A DNA stretch of 63,945 bases, the filler included, from Candidatus Methanoxibalbensis ujae (lineage in GTDB: Archaea > Halobacteriota > Syntropharchaeia > Alkanophagales > Methanospirareceae), in the NCBI GenBank assembly GCA_026134085.1. It is 3 parts of 3 records of this genome, joined end to end, with 100 filler letters (N's around TTAATTAATTAA, not from the genome) between each part and the next. Parts side by side here need not be neighbours in the genome. Positions count along the whole stretch, not along the records: positions 48,634 to 63,945 come from JAOQIN010000041.1; 2 more parts are not named here. One strand, 5' to 3'. A program made the position numbers and the translations under genes. The notes under the pieces are model-generated. The model saw only the letters and a program-made list of their open reading frames with translations, was not told the origin of the DNA and did no database searches. Below, piece by piece: positions 1-63,945 of this stretch; position 1 is the first letter of the stretch, and each line of letters opens with the position of its first letter.

Positions 1-186
1 TTTGGGAATATAAAAGCTTGAGAGTTAAGGTAATGAGGAGGCGTAAGGGCTGGTTGAGATTACTGCTGAACGAGAAAATCCGTTTGATCTTCCTCCGATA
101 ACCCACGAACATGAGCCAAAACCAAAATAAAAATAAAATCAAAATCAAAAACGAAAACATAAGAAAGAAAGGTGCAGGCGTAAAGT

Positions 187-1200
187 ATGATTTTCATGAA
201 GATATTGAGAAGGTTTTTTGCATTTTTCAGGGAGAGAAAGACACTGTCTTATGCAGGCATATACATATTTCTGTTATGGATAGTTGCTTCATTTCTGTTT
301 TACATATTTGAACCTCGTGTAAATGATATTTTCACGGCTGTTTACTGGGCTATAACAACTACAACCACTGTTGGATATGGAGATATAACGCCGGAGACCT
401 TGGGAGGAAGGATAATCTCAATTGTTGTGATGCTCAGCGGGATAGGGTTCATGGGTGTTTTCCTCGCGAACTTTACAGATATGCTCATAGAGAAGTCTCT
501 GGCGAGAGGTATGAGGGCGCGCGCTTACATGGAAGGGCATGTGATCATATGCGGATGGAACGGGGTTGTTGAGATCGCGCTCAGGGAGTTGCTGGCTGAT
601 GGCAGAGAAGTTGTTGTCGTTGCTGATGTTGATATGATACCGATAGAGCACAGGAATCTCGTGTTCGTGCGAGGAGAGCCGAGCGACGATGAAAAACTGA
701 GCAGGGCGAATGTGGCCAAGGCGTCTTTCGTCCTCATATCCGGAAAAGACGATGTTGAAACGCTTTTATGCGCGATATCAGTGAGAAAACTGAACGAAAA
801 AGCGTGTATATCGTGTGTCGTCTCAGATCCAAAGGTGGCTCAAGCGCTCAAAAATATAGGTGTGGAGCAGATGCTTTCAACAGAGGAGACATTTGGGCTC
901 TTCCTTTCTCGCTCCGTTTTCGTCCCCAAACTGTCGGAATTTCTCCGTGAATTGATGGCAACAAGAGATATAGATATATATCAGGAGCGGATACCTGAAT
1001 CTTTTGAGGGGAAATCATTTGCTGATGTTATGGTTATGTTTAAAAGGGAATATAATGCCATCGCAGTTGGGATAGTTCACGACAACAAACTGATTATCAA
1101 TCCTGATGGGGAGAGGACACTTGAGGGAGGTGATGAGATTTTATATATTTCAGAGAGCAAATTGGATCTCAAAAGAATGGGAGTCAGAAAAAAAATGTGA
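187..1200 (+). CDS. Potassium channel with RCK/TrkA-N and TrkA-C domains (MthK-like)
   Basis: Two TM helices, TTVGYGD selectivity filter, GHVIICGWN Rossmann RCK domain. Confidence 0.93.
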   Translation: MIFMKILRRFFAFFRERKTLSYAGIYIFLLWIVASFLFYIFEPRVNDIFTAVYWAITTTTTVGYGDITPETLGGRIISIVVMLSGIGFMGVFLANFTDMLIEKSLARGMRARAYMEGHVIICGWNGVVEIALRELLADGREVVVVADVDMIPIEHRNLVFVRGEPSDDEKLSRANVAKASFVLISGKDDVETLLCAISVRKLNEKACISCVVSDPKVAQALKNIGVEQMLSTEETFGLFLSRSVFVPKLSEFLRELMATRDIDIYQERIPESFEGKSFADVMVMFKREYNAIAVGIVHDNKLIINPDGERTLEGGDEILYISESKLDLKRMGVRKKM

Positions 1201-1233
1201 TCAAAATCAAAAAATGTCAGAGAGGGGAGGGAA

Positions 1234-2613
1234 GTGCGTGATAACACGAAGCAGAGCCTGACATTGATGGATTTCCTGCATGATGACGGCGAGAGCAATG
1301 CTGAATGTGAGGCTGAATGCGGGGATGAATGTGATCCAAAAAGAAAAAGGGAAAAAAAGGAATTGAATGAGGATGGCATATTCACGGTAACGGAGATAAC
1401 GAGATACATAAAACAACGACTGGCGGAGGATGAGAACCTGATTGATGTTCGTGTGGGAGGAGAGATATCAAATCTCAGGAGGCCATCTTCCGGAAACATA
1501 TTTTTCACGATGAAGGACGAAGGTGCGAAGTTGAGATGTGTAATGTTCAGAGCGCAAGCGGAATTGCTGCGTTTATCGCTTAAAGATGGGATGAATGTGA
1601 TTGTCCGCGGGCGTATAAGTGTTTATGAGCGTGAGGGAAAGTATCAGTTGTATGTGGAGTCTGTTGAGGAGGCTGGCATAGGCGAGCTTTTCACGGCACT
1701 GGAGAGGTTGAAGCGGAAGTTACATGCTGAGGGGCTTTTTGACGAATCGCGAAAGAAGCCTATACCGCAGTTTCCGCAGCGTATATGCATCATAACATCG
1801 CCGACAGGCGCTGCAATACGGGACATGCTGAACATTTTGAGGAGGAGATATCCTCATGTGCATGTGTTTGTGGTGCCCGTCATGGTTCAGGGGGACGGAG
1901 CACATATTCAGATAGCGAATGCAATAGAGCTTGTGAACCGCATTGACATTGGCATTGATGTTCTCATTGTCGGCAGGGGAGGCGGCTCTTTTGAGGAGCT
2001 GCGGGCGTTCAACGAGGAGGTGGTTGCGAGAGCCATATATGCATCTGAGATACCTGTGATATCCGCTGTCGGTCATGAGATAGACCGCACAATCGCAGAT
2101 CTCGTTGCTGATAAGCGTGCTGCAACGCCTTCGGAGGCTGCTGAAATCGTCGTTCCTGATGTGAAAGAGGTAATTGAGCGCTTGAAATCCCATGACAGGA
2201 TGCTCAAACGCTTCATGTCTGATGTGATAGGCGAGAGAAGGCAGAAACTGCGAGATATCGCGGAGAGATTGCGCATGAGAAGCCCCCTTGACATCATATA
2301 TCAGCACAGACAGACAGTTGACATGCTGAAAGCGAGGTTGAAAGATGCAATCTCTCATATTATCGCAAGAAAGTGCAGCGAGCTTCAGGCAATTTCAAGC
2401 GAATTGAATGCTTTGAGCCCGCTGTCTGTGATTGAGCGAGGCTATTGTATATGCCGCAGGGAGGGAAATGTCGTTCGCAGTGTCACTGATGTTGATGTCG
2501 GCGATGAGCTCAGCATTCTCATCAATGACGGAGAGCTCCTCGTTTCAGTGGTCAGCAAGCAGCCGCTTGGAGAAGGGCGGGGATTGAGGATTCGTGAAGC
2601 GGAGGATTCGTGA
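1234..2613 (+). CDS. xseA: Exodeoxyribonuclease VII large subunit
   Basis: OB-fold GEISNLRRPSSGNIFFTMKD; ITSPTGAAIRD, GRGGGSFEEL, ISAVGHEID and ATPSEAAE motifs; C-terminal LSPLSVIERGY. Confidence 0.95.
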   Translation: MRDNTKQSLTLMDFLHDDGESNAECEAECGDECDPKRKREKKELNEDGIFTVTEITRYIKQRLAEDENLIDVRVGGEISNLRRPSSGNIFFTMKDEGAKLRCVMFRAQAELLRLSLKDGMNVIVRGRISVYEREGKYQLYVESVEEAGIGELFTALERLKRKLHAEGLFDESRKKPIPQFPQRICIITSPTGAAIRDMLNILRRRYPHVHVFVVPVMVQGDGAHIQIANAIELVNRIDIGIDVLIVGRGGGSFEELRAFNEEVVARAIYASEIPVISAVGHEIDRTIADLVADKRAATPSEAAEIVVPDVKEVIERLKSHDRMLKRFMSDVIGERRQKLRDIAERLRMRSPLDIIYQHRQTVDMLKARLKDAISHIIARKCSELQAISSELNALSPLSVIERGYCICRREGNVVRSVTDVDVGDELSILINDGELLVSVVSKQPLGEGRGLRIREAEDS

Positions 2614-2641
2614 GAGGATTCGTGAGGCAGAGGATTCATGA
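2586..2641 (+). repeat. Four copies of GAGGATTC(G/A)TGA across the xseA stop
   Basis: Copies start at 2586, 2602, 2614 and 2630. Confidence 0.85.
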
Positions 2642-2701
2642 GGCGGAAAGGAAAGCCACAGGAGATATAATTATAAGTGATGACGGAGAATAAACAGATA
2701 A

Positions 2702-3307
2702 ATGAGGCGAATATATGCGACATTGATCACATTTGCAGTCATTGCGCTCGGATTGTTTGCATTACCGGGCATGATACATGTGATGCTGGTCGGCAAGTCT
2801 GAGATATCAGCACCGCAGTTGGCATCACCAGCACCATATGTGTGCGGCAGAATAACAAGTGAAGGTCCACATCACAATTTCACATGCGAAATGTGCCATT
2901 ACTCACCTTTCAATAATTTTGAATTTCACATAGAATGCATGGACTGCCACGGCGCGACAGGCAATATAAGCGGACACTGGACATATCCTCCATACAGAAA
3001 CTGCACAATATGCCATCATGACATGAATATCGGCGAATATGCTGATTTCGTATCTGCGGGGGGATTCGGTCTCAACGCATCGCCGGGCGACATCGGAACA
3101 ATGGCAGCACATCGTGATTTCGTCATCGCAGCAATGAAAACCCCGAACATGTCGGGCGCAAACGAGGCGTGCATCGCATGCCACACAGAGGTAAATGTGA
3201 GCATTGTGTGGCCAAAATATAGGTCACGATATATGAGCCTCAATGCCTCAGATGAATATGTCAATATCACAGCAGCAGTGAGTGAAGGGAATGAGAGCAG
3301 TGAGTGA
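2702..3307 (+). CDS. Secreted multiheme (4x CxxCH) cytochrome c
   Basis: Hydrophobic N-terminus; CEMCH, CMDCH, CTICH, CIACH; extra His residues as possible distal ligands. Confidence 0.9.
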   Translation: MRRIYATLITFAVIALGLFALPGMIHVMLVGKSEISAPQLASPAPYVCGRITSEGPHHNFTCEMCHYSPFNNFEFHIECMDCHGATGNISGHWTYPPYRNCTICHHDMNIGEYADFVSAGGFGLNASPGDIGTMAAHRDFVIAAMKTPNMSGANEACIACHTEVNVSIVWPKYRSRYMSLNASDEYVNITAAVSEGNESSE

Positions 3308-3452
3308 AAAGAATGAGCACGCTCCAGTAAAGAGTGAAAAATAAAAAAACAAAAATCTGTCGGCTCGCTTTGAGGATGAAGGCGCCTTTCCGCCAAAAAG
3401 AATGAAGATGCCAAAAGGGATGAAGGCTGCGAAAAAGGAGGAACGGGGAAGG

Positions 3453-4565
3453 ATGCCGCGTGTGATTTTTTTTGATCTTGAAGGACCCCTATCGCCGCAG
3501 GACAATGCATACGAGCTCATGCGCAGGGTGCTCGGTGATGAGAGGGGAGCTGCCATATTTGAGATTATAAGCAAATATGATGACATCATCTCAATGGAGG
3601 GCAGGGAGAACTACGAGCCGGGCGACACGCTCGCGCTCATCATTCCTTTTCTGCTTGTTCATGGGGTCACTGCAGCTGATATAAAAAAAGTGTCGGACAG
3701 TGCCTCTTTGGTCAGTGGCGCAAGGTATCTGTGTGATGTGCTGAGGTCCCGTGGATGGAAAATATATATTATATCCACGAGTTATGAGCAGCACGCGTTG
3801 AACATAGGCATCAGACTTGGTGTGAATCCGGAGAACATAGTCTGCACGAGGCCTGACCTGAATCAGGATGCGTCGTTTATGGAGGATTTGATTGAGGAAG
3901 TTGAGCGCGAAATTCTTGAACTGTATAATCAGATGCATCAGATGCCACTGGAAGACGATGCTCTTGTGAAGACGGATGTGTTCAACACGCTCAGGATGCG
4001 ATTGGACACGCTGTTTTTTGAGGAGTTGCCCGAAATGGGCTATGATGTGTTCGGTGTCCGTGTCATAGGGGGCGGGAGGAAGGCTGAGGCGCTCAAGGAG
4101 ATTGTGGAGAGGGAAAATGCAGATATGAGCGATGTAATCGCGGTTGGAGACAGCATAACGGATGCGAAAATGCTTGATTTCGTGCGTCGCAGTGGTGATG
4201 GTCTCTCCGTCGTTTTCAACGGCAACGAGTATGCGGTGCCTCATGCGAGCGCAGGTCTCGCATCCACGGACATAAGATTCCTGCTTATTCTATGCGATGC
4301 GTTTGAGCACGGCGGAAAGGATGAGGCTCTGATGACAGCTTCTATGTGGGAAGCGCACGGTGATGAGTGGGTGCGCCGCTTCAAGCGATGTGAGAGAATT
4401 CCTGAGAGCGCACACATATCTTCATTGAGTGATTTTCTGAAAGATGCTCCTCTTTTCTTCCTGCACAACATAGAGCACGCTGATGAACGCAAGATGAATG
4501 AAATACTGCAAACACATAAAATCTTCAGGCGTATCGTCAGAGAAGATGCGGGAAAACTCGGATGA
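3453..4565 (+). CDS. HAD-superfamily hydrolase, EhaR/COG4030-like
   Basis: FFDLEGPLSPQDNAYE, YEPGDTL, ISTSY and VGDSITD motifs; start taken at the ATG before motif I (ORF is open from 3402). Confidence 0.8.
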   Translation: MPRVIFFDLEGPLSPQDNAYELMRRVLGDERGAAIFEIISKYDDIISMEGRENYEPGDTLALIIPFLLVHGVTAADIKKVSDSASLVSGARYLCDVLRSRGWKIYIISTSYEQHALNIGIRLGVNPENIVCTRPDLNQDASFMEDLIEEVEREILELYNQMHQMPLEDDALVKTDVFNTLRMRLDTLFFEELPEMGYDVFGVRVIGGGRKAEALKEIVERENADMSDVIAVGDSITDAKMLDFVRRSGDGLSVVFNGNEYAVPHASAGLASTDIRFLLILCDAFEHGGKDEALMTASMWEAHGDEWVRRFKRCERIPESAHISSLSDFLKDAPLFFLHNIEHADERKMNEILQTHKIFRRIVREDAGKLG

Positions 4566-5259
4566 TCCCCTCACAAGCACAGGCGCAAAAAACAAAAGCG
4601 CAAAAAACAAAAGAAAAAACAAAAGAAGCAGAAGGGAGCAGATATCCATTTACTTTGACGGTCTGACGGAGCCGAGGAACCCCGGAGGATACGGGACATA
4701 CGGATTTGTTGTGAAGGCGGATGGCAGAACAGTGAGGAGAGGCAGAGGTTTCATAGGGAAGGGCCCGGAGATCACAAACAACAGATGCGAATACATAGCA
4801 CTTCTGAAGGCTCTGGAATATGTGAAGGAGAATTTTCCCCACGCTGCAGTAAAGTGCTACGGGGATTCATTGCTTGTTATAAATCAGATGAAGGGCATAT
4901 GGAATGTGAAAAACAAAGCGCTCATGGAGCTGTGGCTGCGTGCATCAGACATAGCATCCTCGCTTCCTCATGTTGAATTTGAGTGGATACCGCGCGAGGA
5001 AAACGAAGAAGCCGATGCTCTCAGCAGGGAGGCATATTATGATGCAATACTATCATCAGAAAATGCGAAAAAACTGCTCAAAAAAACAGCGCACGAGCAG
5101 ATGAAAATAGAATCACTCACCAAAAATAAGTATCGTGTGGACGGAAAATACATCGTGAATGCGGAGCGAATGACCTGCACATGTCCTGATTTCGTGAGGG
5201 AAAATATATGCAGGCATGTCATCAGAATACTGATCAAAAAAAAGCAGCTGCGTGGATGA
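4546..5259 (+). CDS. rnhA: Ribonuclease HI family protein with C-terminal SWIM zinc finger
   Basis: YFDG...NPG, TNNRCEY, GDSLLVINQ, WIPREENEEADAL; C-terminal CTCPDF-x5-CRH; start uncertain (4498 or 4546). Confidence 0.85.
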   Translation: MRENSDDPLTSTGAKNKSAKNKRKNKRSRREQISIYFDGLTEPRNPGGYGTYGFVVKADGRTVRRGRGFIGKGPEITNNRCEYIALLKALEYVKENFPHAAVKCYGDSLLVINQMKGIWNVKNKALMELWLRASDIASSLPHVEFEWIPREENEEADALSREAYYDAILSSENAKKLLKKTAHEQMKIESLTKNKYRVDGKYIVNAERMTCTCPDFVRENICRHVIRILIKKKQLRG

Positions 5260-5293
5260 GATGATTTCGTTGTTCCCCTTTCAGGCATTCCCA

Positions 5294-5311
5294 CCGGTAA
5301 ACTATTTATAG
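5294..5311 (+). promoter_or_regulatory. Putative BRE/TATA promoter of the thermosome gene
   Basis: CCGGTAAAC followed by TATTTATAG about 70 nt upstream of the ATG; GGAGG SD before the start. Confidence 0.5.
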
Positions 5312-5380
5312 AACTCAAGATGAATAATGGTGACGATTTGGGTGCATTGAGTGTTGAGGTAGAGGAGGAGGCGTTATGAA

Positions 5381-7021
5381 ATGGCAGGCATGGGTGGAAT
5401 TCCTGTGATTGTCCTGAAGGAGGGGACAGCGAGAACAAGGGGCAGAGATGCGCAGGCGAACAACATAAACGCGGCGAAAGCTGTAGCAGCAGCAGTGCGC
5501 ACGACGCTTGGACCGAAGGGGATGGACAAAATGCTTGTTGACACTCTCGGAGACATTGTCATAACGAACGACGGCGTGACTATTTTGAAGGAGATGGACA
5601 TAGAGCATCCTGCTGCCAAGATGATGGTTGAAGTTGCGAAGACAATGGATGAAGAGGCTGGCGATGGAACCACAACCGCAGTTGTGCTTGCTGGCGAACT
5701 TCTGAAAAAGGCTGAAGAACTGCTTGAGCAGGATATTCATCCCGCGGTGATCGCATCAGGATACCGGACTGCAGCCGAGAAAGCGCGTGAAGTGCTTGAA
5801 AACATGGCAATTGATGTGAGCAGGGACGATAATCTGAGGGAAGATGTGCTGAGAAAGGTCGCAATGACTTCTATAACTGGAAAATTCGCAGAAGCAGCGA
5901 AGGAATTCCTCGCAGATATTGCAGTTTCGGCTGTGAAGGCTATTGCTGAGAAGACTGATGGAGGAATATCTGTTGATATTGATGATCTCAACATGGAGAA
6001 GAAGACAGGAGGCAGGATAACAGACACAATTCTTGTGAACGGTGTTGCGATAGACAAGGAAGTGGTCCATCCAGGAATGCCGAAGCGTGTTGAAAATGCA
6101 AAGATTGCGCTTCTCAACTGCTCACTTGAGGTGAAGAAGACCGAAACAGATGCCGAGATACGCATAAGGTCAGCTGAGCAGATGAAGGCTTTCCTTGATG
6201 AAGAGGAGCGTATGATGAGGCGTATGGTTGAGAAGATAAAGGAGAGCGGTGCGAATGTTGTCTTCTGTCAGAAGGGAATTGACGATCTCGTGCAGCACTA
6301 TCTCGCGAAAGCGGGCATACTTGCTGTGAGGAGGGTGAAGAAGAGCGATATGGAGCGCCTTTCAAGGGCAACAGGCGGCAGAATCGTGAACAACATTGAA
6401 GAATTGAGCGCTTCTGAGCTCGGATATGCTGATTTGGTCGTGGAAAGGAAAATAGCAGGTGACCGAATGGTGTTCGTTGAGGGCTGCAAGAATCCCCGAT
6501 CTCTGTCAATTGTCGTCAGAGGGGGAGAGGAGCATGTCGTCGATGAGATAGAGCGCTCGCTCAACGATGCTCTTAATGTCGTGGCATCTGTCATGGAGGA
6601 CGGAAATGCTGTTCCTGGAGGTGGCGCTGTTGAGACAGAGCTCGCACTCCGCATAAAGGAGTTCGGCACATCACTTAAGGGAAAAGAGCAGTTAGCCGTT
6701 GAGAAATTCGCAGATGCACTTGAAATAATCATAAGAACACTCGCGGAAAACTCAGGACTTGACCCAATTGACAAGATTGTTGAGATAAAGGCGGCCCATG
6801 AGGCAGGAAACAAAATGGCGGGACTTGATGTGTACACCGGAAATATTGTTGATATGTGGGAGAAAGGAGTCATTGAACCTCTCAGAACAAAAAAACAGGC
6901 GATTGCATCTGCAGTTGAAGCAGCAACAATGATACTGCGCATAGACGATGTGATTGCTTCAAAACGAGAGGAGTTCAAACCGCCTGAAACGCCGCCAGGA
7001 GGAATGGAAGGAATGATGTGA
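5381..7021 (+). CDS. ths: Thermosome subunit (group II chaperonin)
   Basis: [26 protein letters not shown] and GGGAVE motifs; GGM tail. Confidence 0.98.
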
Positions 7022-7047
7022 TTGTTTTCTCTTCTTTTCTTTTTGTT
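7022..7047 (+). terminator. U-rich archaeal terminator after the thermosome gene
   Basis: T-rich tract immediately after the stop codon. Confidence 0.5.
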
Positions 7048-7536
7048 CCTTTCCCTCCCTGCGCTTCCGCTGTCTGTCAGAGTGAAAAATCAACAAAAAC
7101 GGCACCGCAGGGAGAAAGGATGAGGATGACCCGGAGCTTAACCCCTTTCATAAAGGCAGGTGGAAAGGGAGAATCACCTATATTTCACTTTGTCGCATGG
7201 TCCTCCTGTCCTGTCATAGAGAGATTCACCCACCAACAGAGGCGTTGATAAACTTCTACCTCACGAGCCAGTCCTCTTACTCAAGAGCCTGTCCACGAAA
7301 TCCAAATACAAATAGGCGAGAGAGAAGCGACTGCAGGCTCATGCAAATTTTCAGAGGAGATTGCTCCCCCCTGATAAATGCAAAGGCTGATAGAGCATGA
7401 GGTAGTTTTTGATTTATGCACCCATCCAAGAACTCCTGCTGCGCCAGCATATCGCCGAGCAGCTGAGATTTCTGATGGCTGCAGCTTCTATAATCAATTC
7501 ATCAGCTGCGGTGCCATGAAGTGCAGGAACAGGCGA

Positions 7537-8607
7537 TCAGAAATGCTGATATCCCCTCTCTCTTATCTCCATTCTTTCCTCATTTTCTTTCCTCAGATAT
7601 ATTCCCTCATGCACAGGAACAACGCGTCCAATAATGCGCATATCTGCATATTTTTCAAGCATTTCCAGCTTTTTCCTGTCCTCAAGCACATTTGAATTGA
7701 GAGTGAACAGCAGTTCGTAGTCGCCGCCGAAATGAAAGATAAGCTCCTGGAGATCAATGTTTATGGTAGATGCGATTTCACGCAGCTCGTTTGACACAGG
7801 CATGCATTCCTCCCATATTTCAAATCCCACATTGCTTTTTCTGCTGATTTCGGCCAGAGATATTGCGAGACCGTCGCTTATGTCTATCATGGATGTTGCA
7901 TATCCTGAAGATGCTATGAGGACCCCCTCATTCACGCGTGGATACGGCTGAAAAAGCGCCTTCTTCGCATATTCCGCGATATCATCAATTTCCTTCAACT
8001 GCTCGCTGCTCAAACGACCACTCACGATATACATGCCGAGCGCAGCGTTTCCGAGCGTTCCAGTGACGCACACTATATCGCCGACAGCAGCACCTGAGCG
8101 CCTCAAAGGCTTCATCACGGTGAATCCTATGCATGTGCCCGCAAATGTGAGCTCATTGCTCCTCACCATATCTCCGCCTATGACAATCGTGCCGAAATTA
8201 TCGGCACAGACCCTGATCCCCTCAAGAACTTCGTCAAAAAAAGATATCCGTGTCCGCGCGGGAAAACCCATCGCAATCGTCATCATAAGTGGACGGGCAC
8301 CCATTGCAGCAACATCACTCAGATTCACAGCAACAGCACTCCACCCAATCTGAAAAGGCGTGATACCATCAGGAAAATGAGACGACCTGAGCAGCATATC
8401 AGTCGTCACAAGCATTTTTGATTCACATCCGCCACCACACCCGCATATGTTCTCAATCAACGCACTGAAATCAATGATGGCACAGTCATCCTCACCAGCT
8501 CCAGCATTTATCATGCGCTCAAATCGCCTCTCAACCCCAAATCGCATCTTAACACGCTCTATAAGCATTCTCTCTCCAATATCCTCCAACAGTTCCTCAT
8601 CTGCCAT
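7537..8607 (-). CDS. thiL: Thiamine-monophosphate kinase
   Basis: GEDDCA, TTDML...HF, NLSDVAAMGA, DISDGL and GGDYELLFT motifs. Confidence 0.95.
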   Translation of the reverse strand: MADEELLEDIGERMLIERVKMRFGVERRFERMINAGAGEDDCAIIDFSALIENICGCGGGCESKMLVTTDMLLRSSHFPDGITPFQIGWSAVAVNLSDVAAMGARPLMMTIAMGFPARTRISFFDEVLEGIRVCADNFGTIVIGGDMVRSNELTFAGTCIGFTVMKPLRRSGAAVGDIVCVTGTLGNAALGMYIVSGRLSSEQLKEIDDIAEYAKKALFQPYPRVNEGVLIASSGYATSMIDISDGLAISLAEISRKSNVGFEIWEECMPVSNELREIASTINIDLQELIFHFGGDYELLFTLNSNVLEDRKKLEMLEKYADMRIIGRVVPVHEGIYLRKENEERMEIRERGYQHF

Positions 8608-8758
8608 CTCTCACATCCCTCATATGCTCTCCTTCCTCCGCTCCTCTCCATCTGTCCCCTTTATCTGCCCATCTCTTTTATCTCTCAACTCTCATCTCAC
8701 ATTTCTTCCTGTCTCTTCTTCGCCCGCCTCTTCTTCGCCCGCCTCTTCCATTCATCGC

Positions 8759-9247
8759 TCAAAGGAGAACCGCAATGACAGATTTCCCATGCTTCACCTT
8801 TTCTTTCTCACGAACAACAACATTGAAATCAGGAGGAAATTCAACATCAACTCTTGATCCAAAACAAATTTTACCGAGTTTAAATCCCTTAGCAACCATC
8901 TGACCGACACGAACACTGCATATTATTTTTCTTGTAAAAAATCCTGCTATTTGAATTACACGAACATCGCCGAAGCTTGTGCTTATCTCCACGATATTTC
9001 TGCTGTTTGAGCGACTGCTGCGCATAAAAGCGGGTTTGAAACCCCCTTTCTCATATCTTATTCTTTTTACAATGCCGTTTATCGGTGCGACGGTGACATG
9101 GGGGTTGTAGATATGCATGAATATGGACACATGATCATCGCCTGCCTGTATTACCTTCCCGCTTGCTGGGGATACAAGGAACTCCCTGACATCTTCAAAC
9201 AGCTCACCCATTTCCTCCACCTGCCGAGGCGGCGTGCGTGGCATCAA
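8759..9247 (-). CDS. psd: Phosphatidylserine (archaetidylserine) decarboxylase proenzyme
   Basis: SPASGKV, SIFM...H..APING, QIAGFF and the FGSRVD pyruvoyl cleavage motif. Confidence 0.88.
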
Positions 9248-9912
9248 GTGGAGTCACGGAATCCGTATTTTCCGATGAGAGGCACGAATGATACCGCGCA
9301 TTTCCACACCTTTCTCACGCCGTTCTTTTTTTCTATTAGATAGAGATCCTGAGATATCCTGCCGATGGGTATCACGATTTTTCCGCCTTTTTTAAGCTGC
9401 TCAATGAGCGGAGGAGGAACATCAGGTGCTGCGCAGGTCACGCATATCCTGTCATAAGGTGCATGCTCGGGCAAGCCGAGAGAGCCGTTTCCGAAGACGA
9501 CAGTCACATTGTCGTATCCCGCCATTCTCAGGTTTTTACGTGCGAGATCAACGAGGCTGCGAATGCGCTCCACCGAATACACATGCCCTTCTTTTCCAAC
9601 AATTTCCGCGATCACAGCCGCATGATAGCCGGATCCCGCTCCTATCTCAAGCACTTTGTGTCCTCGCCTGAGGTCCAAATAATGACACATCATCGCAACC
9701 ATGTGAGGCGCACTTATCGTCTGCCCCTCGCCGATGTACAGAGGATAATCATCATATGCATGATCCCTCAGATGCTGCGGAACGAAGAGATGCCTCTTGA
9801 CACGCATCATAGCCTCCAGAACACGCTCATCCGCCACACCCTGATTGCGCAGCAGATCTACCATCCTCCTCCTCGCTTCCTCAAATCTCCTCTCCTCCTC
9901 TTCAACACTCAT
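9244..9912 (-). CDS. pcm: Protein-L-isoaspartate O-methyltransferase
   Basis: [30 protein letters not shown] and FVPLIG motifs. Confidence 0.97.
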
Positions 9913-10090
9913 TTTTTCACACTCATCACCATTGTCATTGTCATTGCCATCACCATCACCATCACCATAGCCATAGCCACCGTCATCGCGCCATCACCAT
10001 TGATTGCCTCACCACAAACACACCACAAACACACCACAAACACCACAAAACACCACTCACACAAACAAAACACCACTCACACAAACAACT
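9913..10090. repeat. Low-complexity microsatellite tract (CACCAT/CATTGT/CACAAA units)
   Basis: Directly visible between the KH gene and pcm. Confidence 0.9.
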
Positions 10091-10095
10091 CCCGG

Positions 10096-10725
10096 TCATC
10101 TCTGCTTTTCTTCCGTGTTTTTCTCCTCAGTTTCATCTGCCTCTGTTTTCACGCCTCTCTCCTCTTCAGCGTTTTCTCCCCCTCTTTCAATGATTATCCC
10201 CTGCAATGCCTCCCACTCCATCTCCTTTCTTTTTCGTTCCATGAAGCTGTAAACGGTGCCATGTTGGACGCCGTTTATGAGCATCTCTATCGCCTCGCGA
10301 GCGATTCTCACCTGATTGATATATCCTATCAGACTCACAGTTTTCCCATAGACCGAGACATATGCTCCAGTCAATTCCTCTATCAACCTTCTTGTCTTCC
10401 CGTTTTTGCCTATGATTCGTCCCTTTATACGCTTCAATGCTCTTTCTGAAAGGTTTGAAAGGGATATGACATCAAAAATGAGCTCATCATCATCAAGCAA
10501 TTTCAGCGCTTTTTCTGGTGAGAAACCCCTTCCTATCGCCTTGACAACCTCAGCCACCCTGAACACGCTGAGTGCATCATCACATTCCACAAAAACCTCC
10601 CCCTCATCACTGTTCACATGTATGCGACAGGATGTCTTGCTCTCTATATATGATTTCACAGAGCCTTCTCTGCCTATCAGCACTCCGACACGCTCAAGTG
10701 GTATTTTCAAATGCTGTGTGGGCAT
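10096..10725 (-). CDS. KH-domain rRNA processing protein (Dim2/Pno1)
   Basis: IPLERVGVLIG, AIGRGFSPE and RIKGRIIGKNGKTR; conserved aIF-1A/RIO1/KH order. Confidence 0.95.
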   Translation of the reverse strand: MPTQHLKIPLERVGVLIGREGSVKSYIESKTSCRIHVNSDEGEVFVECDDALSVFRVAEVVKAIGRGFSPEKALKLLDDDELIFDVISLSNLSERALKRIKGRIIGKNGKTRRLIEELTGAYVSVYGKTVSLIGYINQVRIAREAIEMLINGVQHGTVYSFMERKRKEMEWEALQGIIIERGGENAEEERGVKTEADETEEKNTEEKQR

Positions 10726-10824
10726 TTTTCATTACCTCCTCATCGCCTCGCCACTTCAACACATAAAAAAACTCAAAATCCATTCACCACAATCCACTCA
10801 CCACAACACAAATCACAGCGCCTC

Positions 10825-11883
10825 TCAGGCGCTCATGATACGCTCATATACATCTTCATAGTGAACATCAAGCCCGAGTTTATTGAAAAATGATGTGATA
10901 TTTTTTATGTCACGCAGCAGAAAATCCATCGCTCTCGGATGTGCGAGGAGGAGTGCCTGACCAAAATCTATAAAAACAGGCTCCGCATCCCTCAGCATGT
11001 CTTCAGACATCTCAAATCCCGCTTCTCCACGCTCATCCTCCTCATCCCTCCCATCCTCCTCATCCGCACACACCTCACACAATTCCTCCTCATTATATGC
11101 CACATCCTCCACATCCTCATCCTGATCTTCTTCATCCTGATATTCAGGTCCATCCTGCTTCATCTCCACTCTTTCTGTTTTCACATTCTTCCTCCCATTC
11201 TCATCGTTCCCATTCCCATTCACTTTTTTCGTGCTTTTGTGCTCCTCATAACTGCGCTCACCGGCGAATTTAAGCAGGATATTGAACTCACTGAGGTCGG
11301 CATGCACGAGATTTCCCTCATATAACCGCCTCACATTTTGAATGATGCGTTCAAATATGCGTTCAGCCTCCTCTCTGAGCATATCCTCGGGCACATCCTT
11401 GAGCCGGGGTGCTGCAACGCCGTTCTCGCCTATGAACTCCATGACGAGCACATTTTTATCGTAGGCCACGGGTCTGGGCACGCTCACACCAGCGTTATAT
11501 GCTCGCTTCAGATTTTTAAACTCCTTCCGCGCCCATGTGAACACCACACTCCTCCTGTCCTTTTTTATGTTATCAAACCTCGGATCGCCTATGATGTATT
11601 CAAGCATTGCGTTGAAGTTTGAAGTGCTCACTTTATACATTTTCAGCGCGATCTCATCACATCCTGACGCACTGCCACCTATCGCGTGAAACACAATTGA
11701 TTCCTTTCCCGCACTGACAGGCCCTCCAAGACCTTTCAGAACACCTCTTCGCCTGAGCTTATAGAGCACTCTCAGCGTGGTGTCGTCAAACACATACTGC
11801 TCAACCTTCATCAGCTTGTAGTCTTTTTTGCGCTTTTTTCCTTTGGGAGAATGCGGCACTCCCTCATCAAACCACTCTTCCAA
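10825..11883 (-). CDS. rio1: RIO1 serine/threonine kinase with a long acidic insertion
   Basis: SAGKESIVF, WARKEFKNL, VHADLSEFNIL and IDFGQA motifs; GAGGTGA SD before the TTG start. Confidence 0.95.
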   Translation of the reverse strand: MEEWFDEGVPHSPKGKKRKKDYKLMKVEQYVFDDTTLRVLYKLRRRGVLKGLGGPVSAGKESIVFHAIGGSASGCDEIALKMYKVSTSNFNAMLEYIIGDPRFDNIKKDRRSVVFTWARKEFKNLKRAYNAGVSVPRPVAYDKNVLVMEFIGENGVAAPRLKDVPEDMLREEAERIFERIIQNVRRLYEGNLVHADLSEFNILLKFAGERSYEEHKSTKKVNGNGNDENGRKNVKTERVEMKQDGPEYQDEEDQDEDVEDVAYNEEELCEVCADEEDGRDEEDERGEAGFEMSEDMLRDAEPVFIDFGQALLLAHPRAMDFLLRDIKNITSFFNKLGLDVHYEDVYERIMSA

Positions 11884-11933
11884 TCACCTCTCCACCTCCG
11901 GTGTTGAGTCTGACAGAAAGATGAATCCCGACC

Positions 11934-12305
11934 TCATTTCAAAAAGCCCTTTCTTCGCAGCCATTCTTCCTGAGGTCTGGTGTATTTGTGTATGATATCC
12001 GCCTTTTCAGGCTGGAACTCCCACGGAACCAGTATAACGAGGTCGCCGACATTTATCCATTCCTGTCTCTTCAATTTGCCCGGTATGCGTGCCATTCTTG
12101 AGACTCCGTCCTCGCATTGCACGAGTGCTCTCCTTCCACCGAGCATTTTTTCAACGACACCAAGCACTTCTCCGCGGTCACGTCTCGGTATGCGCACGCG
12201 TATGACTTCCTCTTCCCCTCTCCTGTTCTCGTATCTCACATCTCTCACCGCAGCATGTTCCCGCTCCTCTCTCACGACCTGCACCCTGACGGTTAAATAT
12301 TTCAT
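11934..12305 (-). CDS. eif1a: Translation initiation factor aIF-1A
   Basis: [34 protein letters not shown]; true start may lie downstream. Confidence 0.93.
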
Positions 12306-12346
12306 TCAGGCTATATAAAAGAGGAGACACCCGGAGGTGGAGCACG

Positions 12347-12994
12347 ATGAGTAATGTGATCCTGTCATTTCTGCTGCGCATTTTCAGAAAGAAGCGGGTG
12401 AAAATTGGGATTTACGGGCCGCCTAATGCCGGTAAAACAACACTTGCAAATCGTATTATCTACACATTTGTTGACGGCGGATATGATTTCGGCGCTGTTA
12501 CTGAGATTCCACATGAGACAAGGAGAGCAGTGCGGCGGGAGGACATCGTGATAAAAGCGAGAAGTGGAAAGGGAAAGAAAAAGAAGGAGGTCATGCTGCG
12601 GCTTGACATTGTTGACACACCCGGATTGGCCACAAAAATAGATTTTCACGATTTCATCCGCTACGGATTGAAGGAGGAGGAGGCGAGGCACCGCGCGAAG
12701 GAGGCGACGCAGGGCGTTATAGAGGCGATAAAATGGCTTGACGATGTTGATGGCGTCGTTCTCGTGTTTGACGCGACAGATAACCCCTACACGCAGACAA
12801 ACATAGTCATCGTGGGAAACATGGAGGCGAGGGGCATACCCATTGTCATCGCAGCAAACAAAATAGACCTGCCAAACGCATCTCCTCAGCGCATAAAAAA
12901 CGCATTCCCTCAGCACACGGTCGTGCCGATATCAGCGTTGAATGGCGACAACATGGATGCGCTATATGAGGAAATGGTGCGAAAATTCAGATGA
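12347..12994 (+). CDS. Era-like archaeal GTP-binding protein (OapA family)
   Basis: [23 protein letters not shown]-like (NPYTQ) and NKID motifs. Confidence 0.9.
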
Positions 12995-13329
12995 TCACGG
13001 TGATAGGAATGATAGAGGTTGATCTGATATCTGAGGAGAAAGTGAAGGAAATGGGCTCCGTTGAGAAACTGAGATTCATACTTGATTTTGTGAGAGCGGG
13101 AAAAATTGTGGTTCTTGAGGGAGGACTGACCGCTGAAGAACAGATGAAACTCATAGAATTCACAATGAGCCAGATAGATGAGAATTTCACAGGAATTGAG
13201 ATAAGCAGTTATCCCTCAAAAAGGGGATTTCTGCGAAAAAAAACAAGACTCACAATAATCGGTCCGGCGGATATGATGAAAACAATAAAAAAGGATAAGG
13301 ATTGGATAAGCGCAGTTATTCGTATCTGA
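12991..13329 (+). CDS. DUF2073 protein (OapB family)
   Basis: [25 protein letters not shown] and LTIIGPA motifs; 4-nt overlap with the GTPase gene. Confidence 0.85.
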
Positions 13330-13438
13330 CGATCAATTGCTCTCAGCGTGCACGCTGCTGCACCGGAAACTGCATGGAGTTTATGTTTTTTTTTTTTGCT
13401 TGATTCAGGAGCTGGATTCTTTGCGTGACTGGAGAGGA

Positions 13439-13509
13439 GGCCGGAGCCGGGACTCGAACCCGGGTCTTGGGATCCACAGTCCCAAGGGATGCCACTACCA
13501 CACCCCGGC
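13439..13509 (-). tRNA. tRNA-His (GUG)
   Basis: Acceptor GCCGGGG/CTCCGGC, anticodon stem TGGGA/TCCCA with loop CTGTGGA, T arm CCGGG-TTCGAGT-CCCGG, discriminator C; CCA not encoded. Confidence 0.95.
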
Positions 13510-13518
13510 ACCTCTCAG

Positions 13519-13602
13519 CGCCAGGGGCAGGATTTGAACCTGCGCGTCCCCGAGGGGACAGTGGCTCTCGAGGCCACCGCATTACCACTCTGCCACCCTG
13601 GC
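13519..13602 (-). tRNA. tRNA-Ser (CGA)
   Basis: Acceptor GCCAGGG/CCCTGGC, anticodon stem GTGGC/GCCAC with loop CTCGAGA, long variable arm GTCCCCTCGGGGAC, discriminator G; 9 nt upstream of tRNA-His. Confidence 0.95.
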
Positions 13603-13695
13603 TCCTCGCTCTTTGCTCTTTTTTTCTTTTTTTCTTTTTTTTCTTTTTTTTACACTTTATTTCATCCTGCTACTTTTTTCTTCCTCCTATAAAAC

Positions 13696-14283
13696 TCACA
13701 GCAGTATGTGCAATATGCCGAGCGAAACAAGCGTTATCAATACCAATCGCAGAAGCGAGCCCGTAAAAACGGCGATGAATGTGACGAACGACGGGAAACC
13801 CATCATCCTGCCGATGACAGAGCCCACTCCTGAACCCGTCCACGGGCATGGTATCATCACGAATGAGACCAGCCCTATAAATCCAAAACGCTTCACCCAC
13901 TTGTATTTTTCCATAGCACGCCTCCCGCTGCTCTCCATGCGCTCGAAAACAGCGCCGATATATGGCAGTATTTTCGCCATGTCAAAGTTCAACACAACAA
14001 AAATTGAAAGCTCACAATCCAAAAACAGCAAAAAGCACACGAGCGCAACTGGATGAATCTTGAGAATCTCCAATCCTATCGGAATCGCAATGCTGACGCC
14101 TATCATTGGCGTGTAATACAGTAGGGCCATCTGAGCATACTTCAACTGCGTGCTCGCATCAGCGAAAAAAATGAAAAAAAGTAATACTATCGAACCGAGA
14201 ACAAAAGGAAAGAGGAATCTGAAGACCGATTTTCTCTCAACATGCTCCGTTACAACCACCCGCACAGTCATACACCTCATCAA
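13696..14283 (-). CDS. Small multidrug export family membrane protein (COG2426-like)
   Basis: Several TM helices; IPIG and FIGLVSFVMIPCPWTGSGVG motifs. Confidence 0.8.
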   Translation of the reverse strand: MMRCMTVRVVVTEHVERKSVFRFLFPFVLGSIVLLFFIFFADASTQLKYAQMALLYYTPMIGVSIAIPIGLEILKIHPVALVCFLLFLDCELSIFVVLNFDMAKILPYIGAVFERMESSGRRAMEKYKWVKRFGFIGLVSFVMIPCPWTGSGVGSVIGRMMGFPSFVTFIAVFTGSLLRLVLITLVSLGILHILL

Positions 14284-14322
14284 CTATGACAGCAGATATT
14301 GCTCCTGTCATGGCACTTCGGC

Positions 14323-14970
14323 TCACTCCACCAACCTCAGCTCACTCTTCAATTTTGATAACATAATGCGTAATATAGGTGTTTTATTCCCGAATATGCG
14401 CACTTTCCCTCTTAAAAGTGATTTTTTAATGTCTCCATCAATACAAACTCCGGCATTTCCTATTTCATCTGCAAAATGCGCATCACTTCCTGCTGTCATG
14501 CCGAGATCGTGTTCGACAGCGAATTTCATAGCATGCTCATTGAATTTCTGCAGTCTGCACCTCGCGTTCATCACTTCAACGCAGTCAACGAACCTCGCAT
14601 GCTCATCTCTGGGGTGAAGTGAGCTCCTCCTTATCTCATCAAAGGGATGGGGCAAAACCACAATGCCTCCCTGTGATTTTATCTCCTCTATCACGCACTC
14701 AAAATCTGTTGATGTGATTTCTTCCTCAATGAAAAGCCCTATGACCTCTCCTATATCTGTCAATATCTCAGCACCAACGATCACATCAACAGCATCACGC
14801 ATGTATCTTCGCTCCCTTCTCGCCTTTAAAGCGCCTTTTATTGTGCCATGATCTGTTATTGCTACTCCATCAAGCCCCTTTTTCCGCGCTATTTTAAGTA
14901 TTTTGCCCGGTTCAAGTGACCCATCATGGGAATATTTTGAGTGTATGTGCATGTCATAGCGCATTTCCAA
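14323..14970 (-). CDS. PHP-domain phosphoesterase
   Basis: DMHIHSKYS, AITDH, PHPF and GSDAH motifs. Confidence 0.92.
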   Translation of the reverse strand: MEMRYDMHIHSKYSHDGSLEPGKILKIARKKGLDGVAITDHGTIKGALKARRERRYMRDAVDVIVGAEILTDIGEVIGLFIEEEITSTDFECVIEEIKSQGGIVVLPHPFDEIRRSSLHPRDEHARFVDCVEVMNARCRLQKFNEHAMKFAVEHDLGMTAGSDAHFADEIGNAGVCIDGDIKKSLLRGKVRIFGNKTPILRIMLSKLKSELRLVE

Positions 14971-14986
14971 TCACATCCTCCCGCCT

Positions 14987-15709
14987 TTACTGTATGAATC
15001 CGAGAGCCTCCTCAATCCTTCCGAGCTCATAGCCCGTTGTGTCTGCGCCCGCTGCATATCCTTTTGAGTTTGCGATGAGCGCCGCTCCGATCAGAGGGAT
15101 GCCGAAGTTCACTGTTCCGATTGAGACGGGGAGATTGAACACCTCTTCAAGGAAAGAGAGCTCCTCCTCCGAAGCGTCTCTGTGCGCCAGGACCCCCCTG
15201 TTCGTCGCGACAGCTGCCATTCCAACAGTTTTCAGCCCGCCTATTGTGCCCCTGAAAGCTCTGACGCCGAGAACTCGCTCAACAGCAGATATCGCTTTCT
15301 CGGAGAGCTGAGGGTGCACGACCGCTGCACTGTCGTTTGCGAGTATTACATTTCCAGCAGCACTCATCCTGTCAGGAAGTCTCTCAACTTTTATATCAGC
15401 GCTCAGATGCTCCTTCACCGCCGTACGCAGAAATTCAATTTCGCTTTCAAGCGCATACGGTGATAGAAGGAATCCGTGCGAATTTGCAGCCATCAGAGAG
15501 CCGACAAGCGAGGATTCAGACACGGTCATCTGAATGCTCTCAACATTTAACGCACGCTCAAGCGATTTTACTTTCTGTGCAGGCACATCCACAGGGAGTA
15601 TGAGGAGCGATTCCGTGCATGTCGCAAGGACGCCTATGAAAGTATGCCCGCGCAACCTGAATCTCCTTCTTGTCTCTTCATCATTTCCCGTCTCCTCTCC
15701 CACTTTCAT
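14987..15709 (-). CDS. eif6: Translation initiation factor 6 (aIF-6)
   Basis: GNVILAND, GTVNFG, ANSKG and TTGYELGRIEEAL motifs. Confidence 0.95.
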   Translation of the reverse strand: MKVGEETGNDEETRRRFRLRGHTFIGVLATCTESLLILPVDVPAQKVKSLERALNVESIQMTVSESSLVGSLMAANSHGFLLSPYALESEIEFLRTAVKEHLSADIKVERLPDRMSAAGNVILANDSAAVVHPQLSEKAISAVERVLGVRAFRGTIGGLKTVGMAAVATNRGVLAHRDASEEELSFLEEVFNLPVSIGTVNFGIPLIGAALIANSKGYAAGADTTGYELGRIEEALGFIQ

Positions 15710-16180
15710 TTCTTCTCAGCCTCGCAAGAGACACCTTCTATAATATTGTCACATTACATATGAGGCAAACGGTGAGGGGAGATGATTCAGCTCTCAGACT
15801 CCATCCACACAGAGGAGGAGCACTTCGCTCAATCAACCAAATCCCTCGCTCAATCAACCAAATCCCGCTTGAAACTCAGTTGTGTCAGGAAATCAAACCA
15901 TACCGCAGGCAAATACATCTAATACATCTGCCACCCGGCTTCTCCATCACTGCTGTGGAGCGCCTCTGTGCCGCTGTGATGACGGACAGAACCCCGCTCG
16001 CCAACTCATTCCGGGATGGAGAGATGGAGAGATGAAGAGAAGAAATAAAGAGATAAAAATATAGAGAGATGTGAAGATTTTTGCAAAAGCACCACTTTCG
16101 GTTTTCAGCGGCTTCTTCCCGGAACGCCGCATTCAGCGGGGCGACATTTTTATAAATTTCATTATGAAAGGAACAGATAA

Positions 16181-17137
16181 ATGAGCAGCGAAAAATTCAA
16201 AGAAGAACAAAAAGCAGCGGATTTGAAGCGCAGGATAACGGAACTGCTGAGAGAAGTGAGGGCGTTAGAAGAGGAAATAGGTGCTGAGCTCAGGAATCTG
16301 AGGAGGGTAAGGCGGAATTTGAAGGATTTAATAGCGCAATTAAGAGCAAAAAAGAAGGAATTGAGGAGCGTATTCATGGAGAAAGATTTTAAGAAGATAG
16401 ATGAGTGGATCTCAATGATTGAAAGTGAGATGGGAGCACATGAGAAAGAGGTAGATGTTGCGTTGAAGAGGGATATTATCAGGGCTGCGGAAGAGGCTGA
16501 GAAGCGTGCTGAGGATGCTGAGAAAAAGGCAGAAGAGGCTGAGAAGCGTGCTGAGGATGCTGAGAAAAAGGCAGAAGAGGCTGAGAAGCGTGTGAGGGCT
16601 GCTGAGGAGATTGCGTTTGAAGCGATGAGAAATAAGGAAGAAGCGGAGAAGCGTGCTGAGGAATGTGTGCGGCAGCTTAAATATCTGAGGGCTGATTTTG
16701 AGAACTTCAAAAAGCGTGTTGAGCGCGACAAGAAGGAGTTTGCGGATTATGTTATCAGTAATTTCGCAACATCGCTTATAACTGTCGTGGATGACCTTGA
16801 GAGGGCGATTGAACATGCGCATCTCATTGCCGCAGGCGCATCGCAGACATCGCAGCAAAGTGCTGAGAGCGCGGTTGAACCTCTGCTGAAGGGTGTTGAG
16901 ATGACGCTCAACCGCATAAAGGAGCTTATGCGCAGCGAGGGAATAGAGGAGATGAATGTGAAGAAGGGCGATAAATTTGACCCGTTCAGGCATGAAGTCG
17001 TGGCGAGGGAGGAGAGTGATGAGCCCGAGGGGACAATTCTTGAGGTGCTGAGGAAGGGATATGTGTATAGGGGGAAAATACTGAGACCTGCGGCTGTGAA
17101 GACGGCAGCGAAAAAGAGTGATGCCGGCGATGTTTAA
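16181..17137 (+). CDS. grpE: Nucleotide exchange factor GrpE with an extended N-terminal coiled coil
   Basis: [24 protein letters not shown] and [15 protein letters not shown] motifs; tandem [14 protein letters not shown] repeats. Confidence 0.93.
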
Positions 17138-18500
17138 GAGGCGCGTTCTTCAGGTTGCACTTGACATCCTCGACCTCAAAAGGGCGCTGGAGATATGTCG
17201 TGAGTGCATTGAAGGTGGTGCTGACTGGATAGAAGCTGGGACGCCGCTGATAAAGAGTGAGGGCATGGATGCCGTTCGCACGCTCAGGGAGGAGTTTGGC
17301 AGAAGGAGTGGTGTGAAGATTGTTGCTGACATGAAAACAATTGACACAGGTGCGATGGAGGTTGAGATGGCGGCGAAGTCAGGTGCTGATGTGGTGTCTG
17401 TCCTCGCTGTCGCAGGTGAAACAACGATAAGAGAAGCATTGGCAGCCGCCCGGAAATACGGATGCGAGCTGATGGTCGACATAATGAATGTGAGCGATCC
17501 CGTGAGTGTTGCGAGGACGCTTGACGCCATGTGTGTGGACTACATCTGCGTTCATGTCGGCATAGACCAGCAGATGAGGGGAGTTGATGTTATTGATGTG
17601 CTGCGCGATGTCGCGAGTGAGGTGGAGGTTCCCCTTGCGGTTGCTGGAGGAATTGATGCGGAGAGGGCGGCAGAGGCGGTCAGGGCCGGCGCGGAGATAA
17701 TTATAGTGGGCGGAAATGTGACGAGAACTGCAGATGTACGCACCGCAACCGCTGATATAAGGAGAAGCATTGATGAAGCGGCAGCAGCAACATCAGCGAC
17801 ATCAGCAACATCAGCGACATCAGCGACATCGGCACACCCATCAGGACGAGCACAAGGAGTGCATCTCGTGAAAAGGCGAGCTGAGGATGTGGAGAGAGAG
17901 ATCCGTGATATATTCATGCGCGTCTCAACACCCAATATATCGGATGCGATGCACCGCAAGGGCGTCATGCAATCAATAAAACCGCTTTTTCCCTGCAAAA
18001 TTGTGGGAAAAGCAGTCACCGTTCAGACATTTGAGGGCGACTGGGCGAAGCCTGTGGAGGCAATAGATGTTGCTGAGGAGGGTGATGTCATAGTCATCCG
18101 CGCATCTTCCAGCATTGCAGTTTGGGGGGAACTCGCATCAATGAGCTGCATGAAGAAGGGAATTGCAGGCGTCGTCATAGATGGTGCGGTGAGAGATGTG
18201 GATGAAATAAAAGCGATGGAATTTCCTGTTTTCGCTTCCGCAGTCGTGCCGAATGCTGGCGAGCCCAAGGGGTTTGGGGATATAAACGCGGAGATAGTGT
18301 GTGGAGGTCAGGATGTGAAGCCGGGCGACTGGATAGTGGGCGACGAGAATGGTGTTGTCGTCGTTCCAAGAGAGAGGGCATACGAGATCGCGAGACGCGC
18401 TCTGGAGGTGCTTAAGGCAGAACAGAGAATAAGAGAGGAAATAAAACACGGTAAAACGCTCTCTGAGGTCCTTTCACTTCAGAAATGGGAGAAAAAATGA
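17130..18500 (+). CDS. hxlA: 3-hexulose-6-phosphate synthase fused to an RraA/DMK-methyltransferase-like domain
   Basis: [23 protein letters not shown] and HVGIDQQ; C-terminal [29 protein letters not shown] linker repeat. Confidence 0.93.
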
Positions 18501-18699
18501 TAAGATAAACAGCCAAGCACAGCTCTAACTGATCAATTCTGCGTAAGGATCGCTCACACGAGCACGCCGAGCGGGGGAAGCATGGGAAAGCACAATCATT
18601 TGGTTAAAATTGAAGATTTTTAAAACAGTTGTTAGGAGAGGATTGGATTATACTTTATACTTTTTATGTATGATATTTGTATGATATTATAACCAAAAT

Positions 18700-19350
18700 T
18701 ATAATTACAACCATAGTTCCCATCACCATGAGGATTATCTTAACAGCCAGGCATCTCCCTCTCACTGCCCTTATAAACTTCAATCCTAGCGATTTTCTTT
18801 CTCAGTCTGGAGAGAAATCCGTGGTATTCTGCTTCCTCATCGCTGTTATGTTTTCCCTCTTCACGGCGACAAATCTGACCCCTCTCTTCTCAATTTCCCC
18901 GGCGAAATCCATCCCTTATCTGCCGGCTTCTTCCAGTAGAGAAATCCTCATTTTCCTTCAGCGCGGCTAAATCGTGCTTTCTAGCAGTATCAACATAAAG
19001 GTACCATCCGTGATGTCGCTTTGTACCAGCAGTAGAATCTTAGATTATACCAAATTGATTCCTCTTCTCTTATTACTTCTCTCCTTTTGGGTCTCCTTTC
19101 ACAATCTCTTCTGTCTCAACAGGTTTTGCGTCAACTACCTCCTGAGACTCTATCAAATACGAAGTTTAGTCTTCATACATGATTAACCTCTCAATCAGCT
19201 TGAATTTTTGGGAAAAGTTTGAGATCTTCAATAAAATGAACATGAGGATAACTCCGCTGAAGTGTAGATGTGCGAGAAACTGTTATCAGATTGTGGAGAG
19301 GCATTACCTCCCCGTTCGCCTTTGACGGATAGAATCCACTTTTATGTGTT
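18700..19350 (-). mobile_element. Degenerate IS982-family transposase pseudogene
   Basis: Collinear frameshifted fragments: LAHLHFSGV, IEDLKLFPKI, KLIERL, VVDAKPVET, FYCWYK, TDGTF, VDTARKHD, ADKG, EEAEYHGFLSRLRKKI, FIRAVRGRCLAVKII. Confidence 0.75.
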
Positions 19351-19426
19351 CTCTTCTCCTATCGTGCATTATTTTTAGTGGAAACTCACAAAATAAAAAA
19401 TAAGGAAAAAAATGGAGAAGAGAATT

Positions 19427-20011
19427 TTACAATCTCTTTCTGATGCCAGAAATGGCAACAGCTGTGAGGAGCAGCAACATCACCACAATTCCAATTGGCG
19501 ATATTGTCGGAACAGCGGCAGGCGCTCTTATGGATGTGTGGTTGTTTCTTATTGCGACGATATCCGGTAATGGAGGATATCCCGTGATATATGTCATGTT
19601 TCCAACGAACCTGTATCCGCCAGGCGCTGCATCTTCTGGAACACATACCGTATAGATGACAGAGAAGTCCGTTCCCGCGGGATAGGTCACATTCCATATA
19701 TATGTGACAATCTCATCAGCTGAACTGAAATTTGCAGGAGGCTCTGAGGAGACGATGGATGTGATGTCCCAGCCGCTCGGCGGTTTGTCATACAGGAATA
19801 TCATAGAGGAATCCTGAGGCAGTGTGAAATTTATGGTGACATTGAAGCACTCGCCGGGTTCCACTTCTGATGGCATGTCTCTCTCAGGTCCTCCGACTCC
19901 GACGGTGGAGCTGCTACCTATGCCACATATTATCAGACATGACACCACAACCGCTGCCGTCAGCGCTATCTTCTTCCTCTTTATCTCTTTCATCTCTTTC
20001 ATCTCTTTCAT
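19427..20011 (-). CDS. Secreted single beta-domain protein with VPXXXP-CTERM sorting signal
   Basis: Signal peptide; C-terminal VPTISP, TM helix and RKR. Confidence 0.8.
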   Translation of the reverse strand: MKEMKEMKEIKRKKIALTAAVVVSCLIICGIGSSSTVGVGGPERDMPSEVEPGECFNVTINFTLPQDSSMIFLYDKPPSGWDITSIVSSEPPANFSSADEIVTYIWNVTYPAGTDFSVIYTVCVPEDAAPGGYRFVGNMTYITGYPPLPDIVAIRNNHTSIRAPAAVPTISPIGIVVMLLLLTAVAISGIRKRL

Positions 20012-22725
20012 TCACCTCCTGGAGGAAAGTGGCACTGCACATATGCAGTCATAACTTCCACAAGCTTATTAAAACTGATATGACATGGCGATGTCGGCGG
20101 CTGCATGAAATTCTCCACGCACTCAATGAGATACTCCCACGATGGACATTCAGGTATCAACCCATACTCAGCGATGAAATCGCGCTCATATTCGCCAGGT
20201 GCCGTGATGGATATCGTGATGTTCTCGCTGAGATAGCCCTCCTTGGATGCCATCAATCCGTAATCTCCGTAATTCGGGAGCATTATCTCAATCGTGTAAT
20301 CGCCTTCCTCATCTGATGTCGTGCTGGCGATCATTTCTCCATCATCATAGAGTGCGACTGTTGTGAAGGGCAACACTGAACAGTTAACCTCGCCAGTCTC
20401 TCCGGTTATCCTGACATTGACCATAACTGTATATTGAGTTACATTCTCCGCCGAATTTCCAGCGTTGTCCACTGCGACAATCGTGATGTTATAAACGCCA
20501 GGTTCTGAGGGAGCTGTTATTTTACCCTTCCATGTCTCTATGCCTATACCTCTGTCTCCAATGCCTGCAGCCTCTTGCCTTGTCAGCGGACTTCCATCCG
20601 CGGTGACCTCAGACACACCGCTCAGCGCATCAGTCACATTGACAGTCACATTGATCTCGCTTCCAACAGTCACGACATCGGGAAGCACTACATCAATTAT
20701 CTCCGGTGGCGTCTTGTCTATGCTTACTGTGACGTTCTTCATATATTCTTCGCTCTCGTTGTTTGAAGCGTTGTCCACCGAGTAGTAATAGACCGTTGTG
20801 ATACCTTCCGCGCTCACCACATCTTCAAAATCATCCTCTCCATAGACTGTTGTCCACGACTTCGTCTGAGCTCCTTCCATCATATATCTCGTGAAGTTCA
20901 CGCCCGTTCCTGGATACGGGTCATATCGGCTGAAAGTGAGTGTCACATTCTCAGACCACCATCCGCTCGCTGGTCTCTCAGGTGATGTCACAACTGTTGT
21001 GACAGGAGGTGTCACATCGGGAAGAGTCTTTGCTGTGAGATTGACCCATGTCTCATTTATGTTACCATATATGTCTGCGGTGCGTGTGCTTATCGTGTGC
21101 GTCTCTTCCATTCCGAAGCCTGTTGCGTTGTAATGGCATATGCCCTTTGACACATTCTCTCTGAACTCACCATCTATATAAACGAGCACATGCGAGAAGT
21201 CCTCATCAACGGGGTCGTCCCAGGTCCAGTTTATCCATGTTGTGCCATTCGTGTATGAGAGATTGGATATTGAGGCGGGCGGTGTGATGTCCCTCACCTT
21301 CCATATCCATGAGTGCATATCTGTTCCGTTTTCGTTTTCAACAATCACCGACACATTCCAGAGTCCTGATACCGCACTCGTGTTCGTATATTCTGACTCA
21401 TTTACTCCTGTTTCATTGAACACTTCCGTTCCGTTTATCATCCATCTGACATTCACTACCTGATCAACGGTTATATTGAACCTGCGTGATTCTCCCTCAG
21501 TGTTGTTCACAATTGATTCCTCAGGGCTCCACGATATTATCTCGGGCTCAGATGGCTGTGCTTCAATCTCAATTATCACAGTGCGGGTTCGCTCGTTGTC
21601 ATCTGGATATTCATCATTTTGTATATGCGCACTCACTGTTATGTCGTATATGCCCGGCGACAGAGAGGATGTGTCCCATGTCACATTTCCGAGATGATAT
21701 TTATCTATGAACTGCGAGTAGTTTGCGAGCTCCCACACCGTCTCGCTCACTATTTTCACAGATATATTGACGGTTTCTGGATAAGTGCCGTTGTTCTCCA
21801 CCTTATATTTTATGAAATATATCTCACCGACAGTCAGATTTTCATCAGGCGGAATAGTGCCTGTCGCATTGTCAATTCTTATTCCCGTGCCGTATGCGCC
21901 TGTGTAATCCGCTTTTATGAGGACATCATGGAAAGCCTCAAGCGACATGTTCATGAGAAGTGAGCCGTTGTTTATGTCCTGCGCCGTGACCTCATGAAGC
22001 ACAGTCCTCCTCTGCATGCCATCGGGACTGCTAGCATCAATCCGCAGCACCTCGCCCTCATTCACATCAAATCCAGCTGTGAGCTCGCACATATAATAGT
22101 TCTCAGTCGTATTCGCCTTCCATTCAATGCCCGTGTTCGTGTTCGTGATGTTCACCGATGCATTATTGCACGCGGTCCCATTCTCATAAAAGACATATCC
22201 ATGGATGAGGAAAGGCGTTGGAAGAACATATCGCACATAAAATGTGCTGTTTTTCGGCTCCGCCGTTCCGATTTCGCCACCATCTGCAAGCTCTATATTC
22301 GTGAAATTCAAAATGCTCTTCATACCCTCCCTTGCGCTCTTGTTCACGCTGAAATTTATGAGAACAACAGAGCCAGTGCTCTCATTATCTATACCGTCGG
22401 AGGCAGTGCTCACGGTCACGCGTGTGACGCCTTTTTCAACATTGAATATCAATGTATCCCATCCCTGTGTCAGTTCTCCTCGCGTGACATTCGTCACATT
22501 TATTATGCTCGCGTTGTATAACACATCAAATCTTATTGATAGAACAGGTCCGTTCGTCACATTTGTGATGTTCACAGGAACGATTGTATAACCGCCGGGA
22601 ACTCCGTAAACATCCTCATCAATGCCGAAGGCATCAGCAGTTGGTTGAGCAGCACATATAGGAATGTTTGCAGCAAGCGAGGACAACAGAATGACAACAC
22701 ATAACACAGATATCGGCTTCCTCAC
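20008..22725 (-). CDS. Multidomain secreted surface protein: N-terminal cohesin-like, CARDB/Ig/Fn3-like and carboxypeptidase-regulatory-like domains, helical C-terminal module
   Basis: GAGGTGA SD then GTG at 22725; signal peptide; VPVNITNV...FDVLYNASIINVTNVTRG..GSVVLINF cohesin pattern; many N-x-S/T sequons; no C-terminal TM helix. Confidence 0.8.
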   Translation of the reverse strand: MRKPISVLCVVILLSSLAANIPICAAQPTADAFGIDEDVYGVPGGYTIVPVNITNVTNGPVLSIRFDVLYNASIINVTNVTRGELTQGWDTLIFNVEKGVTRVTVSTASDGIDNESTGSVVLINFSVNKSAREGMKSILNFTNIELADGGEIGTAEPKNSTFYVRYVLPTPFLIHGYVFYENGTACNNASVNITNTNTGIEWKANTTENYYMCELTAGFDVNEGEVLRIDASSPDGMQRRTVLHEVTAQDINNGSLLMNMSLEAFHDVLIKADYTGAYGTGIRIDNATGTIPPDENLTVGEIYFIKYKVENNGTYPETVNISVKIVSETVWELANYSQFIDKYHLGNVTWDTSSLSPGIYDITVSAHIQNDEYPDDNERTRTVIIEIEAQPSEPEIISWSPEESIVNNTEGESRRFNITVDQVVNVRWMINGTEVFNETGVNESEYTNTSAVSGLWNVSVIVENENGTDMHSWIWKVRDITPPASISNLSYTNGTTWINWTWDDPVDEDFSHVLVYIDGEFRENVSKGICHYNATGFGMEETHTISTRTADIYGNINETWVNLTAKTLPDVTPPVTTVVTSPERPASGWWSENVTLTFSRYDPYPGTGVNFTRYMMEGAQTKSWTTVYGEDDFEDVVSAEGITTVYYYSVDNASNNESEEYMKNVTVSIDKTPPEIIDVVLPDVVTVGSEINVTVNVTDALSGVSEVTADGSPLTRQEAAGIGDRGIGIETWKGKITAPSEPGVYNITIVAVDNAGNSAENVTQYTVMVNVRITGETGEVNCSVLPFTTVALYDDGEMIASTTSDEEGDYTIEIMLPNYGDYGLMASKEGYLSENITISITAPGEYERDFIAEYGLIPECPSWEYLIECVENFMQPPTSPCHISFNKLVEVMTAYVQCHFPPGGE

Positions 22726-22828
22726 ATATATCACCTCCGCTCTTCCGATACCTCTTCCTTTATATAATAATATCGCACGCATGCACACGCCTTGAAAATG
22801 CAGCTGCAGGTGCATCTCAACGACAGCG

Positions 22829-24265
22829 TCAGAACAGCTTTCCGGGATTCATTATTCCGTTGGGATCAAGAATTTTGAGAAGCCCGCGCCATATATCCGC
22901 AAGATATCCTATTCGCTCAGTCGTGGGCTCTATAATGCCTGCGTAAGGTCTGAACCACCCGTAAATTCCTGTTTCAAGCAGCCTGTCAAACATTTTCCTG
23001 TTGTATTCACGCAGCTTCTCACCTGCATTCTCCTCCGCTCCATCATAAAATATGTCAAGCTCAATGTAGCAAAGCTGTCCGTGAAATGGATATATCGGAT
23101 TCAGGTAGAAATGCACAAAATCCTCAGGAAATCCCACTTCAACAGCAGTGCGTCTGTGCACCTCATAATATCGGGGTGCGAGATTCATCGGTCCGTATAT
23201 GCCGATACAGTGATAGTTTCCCCGCAGTCCAAAAACCATGCAGCTCTTCTCAGTGCCTCCAAGACTCTCATAGAAGAAATTCTGAGCGAATTCCTCAGGC
23301 AGCTCAAGCAGTTTTCCGCCGCTTGCTGAGATATACTTTCCGAAAATTCTGTTTTTTGCATCAAAAATCTCCTTCACATCCTCAATAAGCACGCACATGA
23401 CAAATTTTGGAAGCAGATTGTAATCATAATCATATGTGCCGCATATCCCTTTCAGCCAGCTCTGATTGTCAACAAGCCGCAGACTTGTCACTAAATTGTC
23501 GTTCATCGCGTTGTAAATGAGAGGTAAAGCGTCGTCTAAGCGATCAAATCCTATGAAATACGCTTTTTTATTCTCGTATATGCGATATAATCTCGCTGTG
23601 AGCTCCACAACTACGCCGCATGTGCCCGGATGAGAGCAGAGGACCCCCGTGAAGTCCGGTCCAACGCCGTATCTGAAATATGGCATCTCAGACAACGCCC
23701 TTGAACCCGTTCGTATGATTTCTCCATTCGGAAGTATCATCTCGTATGAGAGCACATGGTCATGTCCGTCGGCGGCGGATGTCTGATAGATTCCTCGCAG
23801 ATAATAGTTGGTGAGAACTCCCACGGTCAGCGGCGCATCGGGAAATGAAGGTCTGAGGTTGAATTTTCGGGTTTTCTCGTACAGCATTCCGAATGTAACG
23901 CCGGGCTCAACAGTCGCTGTCTTCATATCCTCATTTATCTCAATGCGGTTCATCCTTCCGAGATCCAGCAGTATGCTGCCATCATGAACTGGAATGGCAA
24001 GACCTCTTATGTTTATGCCCGTGCTCAGCGGAACAACAGGCACTTTCTCAGCGTTCGCAAGCATCAAAACACGCCTCACTTCCTCCTTCTCCGCAGGTCT
24101 CACCACAATTGAAGGTCGCTTCGGTGGAACAAAATGCCAGTGTTGATCTCTTGAGTAAGATGCGCATATCGCAATATCGTCAGTCGCATGCTCATCCCCC
24201 ACAATCTCCTTCAATTTATGAAGAATGTCCCCTCGCATAACGCATCCTCCATTATTTCTGTTCAT
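22829..24265 (-). CDS. FAD-binding oxidoreductase (GlcD/VAO-PCMH family)
   Basis: PSIVVRP, ILLDLGRMN, VEPGVT, GPDFTG and C-terminal DPNGIMNPGK motifs. Confidence 0.9.
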   Translation of the reverse strand: MNRNNGGCVMRGDILHKLKEIVGDEHATDDIAICASYSRDQHWHFVPPKRPSIVVRPAEKEEVRRVLMLANAEKVPVVPLSTGINIRGLAIPVHDGSILLDLGRMNRIEINEDMKTATVEPGVTFGMLYEKTRKFNLRPSFPDAPLTVGVLTNYYLRGIYQTSAADGHDHVLSYEMILPNGEIIRTGSRALSEMPYFRYGVGPDFTGVLCSHPGTCGVVVELTARLYRIYENKKAYFIGFDRLDDALPLIYNAMNDNLVTSLRLVDNQSWLKGICGTYDYDYNLLPKFVMCVLIEDVKEIFDAKNRIFGKYISASGGKLLELPEEFAQNFFYESLGGTEKSCMVFGLRGNYHCIGIYGPMNLAPRYYEVHRRTAVEVGFPEDFVHFYLNPIYPFHGQLCYIELDIFYDGAEENAGEKLREYNRKMFDRLLETGIYGWFRPYAGIIEPTTERIGYLADIWRGLLKILDPNGIMNPGKLF

Positions 24266-24550
24266 GCTTTTATTATATTGCGCTTATATCGCTCATTTCG
24301 GAAGCCATCTGTGATGTCGGGAACACCATGCAGCACTCAAACAATGAGGGCCTGTTCATAGCTTGGCAGCCTCCATCCTGCACTGTGAAGAAGTTATGTT
24401 CACAAGCCCGATGCCACCCATCTCACCTTCCTCAGCGGTCTTTTCGGGTGGCACATTTTCAGGAGTCCTAGAGTTCAGCGAAGCAATCCCATCCGCGTTG
24501 CAGTCCAAACTGCATAATCTTTCTCCCGACTCCTCCACCCCCGCACATGC

Positions 24551-24650
24551 NNNNNNNNNNNNNNNNNNNNNNNNNNNNNNNNNNNNNNNNNNNNTTAATT
24601 AATTAANNNNNNNNNNNNNNNNNNNNNNNNNNNNNNNNNNNNNNNNNNNN
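24551..24650. other. Artificial contig linker (N44-TTAATTAATTAA-N44)
   Basis: 100-nt N spacer with a six-frame stop cassette. Confidence 0.97.
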
Positions 24651-24679
24651 CCGTTTCCATGAGCTCCATTAGCATCCAT

Positions 24680-24950
24680 GAGCTCCATTAGCATCTCAGG
24701 AGAAGCATTTGGTATGAGCTTTCTCGTCTCGTCAATTATAAGGTCTAATAGCTCTAACAGCACCTTCCCCATAAGGGGCTGTGAGTTTTCTTCTGCTATG
24801 ACATCAATATTAATATTAGCTGAGCGCTCCTTCTCAATATTTACTACTCCATAAATAGGTTTCTTTTCCACTTTATTGTTCGCATATCTCACTTTCACTT
24901 CTCGCATCTTCCTTAATCCAAAGTTTTACCTTCTCTATCACCTTCCCCCT
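24680..24950 (-). pseudogene. Remnant of a clan AA (retropepsin-like) aspartic protease gene
   Basis: Fragments KVIEKVKL, LRKMREVKVRYANNKVEKK, QPLMGKVLLELLDLIID and LIPNASPEM; catalytic DTG segment absent. Confidence 0.45.
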
Positions 24951-25411
24951 CCCTGTTTTCTCCTCTGTATCTTTAAAGTCTTGCATACCGGGTTTTGCAA
25001 TGCTGGGGGATATGTGAAGTCCCGCCTTGCGAAATTTGAGCGAGCCTCATTCAGGCTGAATGGCGAGTGGCGAGAAACGAAGTTGCGAGGAGTTCTGCCG
25101 AAGCCCGCTTTTTTTGATACCTTTTTTTCTTCTTCTGAAAGCCTTTGATGTTTTTGAGGATCGCAATCCCACACACTTTTTTCCTCCATTCTTGGATTCT
25201 TGGAGCCCGGTTCTCAAACACCACCACGAGAAGGAATATATATTCCCATTGAGGATGCGGAGAAGGAAGATAGCCACTGTTCCTTCCACTCCACAGCAAC
25301 GCGGATAAGCAATAGAAAGAGAGGGGTCATTATCAGGAGAAAGGAAAGCAGGAGAAGAGCCTTTGGAAAGGGCAGTCAATGGAGAAGCCTTGACAAATCC
25401 TGTGGATAGTG

Positions 25412-26890
25412 TCAAATCCCGGACATCAGAGCATTGATTACATCTTCCGTGCGTTTTTTGAATTCTTTGATCTGTTTCAGCATATCCTCTCTGCTTCTTG
25501 CCTCACATGTTATTCTGATCAACGGCTCTGTGTTTGATGCTCTGATGAGAACCCAGCCCTGTTGTTCGCTGCCATCGCCTATGACGATGCGTATGCCATC
25601 TGTAAGTTCCACATTGCCGAACTCCGCGGTCAATCTCTCCTCAAGCGTGCGCATCACCTCAAATTTTATCTCATCGGGGCATTTTATGTTCTCCCTGTGC
25701 TTGTGGAATTTTGGCAGCTCATCTATGATTTCCGACAGCTTTTTATCTGTGTCTGCAAGGACATCAGCCATTTTCAAAGGCATCAGCATTGCATCGTCAA
25801 ACGGGAAAATCTCAGGAATTACGAAATGACCGCTTGACTCAATGCCCAAGACAGCTTTAAACCGTGAGGCTTCTCTCGTCAGAAATGTGTGACCGACAGG
25901 TATTCGCCGCACAACTGCGAGACGCCCGATCTCAGCATCAATAAGCATTGAACACTCAACATTCGCAAGCACCACCGCATCTTTTGCATCTGTTTCACCT
26001 ACACTGCGAAGAATCTCCCTCGCCACCACGACACCTGCCTGCTCAGCGCTCAAGACCCTTCCGCGGTCATCAACGAATACAACGCGGTCCCCATCTCCGT
26101 CAAAAGCTGCGCCAAAATCTGCATTCTCGCGCAGAACAGAATCACGAAGCGCACTGAGATTTTCAGCAGTCGGCTCAGCAGGTCTGTTTGGGAACCGGCA
26201 GTCGGGATTTGGGAAGAGCACATCAACATGCTCAACACCAGCTTTCTGCATTACATCCAGCGCGACAGTGCCCATACAGCCGTTTCCACAGTCAAGAATC
26301 ACTTTCCCATCATAATGAATGTCAAACAGCGATGCAAGATGCTCCACATATTCCTCCTTCATGCTTATCTCGTGATGATCGCCCACTTCCTCCCAGTGGC
26401 TGCTGCCATCTGATGATGCTGACAGGACAGTATCCCGCAAGGTCCTCATGTCATCATCTGAGAATGCGATTCCTTCTCCGTAATACAGCTTCAATCCGTT
26501 CCATTCGGGAGGAAGATGAGAAGCAGTGATGAAGGCAACTATGTCTTTTTTCAGCTTCCATCCTGCGAATGCGCATATGCCAAATGTTGAAACCCCTATA
26601 TCTGTCACATCAAGCCCCGAAGCTAGCATGCCAGCGGTGAGCGCGTTTGCAAGCGCACCTGATGTATTCCGAATATCACAGCCCACAACAACACGCTTCC
26701 ATCCTCTATCATGACCGAGCGCGCCAAGCCCGAGACCTATTTTCAGAAACACCTCTGCTGAGATGTCCCTGTTGTATATACCCCGTATATCATACCTCCT
26801 GAAGATGAGAGGAGATATCATGTTTCTATCTTTGTCCTCTTTTTGTTTTTCTCCTCGTCCCCTCATGTCCATTGTCCATACCACTGTCAT
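25412..26890 (-). CDS. Phosphomannomutase/phosphoglucomutase
   Basis: FRRYDIRG, ITASHLP, FDGDGDR and RASNTEP motifs; true start may be 26821. Confidence 0.95.
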   Translation of the reverse strand: MTVVWTMDMRGRGEKQKEDKDRNMISPLIFRRYDIRGIYNRDISAEVFLKIGLGLGALGHDRGWKRVVVGCDIRNTSGALANALTAGMLASGLDVTDIGVSTFGICAFAGWKLKKDIVAFITASHLPPEWNGLKLYYGEGIAFSDDDMRTLRDTVLSASSDGSSHWEEVGDHHEISMKEEYVEHLASLFDIHYDGKVILDCGNGCMGTVALDVMQKAGVEHVDVLFPNPDCRFPNRPAEPTAENLSALRDSVLRENADFGAAFDGDGDRVVFVDDRGRVLSAEQAGVVVAREILRSVGETDAKDAVVLANVECSMLIDAEIGRLAVVRRIPVGHTFLTREASRFKAVLGIESSGHFVIPEIFPFDDAMLMPLKMADVLADTDKKLSEIIDELPKFHKHRENIKCPDEIKFEVMRTLEERLTAEFGNVELTDGIRIVIGDGSEQQGWVLIRASNTEPLIRITCEARSREDMLKQIKEFKKRTEDVINALMSGI

Positions 26891-27000
26891 ACATCAGATA
26901 CATCAGGCGGATGACCGGGTGGAGGCGGGAAGCAAACGCATAAGTTTTATTATTCTGCGTGCGGAAGGAGGGGAGAGCTGAAAGGGAGTGAGGAGACGGT

Positions 27001-29109
27001 ATGATATGGCTTGCGCCGTTTGCAGGTGTTGTTGCAATAGTGTCTGCGGGATTCTTCGCATACTGGACGCTGAAGCAGCCCAAGGGCGACGAGAATATGA
27101 ATGCTGTTGCTGAAGCCATTCAGGAGGGGGCTTCCGCATATATGCGTCGCCAGTTCAAAACAATTGCAGTCGTCGCTGTTTTAATTGCGCTTGTTCTTGC
27201 GGTTGCGCTTTCGCGGGCGAAAGGATTTCAAGGATTGGACTCCGTAAGAGTTGCTATTGGCTTCCTCGCAGGCGCTTTCTTCTCAGCGCTCGCCGGCTAC
27301 ATCGGAATGACCGTCTCAACGCGCTCAAATGTGAGGGTTGCGGAAGCTGCGAGGAGGGAAGGACTGCGAAAGGCGTTTGCTGTCGCATTCAGGGGGGGAG
27401 CTGTCACGGGCTTCTCAGTGGTCGGGCTCGCGTTGCTCGGCATCTCACTTTTCTACATCGCCTACGGAGGTCTTTCCGCTGAAACCGCAGTCCATTCTGT
27501 TGATCTTGCAGTCGGCTTCGGCTTCGGCGCATCGCTGATATCTCTTTTCGCGAGGGTTGGCGGAGGCATTTACACGAAAGCTGCGGATGTCGGCGCAGAC
27601 CTCGTGGGAAAGGTTGAAGCGGGAATACCCGAGGATGATCCGAGAAACGCAGGCGTAATCGCTGACAATGTAGGCGACAATGTGGGAGACTGTGCGGGAA
27701 TGGGCGCCGATCTATTTGAGACATATGTCGTCACGGCAATCGCTGCAATGCTCATAGGCGGTTTAATCGCTGATAGGATGGGTGAAATAGGCATAAAAGC
27801 AGTGCAATATCCGCTGATACTCGGTGCAATGGCTATATTCGCCTCTGTTATAGCATCTTTCACAGTTCGTATGGGCAAAAAGGAGAATATAATGAGCGCG
27901 ATGTATTGTGGTATCGCAACATCCGCTCTGTTGAGCGCTGTCCTGTTCTATGTTGTGACGGTTTTCATGTTTGGCGGAGGCATTGTTCCTCTTTCAATAT
28001 TTGTTTCCGCAGTCGTCGGCATAGTGATAATGGTGTTTATGATTATTGTGACGGAGTATTTCACACAGATGCACTCTCCAGTGCGCTCAATTGCAGATGC
28101 GAGCAAGACAGGCGCTGCCACAAACCTCATAATGGGACTCTCTGTTGGAATGCTTTCAACGGGACTTCCTGTTTTGATAATATGCGTGGGAATTCTTGCG
28201 GCTTACCTCTCCCCTTTCACGGCGGCGATTGCTGCAGGAGCAACTGAAGAAGTCGCGATGTTGATAGGTCTATACGGCATCTCCATAGCTGCGGTCGCGA
28301 TGCTTTCAACGACGGGCATGATAATCTCGCTTGATTCTTACGGTCCTATAACTGACAACGCAGGAGGAATTGCTGAGATGGCATCTCTACCCGATGAAGT
28401 GCGTGCGATCACAGACAAACTGGATGCCGTCGGAAACACAACGAAGGCTGTTACAAAGGGATATGCGATCGCATCAGCAGCGCTCGCAGCCCTCGCCCTG
28501 TTCTCAGATTATCTGCATAAGGTTGGACTCACCGCAGAGAAATTCAGCCTTTTCGACCCATATGTGCTCGTCGGTCTTCTTCTCGGAGGGTTGCTGCCTT
28601 TCATTTTCAGTGCGGTGACGATGCGAGCGGTCGGGAAAGGAGCATTTAAAGTTGTTGAGGAGGTTCGCAGGCAGTTCAGAGAGATAAAAGGGCTGTGGGA
28701 GGGGGAGGCAAAACCAGAATACGGGAAGTGCGTTGACATAGTCACTGCTGCTGCGCTCAGGGAAATGGTGATACCAGGGCTTATTGCGGTTGTTGTGCCG
28801 CTTGCTGTCGGATTCATTCTCGGATCAGTGGCTCTTGGAGGTCTGCTGATAGGTGTTATCGTGTCTGGATTGATGCTCGCACTGATGATGGCAAATGGAG
28901 GAGCCGCATGGGACAACGCGAAGAAAATGATTGAGGACGGCTATCTCGGAGGAAAAGGGAGCGATGCTCATAAAGCCGCTGTCGTCGGAGACACTGTCGG
29001 AGATCCCTTCAAGGATACCGCAGGACCTGCAATAAACCCGCTTATAAAGGCAATGAACATGGTCGCCATACTGTTCTCCTCGCTCTTCATCGCCTACGGC
29101 GGAATATAA
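27001..29109 (+). CDS. hppA: Membrane pyrophosphatase, K+-independent H+-pumping type
   Basis: [34 protein letters not shown] and [10 protein letters not shown] motifs. Confidence 0.97.
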
Positions 29110-29390
29110 CACCATGCCGATGTGCGCTATGCGTATTATCCTCCTCTCCCGTAATGAATACCAGAGGTGGTAGGAAAACTCCTTAAAACCACACCTGCCA
29201 GAGCCAGCAACATCGTGAAAAAAGGATCAGACGCATAGAAGCCAGGTTTCATCTCAGGCTGAAGAGAGCTGTGCAGGACCGATGGGATGATCGGGTGCTT
29301 AATGCCCCCAACAAATGAAGGAGACAGGAAAGAGACAATAAATGAGAGAATAAATGAGAGAGGACATGAGGGGAATGAGGGAATGAGGAG

Positions 29391-30443
29391 ATGGAGATCG
29401 TGAGGCGTGAGGAGATCATGCGCATTCTTGATGATTACGATGAGAAGGACATCACAATAGGCACAATAGGCAGCCACAGCGCACTCCAGATACTTCACGG
29501 AGCTCGTCAGGAGGGTTTTCGCACGCTCGTCATATGCCTGAAAGGAGTTGAGGAGCTTTATGAGCGGTTCGGCGTCGCTGATGATATATTGACCGTGAAC
29601 GATTACAGAGAGATGATTTCAGATGGATTTCAGGAAATGCTGCGCAGTCGCAATGTCATTCTTATACCGCACGGCTCTTTCGTCGAATATCTGTCAGCGG
29701 AGGGCATCGCATCCATGCGCACACCGATTTTCGGAAACAGAAAGGTGCTTGAGTGGGAATCAGACAGAAGAAAGCAGAGAGAATGGCTCGCTGCAGCAGG
29801 CATAAAGATGCCAATGTCTTTTGAGCGCGGTGACGAAATAGACAGGCTCGTCATAGTAAAACTTCACGGCGCAAAGGGAGGCAGCAGTTACTTCATAGCA
29901 TCCTCTCCCGAGGAGCTGAAACAGAAATTGAGAGACATTGACAATGCATATGAAATACAGGAATACATAATCGGAACACGCTTCTACCCGCATTACTTCC
30001 ATTCATTCGTGAGAAATAGAACAGAACTGCTCGGAATTGATATACGATATGAGTCAAACATAGATGGTCTCGCACGCATTACCCCTTTTATGACTGAAAA
30101 GATAGAACCCTCATTCGTCGTAACCGGTAACATTCCTGTGGTTGCTCGTGAATCATTGCTCCTCAAAATATTGCATGTGGGAGACGGCGTGGTCTCTGCA
30201 TCCCGCTCGCTCTTCAGCGGAGGAATTGTTGGTCCTTTCTGTGTTGAGCTCGTCTGCACAGACACTCTTGAACTCTTCGCATTTGAGATATCAGCAAGGA
30301 TAGTCGCAGGCACAAATCTGTACATAAACGGCTCACCTTATTCGCAGATACTCTTCAATGAGTCCATGAGCACTGGAAGGAGAATCGCAATTGAGATAAA
30401 AGAGGCAATTCGTATGGACATGCTTCATCAGATTGTCTACTGA
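29391..30443 (+). CDS. purP: Formate--phosphoribosylaminoimidazolecarboxamide ligase (PurP)
   Basis: GSHSALQI, IPHGSFVEY, RYESNIDG, RESLL and FEISARIVAGTN motifs. Confidence 0.95.
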   Translation: MEIVRREEIMRILDDYDEKDITIGTIGSHSALQILHGARQEGFRTLVICLKGVEELYERFGVADDILTVNDYREMISDGFQEMLRSRNVILIPHGSFVEYLSAEGIASMRTPIFGNRKVLEWESDRRKQREWLAAAGIKMPMSFERGDEIDRLVIVKLHGAKGGSSYFIASSPEELKQKLRDIDNAYEIQEYIIGTRFYPHYFHSFVRNRTELLGIDIRYESNIDGLARITPFMTEKIEPSFVVTGNIPVVARESLLLKILHVGDGVVSASRSLFSGGIVGPFCVELVCTDTLELFAFEISARIVAGTNLYINGSPYSQILFNESMSTGRRIAIEIKEAIRMDMLHQIVY

Positions 30444-30670
30444 GCTTGTACCCATCGGCACAAAGCCTCTCCTGCTCTCAAAGCGTCTTGCCACTTGCAT
30501 TGTGGCGGCCTAATCCAGCTGCACGCCAATCTTTGATCGGAAAGTGCGCTCCCACTCCAATCATGGTGCGAGCATCAATCCGGAGGCGATCATACAAAAT
30601 GCCAGACGAGATACGAGATAGAGCGGCATAAGAAGGAGCGGAGGGTTCAAATCACAACACAAGCGAGCTG

Positions 30671-31198
30671 TCAGGGCTCAACGATTATTGCGCTGTTTCC
30701 AGTGGGATCCTCAAGTATGAGCGTCATCGTCGCCTTTCCCTCTTTTATATCCTCTATTTTCCTCAGTATCTCCGCTGCACGCCTTTTCCTGGCATCTCCC
30801 TCAACGCTCCTCGCGAGCATCTCAACAATGCGCCTCACACGCTCTATGACGCCTTCAACAGTTGTTATGAAAGCTTCCCCTTTCTTGGGCTCAATGTTCA
30901 CGCCGAGCTCAGGAATCTCAATTCTCCCAGAAGACGAGCGAACAACTCTCGCGTTGAGATCACGCACAGATGATACACGCATCTCATATCTCACGCTCTT
31001 CCGCTCCGAAACAATCATAACATCAGTTGAGCGGAAACCACAGTGCCCGCATATCTCCGTGAATATGAGTATGTCGCCGAAATAGGGCACTTCATAAGGA
31101 GCAATGTTCAGCACACTTGTTCTGTTACATGCAGAACATCTCACATTCAAAGTCCTTGCTCCTCTGATACCCAATTCTCCGCCCTTTTTCGCTGTCAT
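30671..31198 (-). CDS. ZPR1 zinc-finger protein
   Basis: CxxC...VPYFG...CxxCG, RVVRSS, ITTVEG and DPTGNS motifs. Confidence 0.95.
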   Translation of the reverse strand: MTAKKGGELGIRGARTLNVRCSACNRTSVLNIAPYEVPYFGDILIFTEICGHCGFRSTDVMIVSERKSVRYEMRVSSVRDLNARVVRSSSGRIEIPELGVNIEPKKGEAFITTVEGVIERVRRIVEMLARSVEGDARKRRAAEILRKIEDIKEGKATMTLILEDPTGNSAIIVEP

Positions 31199-31301
31199 CT
31201 CACTGCCTCGCTGCCATCACACAATACTTCACACAGTTCTGTTTTTGATTTTTGTTTCTCTCTCAACGCAAGTTCCTCTCTCAACGCAACGCAGCGCGGC
31301 A

Positions 31302-31688
31302 TCAGCTGCTCCTTATTTTCTTGCGCTCTATCTTGACACCCATCGGCACGATTATCACATAGTCATCGCCGATACCTGCGATATCACCGTTGATATCCAT
31401 TGCAGCCATTTTCAGATCTTTTATTGCTTTTTCAAGAACAACTTTATCATGTTTCGCCAGTGAGATGTCAAGAATAACCATGTTACCCTCATATATTTCC
31501 TTTCTCAGCTCAGGCACATCATACAATCCTGTCAATTCAGCGATCTTCACATACATTTTCACGCCTTCTTCCCTCAATTCCGCCTCATAATCCTCCAGTT
31601 CAAGGTTCACATAATCGTCATTGTTCACTGAGTTCTTCTTTCCCCTCTCAACTCTCAGGAATCCCTGCAACTTCTCCTTCAGACTCAT
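31302..31688 (-). CDS. sepF: Cell division protein SepF
   Basis: EIYEGNMVILDIS, GDIAGIG and IIVPMGVKIER motifs; conserved sepF-zpr1 order. Confidence 0.88.
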   Translation of the reverse strand: MSLKEKLQGFLRVERGKKNSVNNDDYVNLELEDYEAELREEGVKMYVKIAELTGLYDVPELRKEIYEGNMVILDISLAKHDKVVLEKAIKDLKMAAMDINGDIAGIGDDYVIIVPMGVKIERKKIRSS

Positions 31689-31788
31689 TTTATCCCTCCC
31701 CTCCCTTCTATTCAGGCATCATTTAATTAATTATTTCGTATGAGCAAATTCATTTTCAGATTCCCTGCGCGGCGTCACAACACGCGCT

Positions 31789-33051
31789 ATGAAACGCGCT
31801 ATGAAAAAAAGCCGGCAAATGAATGGTGGAAAGAAGAAAGTGAGCAGGCTCAAAGCGGCACGCACGGAGAGATGCAGCGGCTGCGGATTCTGTGGGAGTG
31901 TGTGCAACAGCGTTGGCATCTGCACGGGTTGCGGTGCGTGTGTCATCGCATGTCCGAATGAGGCGAGATATCTGGAGGAGCATGATATCGCTGTGAGGGA
32001 GGTTGAGATATGCGTTGACGGCGAGAGAATTGCCGTTCCTGAGCACATAACACTGTTGGATGCGCTTGAGATGGCGGGATTCCGCGTATTCTCATTCAAA
32101 AATGAGCTCAAGGAAAAGGAGATCATTGCTCCATGCAGGACAGGGGGCTGCTGGGCTTGTGCTGTCATCGTTGACGGCGAGCTTATGCCAAGCTGCATCA
32201 CTCCTGTGACAGAGGGGATGAATGTGATCACCTCCACAGATGAGCCTATGAGAACGGTGTCGGGATTTCAGGGACACCCGGTCGGCGGCGTTGGCACGCC
32301 CTATTGGGTGAAACCACGACTTGGCGCATACATGCCTGTTGAAGTCGCATGCTTCGCTCACGGCTGTAATCTGCGATGTCCCACATGCCAGAACTGGCGA
32401 ATCACATATTCATCACAGGAAACTCCTCTTACACCCATGGAGGCAGCGAGACTCATATCATACGAGCGCATCATAAACCGTGTTGACAGAATTGCGATAT
32501 CCGGCGGTGAATGCACACTAAACAGAAAATGGCTCATCTCATATATAAAATCGCTGAAACTCCTGAACACAGATGAGCGTGTGAGGATCCATGTTGACAC
32601 GAACACTACTTTCCTCACGCCAGATTACATTGATGAACTCGTGCATGCTGGCATGACGGATATCGGTGTTGATATAAAAGCCCGTCGTGTTGATACTTTT
32701 ATGCGAATTTCAGGATTGAATGACAGAGAAATCGCTGAAAAATTCCTGAAAAACGCTTGGAACGCACTTAAATATCTTGTCGACGAATATTCAGACAGAA
32801 TTTTCATAGGGGTGGGCATACCTTACAACAGCGCCTTGATATCCCGTGATGAGATCGCTGAGATGGGTGAGCGGATAGCAGCGATGTCTGATGAGGTGCA
32901 GGTGTGCGCACTTGATTACCGACCTGAATTCAGACGGATTGACATAAAAAAGCCAAATTACGAGGAGATGATGCGCATAAAGGAGATCCTCAATCAGTGC
33001 GGGTTGAAGTGCGTGATATGCCAGACTGAGTTCGGAAGAATAGGTCCCTGA
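31789..33051 (+). CDS. Radical SAM protein with N-terminal 4Fe-4S and 2Fe-2S ferredoxin-like domains
   Basis: CxxCxxCxxxC twice, CRTGGCWAC...SC, radical SAM CNLRCPTC and SGGEC. Confidence 0.9.
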   Translation: MKRAMKKSRQMNGGKKKVSRLKAARTERCSGCGFCGSVCNSVGICTGCGACVIACPNEARYLEEHDIAVREVEICVDGERIAVPEHITLLDALEMAGFRVFSFKNELKEKEIIAPCRTGGCWACAVIVDGELMPSCITPVTEGMNVITSTDEPMRTVSGFQGHPVGGVGTPYWVKPRLGAYMPVEVACFAHGCNLRCPTCQNWRITYSSQETPLTPMEAARLISYERIINRVDRIAISGGECTLNRKWLISYIKSLKLLNTDERVRIHVDTNTTFLTPDYIDELVHAGMTDIGVDIKARRVDTFMRISGLNDREIAEKFLKNAWNALKYLVDEYSDRIFIGVGIPYNSALISRDEIAEMGERIAAMSDEVQVCALDYRPEFRRIDIKKPNYEEMMRIKEILNQCGLKCVICQTEFGRIGP

Positions 33052-33281
33052 GCTGAGGTGATGTTGAAGCACGGATGCGGGTGTTGCTGGCAGGTGGCGA
33101 CGGAGGAAGTAGTTGCCGTTAAAAGCAGGTGGGAGAAAAGGAAAAAGCAAAGGCAAAGAGGAGGAGAGAGATGAGGCGTGGATGAGCGTGGATGAGCGTG
33201 GATGAGGAAGGAGGGTGTGTGATGGTGAGATGGTGAGTGTGATGGAGAGATGGAGAGCGAGATGGAGAGTGTGATGGAGAG

Positions 33282-34625
33282 ATGGTGAGATCCGCAGCGA
33301 AGAAGATAGAGCGTGTGAAGGGGACCAGGGATTTTCTGCCGAACGAGATGAGGAGGAGGCGTGAGATAGAGAGAATCATGCGAGATGTGGCGACGAGATG
33401 GGGATATGAGGAGGTTCAGACGCCCACATTTGAGCATGCTGAGCTTTTCATGCTGAAATCGGGGGAGGGCATTCTTGAGGAGATGTACGAGTTTTATGAC
33501 AGAGGAGGTCGTCACATAGCGCTTCGCCCCGAGCTCACGGCGCCTGTCATGCGAATGTTTGTGAACGAGTTGAAGATGGCGAGGAAGCCGCTCCGCCTTT
33601 TTTATTTTGGAAACTGCTTCAGATATGAGGAGCCTCAGCACGCTCGCTACAGGGAGTTCTGGCAGTTCGGCGCTGAGATCATAGGTGCGGACACTCCCGA
33701 GGCGCAGGCTGAGGTGATAGCACTCGCGCATGAGATGTTGAAGGAGCTTCGTATATCAGCATCAATTGAGATAGGGCATGTGGGCGTCCTCCGGGATATG
33801 CTGAAATGTATCTGCAGCGCATACGGAGTGTCATTGAGCGATGCTGAGGAAAACAGGGTGATGCGGCTGATTGACAAGGGTGCAAGAGAACAGATAGAAG
33901 ATTTCATGCGGCACAAGGGAATTCATGAGGATGCGCTCAACACTTTATTTCAGATGACTGAGCTCAGAGGGGCGAACGCACTTGATAACGCATATGAGCT
34001 GCTTGAAAGTCTGAAAAGCAATTCTGATGGGTTGCGTGAGCTGGAAGCATTATCAGATGTCCTTGCCGCTTATGAGGTGCCTTTCACACTCAATCTCGGA
34101 ATTGCGAGAGGTCTTGAATACTACACGGGCACAGTCTTTGAGATATATGCGTCGCAACTTGAAGCGCAGCGTCAGATATGCGGAGGGGGTTCCTATCGTA
34201 TCGCTCATATCTTCGGGGGTTATGATGTCCCATCAACCGGCTTCGCATTCGGATTTGACAGAATTGCTGAGATATTTGAGTATGATGCACCCCCGCAGCT
34301 CAAGGTGATTGTCATACCTGTGTATGCGAAAAACGCATCTCCAGAGCGGAGAAAGGAGCTGCTGAAAAAAGCCATCAGGATTGCATCACGCCTGAGAACG
34401 GATTTCATCACGATATCAGATGTTCTTGGAAGAAGTCTGAGCGCACAGCTCGCATATGCGGATGCAACGGGAGCAACATTCGCAGTGATCATAGGCGAGA
34501 ACGAGATGAAAGCCGGTGAGGGACATGTCACACTCAGAAACCTCATCACAGGCGAGCAGAAAACAGCTCACATAAATGAGTGCATCAGCATGATACATGC
34601 ATGGAGCTCAAACAAAAACAGATAG
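33282..34625 (+). CDS. hisS: Histidyl-tRNA synthetase
   Basis: KGTRDF, LRPELT, FRYEEPQ, REFWQ, ARGLEYYTG and GFGFDR-like motifs. Confidence 0.97.
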   Translation: MVRSAAKKIERVKGTRDFLPNEMRRRREIERIMRDVATRWGYEEVQTPTFEHAELFMLKSGEGILEEMYEFYDRGGRHIALRPELTAPVMRMFVNELKMARKPLRLFYFGNCFRYEEPQHARYREFWQFGAEIIGADTPEAQAEVIALAHEMLKELRISASIEIGHVGVLRDMLKCICSAYGVSLSDAEENRVMRLIDKGAREQIEDFMRHKGIHEDALNTLFQMTELRGANALDNAYELLESLKSNSDGLRELEALSDVLAAYEVPFTLNLGIARGLEYYTGTVFEIYASQLEAQRQICGGGSYRIAHIFGGYDVPSTGFAFGFDRIAEIFEYDAPPQLKVIVIPVYAKNASPERRKELLKKAIRIASRLRTDFITISDVLGRSLSAQLAYADATGATFAVIIGENEMKAGEGHVTLRNLITGEQKTAHINECISMIHAWSSNKNR

Positions 34626-34641
34626 TGCTGAGCATGAAGAA

Positions 34642-36288
34642 ATGTGCGGCATAGTGGGGATTGCACTTGAGGATGGTGAATCCGTCTCTCTTCCCATATA
34701 TTACGCACTTTATTCCCTGCAGCACCGCGGTCAGGAATCCGCAGGTATATCCGTTGTGAGCAGCAGGATGGCTGACAGATACAAACATGACAACAACATC
34801 CGTCATGGCGGCAAGCGTGTTCATCACGGCATACACAGCATACACAGCATACACAGACACAGCATAACAGCTCTCCCCATCAGAAAGGGCGTGGTGCGTG
34901 AAATTGTGAAGAATGCGTTTTCGGTCAAAGCAGGCACAGCGGATATCCAGACAATGCGGGGCATGGGTCTTGTCAGCGAGGTGTTCAACAGCGAGAACCT
35001 TGTGAAACTGAAAGGAAATATTGGCATAGGTCATGTCAGATATTCAACAACAGGCGCGTCCACAATTGAAAATGCCGAGCCGCTTGTCGTTGATTTCCGT
35101 GGCGGAAAGATCGCAATAGCGCATAACGGAAATCTCGTGAACGCACTGCAACTGCGTGAGACTCTCAAAAAAGAAGGCAGGATATTCAGTTCTGACACAG
35201 ACACGGAGGTCATTGCTCACCTGCTCGTGAAGGGACTCATGCGAAACGATCTGATGAGCGCGCTGGAATATGTCATGCGAACAGTTGTCGGCTCTTATTC
35301 TCTCACAATACTGCTGAACGATATTCTCATCGCACTCAGAGACCCTTTCGGATTCAGACCGCTTTGCGTGGGCATCCTGAATGACGGCGGGGAGCTCTGC
35401 GCTGACATCGGCACAGACATCGGCAACAGTGTCGGCGAATCAGCCTGCGGCATTATATTTGCATCAGAAAGCACCGCACTTGACACGCTCGGCGCAAAGC
35501 ATGTGAGGGATGTGCAGCCGGGTGAGGCGTTCATACTGCGCGACGGAGAGTGCGAATGCATTCAGCTGTGCAGAGCAGCGAAAATTGCACATTGCGTTTT
35601 TGAATACATATATTTCGCGAGACCTGATAGCGTGATAGATGGAAGACTGGTGTATGATGTGAGGATGAAAATAGGCGAAAGACTCGCCGAGGAACATCCT
35701 GTGGATGCAGATATTGTGTCACCCGTTCCAGATTCTGGCATCACATTTGCTTTAGGTTATGCAAAACGTTCTTCTATTGAATATCTTGATGCATTTATAA
35801 AGAACAGATATGTGGGTCGCACATTTATAATGCCTTCTCAAAGGACTCGTAATATAGCAGTTCGCCTGAAATTGAATATTGTTCGCGAGAATGTCCGCTC
35901 AAAAAGGATTGTGCTCGTTGATGACAGCATAGTGAGAGGCACAACCTCAAAGCGCATAATTGCACGCCTGCGCAGGGAGGGAGCAAAGGAGGTGCATCTC
36001 CGCATAGGCTCGCCGCCCATCATCGCACCTTGCTACTTCGGCATAGACACGCCCACAAAAGAGGAGCTTATCGCATCCAGGCACAGTGTTGAGGAAATCC
36101 GTGAGATTCTCGGCGTTGATTCAATAGGCTACCTCAGCATTGAGGGTCTTATAGATGCAATAGGCATACCATATTCCGATCTCTGTCTCGGATGTCTTAC
36201 CGGAGAATATCCTGTTGAGATTGATGAACATGATGAAACAAAAAGAAAGCAGCTTAGACTCTCCGAATTCTCCGCCGCGACAAGATAG
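34642..36288 (+). CDS. purF: Amidophosphoribosyltransferase with a His-rich insertion
   Basis: MCGIVG, LQHRGQE, GHVRYST, HNGN, CVFEYIYFARPDS and VDDSIVRGTT motifs. Confidence 0.97.
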   Translation: MCGIVGIALEDGESVSLPIYYALYSLQHRGQESAGISVVSSRMADRYKHDNNIRHGGKRVHHGIHSIHSIHRHSITALPIRKGVVREIVKNAFSVKAGTADIQTMRGMGLVSEVFNSENLVKLKGNIGIGHVRYSTTGASTIENAEPLVVDFRGGKIAIAHNGNLVNALQLRETLKKEGRIFSSDTDTEVIAHLLVKGLMRNDLMSALEYVMRTVVGSYSLTILLNDILIALRDPFGFRPLCVGILNDGGELCADIGTDIGNSVGESACGIIFASESTALDTLGAKHVRDVQPGEAFILRDGECECIQLCRAAKIAHCVFEYIYFARPDSVIDGRLVYDVRMKIGERLAEEHPVDADIVSPVPDSGITFALGYAKRSSIEYLDAFIKNRYVGRTFIMPSQRTRNIAVRLKLNIVRENVRSKRIVLVDDSIVRGTTSKRIIARLRREGAKEVHLRIGSPPIIAPCYFGIDTPTKEELIASRHSVEEIREILGVDSIGYLSIEGLIDAIGIPYSDLCLGCLTGEYPVEIDEHDETKRKQLRLSEFSAATR

Positions 36289-36403
36289 CTTTATGGAAGG
36301 CTGGTTTGAGGATGAGATTCGGTCTGGCAGGGTCGGTCTGAAGGGAGCAGGGTCAGTCTGAAGGGAGCAGGTGGAGAGATGAGACAGGTGGAGAGGTGAA
36401 GAG

Positions 36404-37321
36404 ATGAGAGAAAGAGAAAAAAAAAGAAACGAGAGGGATTATGAGATAAAGGAGCGAGTGAAGGAAGCGACTGTGGAAATACTGAGGAAAGCGGAGACTG
36501 AGCTGCCTGCGGATGTAGTGCGTGCGCTTGAGCGTGCATATGAAGATGAGACGAGTGAAATAGCGAGGACTCAGCTCAGAGCGATGATAGAGAATGTGAA
36601 GCTCGCAGCGAAATTGAAGCGTCCTATATGTCAGGACACGGGAATCCCGATATTTTTTGTGAGAATAAGCGCATCATCTTCACTTCCTCTGAGCACACTC
36701 AGGCTCATAGAATCTGGAATTCGTGATGGCGTCGAAGAAGCCACGACGATTATACCTCTGCGGGGGAACATAGTGCATCCATTCACAAGGTTGCCGAGAG
36801 GCATGAAGGAGAGCAATGTCGGGAAAGGGGTTCCGCACATCCATTTCATCATTTCTGAGCATGTGGAGGCTGACATTGAGATCACAGTCATTCCCAAGGG
36901 TGGAGGCTCGGAGAATGTCAGCACGCTCACTATACTTCAGCCTTTCAAAGGGGAGCAGGCTTTTTCAGCATTGAGGGATTTGGTTGTTGAATCTGTCCTG
37001 AATGCGGGCGGGAAGCCCTGTCCACCAACTGTAATAGGCGTAGGCGCGGGCGGTTCTGCGGATGTGGCGATGATGCTCGCGAAGACCGCACTGTTGAGAC
37101 CGGTGGGAGAGAGAAACACTGAGGAAAACATCGCAGCCTCTGAAATTGAAATACTTGAAGCTGTGAATTGCACGGGCATAGGTCCAATGGGTCTTGGAGG
37201 TCGCACAACTGCGCTGGATGTGCACATAGAGGTTGCAGATTGCCACATCACAGGCCTCCCGGTTGCCATCAATTTTCAGTGCTGGGCTGCACGAAGAGCA
37301 TCTGCATCGCTTAAACTGTGA
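36404..37321 (+). CDS. Fe-S hydro-lyase alpha subunit (fumarate hydratase/tartrate dehydratase)
   Basis: PICQDTG, KGGGSEN, CPP, GIGPMGLGG and CWAAR motifs. Confidence 0.93.
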   Translation: MREREKKRNERDYEIKERVKEATVEILRKAETELPADVVRALERAYEDETSEIARTQLRAMIENVKLAAKLKRPICQDTGIPIFFVRISASSSLPLSTLRLIESGIRDGVEEATTIIPLRGNIVHPFTRLPRGMKESNVGKGVPHIHFIISEHVEADIEITVIPKGGGSENVSTLTILQPFKGEQAFSALRDLVVESVLNAGGKPCPPTVIGVGAGGSADVAMMLAKTALLRPVGERNTEENIAASEIEILEAVNCTGIGPMGLGGRTTALDVHIEVADCHITGLPVAINFQCWAARRASASLKL

Positions 37322-37366
37322 ACATTCTCCCTGCCATTTCCCGATATGCTGTTATACGATATGCTG

Positions 37367-37714
37367 TTATAAGAGTTTCAATTTTCCCGTGACTTTATCT
37401 ATTTCATCCTCAGGCGCAGGACCTATGCCAAGTGCTGTGATGGTGCCTTCCGGTATTTCAGTGAGACCTGCATCCCGAACGATAGCATGAGGAAGACCCA
37501 AACGCCGCGCATCCTCAGCAAGTCTCAGAAGCTCATCAAGCGTCTCCACCTTAAGCACAACCTTCTTCTGACCCTGCTGCTTCCACTGCTCCCGCACATC
37601 CTCCGAAGCGCATTCATAACTCATCAAACTCGCATGCGCAACTTGAACCGCAAGCTTCCCTTTTGAAAGCCCCAAATCCTCACAAACAACAATGCACTGC
37701 TTCATCCGAACCAT
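37367..37714 (-). CDS. pth2: Peptidyl-tRNA hydrolase Pth2
   Basis: SKGKLAVQVAHA, GQKKVVLK, DAGLTE and GIGP motifs. Confidence 0.95.
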   Translation of the reverse strand: MVRMKQCIVVCEDLGLSKGKLAVQVAHASLMSYECASEDVREQWKQQGQKKVVLKVETLDELLRLAEDARRLGLPHAIVRDAGLTEIPEGTITALGIGPAPEDEIDKVTGKLKLL

Positions 37715-37975
37715 TCCTCTCCTTTTGTCAATTAACAAAATAAATATTGAACATTATTATCAATTATAATCAATAAAAACAGCAAAAAGTTCAATTTTTC
37801 AAACAAAAAAGTGAAAATATGATGTCTGTGCTTGAGGTATGATGCCTGTGCTTGAGGTCTCCGGTTGCTCTGAGGATGTGGTCATTGTGGTGTCGTGAAA
37901 TAAGACAACAATCAGATGCCGTTTTCCCCTGATATCAACTGTCTGACGCATGCCCTGTGAGCGGTGTAGTGTCGT

Positions 37976-38359
37976 TCACGCCACAATGAGCTTCACATAA
38001 TCCATCTTTCCGCAGGTTTGGAAAAGATGCACCATCTCTTTTATCCGCTCAGCATCACCTTCCAATATGAATATCTCAAGGCATTTGCCTTCACGAATGT
38101 GTGAATGTATCTGCGTGTTTGTGATGTCTTCAAAGCGATGTTTGAGGTCTGTCACAATATCTTCAACATTTTGCGTGTGAATTAGCATGAGTATGGCGTT
38201 TATCCTGCCCTCAAGATGTGCCTTCTCCCTCCTGTCTGCGATTAACATTCTGGCACCTGCACGCAAAAGCTCCGAACGTGCGGAAAAGCCAAGCTCATTC
38301 TTCAGCCTATCTATCTCCCTCAACATATCATCACTCATTGATATGCTGATTATCGCCAT
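37976..38359 (-). CDS. NikR/CopG-family metal-responsive regulator
   Basis: RHH N-terminus ISISM...RSELLR; metal ligands LKH, HSH and CLE. Confidence 0.88.
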
Positions 38360-38685
38360 ACAAATATGATTTTGATTTTTCATCCCATTATAATTATATA
38401 TTATCAGCAAATGGTCGCATCATATGCATGTGTCCGCTGCGATTCCAGTGCAGGTTTAAGCGCTTCTTCAATTCAGGCACTTCTTCAATTCAGCGCATGG
38501 AGCGTCAGAGAACGGAATTGAGTAACTGATTGCATGACAGAAAATGAGGTGGAGATGGGGAGGAGATGCAGCGAGATGCCTATGAGAGCGGAAATGCATA
38601 ATGCATGAGAGCAGGAAAAAAACAAAAATCAAAAATAAAAAATAGAAAAAACAAAAATAAAAACAAAAATAAAGGGAGAGAACAT

Positions 38686-41652
38686 CTACGATCTTCTGCG
38701 GCTTATCAGAGCGATCAGAGCGAGTGCGGCGAGAATCACTGACATCATGACAATTCCGACCGGCGAAAGCACAGGCACTCTCTCATGCGTCTCGTAGCGA
38801 ATGAGTGCGTTGTCCTTCACAGGCCCAACATCTCCCCAATCACTTGACGCATTCACGATTGCGTGGTTCTCATACACCTTTCCCGGCTCTGCATCGCTGT
38901 TTACTGTTGCGTTGAATGTGATTTTGAAGCTGTCTCCCGGTTTCAGCAGTGACGGGAGATTGCTGCTCCACACTATTTCTGTTGTGCCATCCGGTTTAAA
39001 TGTCACGCTGTCCTCCTTGGGAACGGCATCGTCCGCCCAGCTCAATCCATTCGGAAGCACATCAGTCACCACGATATCTGTGAGGTTCACGGGACCATTG
39101 TTTGTGATTATGAGAGTGAATGTCACAGTTTCGTTGGGCGCTACAATGACATGTTTTCCGCCCGCCACCAGCTTTATCAACTCTATGCTCGGCGCAGTCT
39201 TCACAGCGAAATTATGCGTGTGCGTGCCGCCGCCAGGCACAAAGAACTCCTTTGATTTTGTGATATCCACACTTCCTTCCGGAGAATCATCATCGCATTT
39301 CGGACTCAGATAGCCTGGGAGGTCCTCAACATCGTATGACACCCAGTAATAGCCCTCAGGAACATCCGTGAATTTGTAGTAGCCTTTTTCATCTGTCTTT
39401 GTTGTCTTCACCTCGGAAGTGCCGTTGAACAGAGTCACATCAATATCTGAAACACCGGGCTCATCATCATATCTGCAGTTGCAGTTCCTGTCCTCATACA
39501 CATATCCGTCCACGGTGCCAAGCAGTATAACGCGGACGGATGCATTGTCATCATCGCTGACATTGCCCCAATCGCTCTCTCCCGTCACATTTGCTGTGTT
39601 GACGAGCGTGCCACTCGCATCCTGAGCGACTTCAGCGAGGAATCTTATGACAAACGACTCGCCGGGCTGCAACACCTCTGAACTCCATGTGACTTTTTTA
39701 CCAACGACACTGTCCTCCCCGGGAACAGCACTGTCAGCCCATGAAAGACCGCTCGGCAGTTCATCCACAACAACCAGATCTGTGATGTTCACCCTTCCCG
39801 TGTTTGTGATGTTCAATGTGATCTCAACGATCTCTCCTCTCTGCGCACTATGCATCTTCGTGCCGTTGATGAGTTTGACAATATCTATGTCAGCACTTGA
39901 ATTCACGCTGAAATTGTGCAGAGCTGTATCTCCCTCCTCCACTGTAACAGTGCCCTCGGTTGCGTCACCGCCGTCATCATCGCACTTCGGATCAAGATGC
40001 GCTGGAAGCTCGCTGCGATCGTATCTCACAACATAAGTGCCCGCGCTCAGATTCGTGAAAATGTAGAATCCGTCGCCGTTTGTTTTCGTCTCATTCAGCA
40101 GCTCACCCGTGTATCTGTACAATCCCACTGTGACACCTTCAACACCTGGCTCATCATCATATCTGCAGTTGCAGTTCCTGTCCTCATACACATATCCAGC
40201 GACATTTGCAGGTTTGAATCGCTTTATAGGCAATACCGTGTATCCGAAATCTTTGTCCGGAGGGCAACAATCACCAGAGCATAACCCGCGCTCTCCTGGC
40301 GTGTCCTCATTGTTGTCCTGACCCCACTGTATCGCGAATTTCTTCCCGTCATCAGTCCATATGCGTGCGCCTGTCAGGCTGTAGGATTCTGACGCTCGTG
40401 GATATATGATATAAAGCTGAAGACGATTGAGTGTGAAATCAAGATCGGACACACCATCAAGATCAAAGTCCACATGGAACTGCGTGTTGTCTTCAACAGG
40501 CGTCACATACACAGGATTTGCGGGAGACCACGGAATGTAATACTCATCATCAAGCCAGCTCACATTCAACGCCTGAAATCCCCAATCGTAGTTTCCGTCG
40601 TATTCATCACATACACCAACCACCCATATTTTTCCCGTTGCATTAACATGTGTTGCATTTCCGGGCAGTATCAATGTGCTTGATGTCTTCTTGTAAACAC
40701 CTGTCACATTGGGCATGAAATAATCGGAATATACCTCTCCTTCTCCCAGATTAACAGTATGAGTGTATCCGGTGCCATCTTCAATATACACTGTGCAGTT
40801 CTCAACCGCATATATCCACAATCTCGTCTGTGGCGGCGTGTATCCCTCAGGTGCTCTGGGGTTTTCCGTATGATATTCGCTGAAGCTTGGCACAGGTATG
40901 TAGTAATCATTTCCCAACATGTCCTCAGGTGTCAGCGCATAATAGCGAATCCCATACCAGGTGAGGCGATTGTCTGTATCATTGCTCGTTATCAGTCCCG
41001 CCTGTATTTTTTTGTCCGCATTTATCACAGTTCCTCGCGTTGCATTTGGGAAATGATGATCTTCTCCCTCATCAAGCGTCACTGAAACCTCAGTTCCGTT
41101 GGGATATGTCACCGTGACATGAGTGTCATTTTCGGCTGCCTGCACAATCAGCTCGGTGAATCGCTGCGTTATCGGCACCGAATATCTCTTGTTCCACATG
41201 TTCACCGGGAACAGCTCCCATGTGCCCGCCGAGAATGTTCCCGGATCATCTCTCCATGCAGTCCTTATCACTGATATCGCGCCATCAGCCACAATCCTAT
41301 CGCCACCGAGGTCATCTCTCTGAAATGTGATGATATCTCCACGATCAAGTGTCGTTTCGTTCCAGAGGGCATATCCCATTTCATCCTTATACACAGAGAT
41401 CTTCGTGTTGTTCTCCCACGCGACAATTGAAACGGCTCCATGCATCGCCCCACTGCTCCAATAAGGAGGTTTGCCGCTTCCATTGTATAGGTCTATTGTC
41501 GCATATGCGTCAAGCAACGCTCCACTCTCATTCCCCAAAACATAATACTCCTGCAGCCCCTCCACAACAATCTCCGCGGAGGTTGATGGAGCAAGCGAAA
41601 CGAGCGAAATGATTGCGATGATGATCGTCATCAAAACCATCTCCTTTTCCAT
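38686..41652 (-). CDS. Large surface adhesin-like protein: IgGFc-binding-like N-domain, 2x (SdrD-B + DUF11), VPXXXP-CTERM
   Basis: Signal peptide; GYVYEDRNCNCRYDDEPGV twice; DUF11 ITNTG.VN.TD.VV.D.LP; C-terminal VPVLSP, TM helix and RRR. Confidence 0.85.
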   Translation of the reverse strand: MEKEMVLMTIIIAIISLVSLAPSTSAEIVVEGLQEYYVLGNESGALLDAYATIDLYNGSGKPPYWSSGAMHGAVSIVAWENNTKISVYKDEMGYALWNETTLDRGDIITFQRDDLGGDRIVADGAISVIRTAWRDDPGTFSAGTWELFPVNMWNKRYSVPITQRFTELIVQAAENDTHVTVTYPNGTEVSVTLDEGEDHHFPNATRGTVINADKKIQAGLITSNDTDNRLTWYGIRYYALTPEDMLGNDYYIPVPSFSEYHTENPRAPEGYTPPQTRLWIYAVENCTVYIEDGTGYTHTVNLGEGEVYSDYFMPNVTGVYKKTSSTLILPGNATHVNATGKIWVVGVCDEYDGNYDWGFQALNVSWLDDEYYIPWSPANPVYVTPVEDNTQFHVDFDLDGVSDLDFTLNRLQLYIIYPRASESYSLTGARIWTDDGKKFAIQWGQDNNEDTPGERGLCSGDCCPPDKDFGYTVLPIKRFKPANVAGYVYEDRNCNCRYDDEPGVEGVTVGLYRYTGELLNETKTNGDGFYIFTNLSAGTYVVRYDRSELPAHLDPKCDDDGGDATEGTVTVEEGDTALHNFSVNSSADIDIVKLINGTKMHSAQRGEIVEITLNITNTGRVNITDLVVVDELPSGLSWADSAVPGEDSVVGKKVTWSSEVLQPGESFVIRFLAEVAQDASGTLVNTANVTGESDWGNVSDDDNASVRVILLGTVDGYVYEDRNCNCRYDDEPGVSDIDVTLFNGTSEVKTTKTDEKGYYKFTDVPEGYYWVSYDVEDLPGYLSPKCDDDSPEGSVDITKSKEFFVPGGGTHTHNFAVKTAPSIELIKLVAGGKHVIVAPNETVTFTLIITNNGPVNLTDIVVTDVLPNGLSWADDAVPKEDSVTFKPDGTTEIVWSSNLPSLLKPGDSFKITFNATVNSDAEPGKVYENHAIVNASSDWGDVGPVKDNALIRYETHERVPVLSPVGIVMMSVILAALALIALISRRRS

Positions 41653-41880
41653 TCTATCACCTCCATGTAACTGTAATCTTTCAGTCTTAATATAAATTAC
41701 TTTTCATCATTGTTCATGACGTTCTTTCAATTTGCTAAAATTGTTTTTTTATAATTTTTTTAAATTATCTCCTATAAAACTTAGTTATAAAAAATAAATG
41801 AATAAAAATTAATTTTGTGTCATTTTGACTTGATTTTTACAGTCGTTTACAGGCTTTCAGATTGTTCCACTTCATTTCTT

Positions 41881-42651
41881 TTACTGTTTCGCTCGTGACA
41901 GCAGCATATATGCCACTGCGATCAGACTTACAACCGCAAGCATTGCCGAAAATCCGGGAATTCCTCCCGCTGGCGGTGTTGACGGTGTATGAGATGGTGT
42001 TGATGTGGGAGATGGTGTTGATGCAGGAGATGGTGTTGATGTGGGAGATTGTGTTGATGTGGGAGATGGCGTCTGAGGTGTTTCTGTCGGCATCGGAGAC
42101 TCAGCGGGTGGAGTGCCCGCTGGTGTTGCATTGGGAGATGTGAAAGGACTTACAGTCGGCGTCACATTTGTGGTGGGAGAAGGACTCGCCGGCGTCTCAC
42201 CCGACTGGAAAATGACAGTGGTGCTGTTTTCCACACGATATATCGTGTTGTTGTCTCTCAAATTCAACATATCGCTGATCTGAGGCGCTTCTGCAGTTAC
42301 ATTTGCAATTCCTGGTTCAGTTGAGGTGATGAGAACAGTTGCGTTCCCTCCCACCGTGTATACGGTGATATCTTTCCCTCTGTTTGTTTCGTTTTCAGCA
42401 TCTATGAGAGTTCCGATGTCTGTTGAGACATCCACTCTCGTGACAGCAGGTTCTCCTCCAACCAATGGATAATCCTCAGGATAATAAACCGTTATCGTTA
42501 TTGTTGAAAAACCGCCCACCTGAACGCTCTCCGGATCAGCATTTATGACTATGAGATCGCTCACTCTCTCTATCTTCGGCTGCGCATGCACAGCAACTGC
42601 AGCAGAGATGCATATTGCGATTATCGCTATGATGGATATATTTCTCCTCAT
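41881..42651 (-). CDS. PGF-CTERM surface protein with an Ig-like (invasin/Big_1-like) domain
   Basis: Signal peptide, ADPES...STITITV domain, Thr/Pro linker, IPGF, TM helix and basic tail. Confidence 0.85.
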   Translation of the reverse strand: MRRNISIIAIIAICISAAVAVHAQPKIERVSDLIVINADPESVQVGGFSTITITVYYPEDYPLVGGEPAVTRVDVSTDIGTLIDAENETNRGKDITVYTVGGNATVLITSTEPGIANVTAEAPQISDMLNLRDNNTIYRVENSTTVIFQSGETPASPSPTTNVTPTVSPFTSPNATPAGTPPAESPMPTETPQTPSPTSTQSPTSTPSPASTPSPTSTPSHTPSTPPAGGIPGFSAMLAVVSLIAVAYMLLSRAKQ

Positions 42652-42915
42652 TTTTTCTTCACCCCCTTTTCATTATAACACAGACGGTGGCTTCCTGACC
42701 AGCTTCTTCCTTCAGGGCTGTCCTTAAGGCGTATAATATAGCCACCATCCATAGCCACCATCCATAGCTTCAGCATCCCATTCTCGCCTCTGTATAAATA
42801 TTTATCATTTAGGTCAGCTTCATCAGTGAGGCAGGATTTATACTGCAAATGACTCATAACAGTTTATTAAATTATGAAAAATAAATAACAAATTAATGAC
42901 AAAACAAAAAATAAT

Positions 42916-43863
42916 TTATGATGCTTTGTATATCCAGTAACCGTATCCTCTTTTCAATATGTCTCCTTTATATAGAGATACCCATGTGTCATCAACGCCG
43001 TCCCAGCCGACAACAACATACCTGCTGTCTGTGATCTCAACATTTTTGTCACCTGGACCTATCAGGTTCCATCCCGGCTTGAGGTTTTCAGTGATGTCTT
43101 TCCATGTGATTGTTCCTGCACGCGCACCTCTTATATCCACGATCCTGTGTTCAGGACATCTGACCAGATATCCCGTACCCGCTTTCATCACATCTGGACG
43201 ACTCCAGCTCTGTGTTGTCGCGTTCCACTCCCACACCTCAACATCATCGCCGAAAATTGCATCAGGACTTTTGGAGGTGATGTTCCCAGCAGGAATCACA
43301 GGCAGTGATATGTAATCCTCACCGCTTCGTATGTGGAATCGCCATCCGTAGGTGGTCTCCTCAACACGCTCTTTAACACGCAGCTCAGTGCTGTTCTGCA
43401 CAACAGATATCGGCTCAAGTGTGTATTCAATGAGCGGCGCCCTCGCGGTCACATTCACAGTGCCCTCCTCTGTTGATGCGAATATGACAACTGCGTTCCC
43501 CGATTCATTCGTGTATACTGTGATACTTTTCCCTCTGTTTATTTCGTTTTCAGCATCTATGAGAGTTCCGATGTCTGTTGAGACATCCACTCTCGTGACG
43601 GCAGGTTCTCCTCCAACCAATGGAAGATCCTCCGGATAATAGACTGTTATCGTTATCTTTGATGATGATATGTTGTTGACGATTATTGTGGAGGGTTCCG
43701 CATACATTTCTATCAGATCCTCTCTCATCATGACTTCAGGTGGTTGTGGGAGTTGATGCTGACCTGATTGCTGTGCGTGCTGTGCAAATACAATTCCTGT
43801 GACAGCAATCATAAACAGTAGTGCCATCCCAATACCCATCCCAATACTCCCAATACGTATCAT
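42916..43863 (-). CDS. Secreted paralog with the same Ig-like domain and a C-terminal GWNL/GYWI module
   Basis: About 125 nt nearly identical to the neighbouring gene; ends YISLP...AGTGYLV...LKPGWNLIG...GYGYWI. Confidence 0.82.
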   Translation of the reverse strand: MIRIGSIGMGIGMALLFMIAVTGIVFAQHAQQSGQHQLPQPPEVMMREDLIEMYAEPSTIIVNNISSSKITITVYYPEDLPLVGGEPAVTRVDVSTDIGTLIDAENEINRGKSITVYTNESGNAVVIFASTEEGTVNVTARAPLIEYTLEPISVVQNSTELRVKERVEETTYGWRFHIRSGEDYISLPVIPAGNITSKSPDAIFGDDVEVWEWNATTQSWSRPDVMKAGTGYLVRCPEHRIVDIRGARAGTITWKDITENLKPGWNLIGPGDKNVEITDSRYVVVGWDGVDDTWVSLYKGDILKRGYGYWIYKAS

Positions 43864-43966
43864 GTTATGTTTCCACCTCCCTTTTATAAGACAGCCGCAT
43901 AAAAACCTTTCCTTCTCCTCATATCAATAAAAAAAGGAAAAAAAATGTAAATTATGTGACGCTCCG

Positions 43967-46900
43967 CTATTGCTCAACCAGTATCCAGTAGCCCTCGCCG
44001 CTGCGCAGTGTATCCACTTCTTCCCACTCGTATCCTGTCCACCTGAGGACGAGCAGGTCATCGTCCCCAACTTCAATGTCCTCAGCACCTGGTCCCACGA
44101 GGTTCCATCCGGGCTTGAGGCTTGCGTTGATGTCGTCCCATGTGAGTGTGACGCTCGTGCCGTCGAGCGTTATCTCAGTGGACTCATATGGCCATCTGAC
44201 AAGGTAGCCCTTGCCCGGCTCAAGCTTATCTGGACGATACCATCCTCCGTCTCCGTCGTAAGCCCAGACCTCAACATCATCACCAAACACTGACTCTGGA
44301 GATGTCTCATTGAGGTTCGCAGGTATCGACACATAGTTCTTGCCATTGAACACCTTTATCTTCGGTTCAGGCGGCTCAACAGGTGGATCCTCCTCAACAT
44401 ATATCGCTTTTCCGTAGCTCGCATTGAATGTGAATGCGTAGCGGTTGCCCTGTCTGTATGTCTGGTTCGGATTGAGATCTCCCTCAGCGTTCGGCGCACG
44501 GAACGAGGTTGTGAGCAGATAGCTGCCCGGATATGCTCTGACATCAGGTGAGTAGTAGTCCTGATAGTCCCCTCCAACATAGCAGCGAGGATCAACAGAC
44601 GGTATCACAGGCAGTTTCAGCGCTGTGTACAGGTCGGGAAGCGTCTGTATGTCAAACTTCGTCCAGTTCTCATGCAGATGAGGCGTTCCTATGCCAGTCT
44701 CGTTAAGCACTTGCAACAGGTTCGTTGAGAATCTCGGCTCCTTGTCCTCATCAACCCAGCAGAACTCAAGCGGCGGTATCGGTCCGAGTATGCGCTCATC
44801 AACATCGTTCGCTATCCAGTGCTCCGCATCAAACACTGTCCATGATCCGGGCGCGGGCATCTCAACGCCGCATTCGCACAGCCTCCATCCCTCAGGCGGC
44901 ACTTCATTGCCCGGATAGAATGGACCTCCATAGTTCTCCCAGAGCTGCCAGTCAGTCGGTATAGGCGTTGTCATATCATCATCAGTGTCTATCGGCACAG
45001 CCCTGAAGTATTTCAGCCACGCATACGGCGGATACTGCATTGTCAGATAGCGCTCAGCGCATGGGAAGTATTCAACGCCGAGCCTGCCGTGCGGATCGCC
45101 CTCAGGCCACTTGTTCAGGTGCTTCAGTGGCTTCCAGAGCACGACATCAGTGTCATCAACAATCTTGTGCTCCATGTTGAAAGGCGGCAGCACGGGTATC
45201 GGATGACACGGCGGTATCATCGTTATATACTGTGAACTCGCTATCCAGCTGCCGTCATCTATCTCCTTCGTGCAGAATGCTGAGTTTGTCAGATCCTTCG
45301 GGAACGGCGTCCTCAGCGTTATATACTTGAACTTGTCCGCATATGTATCGCCATCCGAGTCAAGCACTTCTATCGCAGTGACCTCATAGCGGACTCCATC
45401 AACATAGAACACATCGCACCACTCAAGCTCCTTGCCGACATCTATCGCTCCCCAGTGCGTGCCCTGCATCTTGAACTCATAGTGTATGTAGAACGTGCGC
45501 ACAGGAGAACTCTGGTGCTGCGGTGTTGCATATTTGTTTATGTGCCTGTCTATCCAGACGGTCTCGCTCTGATTTATCTCAATCTGCTTACATGTGTCAT
45601 CTTCCTTGTTTCCTGCATAGCACACCTCCACAATTGCCGTCGTTCCGTTGTTATCTGTGCCGAGGAACTTCACCTTGAAGTCAAGGAACTGGATGGTCTG
45701 GTTGAGCATGCCTTCAAGCAGATACTTCTTCTCTATCCTTATCTTGCCGTGCACGCTCTTGCCATAGTCGCCAACTGGCTCATCATTCTTCGTTGACACA
45801 AGTGTGACTTTCACCAGATTCGGCGTTGTCGGCGTCCCTTGCTCGTTCTCAAACAGCTCGAGACCTATCTGGTCTGTGGATTCATTCTCAGCAATCGGGA
45901 ATGCGAAGTATGTGTCATCCGCAGAGCCGTGCCAAGGCATCTTGTCCTGACGATCTATGAGCATATATGTCGTCTCAGTCACGATCGCGGGCAGATCTTC
46001 CTTGTGGAAGTGATAGCAGTGATCATACCACATCCTCAGATAAGCCTTGAGGTCTATGTTCTTTGACTGCGCGGACATCGGATATTTGTCTCCGTCCCAC
46101 TCCAGTATTGCAGGATCAAATGTGATGGAGTCCTTTCTTATGACTGTCGGATTGAACGGCTCCTCCCAGTGATCATATCTGGCAGGTGCTGCGGGATGCA
46201 CATCGCCGTATATGCGCACAGTCACATCCTTTGAGAGATCTTTCGGATACGAATTTATGTATATGTCAATGCCATCCATGCCATCACGCTGGTCATACGA
46301 GAACGCAACCCTTCCTCCCGTGAGATCTCCACCTCTTGAAGGTCTGTCCTGCAGTGAGTTCGGCGCGATGAGCGAGGTCGTTATCAGATAATCTCCATGC
46401 AAAATCTGACTGAAGCTTTCTTGATCACCGTATGTCGTAACATTCAGATCAGGAATGCACGGCAGCACAAACTCAGTGTACAGATCAGGAAGCGTCTGTA
46501 TGTCAAACTTCGTCCAGCTCTCATACAGATAAGGCGTTCCTATGCCAGTCTCGTTCAACTTCTCAAGCAGGTTCGTTGAAAGTCTCTCCTCCGCGGACTC
46601 CGCTATATACCATATCTCCAGCGGCTCAACATCATCTATGATGCGCTCATCAACATCGTTCGCTATCCAGTGCTCCGCATCAAACACTGTGTAGCTGTCA
46701 GGTGCATCCAGTATCATACCACACTCGTCAAGCACCCAATACGGCGGCAGGTCGTCGCCCGGATAGAATGGGCCTCCATAGTTCTCCCAGAGCTCAGGAT
46801 CAGATGGTATAGGCGTTGTCATATTCATATCATCATCAGTGTCTATCGGCACAGCCCTGAAGAATTTCAGCCACTGCGCCGGCGGATACTGCATCGTCAG

Positions 46901-48163
46901 GTATGCCTCGGCACCTGGGAAATACTCAAGACCGACCTCTCCATTGGGATCTCCCTCAGGCCACTTGTCAAAGTGCTTCAACGGCGCCCACAGCGGTATG
47001 TCTATGTCGTCAACAATTGAATGATTCATGTTGAAAGGCGGCAGCACGGGTATCAGCTCTCCCTCATCAATGCACTCTATGTATTGCGATGTGACAACGC
47101 TCTCATCCATAACCTCACCAGTGCCCTTGGGCAGTTTCGTCCTTATCGTTATATACTTGAACTTGTCCGCCGTCGTGTCACCGTTCACATCAAGCACTTC
47201 AACCGCAGTGACATCATATCTGACGCCATCAACATAGAACACTGCGGAGTTCCACAGATATCTGCCGACATCAACTGCTATGAAGTGCGTGTCCTGCAGT
47301 TTGAATTCAAAGTGAGCAAACCACGGATAATCATGACTCCACGAATCACTCATCTCATTATGTCTCTTGAAGTATTTCGTCTGCGACTTTGGCAATATCA
47401 CAATCTTCGCTGAATCATCCTCCGTGTTGCCCGCATACCACACACGGACAACTGCAAAATCCCCGTTTATGTCGGTGCCTATGTATTCCAATTTGTGATC
47501 CAGGAACTGGATAACCTCACCAGGCGCCAGGAAATATTTTTTCTGTATCGCAATTATCCCATCGACTGTCTTGTTATAAGGTGACGGCACGGTTCCACCA
47601 ACATATGACAGGTTCACAAGATTGGGAATCGCCGGAAAGCCGTTGGTGAGGTTGTTCTCAAATGCTCCGAGACCGCGCTGCGCATCTATCTCGCATATTG
47701 GAAACGCAAATGTCGTGTTGCCTGCATCTCCATGCCACGGCATCTTGTCCTGATGATCTATAAGCATGTATGTGTATTCCATGTTTATCGTCGGATATGT
47801 GTGCTCCTTCTGTGGACCCCAGTATAGCCCGCATGGCTCATACCACATCCTCAGATAGGTTTTGAGGTCTATGTTCTTTGACTGCGCGGACATCGGATAT
47901 TTGTCTCCGTCCCACTCCATTATCGCGGGATTGAATGTCACTGAGTCCTTCGGAATCACAGTCGGATCAAAAGGCTGCCTCCAGTCAATATATCTCTCAG
48001 GCGCATTCCCCTTCGGCGCGATGTCGCCGTATATTCTGATTGTTGAGTTCGGCTGCACTTGTGGTGCGGGGGGATTCTCGCCCGCCATTGAGGAAGGCGT
48101 TATCACAGCAAATATTGAAAGCACAATTATCGCAGCGAGCACAATTCCTCCAACACTCCTCAT
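43967..48163 (-). CDS. Putative S-layer/major envelope protein with an internal ~600-aa duplication and a C-terminal GWNL/GYWI module
   Basis: GGAGGTGA SD before ATG 48163; signal peptide; two homologous halves; acidic composition; strong promoter. The ORF is certain; the function is inferred. Confidence 0.6.
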   Translation of the reverse strand: MRSVGGIVLAAIIVLSIFAVITPSSMAGENPPAPQVQPNSTIRIYGDIAPKGNAPERYIDWRQPFDPTVIPKDSVTFNPAIMEWDGDKYPMSAQSKNIDLKTYLRMWYEPCGLYWGPQKEHTYPTINMEYTYMLIDHQDKMPWHGDAGNTTFAFPICEIDAQRGLGAFENNLTNGFPAIPNLVNLSYVGGTVPSPYNKTVDGIIAIQKKYFLAPGEVIQFLDHKLEYIGTDINGDFAVVRVWYAGNTEDDSAKIVILPKSQTKYFKRHNEMSDSWSHDYPWFAHFEFKLQDTHFIAVDVGRYLWNSAVFYVDGVRYDVTAVEVLDVNGDTTADKFKYITIRTKLPKGTGEVMDESVVTSQYIECIDEGELIPVLPPFNMNHSIVDDIDIPLWAPLKHFDKWPEGDPNGEVGLEYFPGAEAYLTMQYPPAQWLKFFRAVPIDTDDDMNMTTPIPSDPELWENYGGPFYPGDDLPPYWVLDECGMILDAPDSYTVFDAEHWIANDVDERIIDDVEPLEIWYIAESAEERLSTNLLEKLNETGIGTPYLYESWTKFDIQTLPDLYTEFVLPCIPDLNVTTYGDQESFSQILHGDYLITTSLIAPNSLQDRPSRGGDLTGGRVAFSYDQRDGMDGIDIYINSYPKDLSKDVTVRIYGDVHPAAPARYDHWEEPFNPTVIRKDSITFDPAILEWDGDKYPMSAQSKNIDLKAYLRMWYDHCYHFHKEDLPAIVTETTYMLIDRQDKMPWHGSADDTYFAFPIAENESTDQIGLELFENEQGTPTTPNLVKVTLVSTKNDEPVGDYGKSVHGKIRIEKKYLLEGMLNQTIQFLDFKVKFLGTDNNGTTAIVEVCYAGNKEDDTCKQIEINQSETVWIDRHINKYATPQHQSSPVRTFYIHYEFKMQGTHWGAIDVGKELEWCDVFYVDGVRYEVTAIEVLDSDGDTYADKFKYITLRTPFPKDLTNSAFCTKEIDDGSWIASSQYITMIPPCHPIPVLPPFNMEHKIVDDTDVVLWKPLKHLNKWPEGDPHGRLGVEYFPCAERYLTMQYPPYAWLKYFRAVPIDTDDDMTTPIPTDWQLWENYGGPFYPGNEVPPEGWRLCECGVEMPAPGSWTVFDAEHWIANDVDERILGPIPPLEFCWVDEDKEPRFSTNLLQVLNETGIGTPHLHENWTKFDIQTLPDLYTALKLPVIPSVDPRCYVGGDYQDYYSPDVRAYPGSYLLTTSFRAPNAEGDLNPNQTYRQGNRYAFTFNASYGKAIYVEEDPPVEPPEPKIKVFNGKNYVSIPANLNETSPESVFGDDVEVWAYDGDGGWYRPDKLEPGKGYLVRWPYESTEITLDGTSVTLTWDDINASLKPGWNLVGPGAEDIEVGDDDLLVLRWTGYEWEEVDTLRSGEGYWILVEQ

Positions 48164-48197
48164 TATATCACCTCCCATCTATCCAAAGGGAGAGGGG

Positions 48198-48214
48198 CTA
48201 TATAAGCCTTTCGG
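48198..48214 (-). promoter_or_regulatory. Consensus archaeal BRE-TATA promoter of the large envelope gene
   Basis: Minus strand CCGAAAGGC-TTATATAG about 35 nt upstream of the ATG. Confidence 0.7.
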
Positions 48215-48533
48215 TAAATGCTTGAAGGCTGTCAATGTCAACATAACAACCTCAAATGATGATATGTCCCGTTGATAAGCCCCGTTGAACCAATCAACTG
48301 AGATTAACTGTTTGACCTTCTTCAGAAAAGGATTTTCTATTAATATTTAAATATGTTTTTTAATATATATATGAATTATATATGAATGTGAGATATGAAT
48401 GTGAGCGCATCCCAAAACCCTCCATAATGATAGAAGCTGCCAAGTAGAGCATGCCATGAAAGAAATCTCCAGGACTTCAAACCCGACTGCCTTTTAAAAG
48501 AAAAAGGCAAAGGCTCTCCCCCACAGATCTTCT

Positions 48534-48633
48534 NNNNNNNNNNNNNNNNNNNNNNNNNNNNNNNNNNNNNNNNNNNNTTAATTAATTAANNNNNNNNNNN
48601 NNNNNNNNNNNNNNNNNNNNNNNNNNNNNNNNN
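48534..48633. other. Artificial contig linker (N44-TTAATTAATTAA-N44)
   Basis: Same 100-nt spacer as at 24551. Confidence 0.97.
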
Positions 48634-48634
48634 T

Positions 48635-49765
48635 ATACGGAACTTCACAGGGAACTACGCAATAGAGAACTGTGCGGGTCATGGTATCTGGATACAGGAC
48701 ACAACAGTTCCGTTCGTTATCACTAACTGCACTGTTCATAACTGCGGATGGTGTGCAGAGAAGCCAGAAGAATGTCATGGAATATATCTGAATCACCTGC
48801 GGGGTCAATATCAGAAAGAGATAGAGGATTGCACGGTAGCGAACAACTCGGGTAAGGGCATACGAGTCCAGAATTCCACTTATGTGAACATAGCCGATTG
48901 CCTTATAAAGAACAACTCAGCTCATGGTATAGAGGTGTATCCAAGAGAAGTGGGTGGAGGACATCAAAGTGATTCCATGTTCATTAACATAACAAACAAC
49001 ACGATAGAAGGAAATAACTACGGAATTGACCTGATAGGGTTCAACTGCACGGTATGTGGCAATACCATTTCTAACAACACTGAATATGGTATATACATAT
49101 TCGGTAACTACAGCAACATACTCTTAAATAACATAACGAACAGCCGTAGCTACGGGATCAAAGTGTATAATAGTTCAGAGAACCACATCTGCTGGAATAT
49201 CTTTATCAACAACAACGGAAGCGTAGCGCCACAGGCATGGGACAACAGTCAGAACTCCAACTACTGGAACACAACCAATCCCATTGGATATTACTATCCA
49301 GCAGACACGTACACAGACTACACAAACCGCACGGGCAATCACTGGAGTGATTACACCGGAAGCGACACCAACAACGATGGAATTGGAGATACTCCATACT
49401 TCATCGCTGGTGGAGATATGGCGGACTATTATCCGCTGATATCGGAACAGAATTGCATAATTATCGATGGAATAAGACTTGTTAAGTGCGGTGATGTAGA
49501 TTGTGACGATGACGTGGATGTAGGAGATGTGACACGGCTTGACGCACATGTTTTACATGGAGTTCCTGTAAATCTATGGGCTGCTGATGTAGATTGTGAC
49601 GATGACGTGGATGTAGGAGATGTGACACGGCTTGACGCACATGTTTTACATGGAGTTCCATGTCAGTGCTGTCCTCCATGGGTGCCTCCGCCGTGTCAGT
49701 GGTGGGCGTGGTTATTCAACCAGTTATTTGGAGTGGCGTGGCCAATGTGTGGGCAAGGTTGTTAA
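48635..49765 (+). CDS. 5'-truncated NosD/CASH right-handed beta-helix protein with a C-terminal dockerin
   Basis: Frame open from the gap; NN..GI repeats; GNHWSDYTGSDTNNDGIGDTPY; two DVDCDDDVDVGDV repeats. Confidence 0.85.
   Translation: MRNFTGNYAIENCAGHGIWIQDTTVPFVITNCTVHNCGWCAEKPEECHGIYLNHLRGQYQKEIEDCTVANNSGKGIRVQNSTYVNIADCLIKNNSAHGIEVYPREVGGGHQSDSMFINITNNTIEGNNYGIDLIGFNCTVCGNTISNNTEYGIYIFGNYSNILLNNITNSRSYGIKVYNSSENHICWNIFINNNGSVAPQAWDNSQNSNYWNTTNPIGYYYPADTYTDYTNRTGNHWSDYTGSDTNNDGIGDTPYFIAGGDMADYYPLISEQNCIIIDGIRLVKCGDVDCDDDVDVGDVTRLDAHVLHGVPVNLWAADVDCDDDVDVGDVTRLDAHVLHGVPCQCCPPWVPPPCQWWAWLFNQLFGVAWPMCGQGC
49492..49659 (+). repeat. Two identical 75-nt repeats encoding the dockerin halves
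   Basis: 49492-49566 equals 49585-49659. Confidence 0.92.
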
Positions 49766-49959
49766 ATAATGGCAGCCATAGCAGTAATCGCATCATGTCT
49801 TGTACGGAAGAGGAAAGGATGCGCATAAAAATATAGGGCTTTTGTCCCTTTTTATTTTTTAGGGGCAATATTATTAAAAAGAAAAAGAAGGGTAAAAGAA
49901 AACTGTAAGAAAAAAGTAAAAGATGAGATGAAAAAATTAGGAGGTGAAAAAGGAAAAAG

Positions 49960-51021
49960 ATGAACAACAGAGTATTCGGAACTGGAACGGCATTAGTGGT
50001 GTTGGTGCTTGCGGTGATGGCGGTGCCTGCGATGTCAGGACCGAACACGGCGTATTTTAACAGCAGTGCCAATCCTGTTGACAGCACAAATCCTATTCGG
50101 AATGTCATTGCCAAGCCTGGCGAGACAGTATATGTTGAGGTTTGGCTAAATATAACCGACCCTTACGGACAATCACCAGATTATACTTTTGAGAGTGGTC
50201 AGGTGAACATTACGTTTGACTCAAGTATAGGCGATATAACAGGCGTTAGCAGTATACCAGGCCATCCGTGGAGTGCTTCTTGGGGTAAGCATCGTTATGG
50301 CGACAGTTGGTGGATTTGCTTCCGATCCTCCGCATGGGGAGCTAATCCACCATACGGTTTAGGTCCCGGTATATATCCAGTTGCTAACCTTACTATTCAG
50401 GGAGTAAGTCCAGGAAAAACGGATTTGCACTTCAGCCATGATTCTCCACGCTTGTGCAATATATTCGATGCAATAGGTCAGGACTACCCCAACCAGTCAT
50501 GGATAGACGCAAAATTCTGGTGCTACACAACATTCAGCAAACCACTTCCAGAGGGCTGGAACCTGATTTCGCTGCCGTTAGAACCACTTCCGGGAAACGA
50601 ATCCACGAGCAAGGTGCTGGAGACCGTATCTTATGATGCGGTATACAGGTATGATGCGAGTTCGCACACTTTCATTGATGTAACCGGAGATACAATGGAA
50701 CTTGGCGTAGGATATTTCGTGCATGTTACTTCTCCAAGCACATGGACTTACAACGGCACGCCATACACGCAGATGAACGTTTCGCTGGAGCCGGGACTGA
50801 ACATGATAGGGTGGATTAACTGCACAAAGCCGATAAGTGAAGCGCTGTCTTCAATTGAGGGCAAATACTGGTATGTGGCGAGATGGAACGCCACGACGCA
50901 GGAGTATGAGATATATAATCCAGTCGCTCCGTCATCGTTCAATGATTTCGATATGCTGGAGCCTACTACCGGATACTGGATCAGTATGAAGGAAAGCGGC
51001 TGGCTGAACGCGAGCTGTTAG
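49960..51021 (+). CDS. Secreted cohesin-like protein with a GWNL/GYWI module (putative adaptor)
   Basis: Signal peptide; VEVWLN...FESGQVNITFD...VANLTIQG cohesin pattern; EGWNLISLP...GVGYFV...PGLNMIG...TGYWI. Confidence 0.75.
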   Translation: MNNRVFGTGTALVVLVLAVMAVPAMSGPNTAYFNSSANPVDSTNPIRNVIAKPGETVYVEVWLNITDPYGQSPDYTFESGQVNITFDSSIGDITGVSSIPGHPWSASWGKHRYGDSWWICFRSSAWGANPPYGLGPGIYPVANLTIQGVSPGKTDLHFSHDSPRLCNIFDAIGQDYPNQSWIDAKFWCYTTFSKPLPEGWNLISLPLEPLPGNESTSKVLETVSYDAVYRYDASSHTFIDVTGDTMELGVGYFVHVTSPSTWTYNGTPYTQMNVSLEPGLNMIGWINCTKPISEALSSIEGKYWYVARWNATTQEYEIYNPVAPSSFNDFDMLEPTTGYWISMKESGWLNASC

Positions 51022-51141
51022 ACAGAACGGCAACAGAGAAAAAAGATGTGAAATTTTTTCCCTTTTTTATTTTTTTGGGGATGAGAAGCTAAAAAAGCGT
51101 ATGGAGTAAGAAAAAGAAAAAAGAGGTGATAATGCAATAGT

Positions 51142-51756
51142 ATGGTAAGGGGGAAAAAAGAAAGTATAGCTGTGATGTTGGCTGTTTTAGTGATATCCGC
51201 AGCAACAGCGATGACAGCAACAGCGACAGAACCGCCAACTCCGTTCCATGCATACGGCTGGGTGAAATACAGCAATGGAACCGAAGTGCTCAATCCGAAT
51301 GTGAAAATAACGAATCTCAACACCAGTGAGGATTATACTGTGAAGACAAATGCATCTTCCAACTATTATCAGGTTATAACTTCTTCGTGCAACATTAGTG
51401 AAGGTGATGTGCTGAGATTAAATGCGAGTGATTGTGTTAATTCGGTTTCATACGAGGTCACAGTCACATCAGAAAACATGACTGATGGTGGCTTGTTCGA
51501 GCAGAACCTTACGATACTATTACCACAGGTAGGAATATGCGGCGACTGTGACGCATTCCCGGGAGTGACAACCAATGACGGCTGGCTGATATTCATGAAT
51601 GTGACTTTCCCCGGTGACCCACGATATGCACTCGTTAATCCATGGGCTGCGGACTGTGATGGATTTGAAGGAATAACAACGAACGATGGCTGGCTGATAT
51701 TTATGAACGTAACTTTCCCCGGTGACCCACGATATGCGCTGCAATGTGCTCCGTAA
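51142..51756 (+). CDS. Secreted Ig-like protein with a divergent C-terminal dockerin
   Basis: Signal peptide; PTPFHAYGWV domain homologous to PTPFLIHGYV in the 20008-22725 protein; DCD....TTNDGWLIFMNVTFPGDPRYAL twice. Confidence 0.78.
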   Translation: MVRGKKESIAVMLAVLVISAATAMTATATEPPTPFHAYGWVKYSNGTEVLNPNVKITNLNTSEDYTVKTNASSNYYQVITSSCNISEGDVLRLNASDCVNSVSYEVTVTSENMTDGGLFEQNLTILLPQVGICGDCDAFPGVTTNDGWLIFMNVTFPGDPRYALVNPWAADCDGFEGITTNDGWLIFMNVTFPGDPRYALQCAP

Positions 51757-51960
51757 AAATAAAATTGAGGTTATATCCCCCTTGTTATTTTTTTAAAATA
51801 GGTATAAAAAGAACGAAAAAGTGGGAGAAAAAGTGAAAAATATGGGAGAAAATGAGAGAAAAATGGGAGAGAATGGATGCCCCTGGAGCATGGTTTGAAT
51901 CCATGCAGGGGCGGAGGGAGTGGTAAAAATGGATAAAAAAAGTTAGGAGGTGATGGAAAA

Positions 51961-54900
51961 ATGAGAGGTAAAATAATATTAGGCATAACAGCGCTTGCAG
52001 TATTGGCAACGATGTTAGCAGTAATGCTATCTGCCTCCGCATACGACCACGACCAAACCTACAACGCAAATTCCACATACTTCGTGCCCGAGGACATCAG
52101 GGCTTCCGGGTATTGCGACTCCAAAAACGTAGAAATCTGGATAAATACAAGCGTTGGCGTGACCAATGGTCTAATTGTATTTAGCTATGACCATTACTGT
52201 GCTAATGTAACAGATGCTACAATAAACACAGCCGATTGGGAGAGTACTGGTGCTGTAAATCTGCAACCTGGTCAGGTGAGAATCTCCTTTTCAACTTTGA
52301 AGACTACAGGACATTCGGGTAAAACGAAAATTGCTGACATCACTATTCACTGCTGCAATACTTCAAGCTGCTGTGGGACACGGCTGGAATGGGATACCTC
52401 TGCGTCTTACCTTAACTACGTTGATAGTACTGGATATCCTCAAGGAGCGATACCTAATGTTAACTGGGCAAACGGCACATTCATCTGCGGTAAGCTTTTA
52501 GTAGTAGACAAGACCGTCTGGAATGGAACGGCATGGGTTGACGGACCAATCACGGATGCAGTAAAAGGCGGCGAATATCAGTTCAGGATAGATGTCACTG
52601 CAGGATGCTACAACCTCACGAACGTGGTAGTGAAAGATACACTCACCGGTGTTATGGCGATTAACTGCAGCACTGTTTCTGCTGTTTCTGGTAGTATATC
52701 CTGTGACGCCAGCACCAACTCTATAATGTGGAACATCGGTGATCTGAACAAGAGTGAGACAAAGACGATGACCTTCAATGCAACAGTCGAGGATTATGGC
52801 ATGAGCATTAACAAGGTGAATGCGACGGGGTATTGTCCAGAGTTCGGGATAAATACCACACCGGATGAAGACACCGTCACAGTGATGGCGCCTATACCTT
52901 ATGTCGCATTGATGTACTTCAAGCCACGCAACAGCAGTGCGCCTTACTGCAACACCACAGAAGTGGAAATCTGGGTGAACTCAAGCGAGCCGTTCCAGTC
53001 AGGACAGATAAACCTCACATATAACGCATCATGTGCTAATGTGACGAACTGGGTGCGGAACGATGCTGTGTTCCCGCATGGCGACTGGGACTCTTCAAAG
53101 CCCGGTGAGGAGTGGATAACGTTCGCTCGTAACGACGAAATTATCGGCGATTACAAAATAGGGACGCTCACTATACATTGTAACAACACATGCAACTGCA
53201 ACACAACGCTGGACATCGTTGATTACAGTGAGGTTTTGCCAGGTGTCAGGGTTTCAACTGTATACGATGCGAATATGGTGGTAGTAAAGACAATGGGAGA
53301 AGACGGTAAGTTCACATGCACCAATCCAGACTTGATTGTAACGGAGATTAGACTGAATCCCGATGCGAAATATCTTAAAGACAAGTCGGGTAATTATACT
53401 ATTGCAGTTGGTCCTCTGAATCAGACAGGTGCGAAGACACAGTGCAACAACCTCACCGCTACGATAGAGAACATTGGCAATGGCAATGCAGGTCCATTCT
53501 ACGTGTGCTTCAACATCACTAACACAACATCTGGCGCAAAGGTAGCTTCGTGTAAAGAGGAAGTTAAGAGCCTGGGTGCTGGCGCAAGCACAACGGTCTG
53601 GTGCAACTGCTCGTGGTATCCATACGCGTACGAGAACTACACAATAACCGTGACTGCGGACTGCCAGAACGAAGTGACCGAATGCGATGAGAGCAACAAT
53701 ACGATGTCGAGGTATGTGGAACCTGTCGTAAACGGCTACAAAGGTGACGGCTGGCAAGATGGCAGGAGCATAGCACATGTGTATAACACAACACAGGGAC
53801 ACTACAACCTGCGCTATGCAGTTTGTAACGCACTCTATTGGGTTAACGAATCAGGCACATACAACTTCGGCCCGGGTCAAACTTACCTGGGTGGCAAGTA
53901 CGGGACATACCCGAACACGTATGACAGAAACTGGACGGTATATGCAGCCGAATGGAACACCACAATACTGCCAATTCCAAACAACGCGACCATCAAGAAA
54001 GCAAGACTGTATGTCTATTATACATGGAACACATATGGAAAAAATGTGAGTTTCAATGTGTCATTCAACGGTCATAACTACACGATGGCTGATGCCACTC
54101 ACTACTATGACAGGAAAGGCTTCGGCGGCTCTAACTATCCAACAGGTATGCTGGCTTATGATGTAACTGCCGATTACAAACCGTATGAAACAAACAATGC
54201 AATAGTTTACAACCTTCTTGAACCTGGTCCCGGCACGGTAACATTGCAGGGCATGGTTCTCGCGGTGATTTACGAGCATCCAAATGAGCCAGAGCGGATA
54301 ATCTATGTCAACGAGGGATTCGACTTGCTGTATGGATGCAAAGCTTGGTACGGCGTCAGCCCGGAAGAAGCTACTGCACACGCTATATTCAATATTACTG
54401 AGGACATAAGTAAATTCGCAGATGCACATTTAATAACAATCTCAACAGGTGCGGGTGGTTATACGCCTGCGAGGAACAGTCTGTTCTTCAATGGCAAGGA
54501 ATGGAAAGGTGGATTGACAGGAGCAAAGCTTGACCCCGGACAGGGATGGACTCCTTCCGGATACAATAAGTCCTATCAGGAGATTACCGCAAATGAGACC
54601 GAGATACCAGTGGCATTGCTCAAACAGGGCGAGAACATCGCTGAGTTCCAGGACGCTTGCGATTACCTGTGCATGGCGAATGCATTCCTGAAGCTGGAGA
54701 AGGGCAAGAAGAAGGTGGTGGAGATTGTGCCTGCGAATGTGACAGTGCAGCCGCAGGACCAGTTTGACATTGAAGTCGTTGTTGATCCATACACGGCAAT
54801 TCTGAATGGTGTGATGGTGGATGTCTACGCTGTGCAATATACAATCAAGTATGATCCGAGTGTGCTGAGGGCGGAGTCGCAAGTCTCAGGAGACTTCTTG

Positions 54901-55710
54901 AGCCAGGACGGCAACGAGACAATGGTCGTTATCAACAAGATAGACCACGCAACAGGAACGATTGAGTATGCTGAGACGAGGATTGACACTGACACTGGCG
55001 TGACACGCAGAGGAACACTTGCAAAAATACAGTTCACTGCAATCGGAGAACCTGGTACCACAACCTATATCAACATAACAGAAGTTGTCCTCGTAGACTC
55101 AGACAAGCGGGAGAACAAGTGGTATGAGGTTCACAACGGCACTGTCACGATATACAAGAACAATCCGCCCGTTGCGATCGCAAAATCAAAGCACAGATTC
55201 AATAATGCGGCGAAGAAATACCAGTGCTTCGCCATACTGTGCGCATGCGAGTCTTATGATCCCGACCAGATAAAGGACTACAACATCTCATACATCAGAT
55301 GGGCGTTCGGCGACGGTCAGTATGGAACGAGCGAAGGTATAGAAAACTGCATGAAGAGACACCAGTACGAGTCGTGGATATGGGTGGGCGGCCCTGATGG
55401 ACATTACGAGCCCTTTGTCGCAATGCTCACTGTCACTGATGATGGGGAGATGAGCAATTCAACAACTCTCAACGTGACAGTTTACATCGCGGGTGATGCA
55501 AACGGAGACGGAGTCGTGAACATCATAGATGCCGCATATGTCGGCAAGCACTGGCATGAGAGATGTAACCAGACAGCATGTGAATGCAAGTGCTGCGATC
55601 CGTGCTGGGACAATCCGCAGGCTGACAGGGCGGACTTGAACAACGACTGCTACATTGATATCATGGACCTCGCAATCGTCGGCGCAAACTGGAAACACAC
55701 CGCATGGTAA
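51961..55710 (+). CDS. Scaffoldin-like protein: cohesin, DUF11, cohesin, CARDB, DUF3344, cohesin, PKD, dockerin
   Basis: Signal peptide; PDLIVTEI..DESNN (CARDB); KARLYVYY, YDVT, VNEGFDLL (DUF3344); VYAVQYTIKYDPSVL..GTLAKIQF (cohesin); WAFGDG (PKD); GDANGDGVVNIID and ADLNNDCYIDIMD (dockerin). Confidence 0.85.
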   Translation: MRGKIILGITALAVLATMLAVMLSASAYDHDQTYNANSTYFVPEDIRASGYCDSKNVEIWINTSVGVTNGLIVFSYDHYCANVTDATINTADWESTGAVNLQPGQVRISFSTLKTTGHSGKTKIADITIHCCNTSSCCGTRLEWDTSASYLNYVDSTGYPQGAIPNVNWANGTFICGKLLVVDKTVWNGTAWVDGPITDAVKGGEYQFRIDVTAGCYNLTNVVVKDTLTGVMAINCSTVSAVSGSISCDASTNSIMWNIGDLNKSETKTMTFNATVEDYGMSINKVNATGYCPEFGINTTPDEDTVTVMAPIPYVALMYFKPRNSSAPYCNTTEVEIWVNSSEPFQSGQINLTYNASCANVTNWVRNDAVFPHGDWDSSKPGEEWITFARNDEIIGDYKIGTLTIHCNNTCNCNTTLDIVDYSEVLPGVRVSTVYDANMVVVKTMGEDGKFTCTNPDLIVTEIRLNPDAKYLKDKSGNYTIAVGPLNQTGAKTQCNNLTATIENIGNGNAGPFYVCFNITNTTSGAKVASCKEEVKSLGAGASTTVWCNCSWYPYAYENYTITVTADCQNEVTECDESNNTMSRYVEPVVNGYKGDGWQDGRSIAHVYNTTQGHYNLRYAVCNALYWVNESGTYNFGPGQTYLGGKYGTYPNTYDRNWTVYAAEWNTTILPIPNNATIKKARLYVYYTWNTYGKNVSFNVSFNGHNYTMADATHYYDRKGFGGSNYPTGMLAYDVTADYKPYETNNAIVYNLLEPGPGTVTLQGMVLAVIYEHPNEPERIIYVNEGFDLLYGCKAWYGVSPEEATAHAIFNITEDISKFADAHLITISTGAGGYTPARNSLFFNGKEWKGGLTGAKLDPGQGWTPSGYNKSYQEITANETEIPVALLKQGENIAEFQDACDYLCMANAFLKLEKGKKKVVEIVPANVTVQPQDQFDIEVVVDPYTAILNGVMVDVYAVQYTIKYDPSVLRAESQVSGDFLSQDGNETMVVINKIDHATGTIEYAETRIDTDTGVTRRGTLAKIQFTAIGEPGTTTYINITEVVLVDSDKRENKWYEVHNGTVTIYKNNPPVAIAKSKHRFNNAAKKYQCFAILCACESYDPDQIKDYNISYIRWAFGDGQYGTSEGIENCMKRHQYESWIWVGGPDGHYEPFVAMLTVTDDGEMSNSTTLNVTVYIAGDANGDGVVNIIDAAYVGKHWHERCNQTACECKCCDPCWDNPQADRADLNNDCYIDIMDLAIVGANWKHTAW

Positions 55711-56451
55711 ACGCACAAACGCAAGGAAGTGGCGAAAGTTAAAAAAGTTTTATTTTTTTCTCCTATTTCCTTGCTCCTATTTCTTACATCTTTATTTTTC
55801 TTACATATACTCTCACAACAACTTGCAAATATTGAGAGATCTTTATACAAATTTTTGATTTTTTAACTGAGCAAGAAACTGAGCAAGAGCTGTTTTATCG
55901 ACTGAAAAATCCGAACAAAACTCGGCAGCGCAATTATTTTTTAATTTTAGTTTATTTTAGTTTTATTAGATATAGAGAGAAGCCTGAGTATGACTCTCCC
56001 TTCTCTCCATTCTCCATTCTCCATCCATCATCCAATGCAAAGACGTAAAGGAGAGCAGACAGAAAGCGACAACTCCAACTACATTGGAAGGGGCTGTTAT
56101 TTCAATGAGCGCATTAGCAGTTTTACTCGTACTCTATCTGTTGCTGCTCTCCTGCGAGAGCAATGAGCGAGTCATACACAGATAAATACGCAAATAAAAT
56201 AAAATAAAATAAAGAAATACCACTCTGATAAATACCTCTCTGATACTCAGCACTGAGGTAAGAGAATCCCGCTTGAAGGATTACTACAGGGGGCTCCTTT
56301 CTTCACGGACTTATCCCTCAATTTTATAATTTTCCATCTGAATCCGTCAGGAAATTTCATTCTATTATGAGATAATTTTCTGCTTCATCATCTATTTGCA
56401 CAATTGCCGATTCTCACTTCCTTAAGTGGCTGAGGAAGCCCTTTGGATGAA

Positions 56452-56665
56452 GTGACCTCCTCCCCTCACTGAAATGAGAGGCATCCTCCTCCAGCGAGGT
56501 TCGGTTCCCATTTCATCCCCCTGAGGCAGCTCTTTCTTCCTGTCTCGGTCGAGGGCTTCACTTCGGGTAGGCCCTACCCTACGAAGTGATAAAACAACAT
56601 ATACTTTCCCACCCTCTGCTGTATCCTACCTTTGAAAATGTAGGAATCGACAGCAACAATTTAAA
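56452..56665 (-). mobile_element. Non-autonomous IS200/IS605-type element (left-end hairpin, omega-RNA-like scaffold, right end; no ORF)
   Basis: Minus-strand right end GGATGCCTCTCATTTCAGTGAGGGGAGGAGGTCAC; tnpB-tail-like GGGTAGGGCCTACCCGAAGTGAAGCC; left hairpin TGCTGT-ATCCTAC/GTAGGAAT-ACAGCA; TTTAA next to the left end. Confidence 0.6.
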
Positions 56666-56773
56666 TCACAGCAACACTCTTACTTCATTCGCATGATGTG
56701 CTCTTTTCGTAAAGTGCCAATTGGATTGGAATTTCCGATGCAGAATTTTTTAATTTTTTCCAATTTCTTTCAT

Positions 56774-57685
56774 ATGGAGCTGCGTTTGAGAAGCCCTCAG
56801 GACTGCATAGGCGATTTCACATACAACTTTTACTGGCAGCATAAAGGCGACCTTCTGCGTCCTGAGGACACGATACCCTCACAGAGCGGCACTTCAGTCA
56901 CTTATGAGGATGTTGTATATGCATTAAAAAACGGTCATACCGTCAGGATAAAAGGGGATGTTGGAAAGCGTCTCGGAACGAGCATGGGTGTCTCACTACG
57001 CTATTTCGGGGGTTCCGGCTGTGAGATCGCTGATACAGGCGCAATAATCGTTGATGGAAATGCGGGCGCTTATCTGGGAATGAGCATGCTTGCAGGCGCG
57101 ATATATGTGCGTGGCACTGTAAGGGAGCCTCTCGGAAATGTTGTTCAGGTGCATTCTGACTTGAGTGGCTACAAGAAGTTTGTGTCAATATCCTGGCTCC
57201 TTCACAATCGTGAAGAGGCGCATCTGTGTGAGCCTAACGAGATGAGGGGGGACGAACTCATCCTGAGGGACGGGATCCTCAGATGCACAGTTGGAGCGAG
57301 GCTTCGCACACACGCAACCATCAGAATATGCGGCGATACAGGGTTAAGCGTCGGCATCCTTATGCGAAAAGGGCGCGTGATTGTTGAGGGCTCTGCTGGA
57401 ATGAATGCAGGAGTGCGCCTGATGGGTGGCGAAATATGTATTCTGGGAGATGCCGCTGAGTTCTTGGGTGTTGAGATGCGGAGAGGTCGCATATTCGTGC
57501 GAGGTAAATGCAGTGGATATGTCGGTGTAAATATGCAAGGCGGCAGTATCATATGCAGAAGCGGAACAAAAGCACTCGCTCATGAAGCGCCTTTGAACGC
57601 TGATGACATTAAAATGCTCGCTGATTTCGGGATATCAGGAATACTCGCCCTTTCATACCGAAAATATGTGAAAAAGTCAACATAA
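56774..57685 (+). CDS. FwdC/GltB-C-like GXGXG beta-helix protein
   Basis: Repeated I.V.G.AG...G..M.GG units; DFTYNFYWQH N-terminal motif; start taken at ATG 56774. Confidence 0.8.
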   Translation: MELRLRSPQDCIGDFTYNFYWQHKGDLLRPEDTIPSQSGTSVTYEDVVYALKNGHTVRIKGDVGKRLGTSMGVSLRYFGGSGCEIADTGAIIVDGNAGAYLGMSMLAGAIYVRGTVREPLGNVVQVHSDLSGYKKFVSISWLLHNREEAHLCEPNEMRGDELILRDGILRCTVGARLRTHATIRICGDTGLSVGILMRKGRVIVEGSAGMNAGVRLMGGEICILGDAAEFLGVEMRRGRIFVRGKCSGYVGVNMQGGSIICRSGTKALAHEAPLNADDIKMLADFGISGILALSYRKYVKKST

Positions 57686-57704
57686 ACATTGTATTTACTC
57701 CTAA

Positions 57705-58005
57705 TGAACAAAAAATCCAAAAGAAGGAAACTTCTCCCTTTCTTGGAACGCTTGAACATGATGTTTAATTAAATATCGAGAATATTAAAGGAGCGGAGGA
57801 GAACGGCCACGAATGTGAGATGATTTATTTGATGTGATAGAGATTGCACAGGCTGTATGTCGTGCCAGGAGAAAGGAGCATGTGTGGTGGATGATACTGT
57901 GTTGATATAGAGGAAGCAAAATGATTTGGGCAAGTCCAACACACCGGGTATGGTTTGATGTTGAGGATTGTTGAGGATAAATGAAAACAATCGCAGGAAG
58001 TATTC
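57705..58005 (+). pseudogene. Iron-sulfur flavoprotein (Isf/flavodoxin family) pseudogene
   Basis: Frameshifted fragments NPKEGN, KGAEENGHECEMIYL, CTGCMSCQEKGACVVDD, IWASPT..WFDV and MKT. Confidence 0.7.
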
Positions 58006-58374
58006 CGACGGGAGTTTGTTAGCAGAGATATGAATGGTTGCATCACTTTTTTCCGCAGCTCCGCAGCCTTTAACATCGCTAGTATGAAGGAGCTGGGGTA
58101 TCTTGAATACTGTCCTGTCCGGAAGCCGTGTCTTCATTGGAACGAAAATTATTGAATATTTATTATTTATAGCTTTGAGTGTTGCACTGATGGGGACTTT
58201 AAAATATAATTTTATTATATAATAATAAAAAATAATAATAATAAAATAAAAAATTAAAAAATATACAGTCGGCATGCTCCTTCAGCGACCACGCTCATTG
58301 CGTTCGCCGCGTATAACAGCGGACATACTGTTACGCTCGCCAAAATCCCTCGCCTCGCCAGGCGCTTTGCTGGG

Positions 58375-58565
58375 ACCTTTGTTGAAGTTGTGAATGACCT
58401 TACATAATTTGATATCAGAACACTTTGCTGATTTCCAAAACTTTCATTGCTTGAGCATTTCATTGCTTGAGCATATGCAAATTTTTACTTCCACTATGTC
58501 CCTGCCGTATCCAATTTGAGTTTGTCGCCCTTCTCATTTGTAATTTCACGAATATATATGCATAT
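58375..58565 (-). mobile_element. Remnant of an IS630-like transposase N-terminal HTH region
   Basis: Frameshifted fragments IYIREITNEKGDKLK, GRDIVEVK, AQAMKVLEISKVF and KVIHNFNKG. Confidence 0.5.
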
Positions 58566-58823
58566 GCAATTTAACAATATACTATAATAAAAAAAAGAAA
58601 TAATAAAAAAAGAAAGCATTATGCGTGAGGTCTCCTCACATTCTCTCGCCCACGCTTTCGCAGCAAGCAGCAGATAAATGGTAAAATTAAAATGTAAAAG
58701 TAAAAGGTAAAAGTGGAGGGTGAGCGGTGCTGGAATGGAGGAGGCACTGTTACAGCTTGTAGGCGTGCCGCTGTTCATCTTTCTTGCGGGATACGAACCG
58801 CATCGCATCGGCTGGGCATATCC

Positions 58824-59606
58824 TCAGTATATGGGCATCACTCTATGATGCCGGCGGCGAAGTATCTCCCCCGCGAGCATGCCTATGAAAAGACCTGAAA
58901 GATGAGCAGTGTGCGCGATATGATCGCTCACGGGAGCGAACGCGAACAGGAAATCATACAACGCAAACAAAATCGCTGCAAGCCACATTTCCATAGGGAT
59001 CAGAAAGAAAAGATATATTTTCATTCTTGGCATAAGCACGGCAAGCGCGCCGAAAACACCGCACAAAGCACCGCTCGCACCCAACACTCCGCTGAGAGGA
59101 TTGCTTGTTGTCAGGCACCAGCCGGCACCAGCAGCAATGCCTGAGATGAGGAATACCGCAAGAAAATTCTTATTACCCACTGCCCTCTCCAATACGGGTG
59201 CAAAAAATGCAAGAAAGAGCATGTTGAAGAAAAAATGCTCAAAACCAGAATGCAGAAATATATGAGTTACAAGCGTCCATGGCCTTTCAATCAAATAAGC
59301 GGGTTTCAAAATAAGCAGATCTGTATATGGTGGATATATAAGCTGGAGGACAAAGGATACAGACATGGCGATTAGAAGCAGTAAAGAGAAATTATGGGAG
59401 AATATGTTGAAGGATGAGATGACAGGGGATATCTCTCCTGATTTAATTTCGCTTCTCATATCAATATCCTCATCAGCGCTTGAAACATCGTAATAAGCGA
59501 CACACCAGTGTTTTTCAGGCGGCAGATGCTCCGCACAAAGCGTATCGCCGCAGTATCTGCATCTTCCCGCTGCTCTTTTCCCACATATCACACAACGCGC
59601 CAGCAC
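58824..59606 (-). CDS. Rhomboid intramembrane protease with an N-terminal AN1-like zinc finger
   Basis: CxxC..CRYCG..CAEH..PEKHWC; HIFLH..H..FNM, GASG and AHLSG motifs. Confidence 0.93.
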   Translation of the reverse strand: MLARCVICGKRAAGRCRYCGDTLCAEHLPPEKHWCVAYYDVSSADEDIDMRSEIKSGEISPVISSFNIFSHNFSLLLLIAMSVSFVLQLIYPPYTDLLILKPAYLIERPWTLVTHIFLHSGFEHFFFNMLFLAFFAPVLERAVGNKNFLAVFLISGIAAGAGWCLTTSNPLSGVLGASGALCGVFGALAVLMPRMKIYLFFLIPMEMWLAAILFALYDFLFAFAPVSDHIAHTAHLSGLFIGMLAGEILRRRHHRVMPIY

Positions 59607-59654
59607 TACCTTATGTGCGAGTGCGGAGGACTTAACTTTTTCTTTTAGTGTTGC

Positions 59655-60491
59655 TCAGTCTTTAGTGTTGCTCAGGCATCTTTCAAAAATGTCACTGAAT
59701 CTCTCCGGATGAACAAGGAAATCAAGCATGTCGTCATCTTTCAGCATATACATTGGCATTTCCGGAATGATGTCATCAGGCGCATTCAAAAATCTTATTT
59801 CAGGAAGCTCACCGTATCTTTCGTTCTTCACGAATTTGCCGTCTGCAAGCTCAAAATATGCAGCGCCGCGCTTGTTGAGATAGTCCTCATATATTGAGGA
59901 GAAATGTCTCGCGACGAAATTCGCCATGCACAGAGTTTCATCCGCTGGATTTATCGTGACATGCCCGTAGTTGGGCGGAATAACAACTTTCTCTCCTTCT
60001 TCTGCACTTATCAAAACGACATCAGTTATAAGCTGCCAATCCTCCTTTTCCTCTCTGCACTCTTCCTTTTTCACTTTCACTGCCTCTCGCCTCCCCACAC
60101 CGTGAAACACCTCCCGCCTTTGAAGCAGGAAATGCGCCCTGCCCGATTGAACCTCGTAGATTTCTGGATATGTGAGATGCGGTGCGCTCGGAACTGCTGG
60201 ATGATAATGCCCCATCGTCTTCACGAATTCAATGCCGAGCGTGTTGGGAGGAATTATTGTGATGTCGTAGCGGATTCCTCTCTTCATCATCTTATGGGCG
60301 TCAGCATCGCTCGCTGAGATGTCGCGATACATGAAATACAGCGGCATCTCCGGATCTGCATGCTCTGCAAACTCCTGATCGTATAGAACTGCTTTCATAT
60401 CCTTCAATCTGCGGACATGCGGCTTGAATCTCCTGTTTTTTACGATTATATGTGGCTCATCAGCCCATTCAATATGTATCATAACAATCAC
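59655..60491 (-). CDS. Cupin-type glucose-6-phosphate isomerase
   Basis: LYFMYRD, RYDITIIP, KTMGHYH, YPEIYEV and IPPNYGHVTIN motifs. Confidence 0.92.
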   Translation of the reverse strand: MIVMIHIEWADEPHIIVKNRRFKPHVRRLKDMKAVLYDQEFAEHADPEMPLYFMYRDISASDADAHKMMKRGIRYDITIIPPNTLGIEFVKTMGHYHPAVPSAPHLTYPEIYEVQSGRAHFLLQRREVFHGVGRREAVKVKKEECREEKEDWQLITDVVLISAEEGEKVVIPPNYGHVTINPADETLCMANFVARHFSSIYEDYLNKRGAAYFELADGKFVKNERYGELPEIRFLNAPDDIIPEMPMYMLKDDDMLDFLVHPERFSDIFERCLSNTKD

Positions 60492-60521
60492 CTCTGTGTT
60501 ATTTCATAATTCTCATTTAAG

Positions 60522-61163
60522 ATGTTCAGGTTCAAGCCGCTGCATGAGAAAGGACTGACCAAGCTTTTTGTCGGCGGCATGCACGGGGATGAGTGTGAGC
60601 ACACTGCACCTCTCCTGAATATGCTGGCCGAGAAAGTGCGTGATGAGGGGGAATACTGTGGTGAAATCGTGATAATTCCCTGTCTCATAAGGCGAGGAGC
60701 GTATGTGAGTGTGCTACGCCATGAATACTACGAGCGAGCTGAGGGCAGGCGACTGCTTTCACTGGTGCGAGAGCTTAAGCCAAGTTTCTATTTTGAGCTG
60801 CACGCATATGGCATAAATGCGCTGTCAAGGCTGACAGCTGAAGACAGATTGGAGAGAGAGGGAGCACCACCGCTCGTTGAGATTTGTGAATGTGTTCTCA
60901 TAGGCTCCGTATCTCCCATACTGCGCAGGGAATTCGGGAAGGAGGATTTCTGCCTCACCATAGAACTGCCGAAGTGGAGGCTTGATGCCATCAATGCCTG
61001 TGACAGGGTTGTAGGCTGTGTGCTGGATATTCTGACAGCTGGTCTGCATGCATGCACGCGTGAGGATATTCTCAGATTCCTGCGGAGGAGATACCCGGCG
61101 CAGTTGAGCGAGGCTGAACGCCTTTTCAAAACTCTCCATGACGCTTATTATGACGCTTATTAG
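60522..61163 (+). CDS. DUF2119 family protein (zinc-peptidase-like fold)
   Basis: LFVGGMHGDE, YVSVL...YY, YFELHAY, GAPPL and LIGSVSP motifs. Confidence 0.8.
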   Translation: MFRFKPLHEKGLTKLFVGGMHGDECEHTAPLLNMLAEKVRDEGEYCGEIVIIPCLIRRGAYVSVLRHEYYERAEGRRLLSLVRELKPSFYFELHAYGINALSRLTAEDRLEREGAPPLVEICECVLIGSVSPILRREFGKEDFCLTIELPKWRLDAINACDRVVGCVLDILTAGLHACTREDILRFLRRRYPAQLSEAERLFKTLHDAYYDAY

Positions 61164-61185
61164 CGCTCACGCCCTGCTTCTGCCA

Positions 61186-62433
61186 TCAAATCTCCCCACG
61201 ATTCACACTGAATTTCCGCATGAACTTTCGTTCAATGTGTTTTTTGATGCGATATGCGAAGCATGTGAAGAGTATGCCGTTGAAGTAGGCGATCGCCTCG
61301 TTCCCTCCGACTGAGATGAGAGCTCTGGGGTTTTGGACCGTGTTTTTGGGGGTGTATTCCTTCAGAGGCTTCCCTTTAAGCGCTCTTGCGATGTTTTCCG
61401 CAGCCGCCTTCCCCTGCCTTTCCGCCTCTTCCGCGTTTTTTCCAGATGTCCTGCTGGCACGCTCAAAGTGTGCGATGTCACCAATCGCATACACATCTTC
61501 AAATCCGTAAACACGCAGGTAATCATCAGTTTTAAGCCATCCCCTCACCTTAGGTGCGGAAATTCGCTCAGATAGGCGGTTTGGCTTGAGACCCGCTGTC
61601 CATATAAGCATGTCAAAATGCAGCACGACACTTTCAGACGATGACACCTTCCTGAGTTCTATCTCATTTTCCCTCACAGACTGAACGGCATGACCCGTGA
61701 GCATCTCAACACCTCTCCGCGCGAGCATATGCGCAACACGCCTTGAAACCTTCTCTGGCATCGCAGGCAGAACACGCGGCATCATCTCAACAATCCTGCA
61801 TGCTCCACGACCTCTCAAAAAATCAACAACCTCTCCCGCAACCTCAACACCCGTCAGACCAGCGCCTGCAATCACAACATCAATGCTTCTATCCCCCGCT
61901 CTTCTATCCTCAGCCACGCCACTTCTATCCTCAGCCACGCCATCACCTTCCACCGCACAGTGCCAGTGCCAGTGCTTTGCCTGTGCCTGTGCCTGTGCCA
62001 GTTCATCAAGCTTTCTCCTCGCACTGAGCACACTTTCAAGCGAGTTCACAGTGAATGAATGCTCCTCGGCTCCAGGAATGCCGAAAAAAGAGGGCTCAGC
62101 ACCCACTGATATTATGAGGAAGTCATAACTCTCCGCTGAAACCTCAGTCCCTCGCCCACGACGCAGATACACCTGTTTCTCGTCAAAATCAACATCATAT
62201 ACCTCTCCCACAATGAAATTCGCACCCGTTCTCTTCGCAAACTTCCTTATATCTCCCGTCACATCGGATGTATTGACTTTTCCACTCAAAATTTCAGGCA
62301 GTAATGCGAGATTCTCAAAATATTCTTTGCGATCAATCAGTGTTATATCGGCATCAATTCTCCTGCTGAGCGTTTCAGCAGCACTCAATCCTGCAAATCC
62401 ACATCCAATAATGACAATTTTCATATATATCAC
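61186..62433 (-). CDS. Type II NADH dehydrogenase-like FAD-dependent oxidoreductase
   Basis: GCGFAG, GAGLTGVEVAGE, IWTAG and VYAIGD motifs; low-complexity insertion before the second Rossmann motif. Confidence 0.9.
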   Translation of the reverse strand: MIYMKIVIIGCGFAGLSAAETLSRRIDADITLIDRKEYFENLALLPEILSGKVNTSDVTGDIRKFAKRTGANFIVGEVYDVDFDEKQVYLRRGRGTEVSAESYDFLIISVGAEPSFFGIPGAEEHSFTVNSLESVLSARRKLDELAQAQAQAKHWHWHCAVEGDGVAEDRSGVAEDRRAGDRSIDVVIAGAGLTGVEVAGEVVDFLRGRGACRIVEMMPRVLPAMPEKVSRRVAHMLARRGVEMLTGHAVQSVRENEIELRKVSSSESVVLHFDMLIWTAGLKPNRLSERISAPKVRGWLKTDDYLRVYGFEDVYAIGDIAHFERASRTSGKNAEEAERQGKAAAENIARALKGKPLKEYTPKNTVQNPRALISVGGNEAIAYFNGILFTCFAYRIKKHIERKFMRKFSVNRGEI

Positions 62434-62723
62434 GCCATCTCATCTGCACTGCGTGCGTCGCTCACATGCCATTCCTCACTGATCCCTCATATTATTCATT
62501 AAAGCTCATCAACATGCTCTCATCGCTTTACCTGATTCAAGTTCCCCGCTTTTGGAGGGATGGAATCTCATTTTCGGTAGGAGTCTAAATAGTCCGTCTC
62601 CATATTATACATCATCCATCAATCTATAAATTCGTCAGAATAATAAACCAATTATAAAAAAAAGAAAAGGGGACACAGCCCCCATCCTTATTATTTTTTT
62701 ATTTTTTCTGCTCTGCTTTTCAC

Positions 62724-63945
62724 TCACATTTTCTTCTCTCTGCGCACCAGATACACAGCTATGAGAAGCGCTCCGATAGCAACCATTATTTCAAAGCCCT
62801 GCGTTGGCGATGGTGTCGGTGATGGCGTCGGTGAAGGTGTGGGTGATGGAGTTGGCGATGGTGTCGGTGACGGTGCAGGCGTCACAGTGGGTGTAGGCGT
62901 AGGTGTTGGAGCAACTTTCTCTCCAAACAGCACAAATGTGGTAAAGTATGTCACTTTTGCGATTACCTTGTTGCCCACGATTTTTGTGTCAAGGCGCTTC
63001 CATGCTTTTGGTGCCTCATCATACATGTAAATGACCGGTGTCAAGCCTTCAAAATCTGCGGGATTATATGTGATTGATATCTCAACAGGCTCGCTGAATG
63101 TTGCACCACTCGGCCCGAAATCGTATGCATAACCCCTGTATTCAACATTCGGCGGAGGAACAGCTGGAAGAACGGAAGGCGGTTTTATTGTTATCTTCGT
63201 GATTGGCGCACCTCCAATTGTCGCCTTTATTCCCTCTGGAATTGTTACCGCCGCTCTCTCATCCACAGATTTAGCAGTTGTTGTCGCCGTCACTTCTCCC
63301 TCCGCGGTCGTCGGTATTGATGTCTCTCCCGCTGCTACAGGTGGTGCTGCTCGTGCTCCTCCAGGCGCTCGGCGGTGAGTTGGTGTTGGAGTAGGTGTTG
63401 GTGTTGGGGTAGGCGTTATTGGTACCACTGTTATTGTATCTTCACCTTTCACTGTATCTATTACGCCTGATACATTGCTTATCCAACCTGTGATGTTATA
63501 ACTGTCTTCTGTTGCGTTATCCGGCACTGTCAGACGATATATGACAGTTTTTGTCTCTCCTTCATTGATAATGAACCACACCCATTCATTTGTGCTCGGT
63601 TTATAAGCGTCCGCATCGTCACTCACTCTCGTCAAGTTCCATCCCTCTGGAATGTCTTCATCTAAAGACAACGGTTGACTGATATTATTCGTAATTATAA
63701 CAGTAACATTTGTTGATTCTCCGGGTTCCAATGTCTGCTTCTCTATTTCACGAACGGCACTCGCCGACTTAGGTGCTGGTGGCACTTCCACGGTTATTAT
63801 GCTCTCACCTTTCACTGTATCTATGACACCAGATGCGTTACTTATTCTTCCTACGATTAAATAGTTTCCTTCTGTTGCGTTATCCGGCACTGTCAGACGA
63901 TATATGACAGTTTTTGTCTCTCCTTCATTGATAATGAACCACACC
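62724..63945 (-). CDS. Surface protein (5' part outside the window) with tandem 121-aa domains, Pro/Thr linkers and a PGF-CTERM-like tail
   Basis: 63506-63582 identical to 63869-63945; (TP)n linkers; QGFE, TM helix and RREKK. Confidence 0.85.
   Translation of the reverse strand, partial: VWFIINEGETKTVIYRLTVPDNATEGNYLIVGRISNASGVIDTVKGESIITVEVPPAPKSASAVREIEKQTLEPGESTNVTVIITNNISQPLSLDEDIPEGWNLTRVSDDADAYKPSTNEWVWFIINEGETKTVIYRLTVPDNATEDSYNITGWISNVSGVIDTVKGEDTITVVPITPTPTPTPTPTPTHRRAPGGARAAPPVAAGETSIPTTAEGEVTATTTAKSVDERAAVTIPEGIKATIGGAPITKITIKPPSVLPAVPPPNVEYRGYAYDFGPSGATFSEPVEISITYNPADFEGLTPVIYMYDEAPKAWKRLDTKIVGNKVIAKVTYFTTFVLFGEKVAPTPTPTPTVTPAPSPTPSPTPSPTPSPTPSPTPSPTQGFEIMVAIGALLIAVYLVRREKKM

Follow-up and report, generated by a model that had tools for sequence, protein, structure and literature searches.

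Dockerin and cohesin modules exchanged together as cassettes in a non-cellulosomal gene cluster of an ANME-1 archaeon

Which ANME dockerins bind which cohesins is a question posed by an earlier report (PMC9012536), and it arises in concrete form at the gene cluster summarized in Table 1, in which four genes of one orientation (g1 to g4) encode three dockerins and four cohesins. The host is a member of the ANME-1 family, carries mcrA, and is represented by an 89%-complete genome. The window, that is, the whole stretch of 63,945 nucleotides that was analysed, consists of three contigs with N spacers between them. Because the cluster opens at base 1 of contig C36, g1 is truncated at its 5′-end and its signal peptide is not visible; genes to the left of position 48,534 are not true neighbours, because they lie on the other side of a contig join. 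A sequence-only reading of the same DNA had described the four co-oriented reading frames, and its domain inventory is largely right.

Table 1. Coordinates of the genes, domains and exchanged blocks in the window
Feature	Position	Strand	Content	Basis
Two paralogous Big_1-like proteins	41881..43863	-	One (42916-43863) ends in GWNL, the other (41881-42651) in PGF-CTERM	
Secreted 1403-aa protein	43967..48178	-	Internally duplicated; divergent C-terminal GWNL	Domain scan
Artificial N spacer	48534..48633	.	Joins contigs C20 and C36	Contig layout
g1	48635..49765	+	Truncated cargo protein, of which the C-terminal 376 aa remain	Pfam, ORF call, relatives
Cassette 1	49487..50526	+	Hypervariable co-exchanged block: g1 dockerin, intergenic DNA, g2 signal peptide, g2 cohesin	
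g2, 353 aa	49960..51021	+	Signal peptide, divergent class II cohesin (50044-50526), GWNL domain	
GWNL domain of g2	50527..51018	+	Unnamed beta domain with an internal duplication; C-terminal in nearly all cases	Profile, relatives
g3, 204 aa	51142..51756	+	Signal peptide, IgP (51229-51537), dockerin type TN (51538-51753)	
Cassette 2	51538..52488	+	g3 dockerin through the first cohesin (N1) of g4	
g4 scaffold, 1249 aa	51961..55710	+	Signal peptide, three cohesins, C-terminal dockerin	
g4, N-terminal part	52066-52488; 52897-53322	+	Cohesin N1 (first range), then DUF11, cohesin N2 (second range), CARDB	Profile and Pfam
g4, central part	53734-54708; 54709-55158	+	DUF3344 (first range), class I cohesin (second range)	Pfam
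g4, C-terminal part	55486-55707	+	PKD-like domain, then conserved-class dockerin (range given)	Pfam, relatives

The preserved part of g1 encodes, in order, a NosD-like beta-helix, a dockerin and a Cys/Trp/Pro-rich tail, so that the earlier description of its domains stands. Complete relatives measure 572-1049 aa (n = 34), and searches with seven of them did not find the missing 5′ part elsewhere in the assembly. Similarity of the beta-helix to NosD is 46 bits against an NCBIfam cut-off of 300, and two of the 25 relatives scanned (proteins from related loci) contain DUF4430. Metal or corrinoid capture is an unlikely role of the cargo, and the beta-helix might conceivably carry a lyase-like activity. 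As had been read, g3 is an Ig protein with a dockerin, its Ig domain being of the carboxypeptidase-regulatory-like type (IgP). Pfam recognizes a dockerin above its cut-off in g4 alone, the match of g1 falling below it (E 0.012) and g3 giving no match. The dockerins here show a duplicated EF-hand-like loop and helix, the calcium loop of g3 being degenerate (Phe at loop position 5), and the variable-dockerin profile matches 35 sequences of solved dockerins at E ≤ 0.1 (best 4e-17). Direct reading of EF-loop positions 10/11 gives VG in g1 (76/81 nt identical between the repeats), TN in g3 and II/IM in g4, in agreement with the earlier assignment.

The second gene had been regarded as a lone cohesin. 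The cohesin is confirmed, but half of the protein is an unnamed repeat domain that had been overlooked and is referred to here as GWNL. The N-terminal domain of g2 is predicted to fold as a cohesin jelly-roll (model pLDDT 90.8). In the structure comparison, all of the first 20 VIA rows are cohesins or chains that contain one, the best having Z 15.0 and rmsd 2.4 with 137 residues aligned, and Foldseek matches of the model reach E 3e-9. PF00963 is detected at E ≤ 0.01 in 36 of 116 homologues, and all 17 matches of the class II cohesin profile to the PDB at E ≤ 1 are cohesins (best 1.3e-5). In g4, Pfam calls only one cohesin and misses the two N-terminal ones, which match the g2-type profile at E 1.6e-34 (N1) and 1.4e-40 (N2). 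The cohesin fold of N1 and N2 is thus assigned by profile; a single-sequence model of residues 27-460 was unusable (pLDDT 37) and was discarded. The three cohesins, DUF11, CARDB, DUF3344 and dockerin previously listed for g4 are all present, but the PKD domain is not called in g4 itself, being called in three of four homologous modules scanned.

Gene order links the variable dockerins to particular cohesins. In related loci, a variable dockerin ends the gene directly upstream of 69 of 74 cohesin-GWNL genes and of 27 of 51 other genes that begin with a class II cohesin, compared with 4/60 IgP-first, 1/28 DUF3344-first and 0/15 CARDB-first genes. In the present genome, a class II cohesin comes next after all five variable dockerins. 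The two modules also vary together: among 34 loci with a beta-helix cargo and a whole GWNL domain (69 pairs were collected and 65 kept), partial correlations are 0.675 between dockerin and next cohesin, 0.047 between dockerin and its own cargo and 0.133 between cohesin and its own GWNL domain. The pairs are not independent, and the loci were gathered around g2 and g4 homologues. At L117, the same dockerin as in g3 is paired with an N1 cohesin that is 94% identical to that of g4, whereas N1 of other g4 orthologues is only 27-46% identical. The dockerins of g1 and g3 track different cohesins (g2 and g4-N1, respectively, which are 21% identical). One-to-one pairs thus describe the cluster better than a single scaffold on which several cargoes assemble.

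Together, the variable dockerin and the cohesin after it make up a cassette of about 0.9 kb. This block is replaced where the flanks of two loci are 87-98% identical, the cassettes themselves being 50-67% identical there (shuffled level 50%). The reverse also occurs, a 93-97% identical cassette lying within flanks of 46% and 74%. Colinear flank extends for kilobases around the gap, with 93.6% identity over 5.6 kb in one pair of loci (L120/L125) and 95% over 3.9 kb in another (L098/L123), and likewise between the window and L117. The borders are sharp: one breakpoint lies where the dockerin begins and the other where the cohesin ends, the adjacent cargo and GWNL domain keep their background, and intergenic DNA and signal peptide travel with the cassette. 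Among 22 pairs on the same background, both modules differ in 14, both match in 8 and none is discordant (50 pairs with an assigned start codon, 42 of them with full flanks, entered the test); on different backgrounds, 18 of 839 pairs have only one of the two types in common. Five flank/cassette comparisons were left out because they lacked an assigned start codon or full flanks. In many of these loci, which are metagenome contigs, alleles and paralogues are not always separable. A diversity-generating retroelement is an unlikely source of the cassette variety, because intergenic DNA and signal peptides diverge along with the cassette.

Assembly chimerism was considered as an origin of the variety and is countered by a single contig of another run (X8 record 26), which spans cassette 1 from 49694 to 51020, and by the cassette variety in GTDB genomes. 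Depth of the DNA runs over cassette 1 is lower in X6 and X8 and follows no clear pattern in X5 and X7; it carries no weight, because summed contig depth does not equal copy number.

Since dockerin and cohesin are contiguous, one recombination tract could move both modules without cognate binding. Beyond linkage, two observations bear on pairing. First, in 9 of 10 loci without an intervening dockerin gene, the cohesin of the next gene shares 72-100% identity with that of g2, an identity of at least 70% being found in 0.9% of 4005 arbitrary cohesin pairs; duplication could also explain this result. In those loci, the GWNL domain sits between the g2 cohesin and the cohesin of the next gene. Second, the variability of the cohesin is concentrated on its dockerin-binding face. 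Column entropy peaks at strands 3, 5, 6 and 8 of the model (2.8-3.1 bits, compared with 1.6-2.2 bits elsewhere and 1.1 bits in GWNL), the strand numbering being our own assignment on the g2 model, and the sheet 8-3-6-5 is the dockerin-binding face of cohesins as described in PMC5429695. At dockerin positions 10/11 the entropy is 3.1-3.2 bits.

Taken with gene order, co-variation and cassette exchange, orthogonal cohesin-dockerin pairing, proposed before, is now supported more strongly than the first reading could show. We therefore favour, at a probability of roughly 0.6, a non-cellulosomal ANME-1 system whose variable dockerins are each exchanged together with the cohesin encoded directly downstream. 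The two are likely to be private partners, and the system is likely to tether secreted adhesin-like cargo to the envelope of the same cell. That the dockerins and cohesins are cognate is very probable. The beta-helix cargo of g1 would dock on the g2 cohesin, which the GWNL domain would hold at the envelope, as SLH does for anchors of the SdbA/OlpA type, and the g3 dockerin would dock on g4-N1. In turn, g4 would be anchored through its PKD-dockerin end to a separate, membrane-tailed class I cohesin, and partners of g4-N2 and of the third cohesin would be encoded elsewhere; for g4-N2, none is evident in the genome, which is 89% complete. Recombination within the conserved flanks, namely the end of the cargo and the GWNL domain, would exchange lock and key as a unit, drawing on an old pool that holds dozens of types. 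Several complexes per cell could thereby stay orthogonal, and secreted surface proteins could stay private to their own lineage, although privacy of the lineage as the selective driver is somewhat doubtful. The purpose may be to keep surface display private, to sort kin or to evade viruses; viral mimicry is without support here, because none of 75 pattern matches to g2 relatives in viral contigs was confirmed.

The chances that GWNL is a direct envelope tether are about even; it is a candidate for this role or for that of a third docking module. It lies at the C-terminus in 105 of 108 cases, takes the place of a dockerin on the same type of cargo (L110 compared with L095) and, on one of the Big_1-like paralogues of this window, occupies the position of the PGF-CTERM membrane anchor; this position and interchange suggest an envelope-binding role. 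In g2 there is no Pfam or NCBIfam anchor match, no hydrophobic tail, and neither the SLH nor the sortase tag of SdbA/OlpA-type anchoring scaffoldins. Searches of PDB and viral structures gave no solved fold match to GWNL, and ESM Atlas matches are confined to unnamed clusters (0.95-0.96). Because the cohesin dominated the fold searches (PDB rows span residues 25-191), no statement is made about the fold of GWNL. The 1403-aa protein, which also ends in GWNL, matched no Pfam or NCBIfam family and gave no usable ESM Atlas match. Its gene is related to the cluster by domain and not by position, because it lies on another contig, and its apparent linkage was rejected as an artefact of contig joining.

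An alternative, which keeps the cognate pairing but appears improbable, is that GWNL plugs into the IgP domain of the next gene product, so that g1, g2, g3 and g4 form a chain that ends on a membrane-anchored cohesin. This would extend the rule that a C-terminal module finds its partner at the next N-terminus. An IgP-first gene indeed follows 25 of 70 GWNL-ending genes (28 with late IgP matches), fusions of IgP with GWNL and of cohesin with IgP occur, and at an unrelated locus of the same genome (C1:45030, then C1:47144) GWNL is followed by an N-terminus that appears IgP-like by eye. However, the adjacency is 36%, compared with 93% for dockerin and cohesin; a cohesin-first gene comes after 10 of the GWNL genes, and nothing was recognized after another 13. 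Moreover, GWNL occurs in 51 of the 251 phylum genomes searched and, in five distant loci that were read, stands behind Pro/Thr-rich linkers in the manner of an anchor.

Self-polymerization of g4, which the first reading had suggested and which would give a matrix fibre, is a less probable alternative still. In this scheme g4 would engage its own kind through its class I cohesin and C-terminal dockerin, both of which it carries, or through a small adaptor; at L002 and L158 the downstream gene indeed encodes a class I cohesin together with a dockerin that resembles the one encoded ahead of g4, an arrangement that would complete an alternating loop. In this window, however, g4 is not followed by such an adaptor, and among orthologues the third cohesin varies independently of the PKD-dockerin end, with 94% compared with 53-60% identity at L132 and 45% compared with 61-70% at L149. 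Usually (8/12 loci), the product of the gene after the g4-type dockerin is a class I cohesin whose tail is hydrophobic or of the PGF type, which also leaves self-polymerization with little support. Correlation of the g4-type dockerin with the downstream cohesin (0.73) is only just higher than that with its own cohesin (0.69; n = 12). If g4 is anchored by a separate cohesin, as favoured above, the anchor here is most plausibly an unlinked cohesin-rhodanese protein (G000:C16:15028-16116), which shares only 33-45% identity with the anchors encoded after g4 in related loci.

In cellulosomal species, many dockerins have one cohesin type in common. By analogy, the class II cohesins could be promiscuous, any dockerin loading on g2 or g4 and the block moving merely as neighbours, and the contiguity of the modules and the joint movement of intergenic DNA and signal peptide would be compatible with this. 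Such a shared pool is improbable, because equally adjacent cargo and GWNL stay behind at the breakpoints, discordant pairs on the same background are absent, identity among the cohesins of a single genome is only 21-34%, and the binding face is where variability is highest. Least probable is that ANME-1 modules bind matching modules on a sulfate-reducing partner and so select it, as conserved and in part expressed cohesin/dockerin proteins of HotSeep-1 and Seep-SRB1g might suggest (PMC10553843), because every variable dockerin is inherited along with a cohesin of its own locus and no outside partner is needed.

How does this cluster compare with known systems? Like a cellulosomal scaffoldin, g4 combines three cohesins with a C-terminal dockerin of its own. 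In clostridia, the primary scaffoldin CipA carries an X-dockerin, and anchoring scaffoldins of the SdbA/OlpA type bear SLH. The cohesin jelly-roll fold and the duplicated EF-hand dockerins with near-identical repeats are shared, as is a separate dockerin class on the scaffold, with an Ig-like module before it and an anchor gene next in order (PMC12484212). By contrast, no SLH is found here, GWNL or PGF-CTERM fills the anchor position, and specificity belongs to the individual gene pair, a single genome holding five types instead of one type per species. As previously noted for the cluster, glycoside hydrolases are absent, neither these nor CBM3 being detected by Pfam in the four genes, 25 related-locus proteins and 17 further proteins. 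Judged by its encoded domains, the cluster is not a cellulosome. The Archaeoglobus fulgidus pair is likewise archaeal and non-cellulosomal, and the g2 cohesin superimposes on its structure 2xdh with Z 13.9, but at 13% identity; it is a single pair, and the accessible parts of its description contain no polymorphic cassette.

Co-exchange of two adjacent hypervariable modules between conserved flanks, as found here, recalls polymorphic paired recognition loci such as Myxococcus TraA/TraB, Proteus IdsD/IdsE and the CDI toxin-immunity cassettes, from which this locus differs in that it has no toxin and uses a cohesin-dockerin tether; a sequence relation is not expected. A link to sheath proteins was also considered, and cohesin and dockerin have 0 occurrences in PMC11576556. 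ANME-1, ANME-2a and ANME-2c are known to have scaffoldin-like and dockerin proteins (PMC5244752; PMC9012536), and in ANME-1 these include proteins that combine a dockerin with several cohesins, so that the first reading's framing of the cluster as novel is not supported. The published proteins resemble g4 in lineage, in having one dockerin and several cohesins and in the lack of cellulases; a role in surface attachment, adhesion and contact with partner cells was already proposed for them, and the pairings were left to experiment. The accessible parts of these reports make no mention of class II cohesins invisible to Pfam, cohesin-GWNL proteins, a gene-order rule or cassette exchange.

What is new here is the pairing logic, that is, the dockerin-then-cohesin order and the exchange of the two as a cassette, which provides a concrete and testable answer to the question of ANME pairing. 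The 90 pairs comprise about 50 cohesin types, and these natural types would supply designer cellulosomes with many orthogonal connectors. As for GWNL, archaea may possess in it a surface tether that has so far been overlooked. A tentative extension of the favoured model is a surface code of ANME-1, in which dozens of orthogonal pairs, shuffled as cassettes and combined with GWNL (perhaps as plug and IgP socket), would build chains of a lineage's own parts for kin recognition or privatization in aggregates. If the pairs are orthogonal, cohesin-dockerin specificity would evolve per locus and strain and not per species, and the cassettes would offer a molecular handle on clonal or private surfaces of ANME-1 aggregates.

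The cluster genuinely belongs to the cohesin-dockerin repertoire already known from ANME, and is no cellulosome. The four open reading frames proposed by the sequence-only reading (g1 to g4) are real, and the residues that it listed at dockerin positions 10/11, VG in g1, TN in g3 and II/IM in g4, were found as described. Pfam recognizes a beta-helix in g1; in g4 it calls DUF3344, CARDB and DUF11 along with a single cohesin and a single dockerin; the same scan gave no useful match for g2 or g3. In the predicted model of g2 (pLDDT 90.8), the N-terminal domain has a cohesin fold by structure comparison (Z 15.0, rmsd 2.4, 137 aligned), and a profile search places the first two cohesins of g4, N1 and N2, in the same divergent class, labelled class II, whose profile matches only cohesins in the PDB (17/17). 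The g1 and g3 dockerins belong to a variable class, the profile of which matches solved dockerins. The N-termini of g2, g3 and g4 are signal-like, and a membrane tail is absent from all three. Among relatives, the cargo, or upstream part of the dockerin-bearing gene, carries DUF3344, CARDB, beta-helix, PQQ-type and FG-GAP propellers, DUF4430 and one papain protease, and domain scans of proteins from related loci found no glycoside hydrolase, a set that fits adhesion or matrix display best. Parts of the literature report ANME-1 proteins with a dockerin and multiple cohesins and call for binding tests (PMC9012536), put forward adhesion roles (PMC5244752 and PMC10553843), the latter for partner bacteria as well, and class DUF3344 as function-ambiguous among fibrillar adhesins (PMC9210967).

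Because the window consists of three contigs with N spacers between them and the cluster begins at base 1 of contig C36, g1 is 5′-truncated and genes to the left of 48534 are not its neighbours. The nearest named relatives of g4 are in Methanophagales MAGs, and one such contig belongs to G009, a genome of the window's own family; since mcrA is also found in the host genome, the host is an ANME-1-family archaeon. Matches to g4 occur in 16/41 related genomes. Within the order, the g2 alignment has matches in 43/68 genomes, at least 13 of which have both g2 domains.

What is new here is the cassette-wise swapping of adjacent dockerin-cohesin pairs, together with a putative converter that carries the C-terminal domain termed GWNL; among the papers listed by full-text searches of freely readable literature, none on cassette exchange or a cohesin-GWNL protein was found. 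Across a set of 34 loci, variation in the dockerin follows that in the next gene's cohesin (partial r 0.675) and hardly that in the cargo of its own gene (0.047); the cohesin hardly follows its own GWNL (0.133), while cargo and GWNL vary together (0.326). The exchanged block of ~0.9 kb comprises the dockerin, the intergenic DNA, the signal peptide and the cohesin, and its sharp borders fall where the dockerin begins and where the cohesin ends; flanking DNA is 87-98% identical, whereas the dockerin and cohesin DNA inside is 50-67% identical (near the shuffled level of 50%). The reverse case is seen between loci L082 and L089, in which the cassette is 93-97% identical and the flanks 46% and 74%. 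Two to four cassette types occur in 5/8 backgrounds with more than one member, and in the 22 same-background pairs both modules differ in 14, neither in 8 and one alone in 0; only one type is in common in 18/839 cross-background pairs. Compared with the window, locus L071 has a GWNL that is 92% identical and a cassette that is 54-55% identical, L117 has the beta-helix, g3 and N1 in common but not cassette 1 (g1 dockerin through g2 cohesin), and contigs of two other runs part from its sequence at 51542, where the g3 dockerin begins, and lead into a different dockerin loop.

The number of cohesin types among the 90 pairs varies with the threshold, from 42 to 64 (51 at 55%), and in 51/53 comparisons dockerins that reach 70% identity come with cohesins above 55%. 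Positions 10/11 show 47 distinct residue pairs among 77 dockerins. The two repeats within one dockerin have a median likeness of 85%, which would keep dual binding.

Because adjacent modules would travel together regardless, two further results matter beyond co-exchange. In 9/10 loci where a cohesin-GWNL gene directly precedes a further cohesin-first gene, their cohesins have 72-100% identity, a likeness that duplication can also explain; in the window, with g3 between, the corresponding value is 21%. Cohesin variability is highest in strands 3, 5, 6 and 8 of the predicted model, which correspond, by our transfer of the strand numbering, to the dockerin-binding sheet described for solved complexes (PMC5429695). 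Both results go beyond linkage, and neither is proof.

GWNL, a label coined here after the domain motif, is the internally duplicated C-terminal 165 residues of g2, which the sequence-only reading had overlooked and for which no Pfam or NCBIfam name was found. It is present in 51/251 phylum genomes searched and is C-terminal in 105/108 cases, and it also ends two proteins, of 1403 aa and 315 aa, on the adjoining contig of the window. A paralogue of the 315-aa protein ends in PGF-CTERM, a membrane-anchor signal, in place of GWNL, and a DUF3344-CARDB-CARDB-DUF4430 cargo that ends in a dockerin followed by a cohesin-GWNL gene at L095 is fused directly to GWNL at L110. In its C-terminal position and these two interchanges GWNL resembles an attachment module, and, judged from sequence, it behaves like one; g2 would likewise behave as a converter from dockerin to GWNL attachment. 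The 1403-aa protein, without a match in Pfam, NCBIfam or Atlas, is a candidate major surface-layer protein. The two Big_1-like paralogues have a 147-bp stretch in common (93% identity). The surroundings of the N-terminal GWNL-like domain on C86 give the impression of possibly being a mobile or proviral region.

Features of the cluster and related observations (G000, host genome; C, its contigs; L, related loci; IgP, carboxypeptidase-regulatory-like Ig domain)
Feature	Position	Strand	Source
g1	48635-49765	+	window
g2	49960-51021	+	window
g3	51142-51756	+	window
g4	51961-55710	+	window
1403-aa secreted protein, two long internal repeats, C-terminal GWNL	43967-48178	-	window
Two Big_1-like paralogues, one ending in GWNL, the other in PGF-CTERM	41881-43863	-	window
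Non-coding stretch	56300-56660		window
DUF11-repeat PGF-CTERM protein, truncated by contig end	62724-63945	-	window
L170, cargo-dockerin / cohesin-GWNL pair	G000:C6:3-3897		host genome
L171, cargo-dockerin / cohesin-GWNL pair	G000:C75:3-2196		host genome
L172, five-gene class I cohesin cluster	G000:C16:15028-24763		host genome
L174, Ig/fn3 protein ending in GWNL, then protein with IgP-like N-terminus and dockerin-like end	G000:C1:45030-48208		host genome
GWNL-like domain, N-terminal in 447-aa protein amid short unrelated membrane-type genes	G000:C86:16216-19625		host genome
Giant CARDB-repeat protein, 4428 aa	G000:C12:44344-57627		host genome
Giant CARDB-repeat protein, at least 3038 aa	G000:C39:3-9116		host genome
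Orthologous cluster, many frameshifts (sequencing error or decay)	L001:6727-14538		G009
Class I cohesin + dockerin gene after g4 orthologue	L002:15291-16064		related locus
Class I cohesin + dockerin gene after g4 orthologue	L158:5306-6073		related locus

For 69/74 cohesin-GWNL genes, the gene directly upstream has the same orientation and a variable dockerin at its end; the same holds for 27/51 other class II cohesin-first genes, but for 4/60 IgP-first, 1/28 DUF3344-first and 0/15 CARDB-first genes; these counts of distinct genes with room upstream are descriptive, because the loci were collected around g2 and g4 homologues, close kin included. All five variable dockerins of the host genome precede a class II cohesin. 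The contigs of L170 and L171 break at an identical point in GWNL and both dockerins have N gaps after near-identical repeats, so that such loci are under-counted by assemblies. Dockerins of the g4 type form a conserved class of their own. In 13/20 cases a class I cohesin (the type of the third g4 cohesin) comes next, and in 8/12 examined it bears a tail that is PGF or hydrophobic. Besides a cohesin-rhodanese protein that has a hydrophobic tail, L172 encodes a DUF3344 protein with two cohesins and one more pair of a variable dockerin and a class II cohesin. The non-coding stretch of the window appears to resemble the end of an IS200/IS605-type element.

Most likely, g1 would dock onto g2, which would be held at the envelope via GWNL, and g3 onto N1, while the PKD-dockerin end of g4 would tether it to a membrane-tailed class I cohesin, in the host genome probably the cohesin-rhodanese protein on C16, which is 33-45% identical to relatives' anchors. 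N2 is conserved (64-77% across the four orthologues having it), and no partner for it is evident in the host genome, which is 89% complete. Among the rivals, a daisy chain could form via pairing of GWNL with IgP, as carried by g3, and a GWNL-then-IgP adjacency is seen for 25/70 GWNL-ending genes. Cohesins and dockerins might instead form a promiscuous pool, or g4 might polymerise; the gene after the g4 orthologue at L002 and L158 encodes a class I cohesin and a dockerin like that upstream of g4, and could close an alternating polymer. Cross-species cohesin-dockerin pairing is the last rival. If dockerins and cohesins are paired within cassettes, a lock and key that are swapped jointly keep function and change identity, and the likely purpose would therefore be orthogonality inside a single cell, and privacy towards neighbours or viruses.
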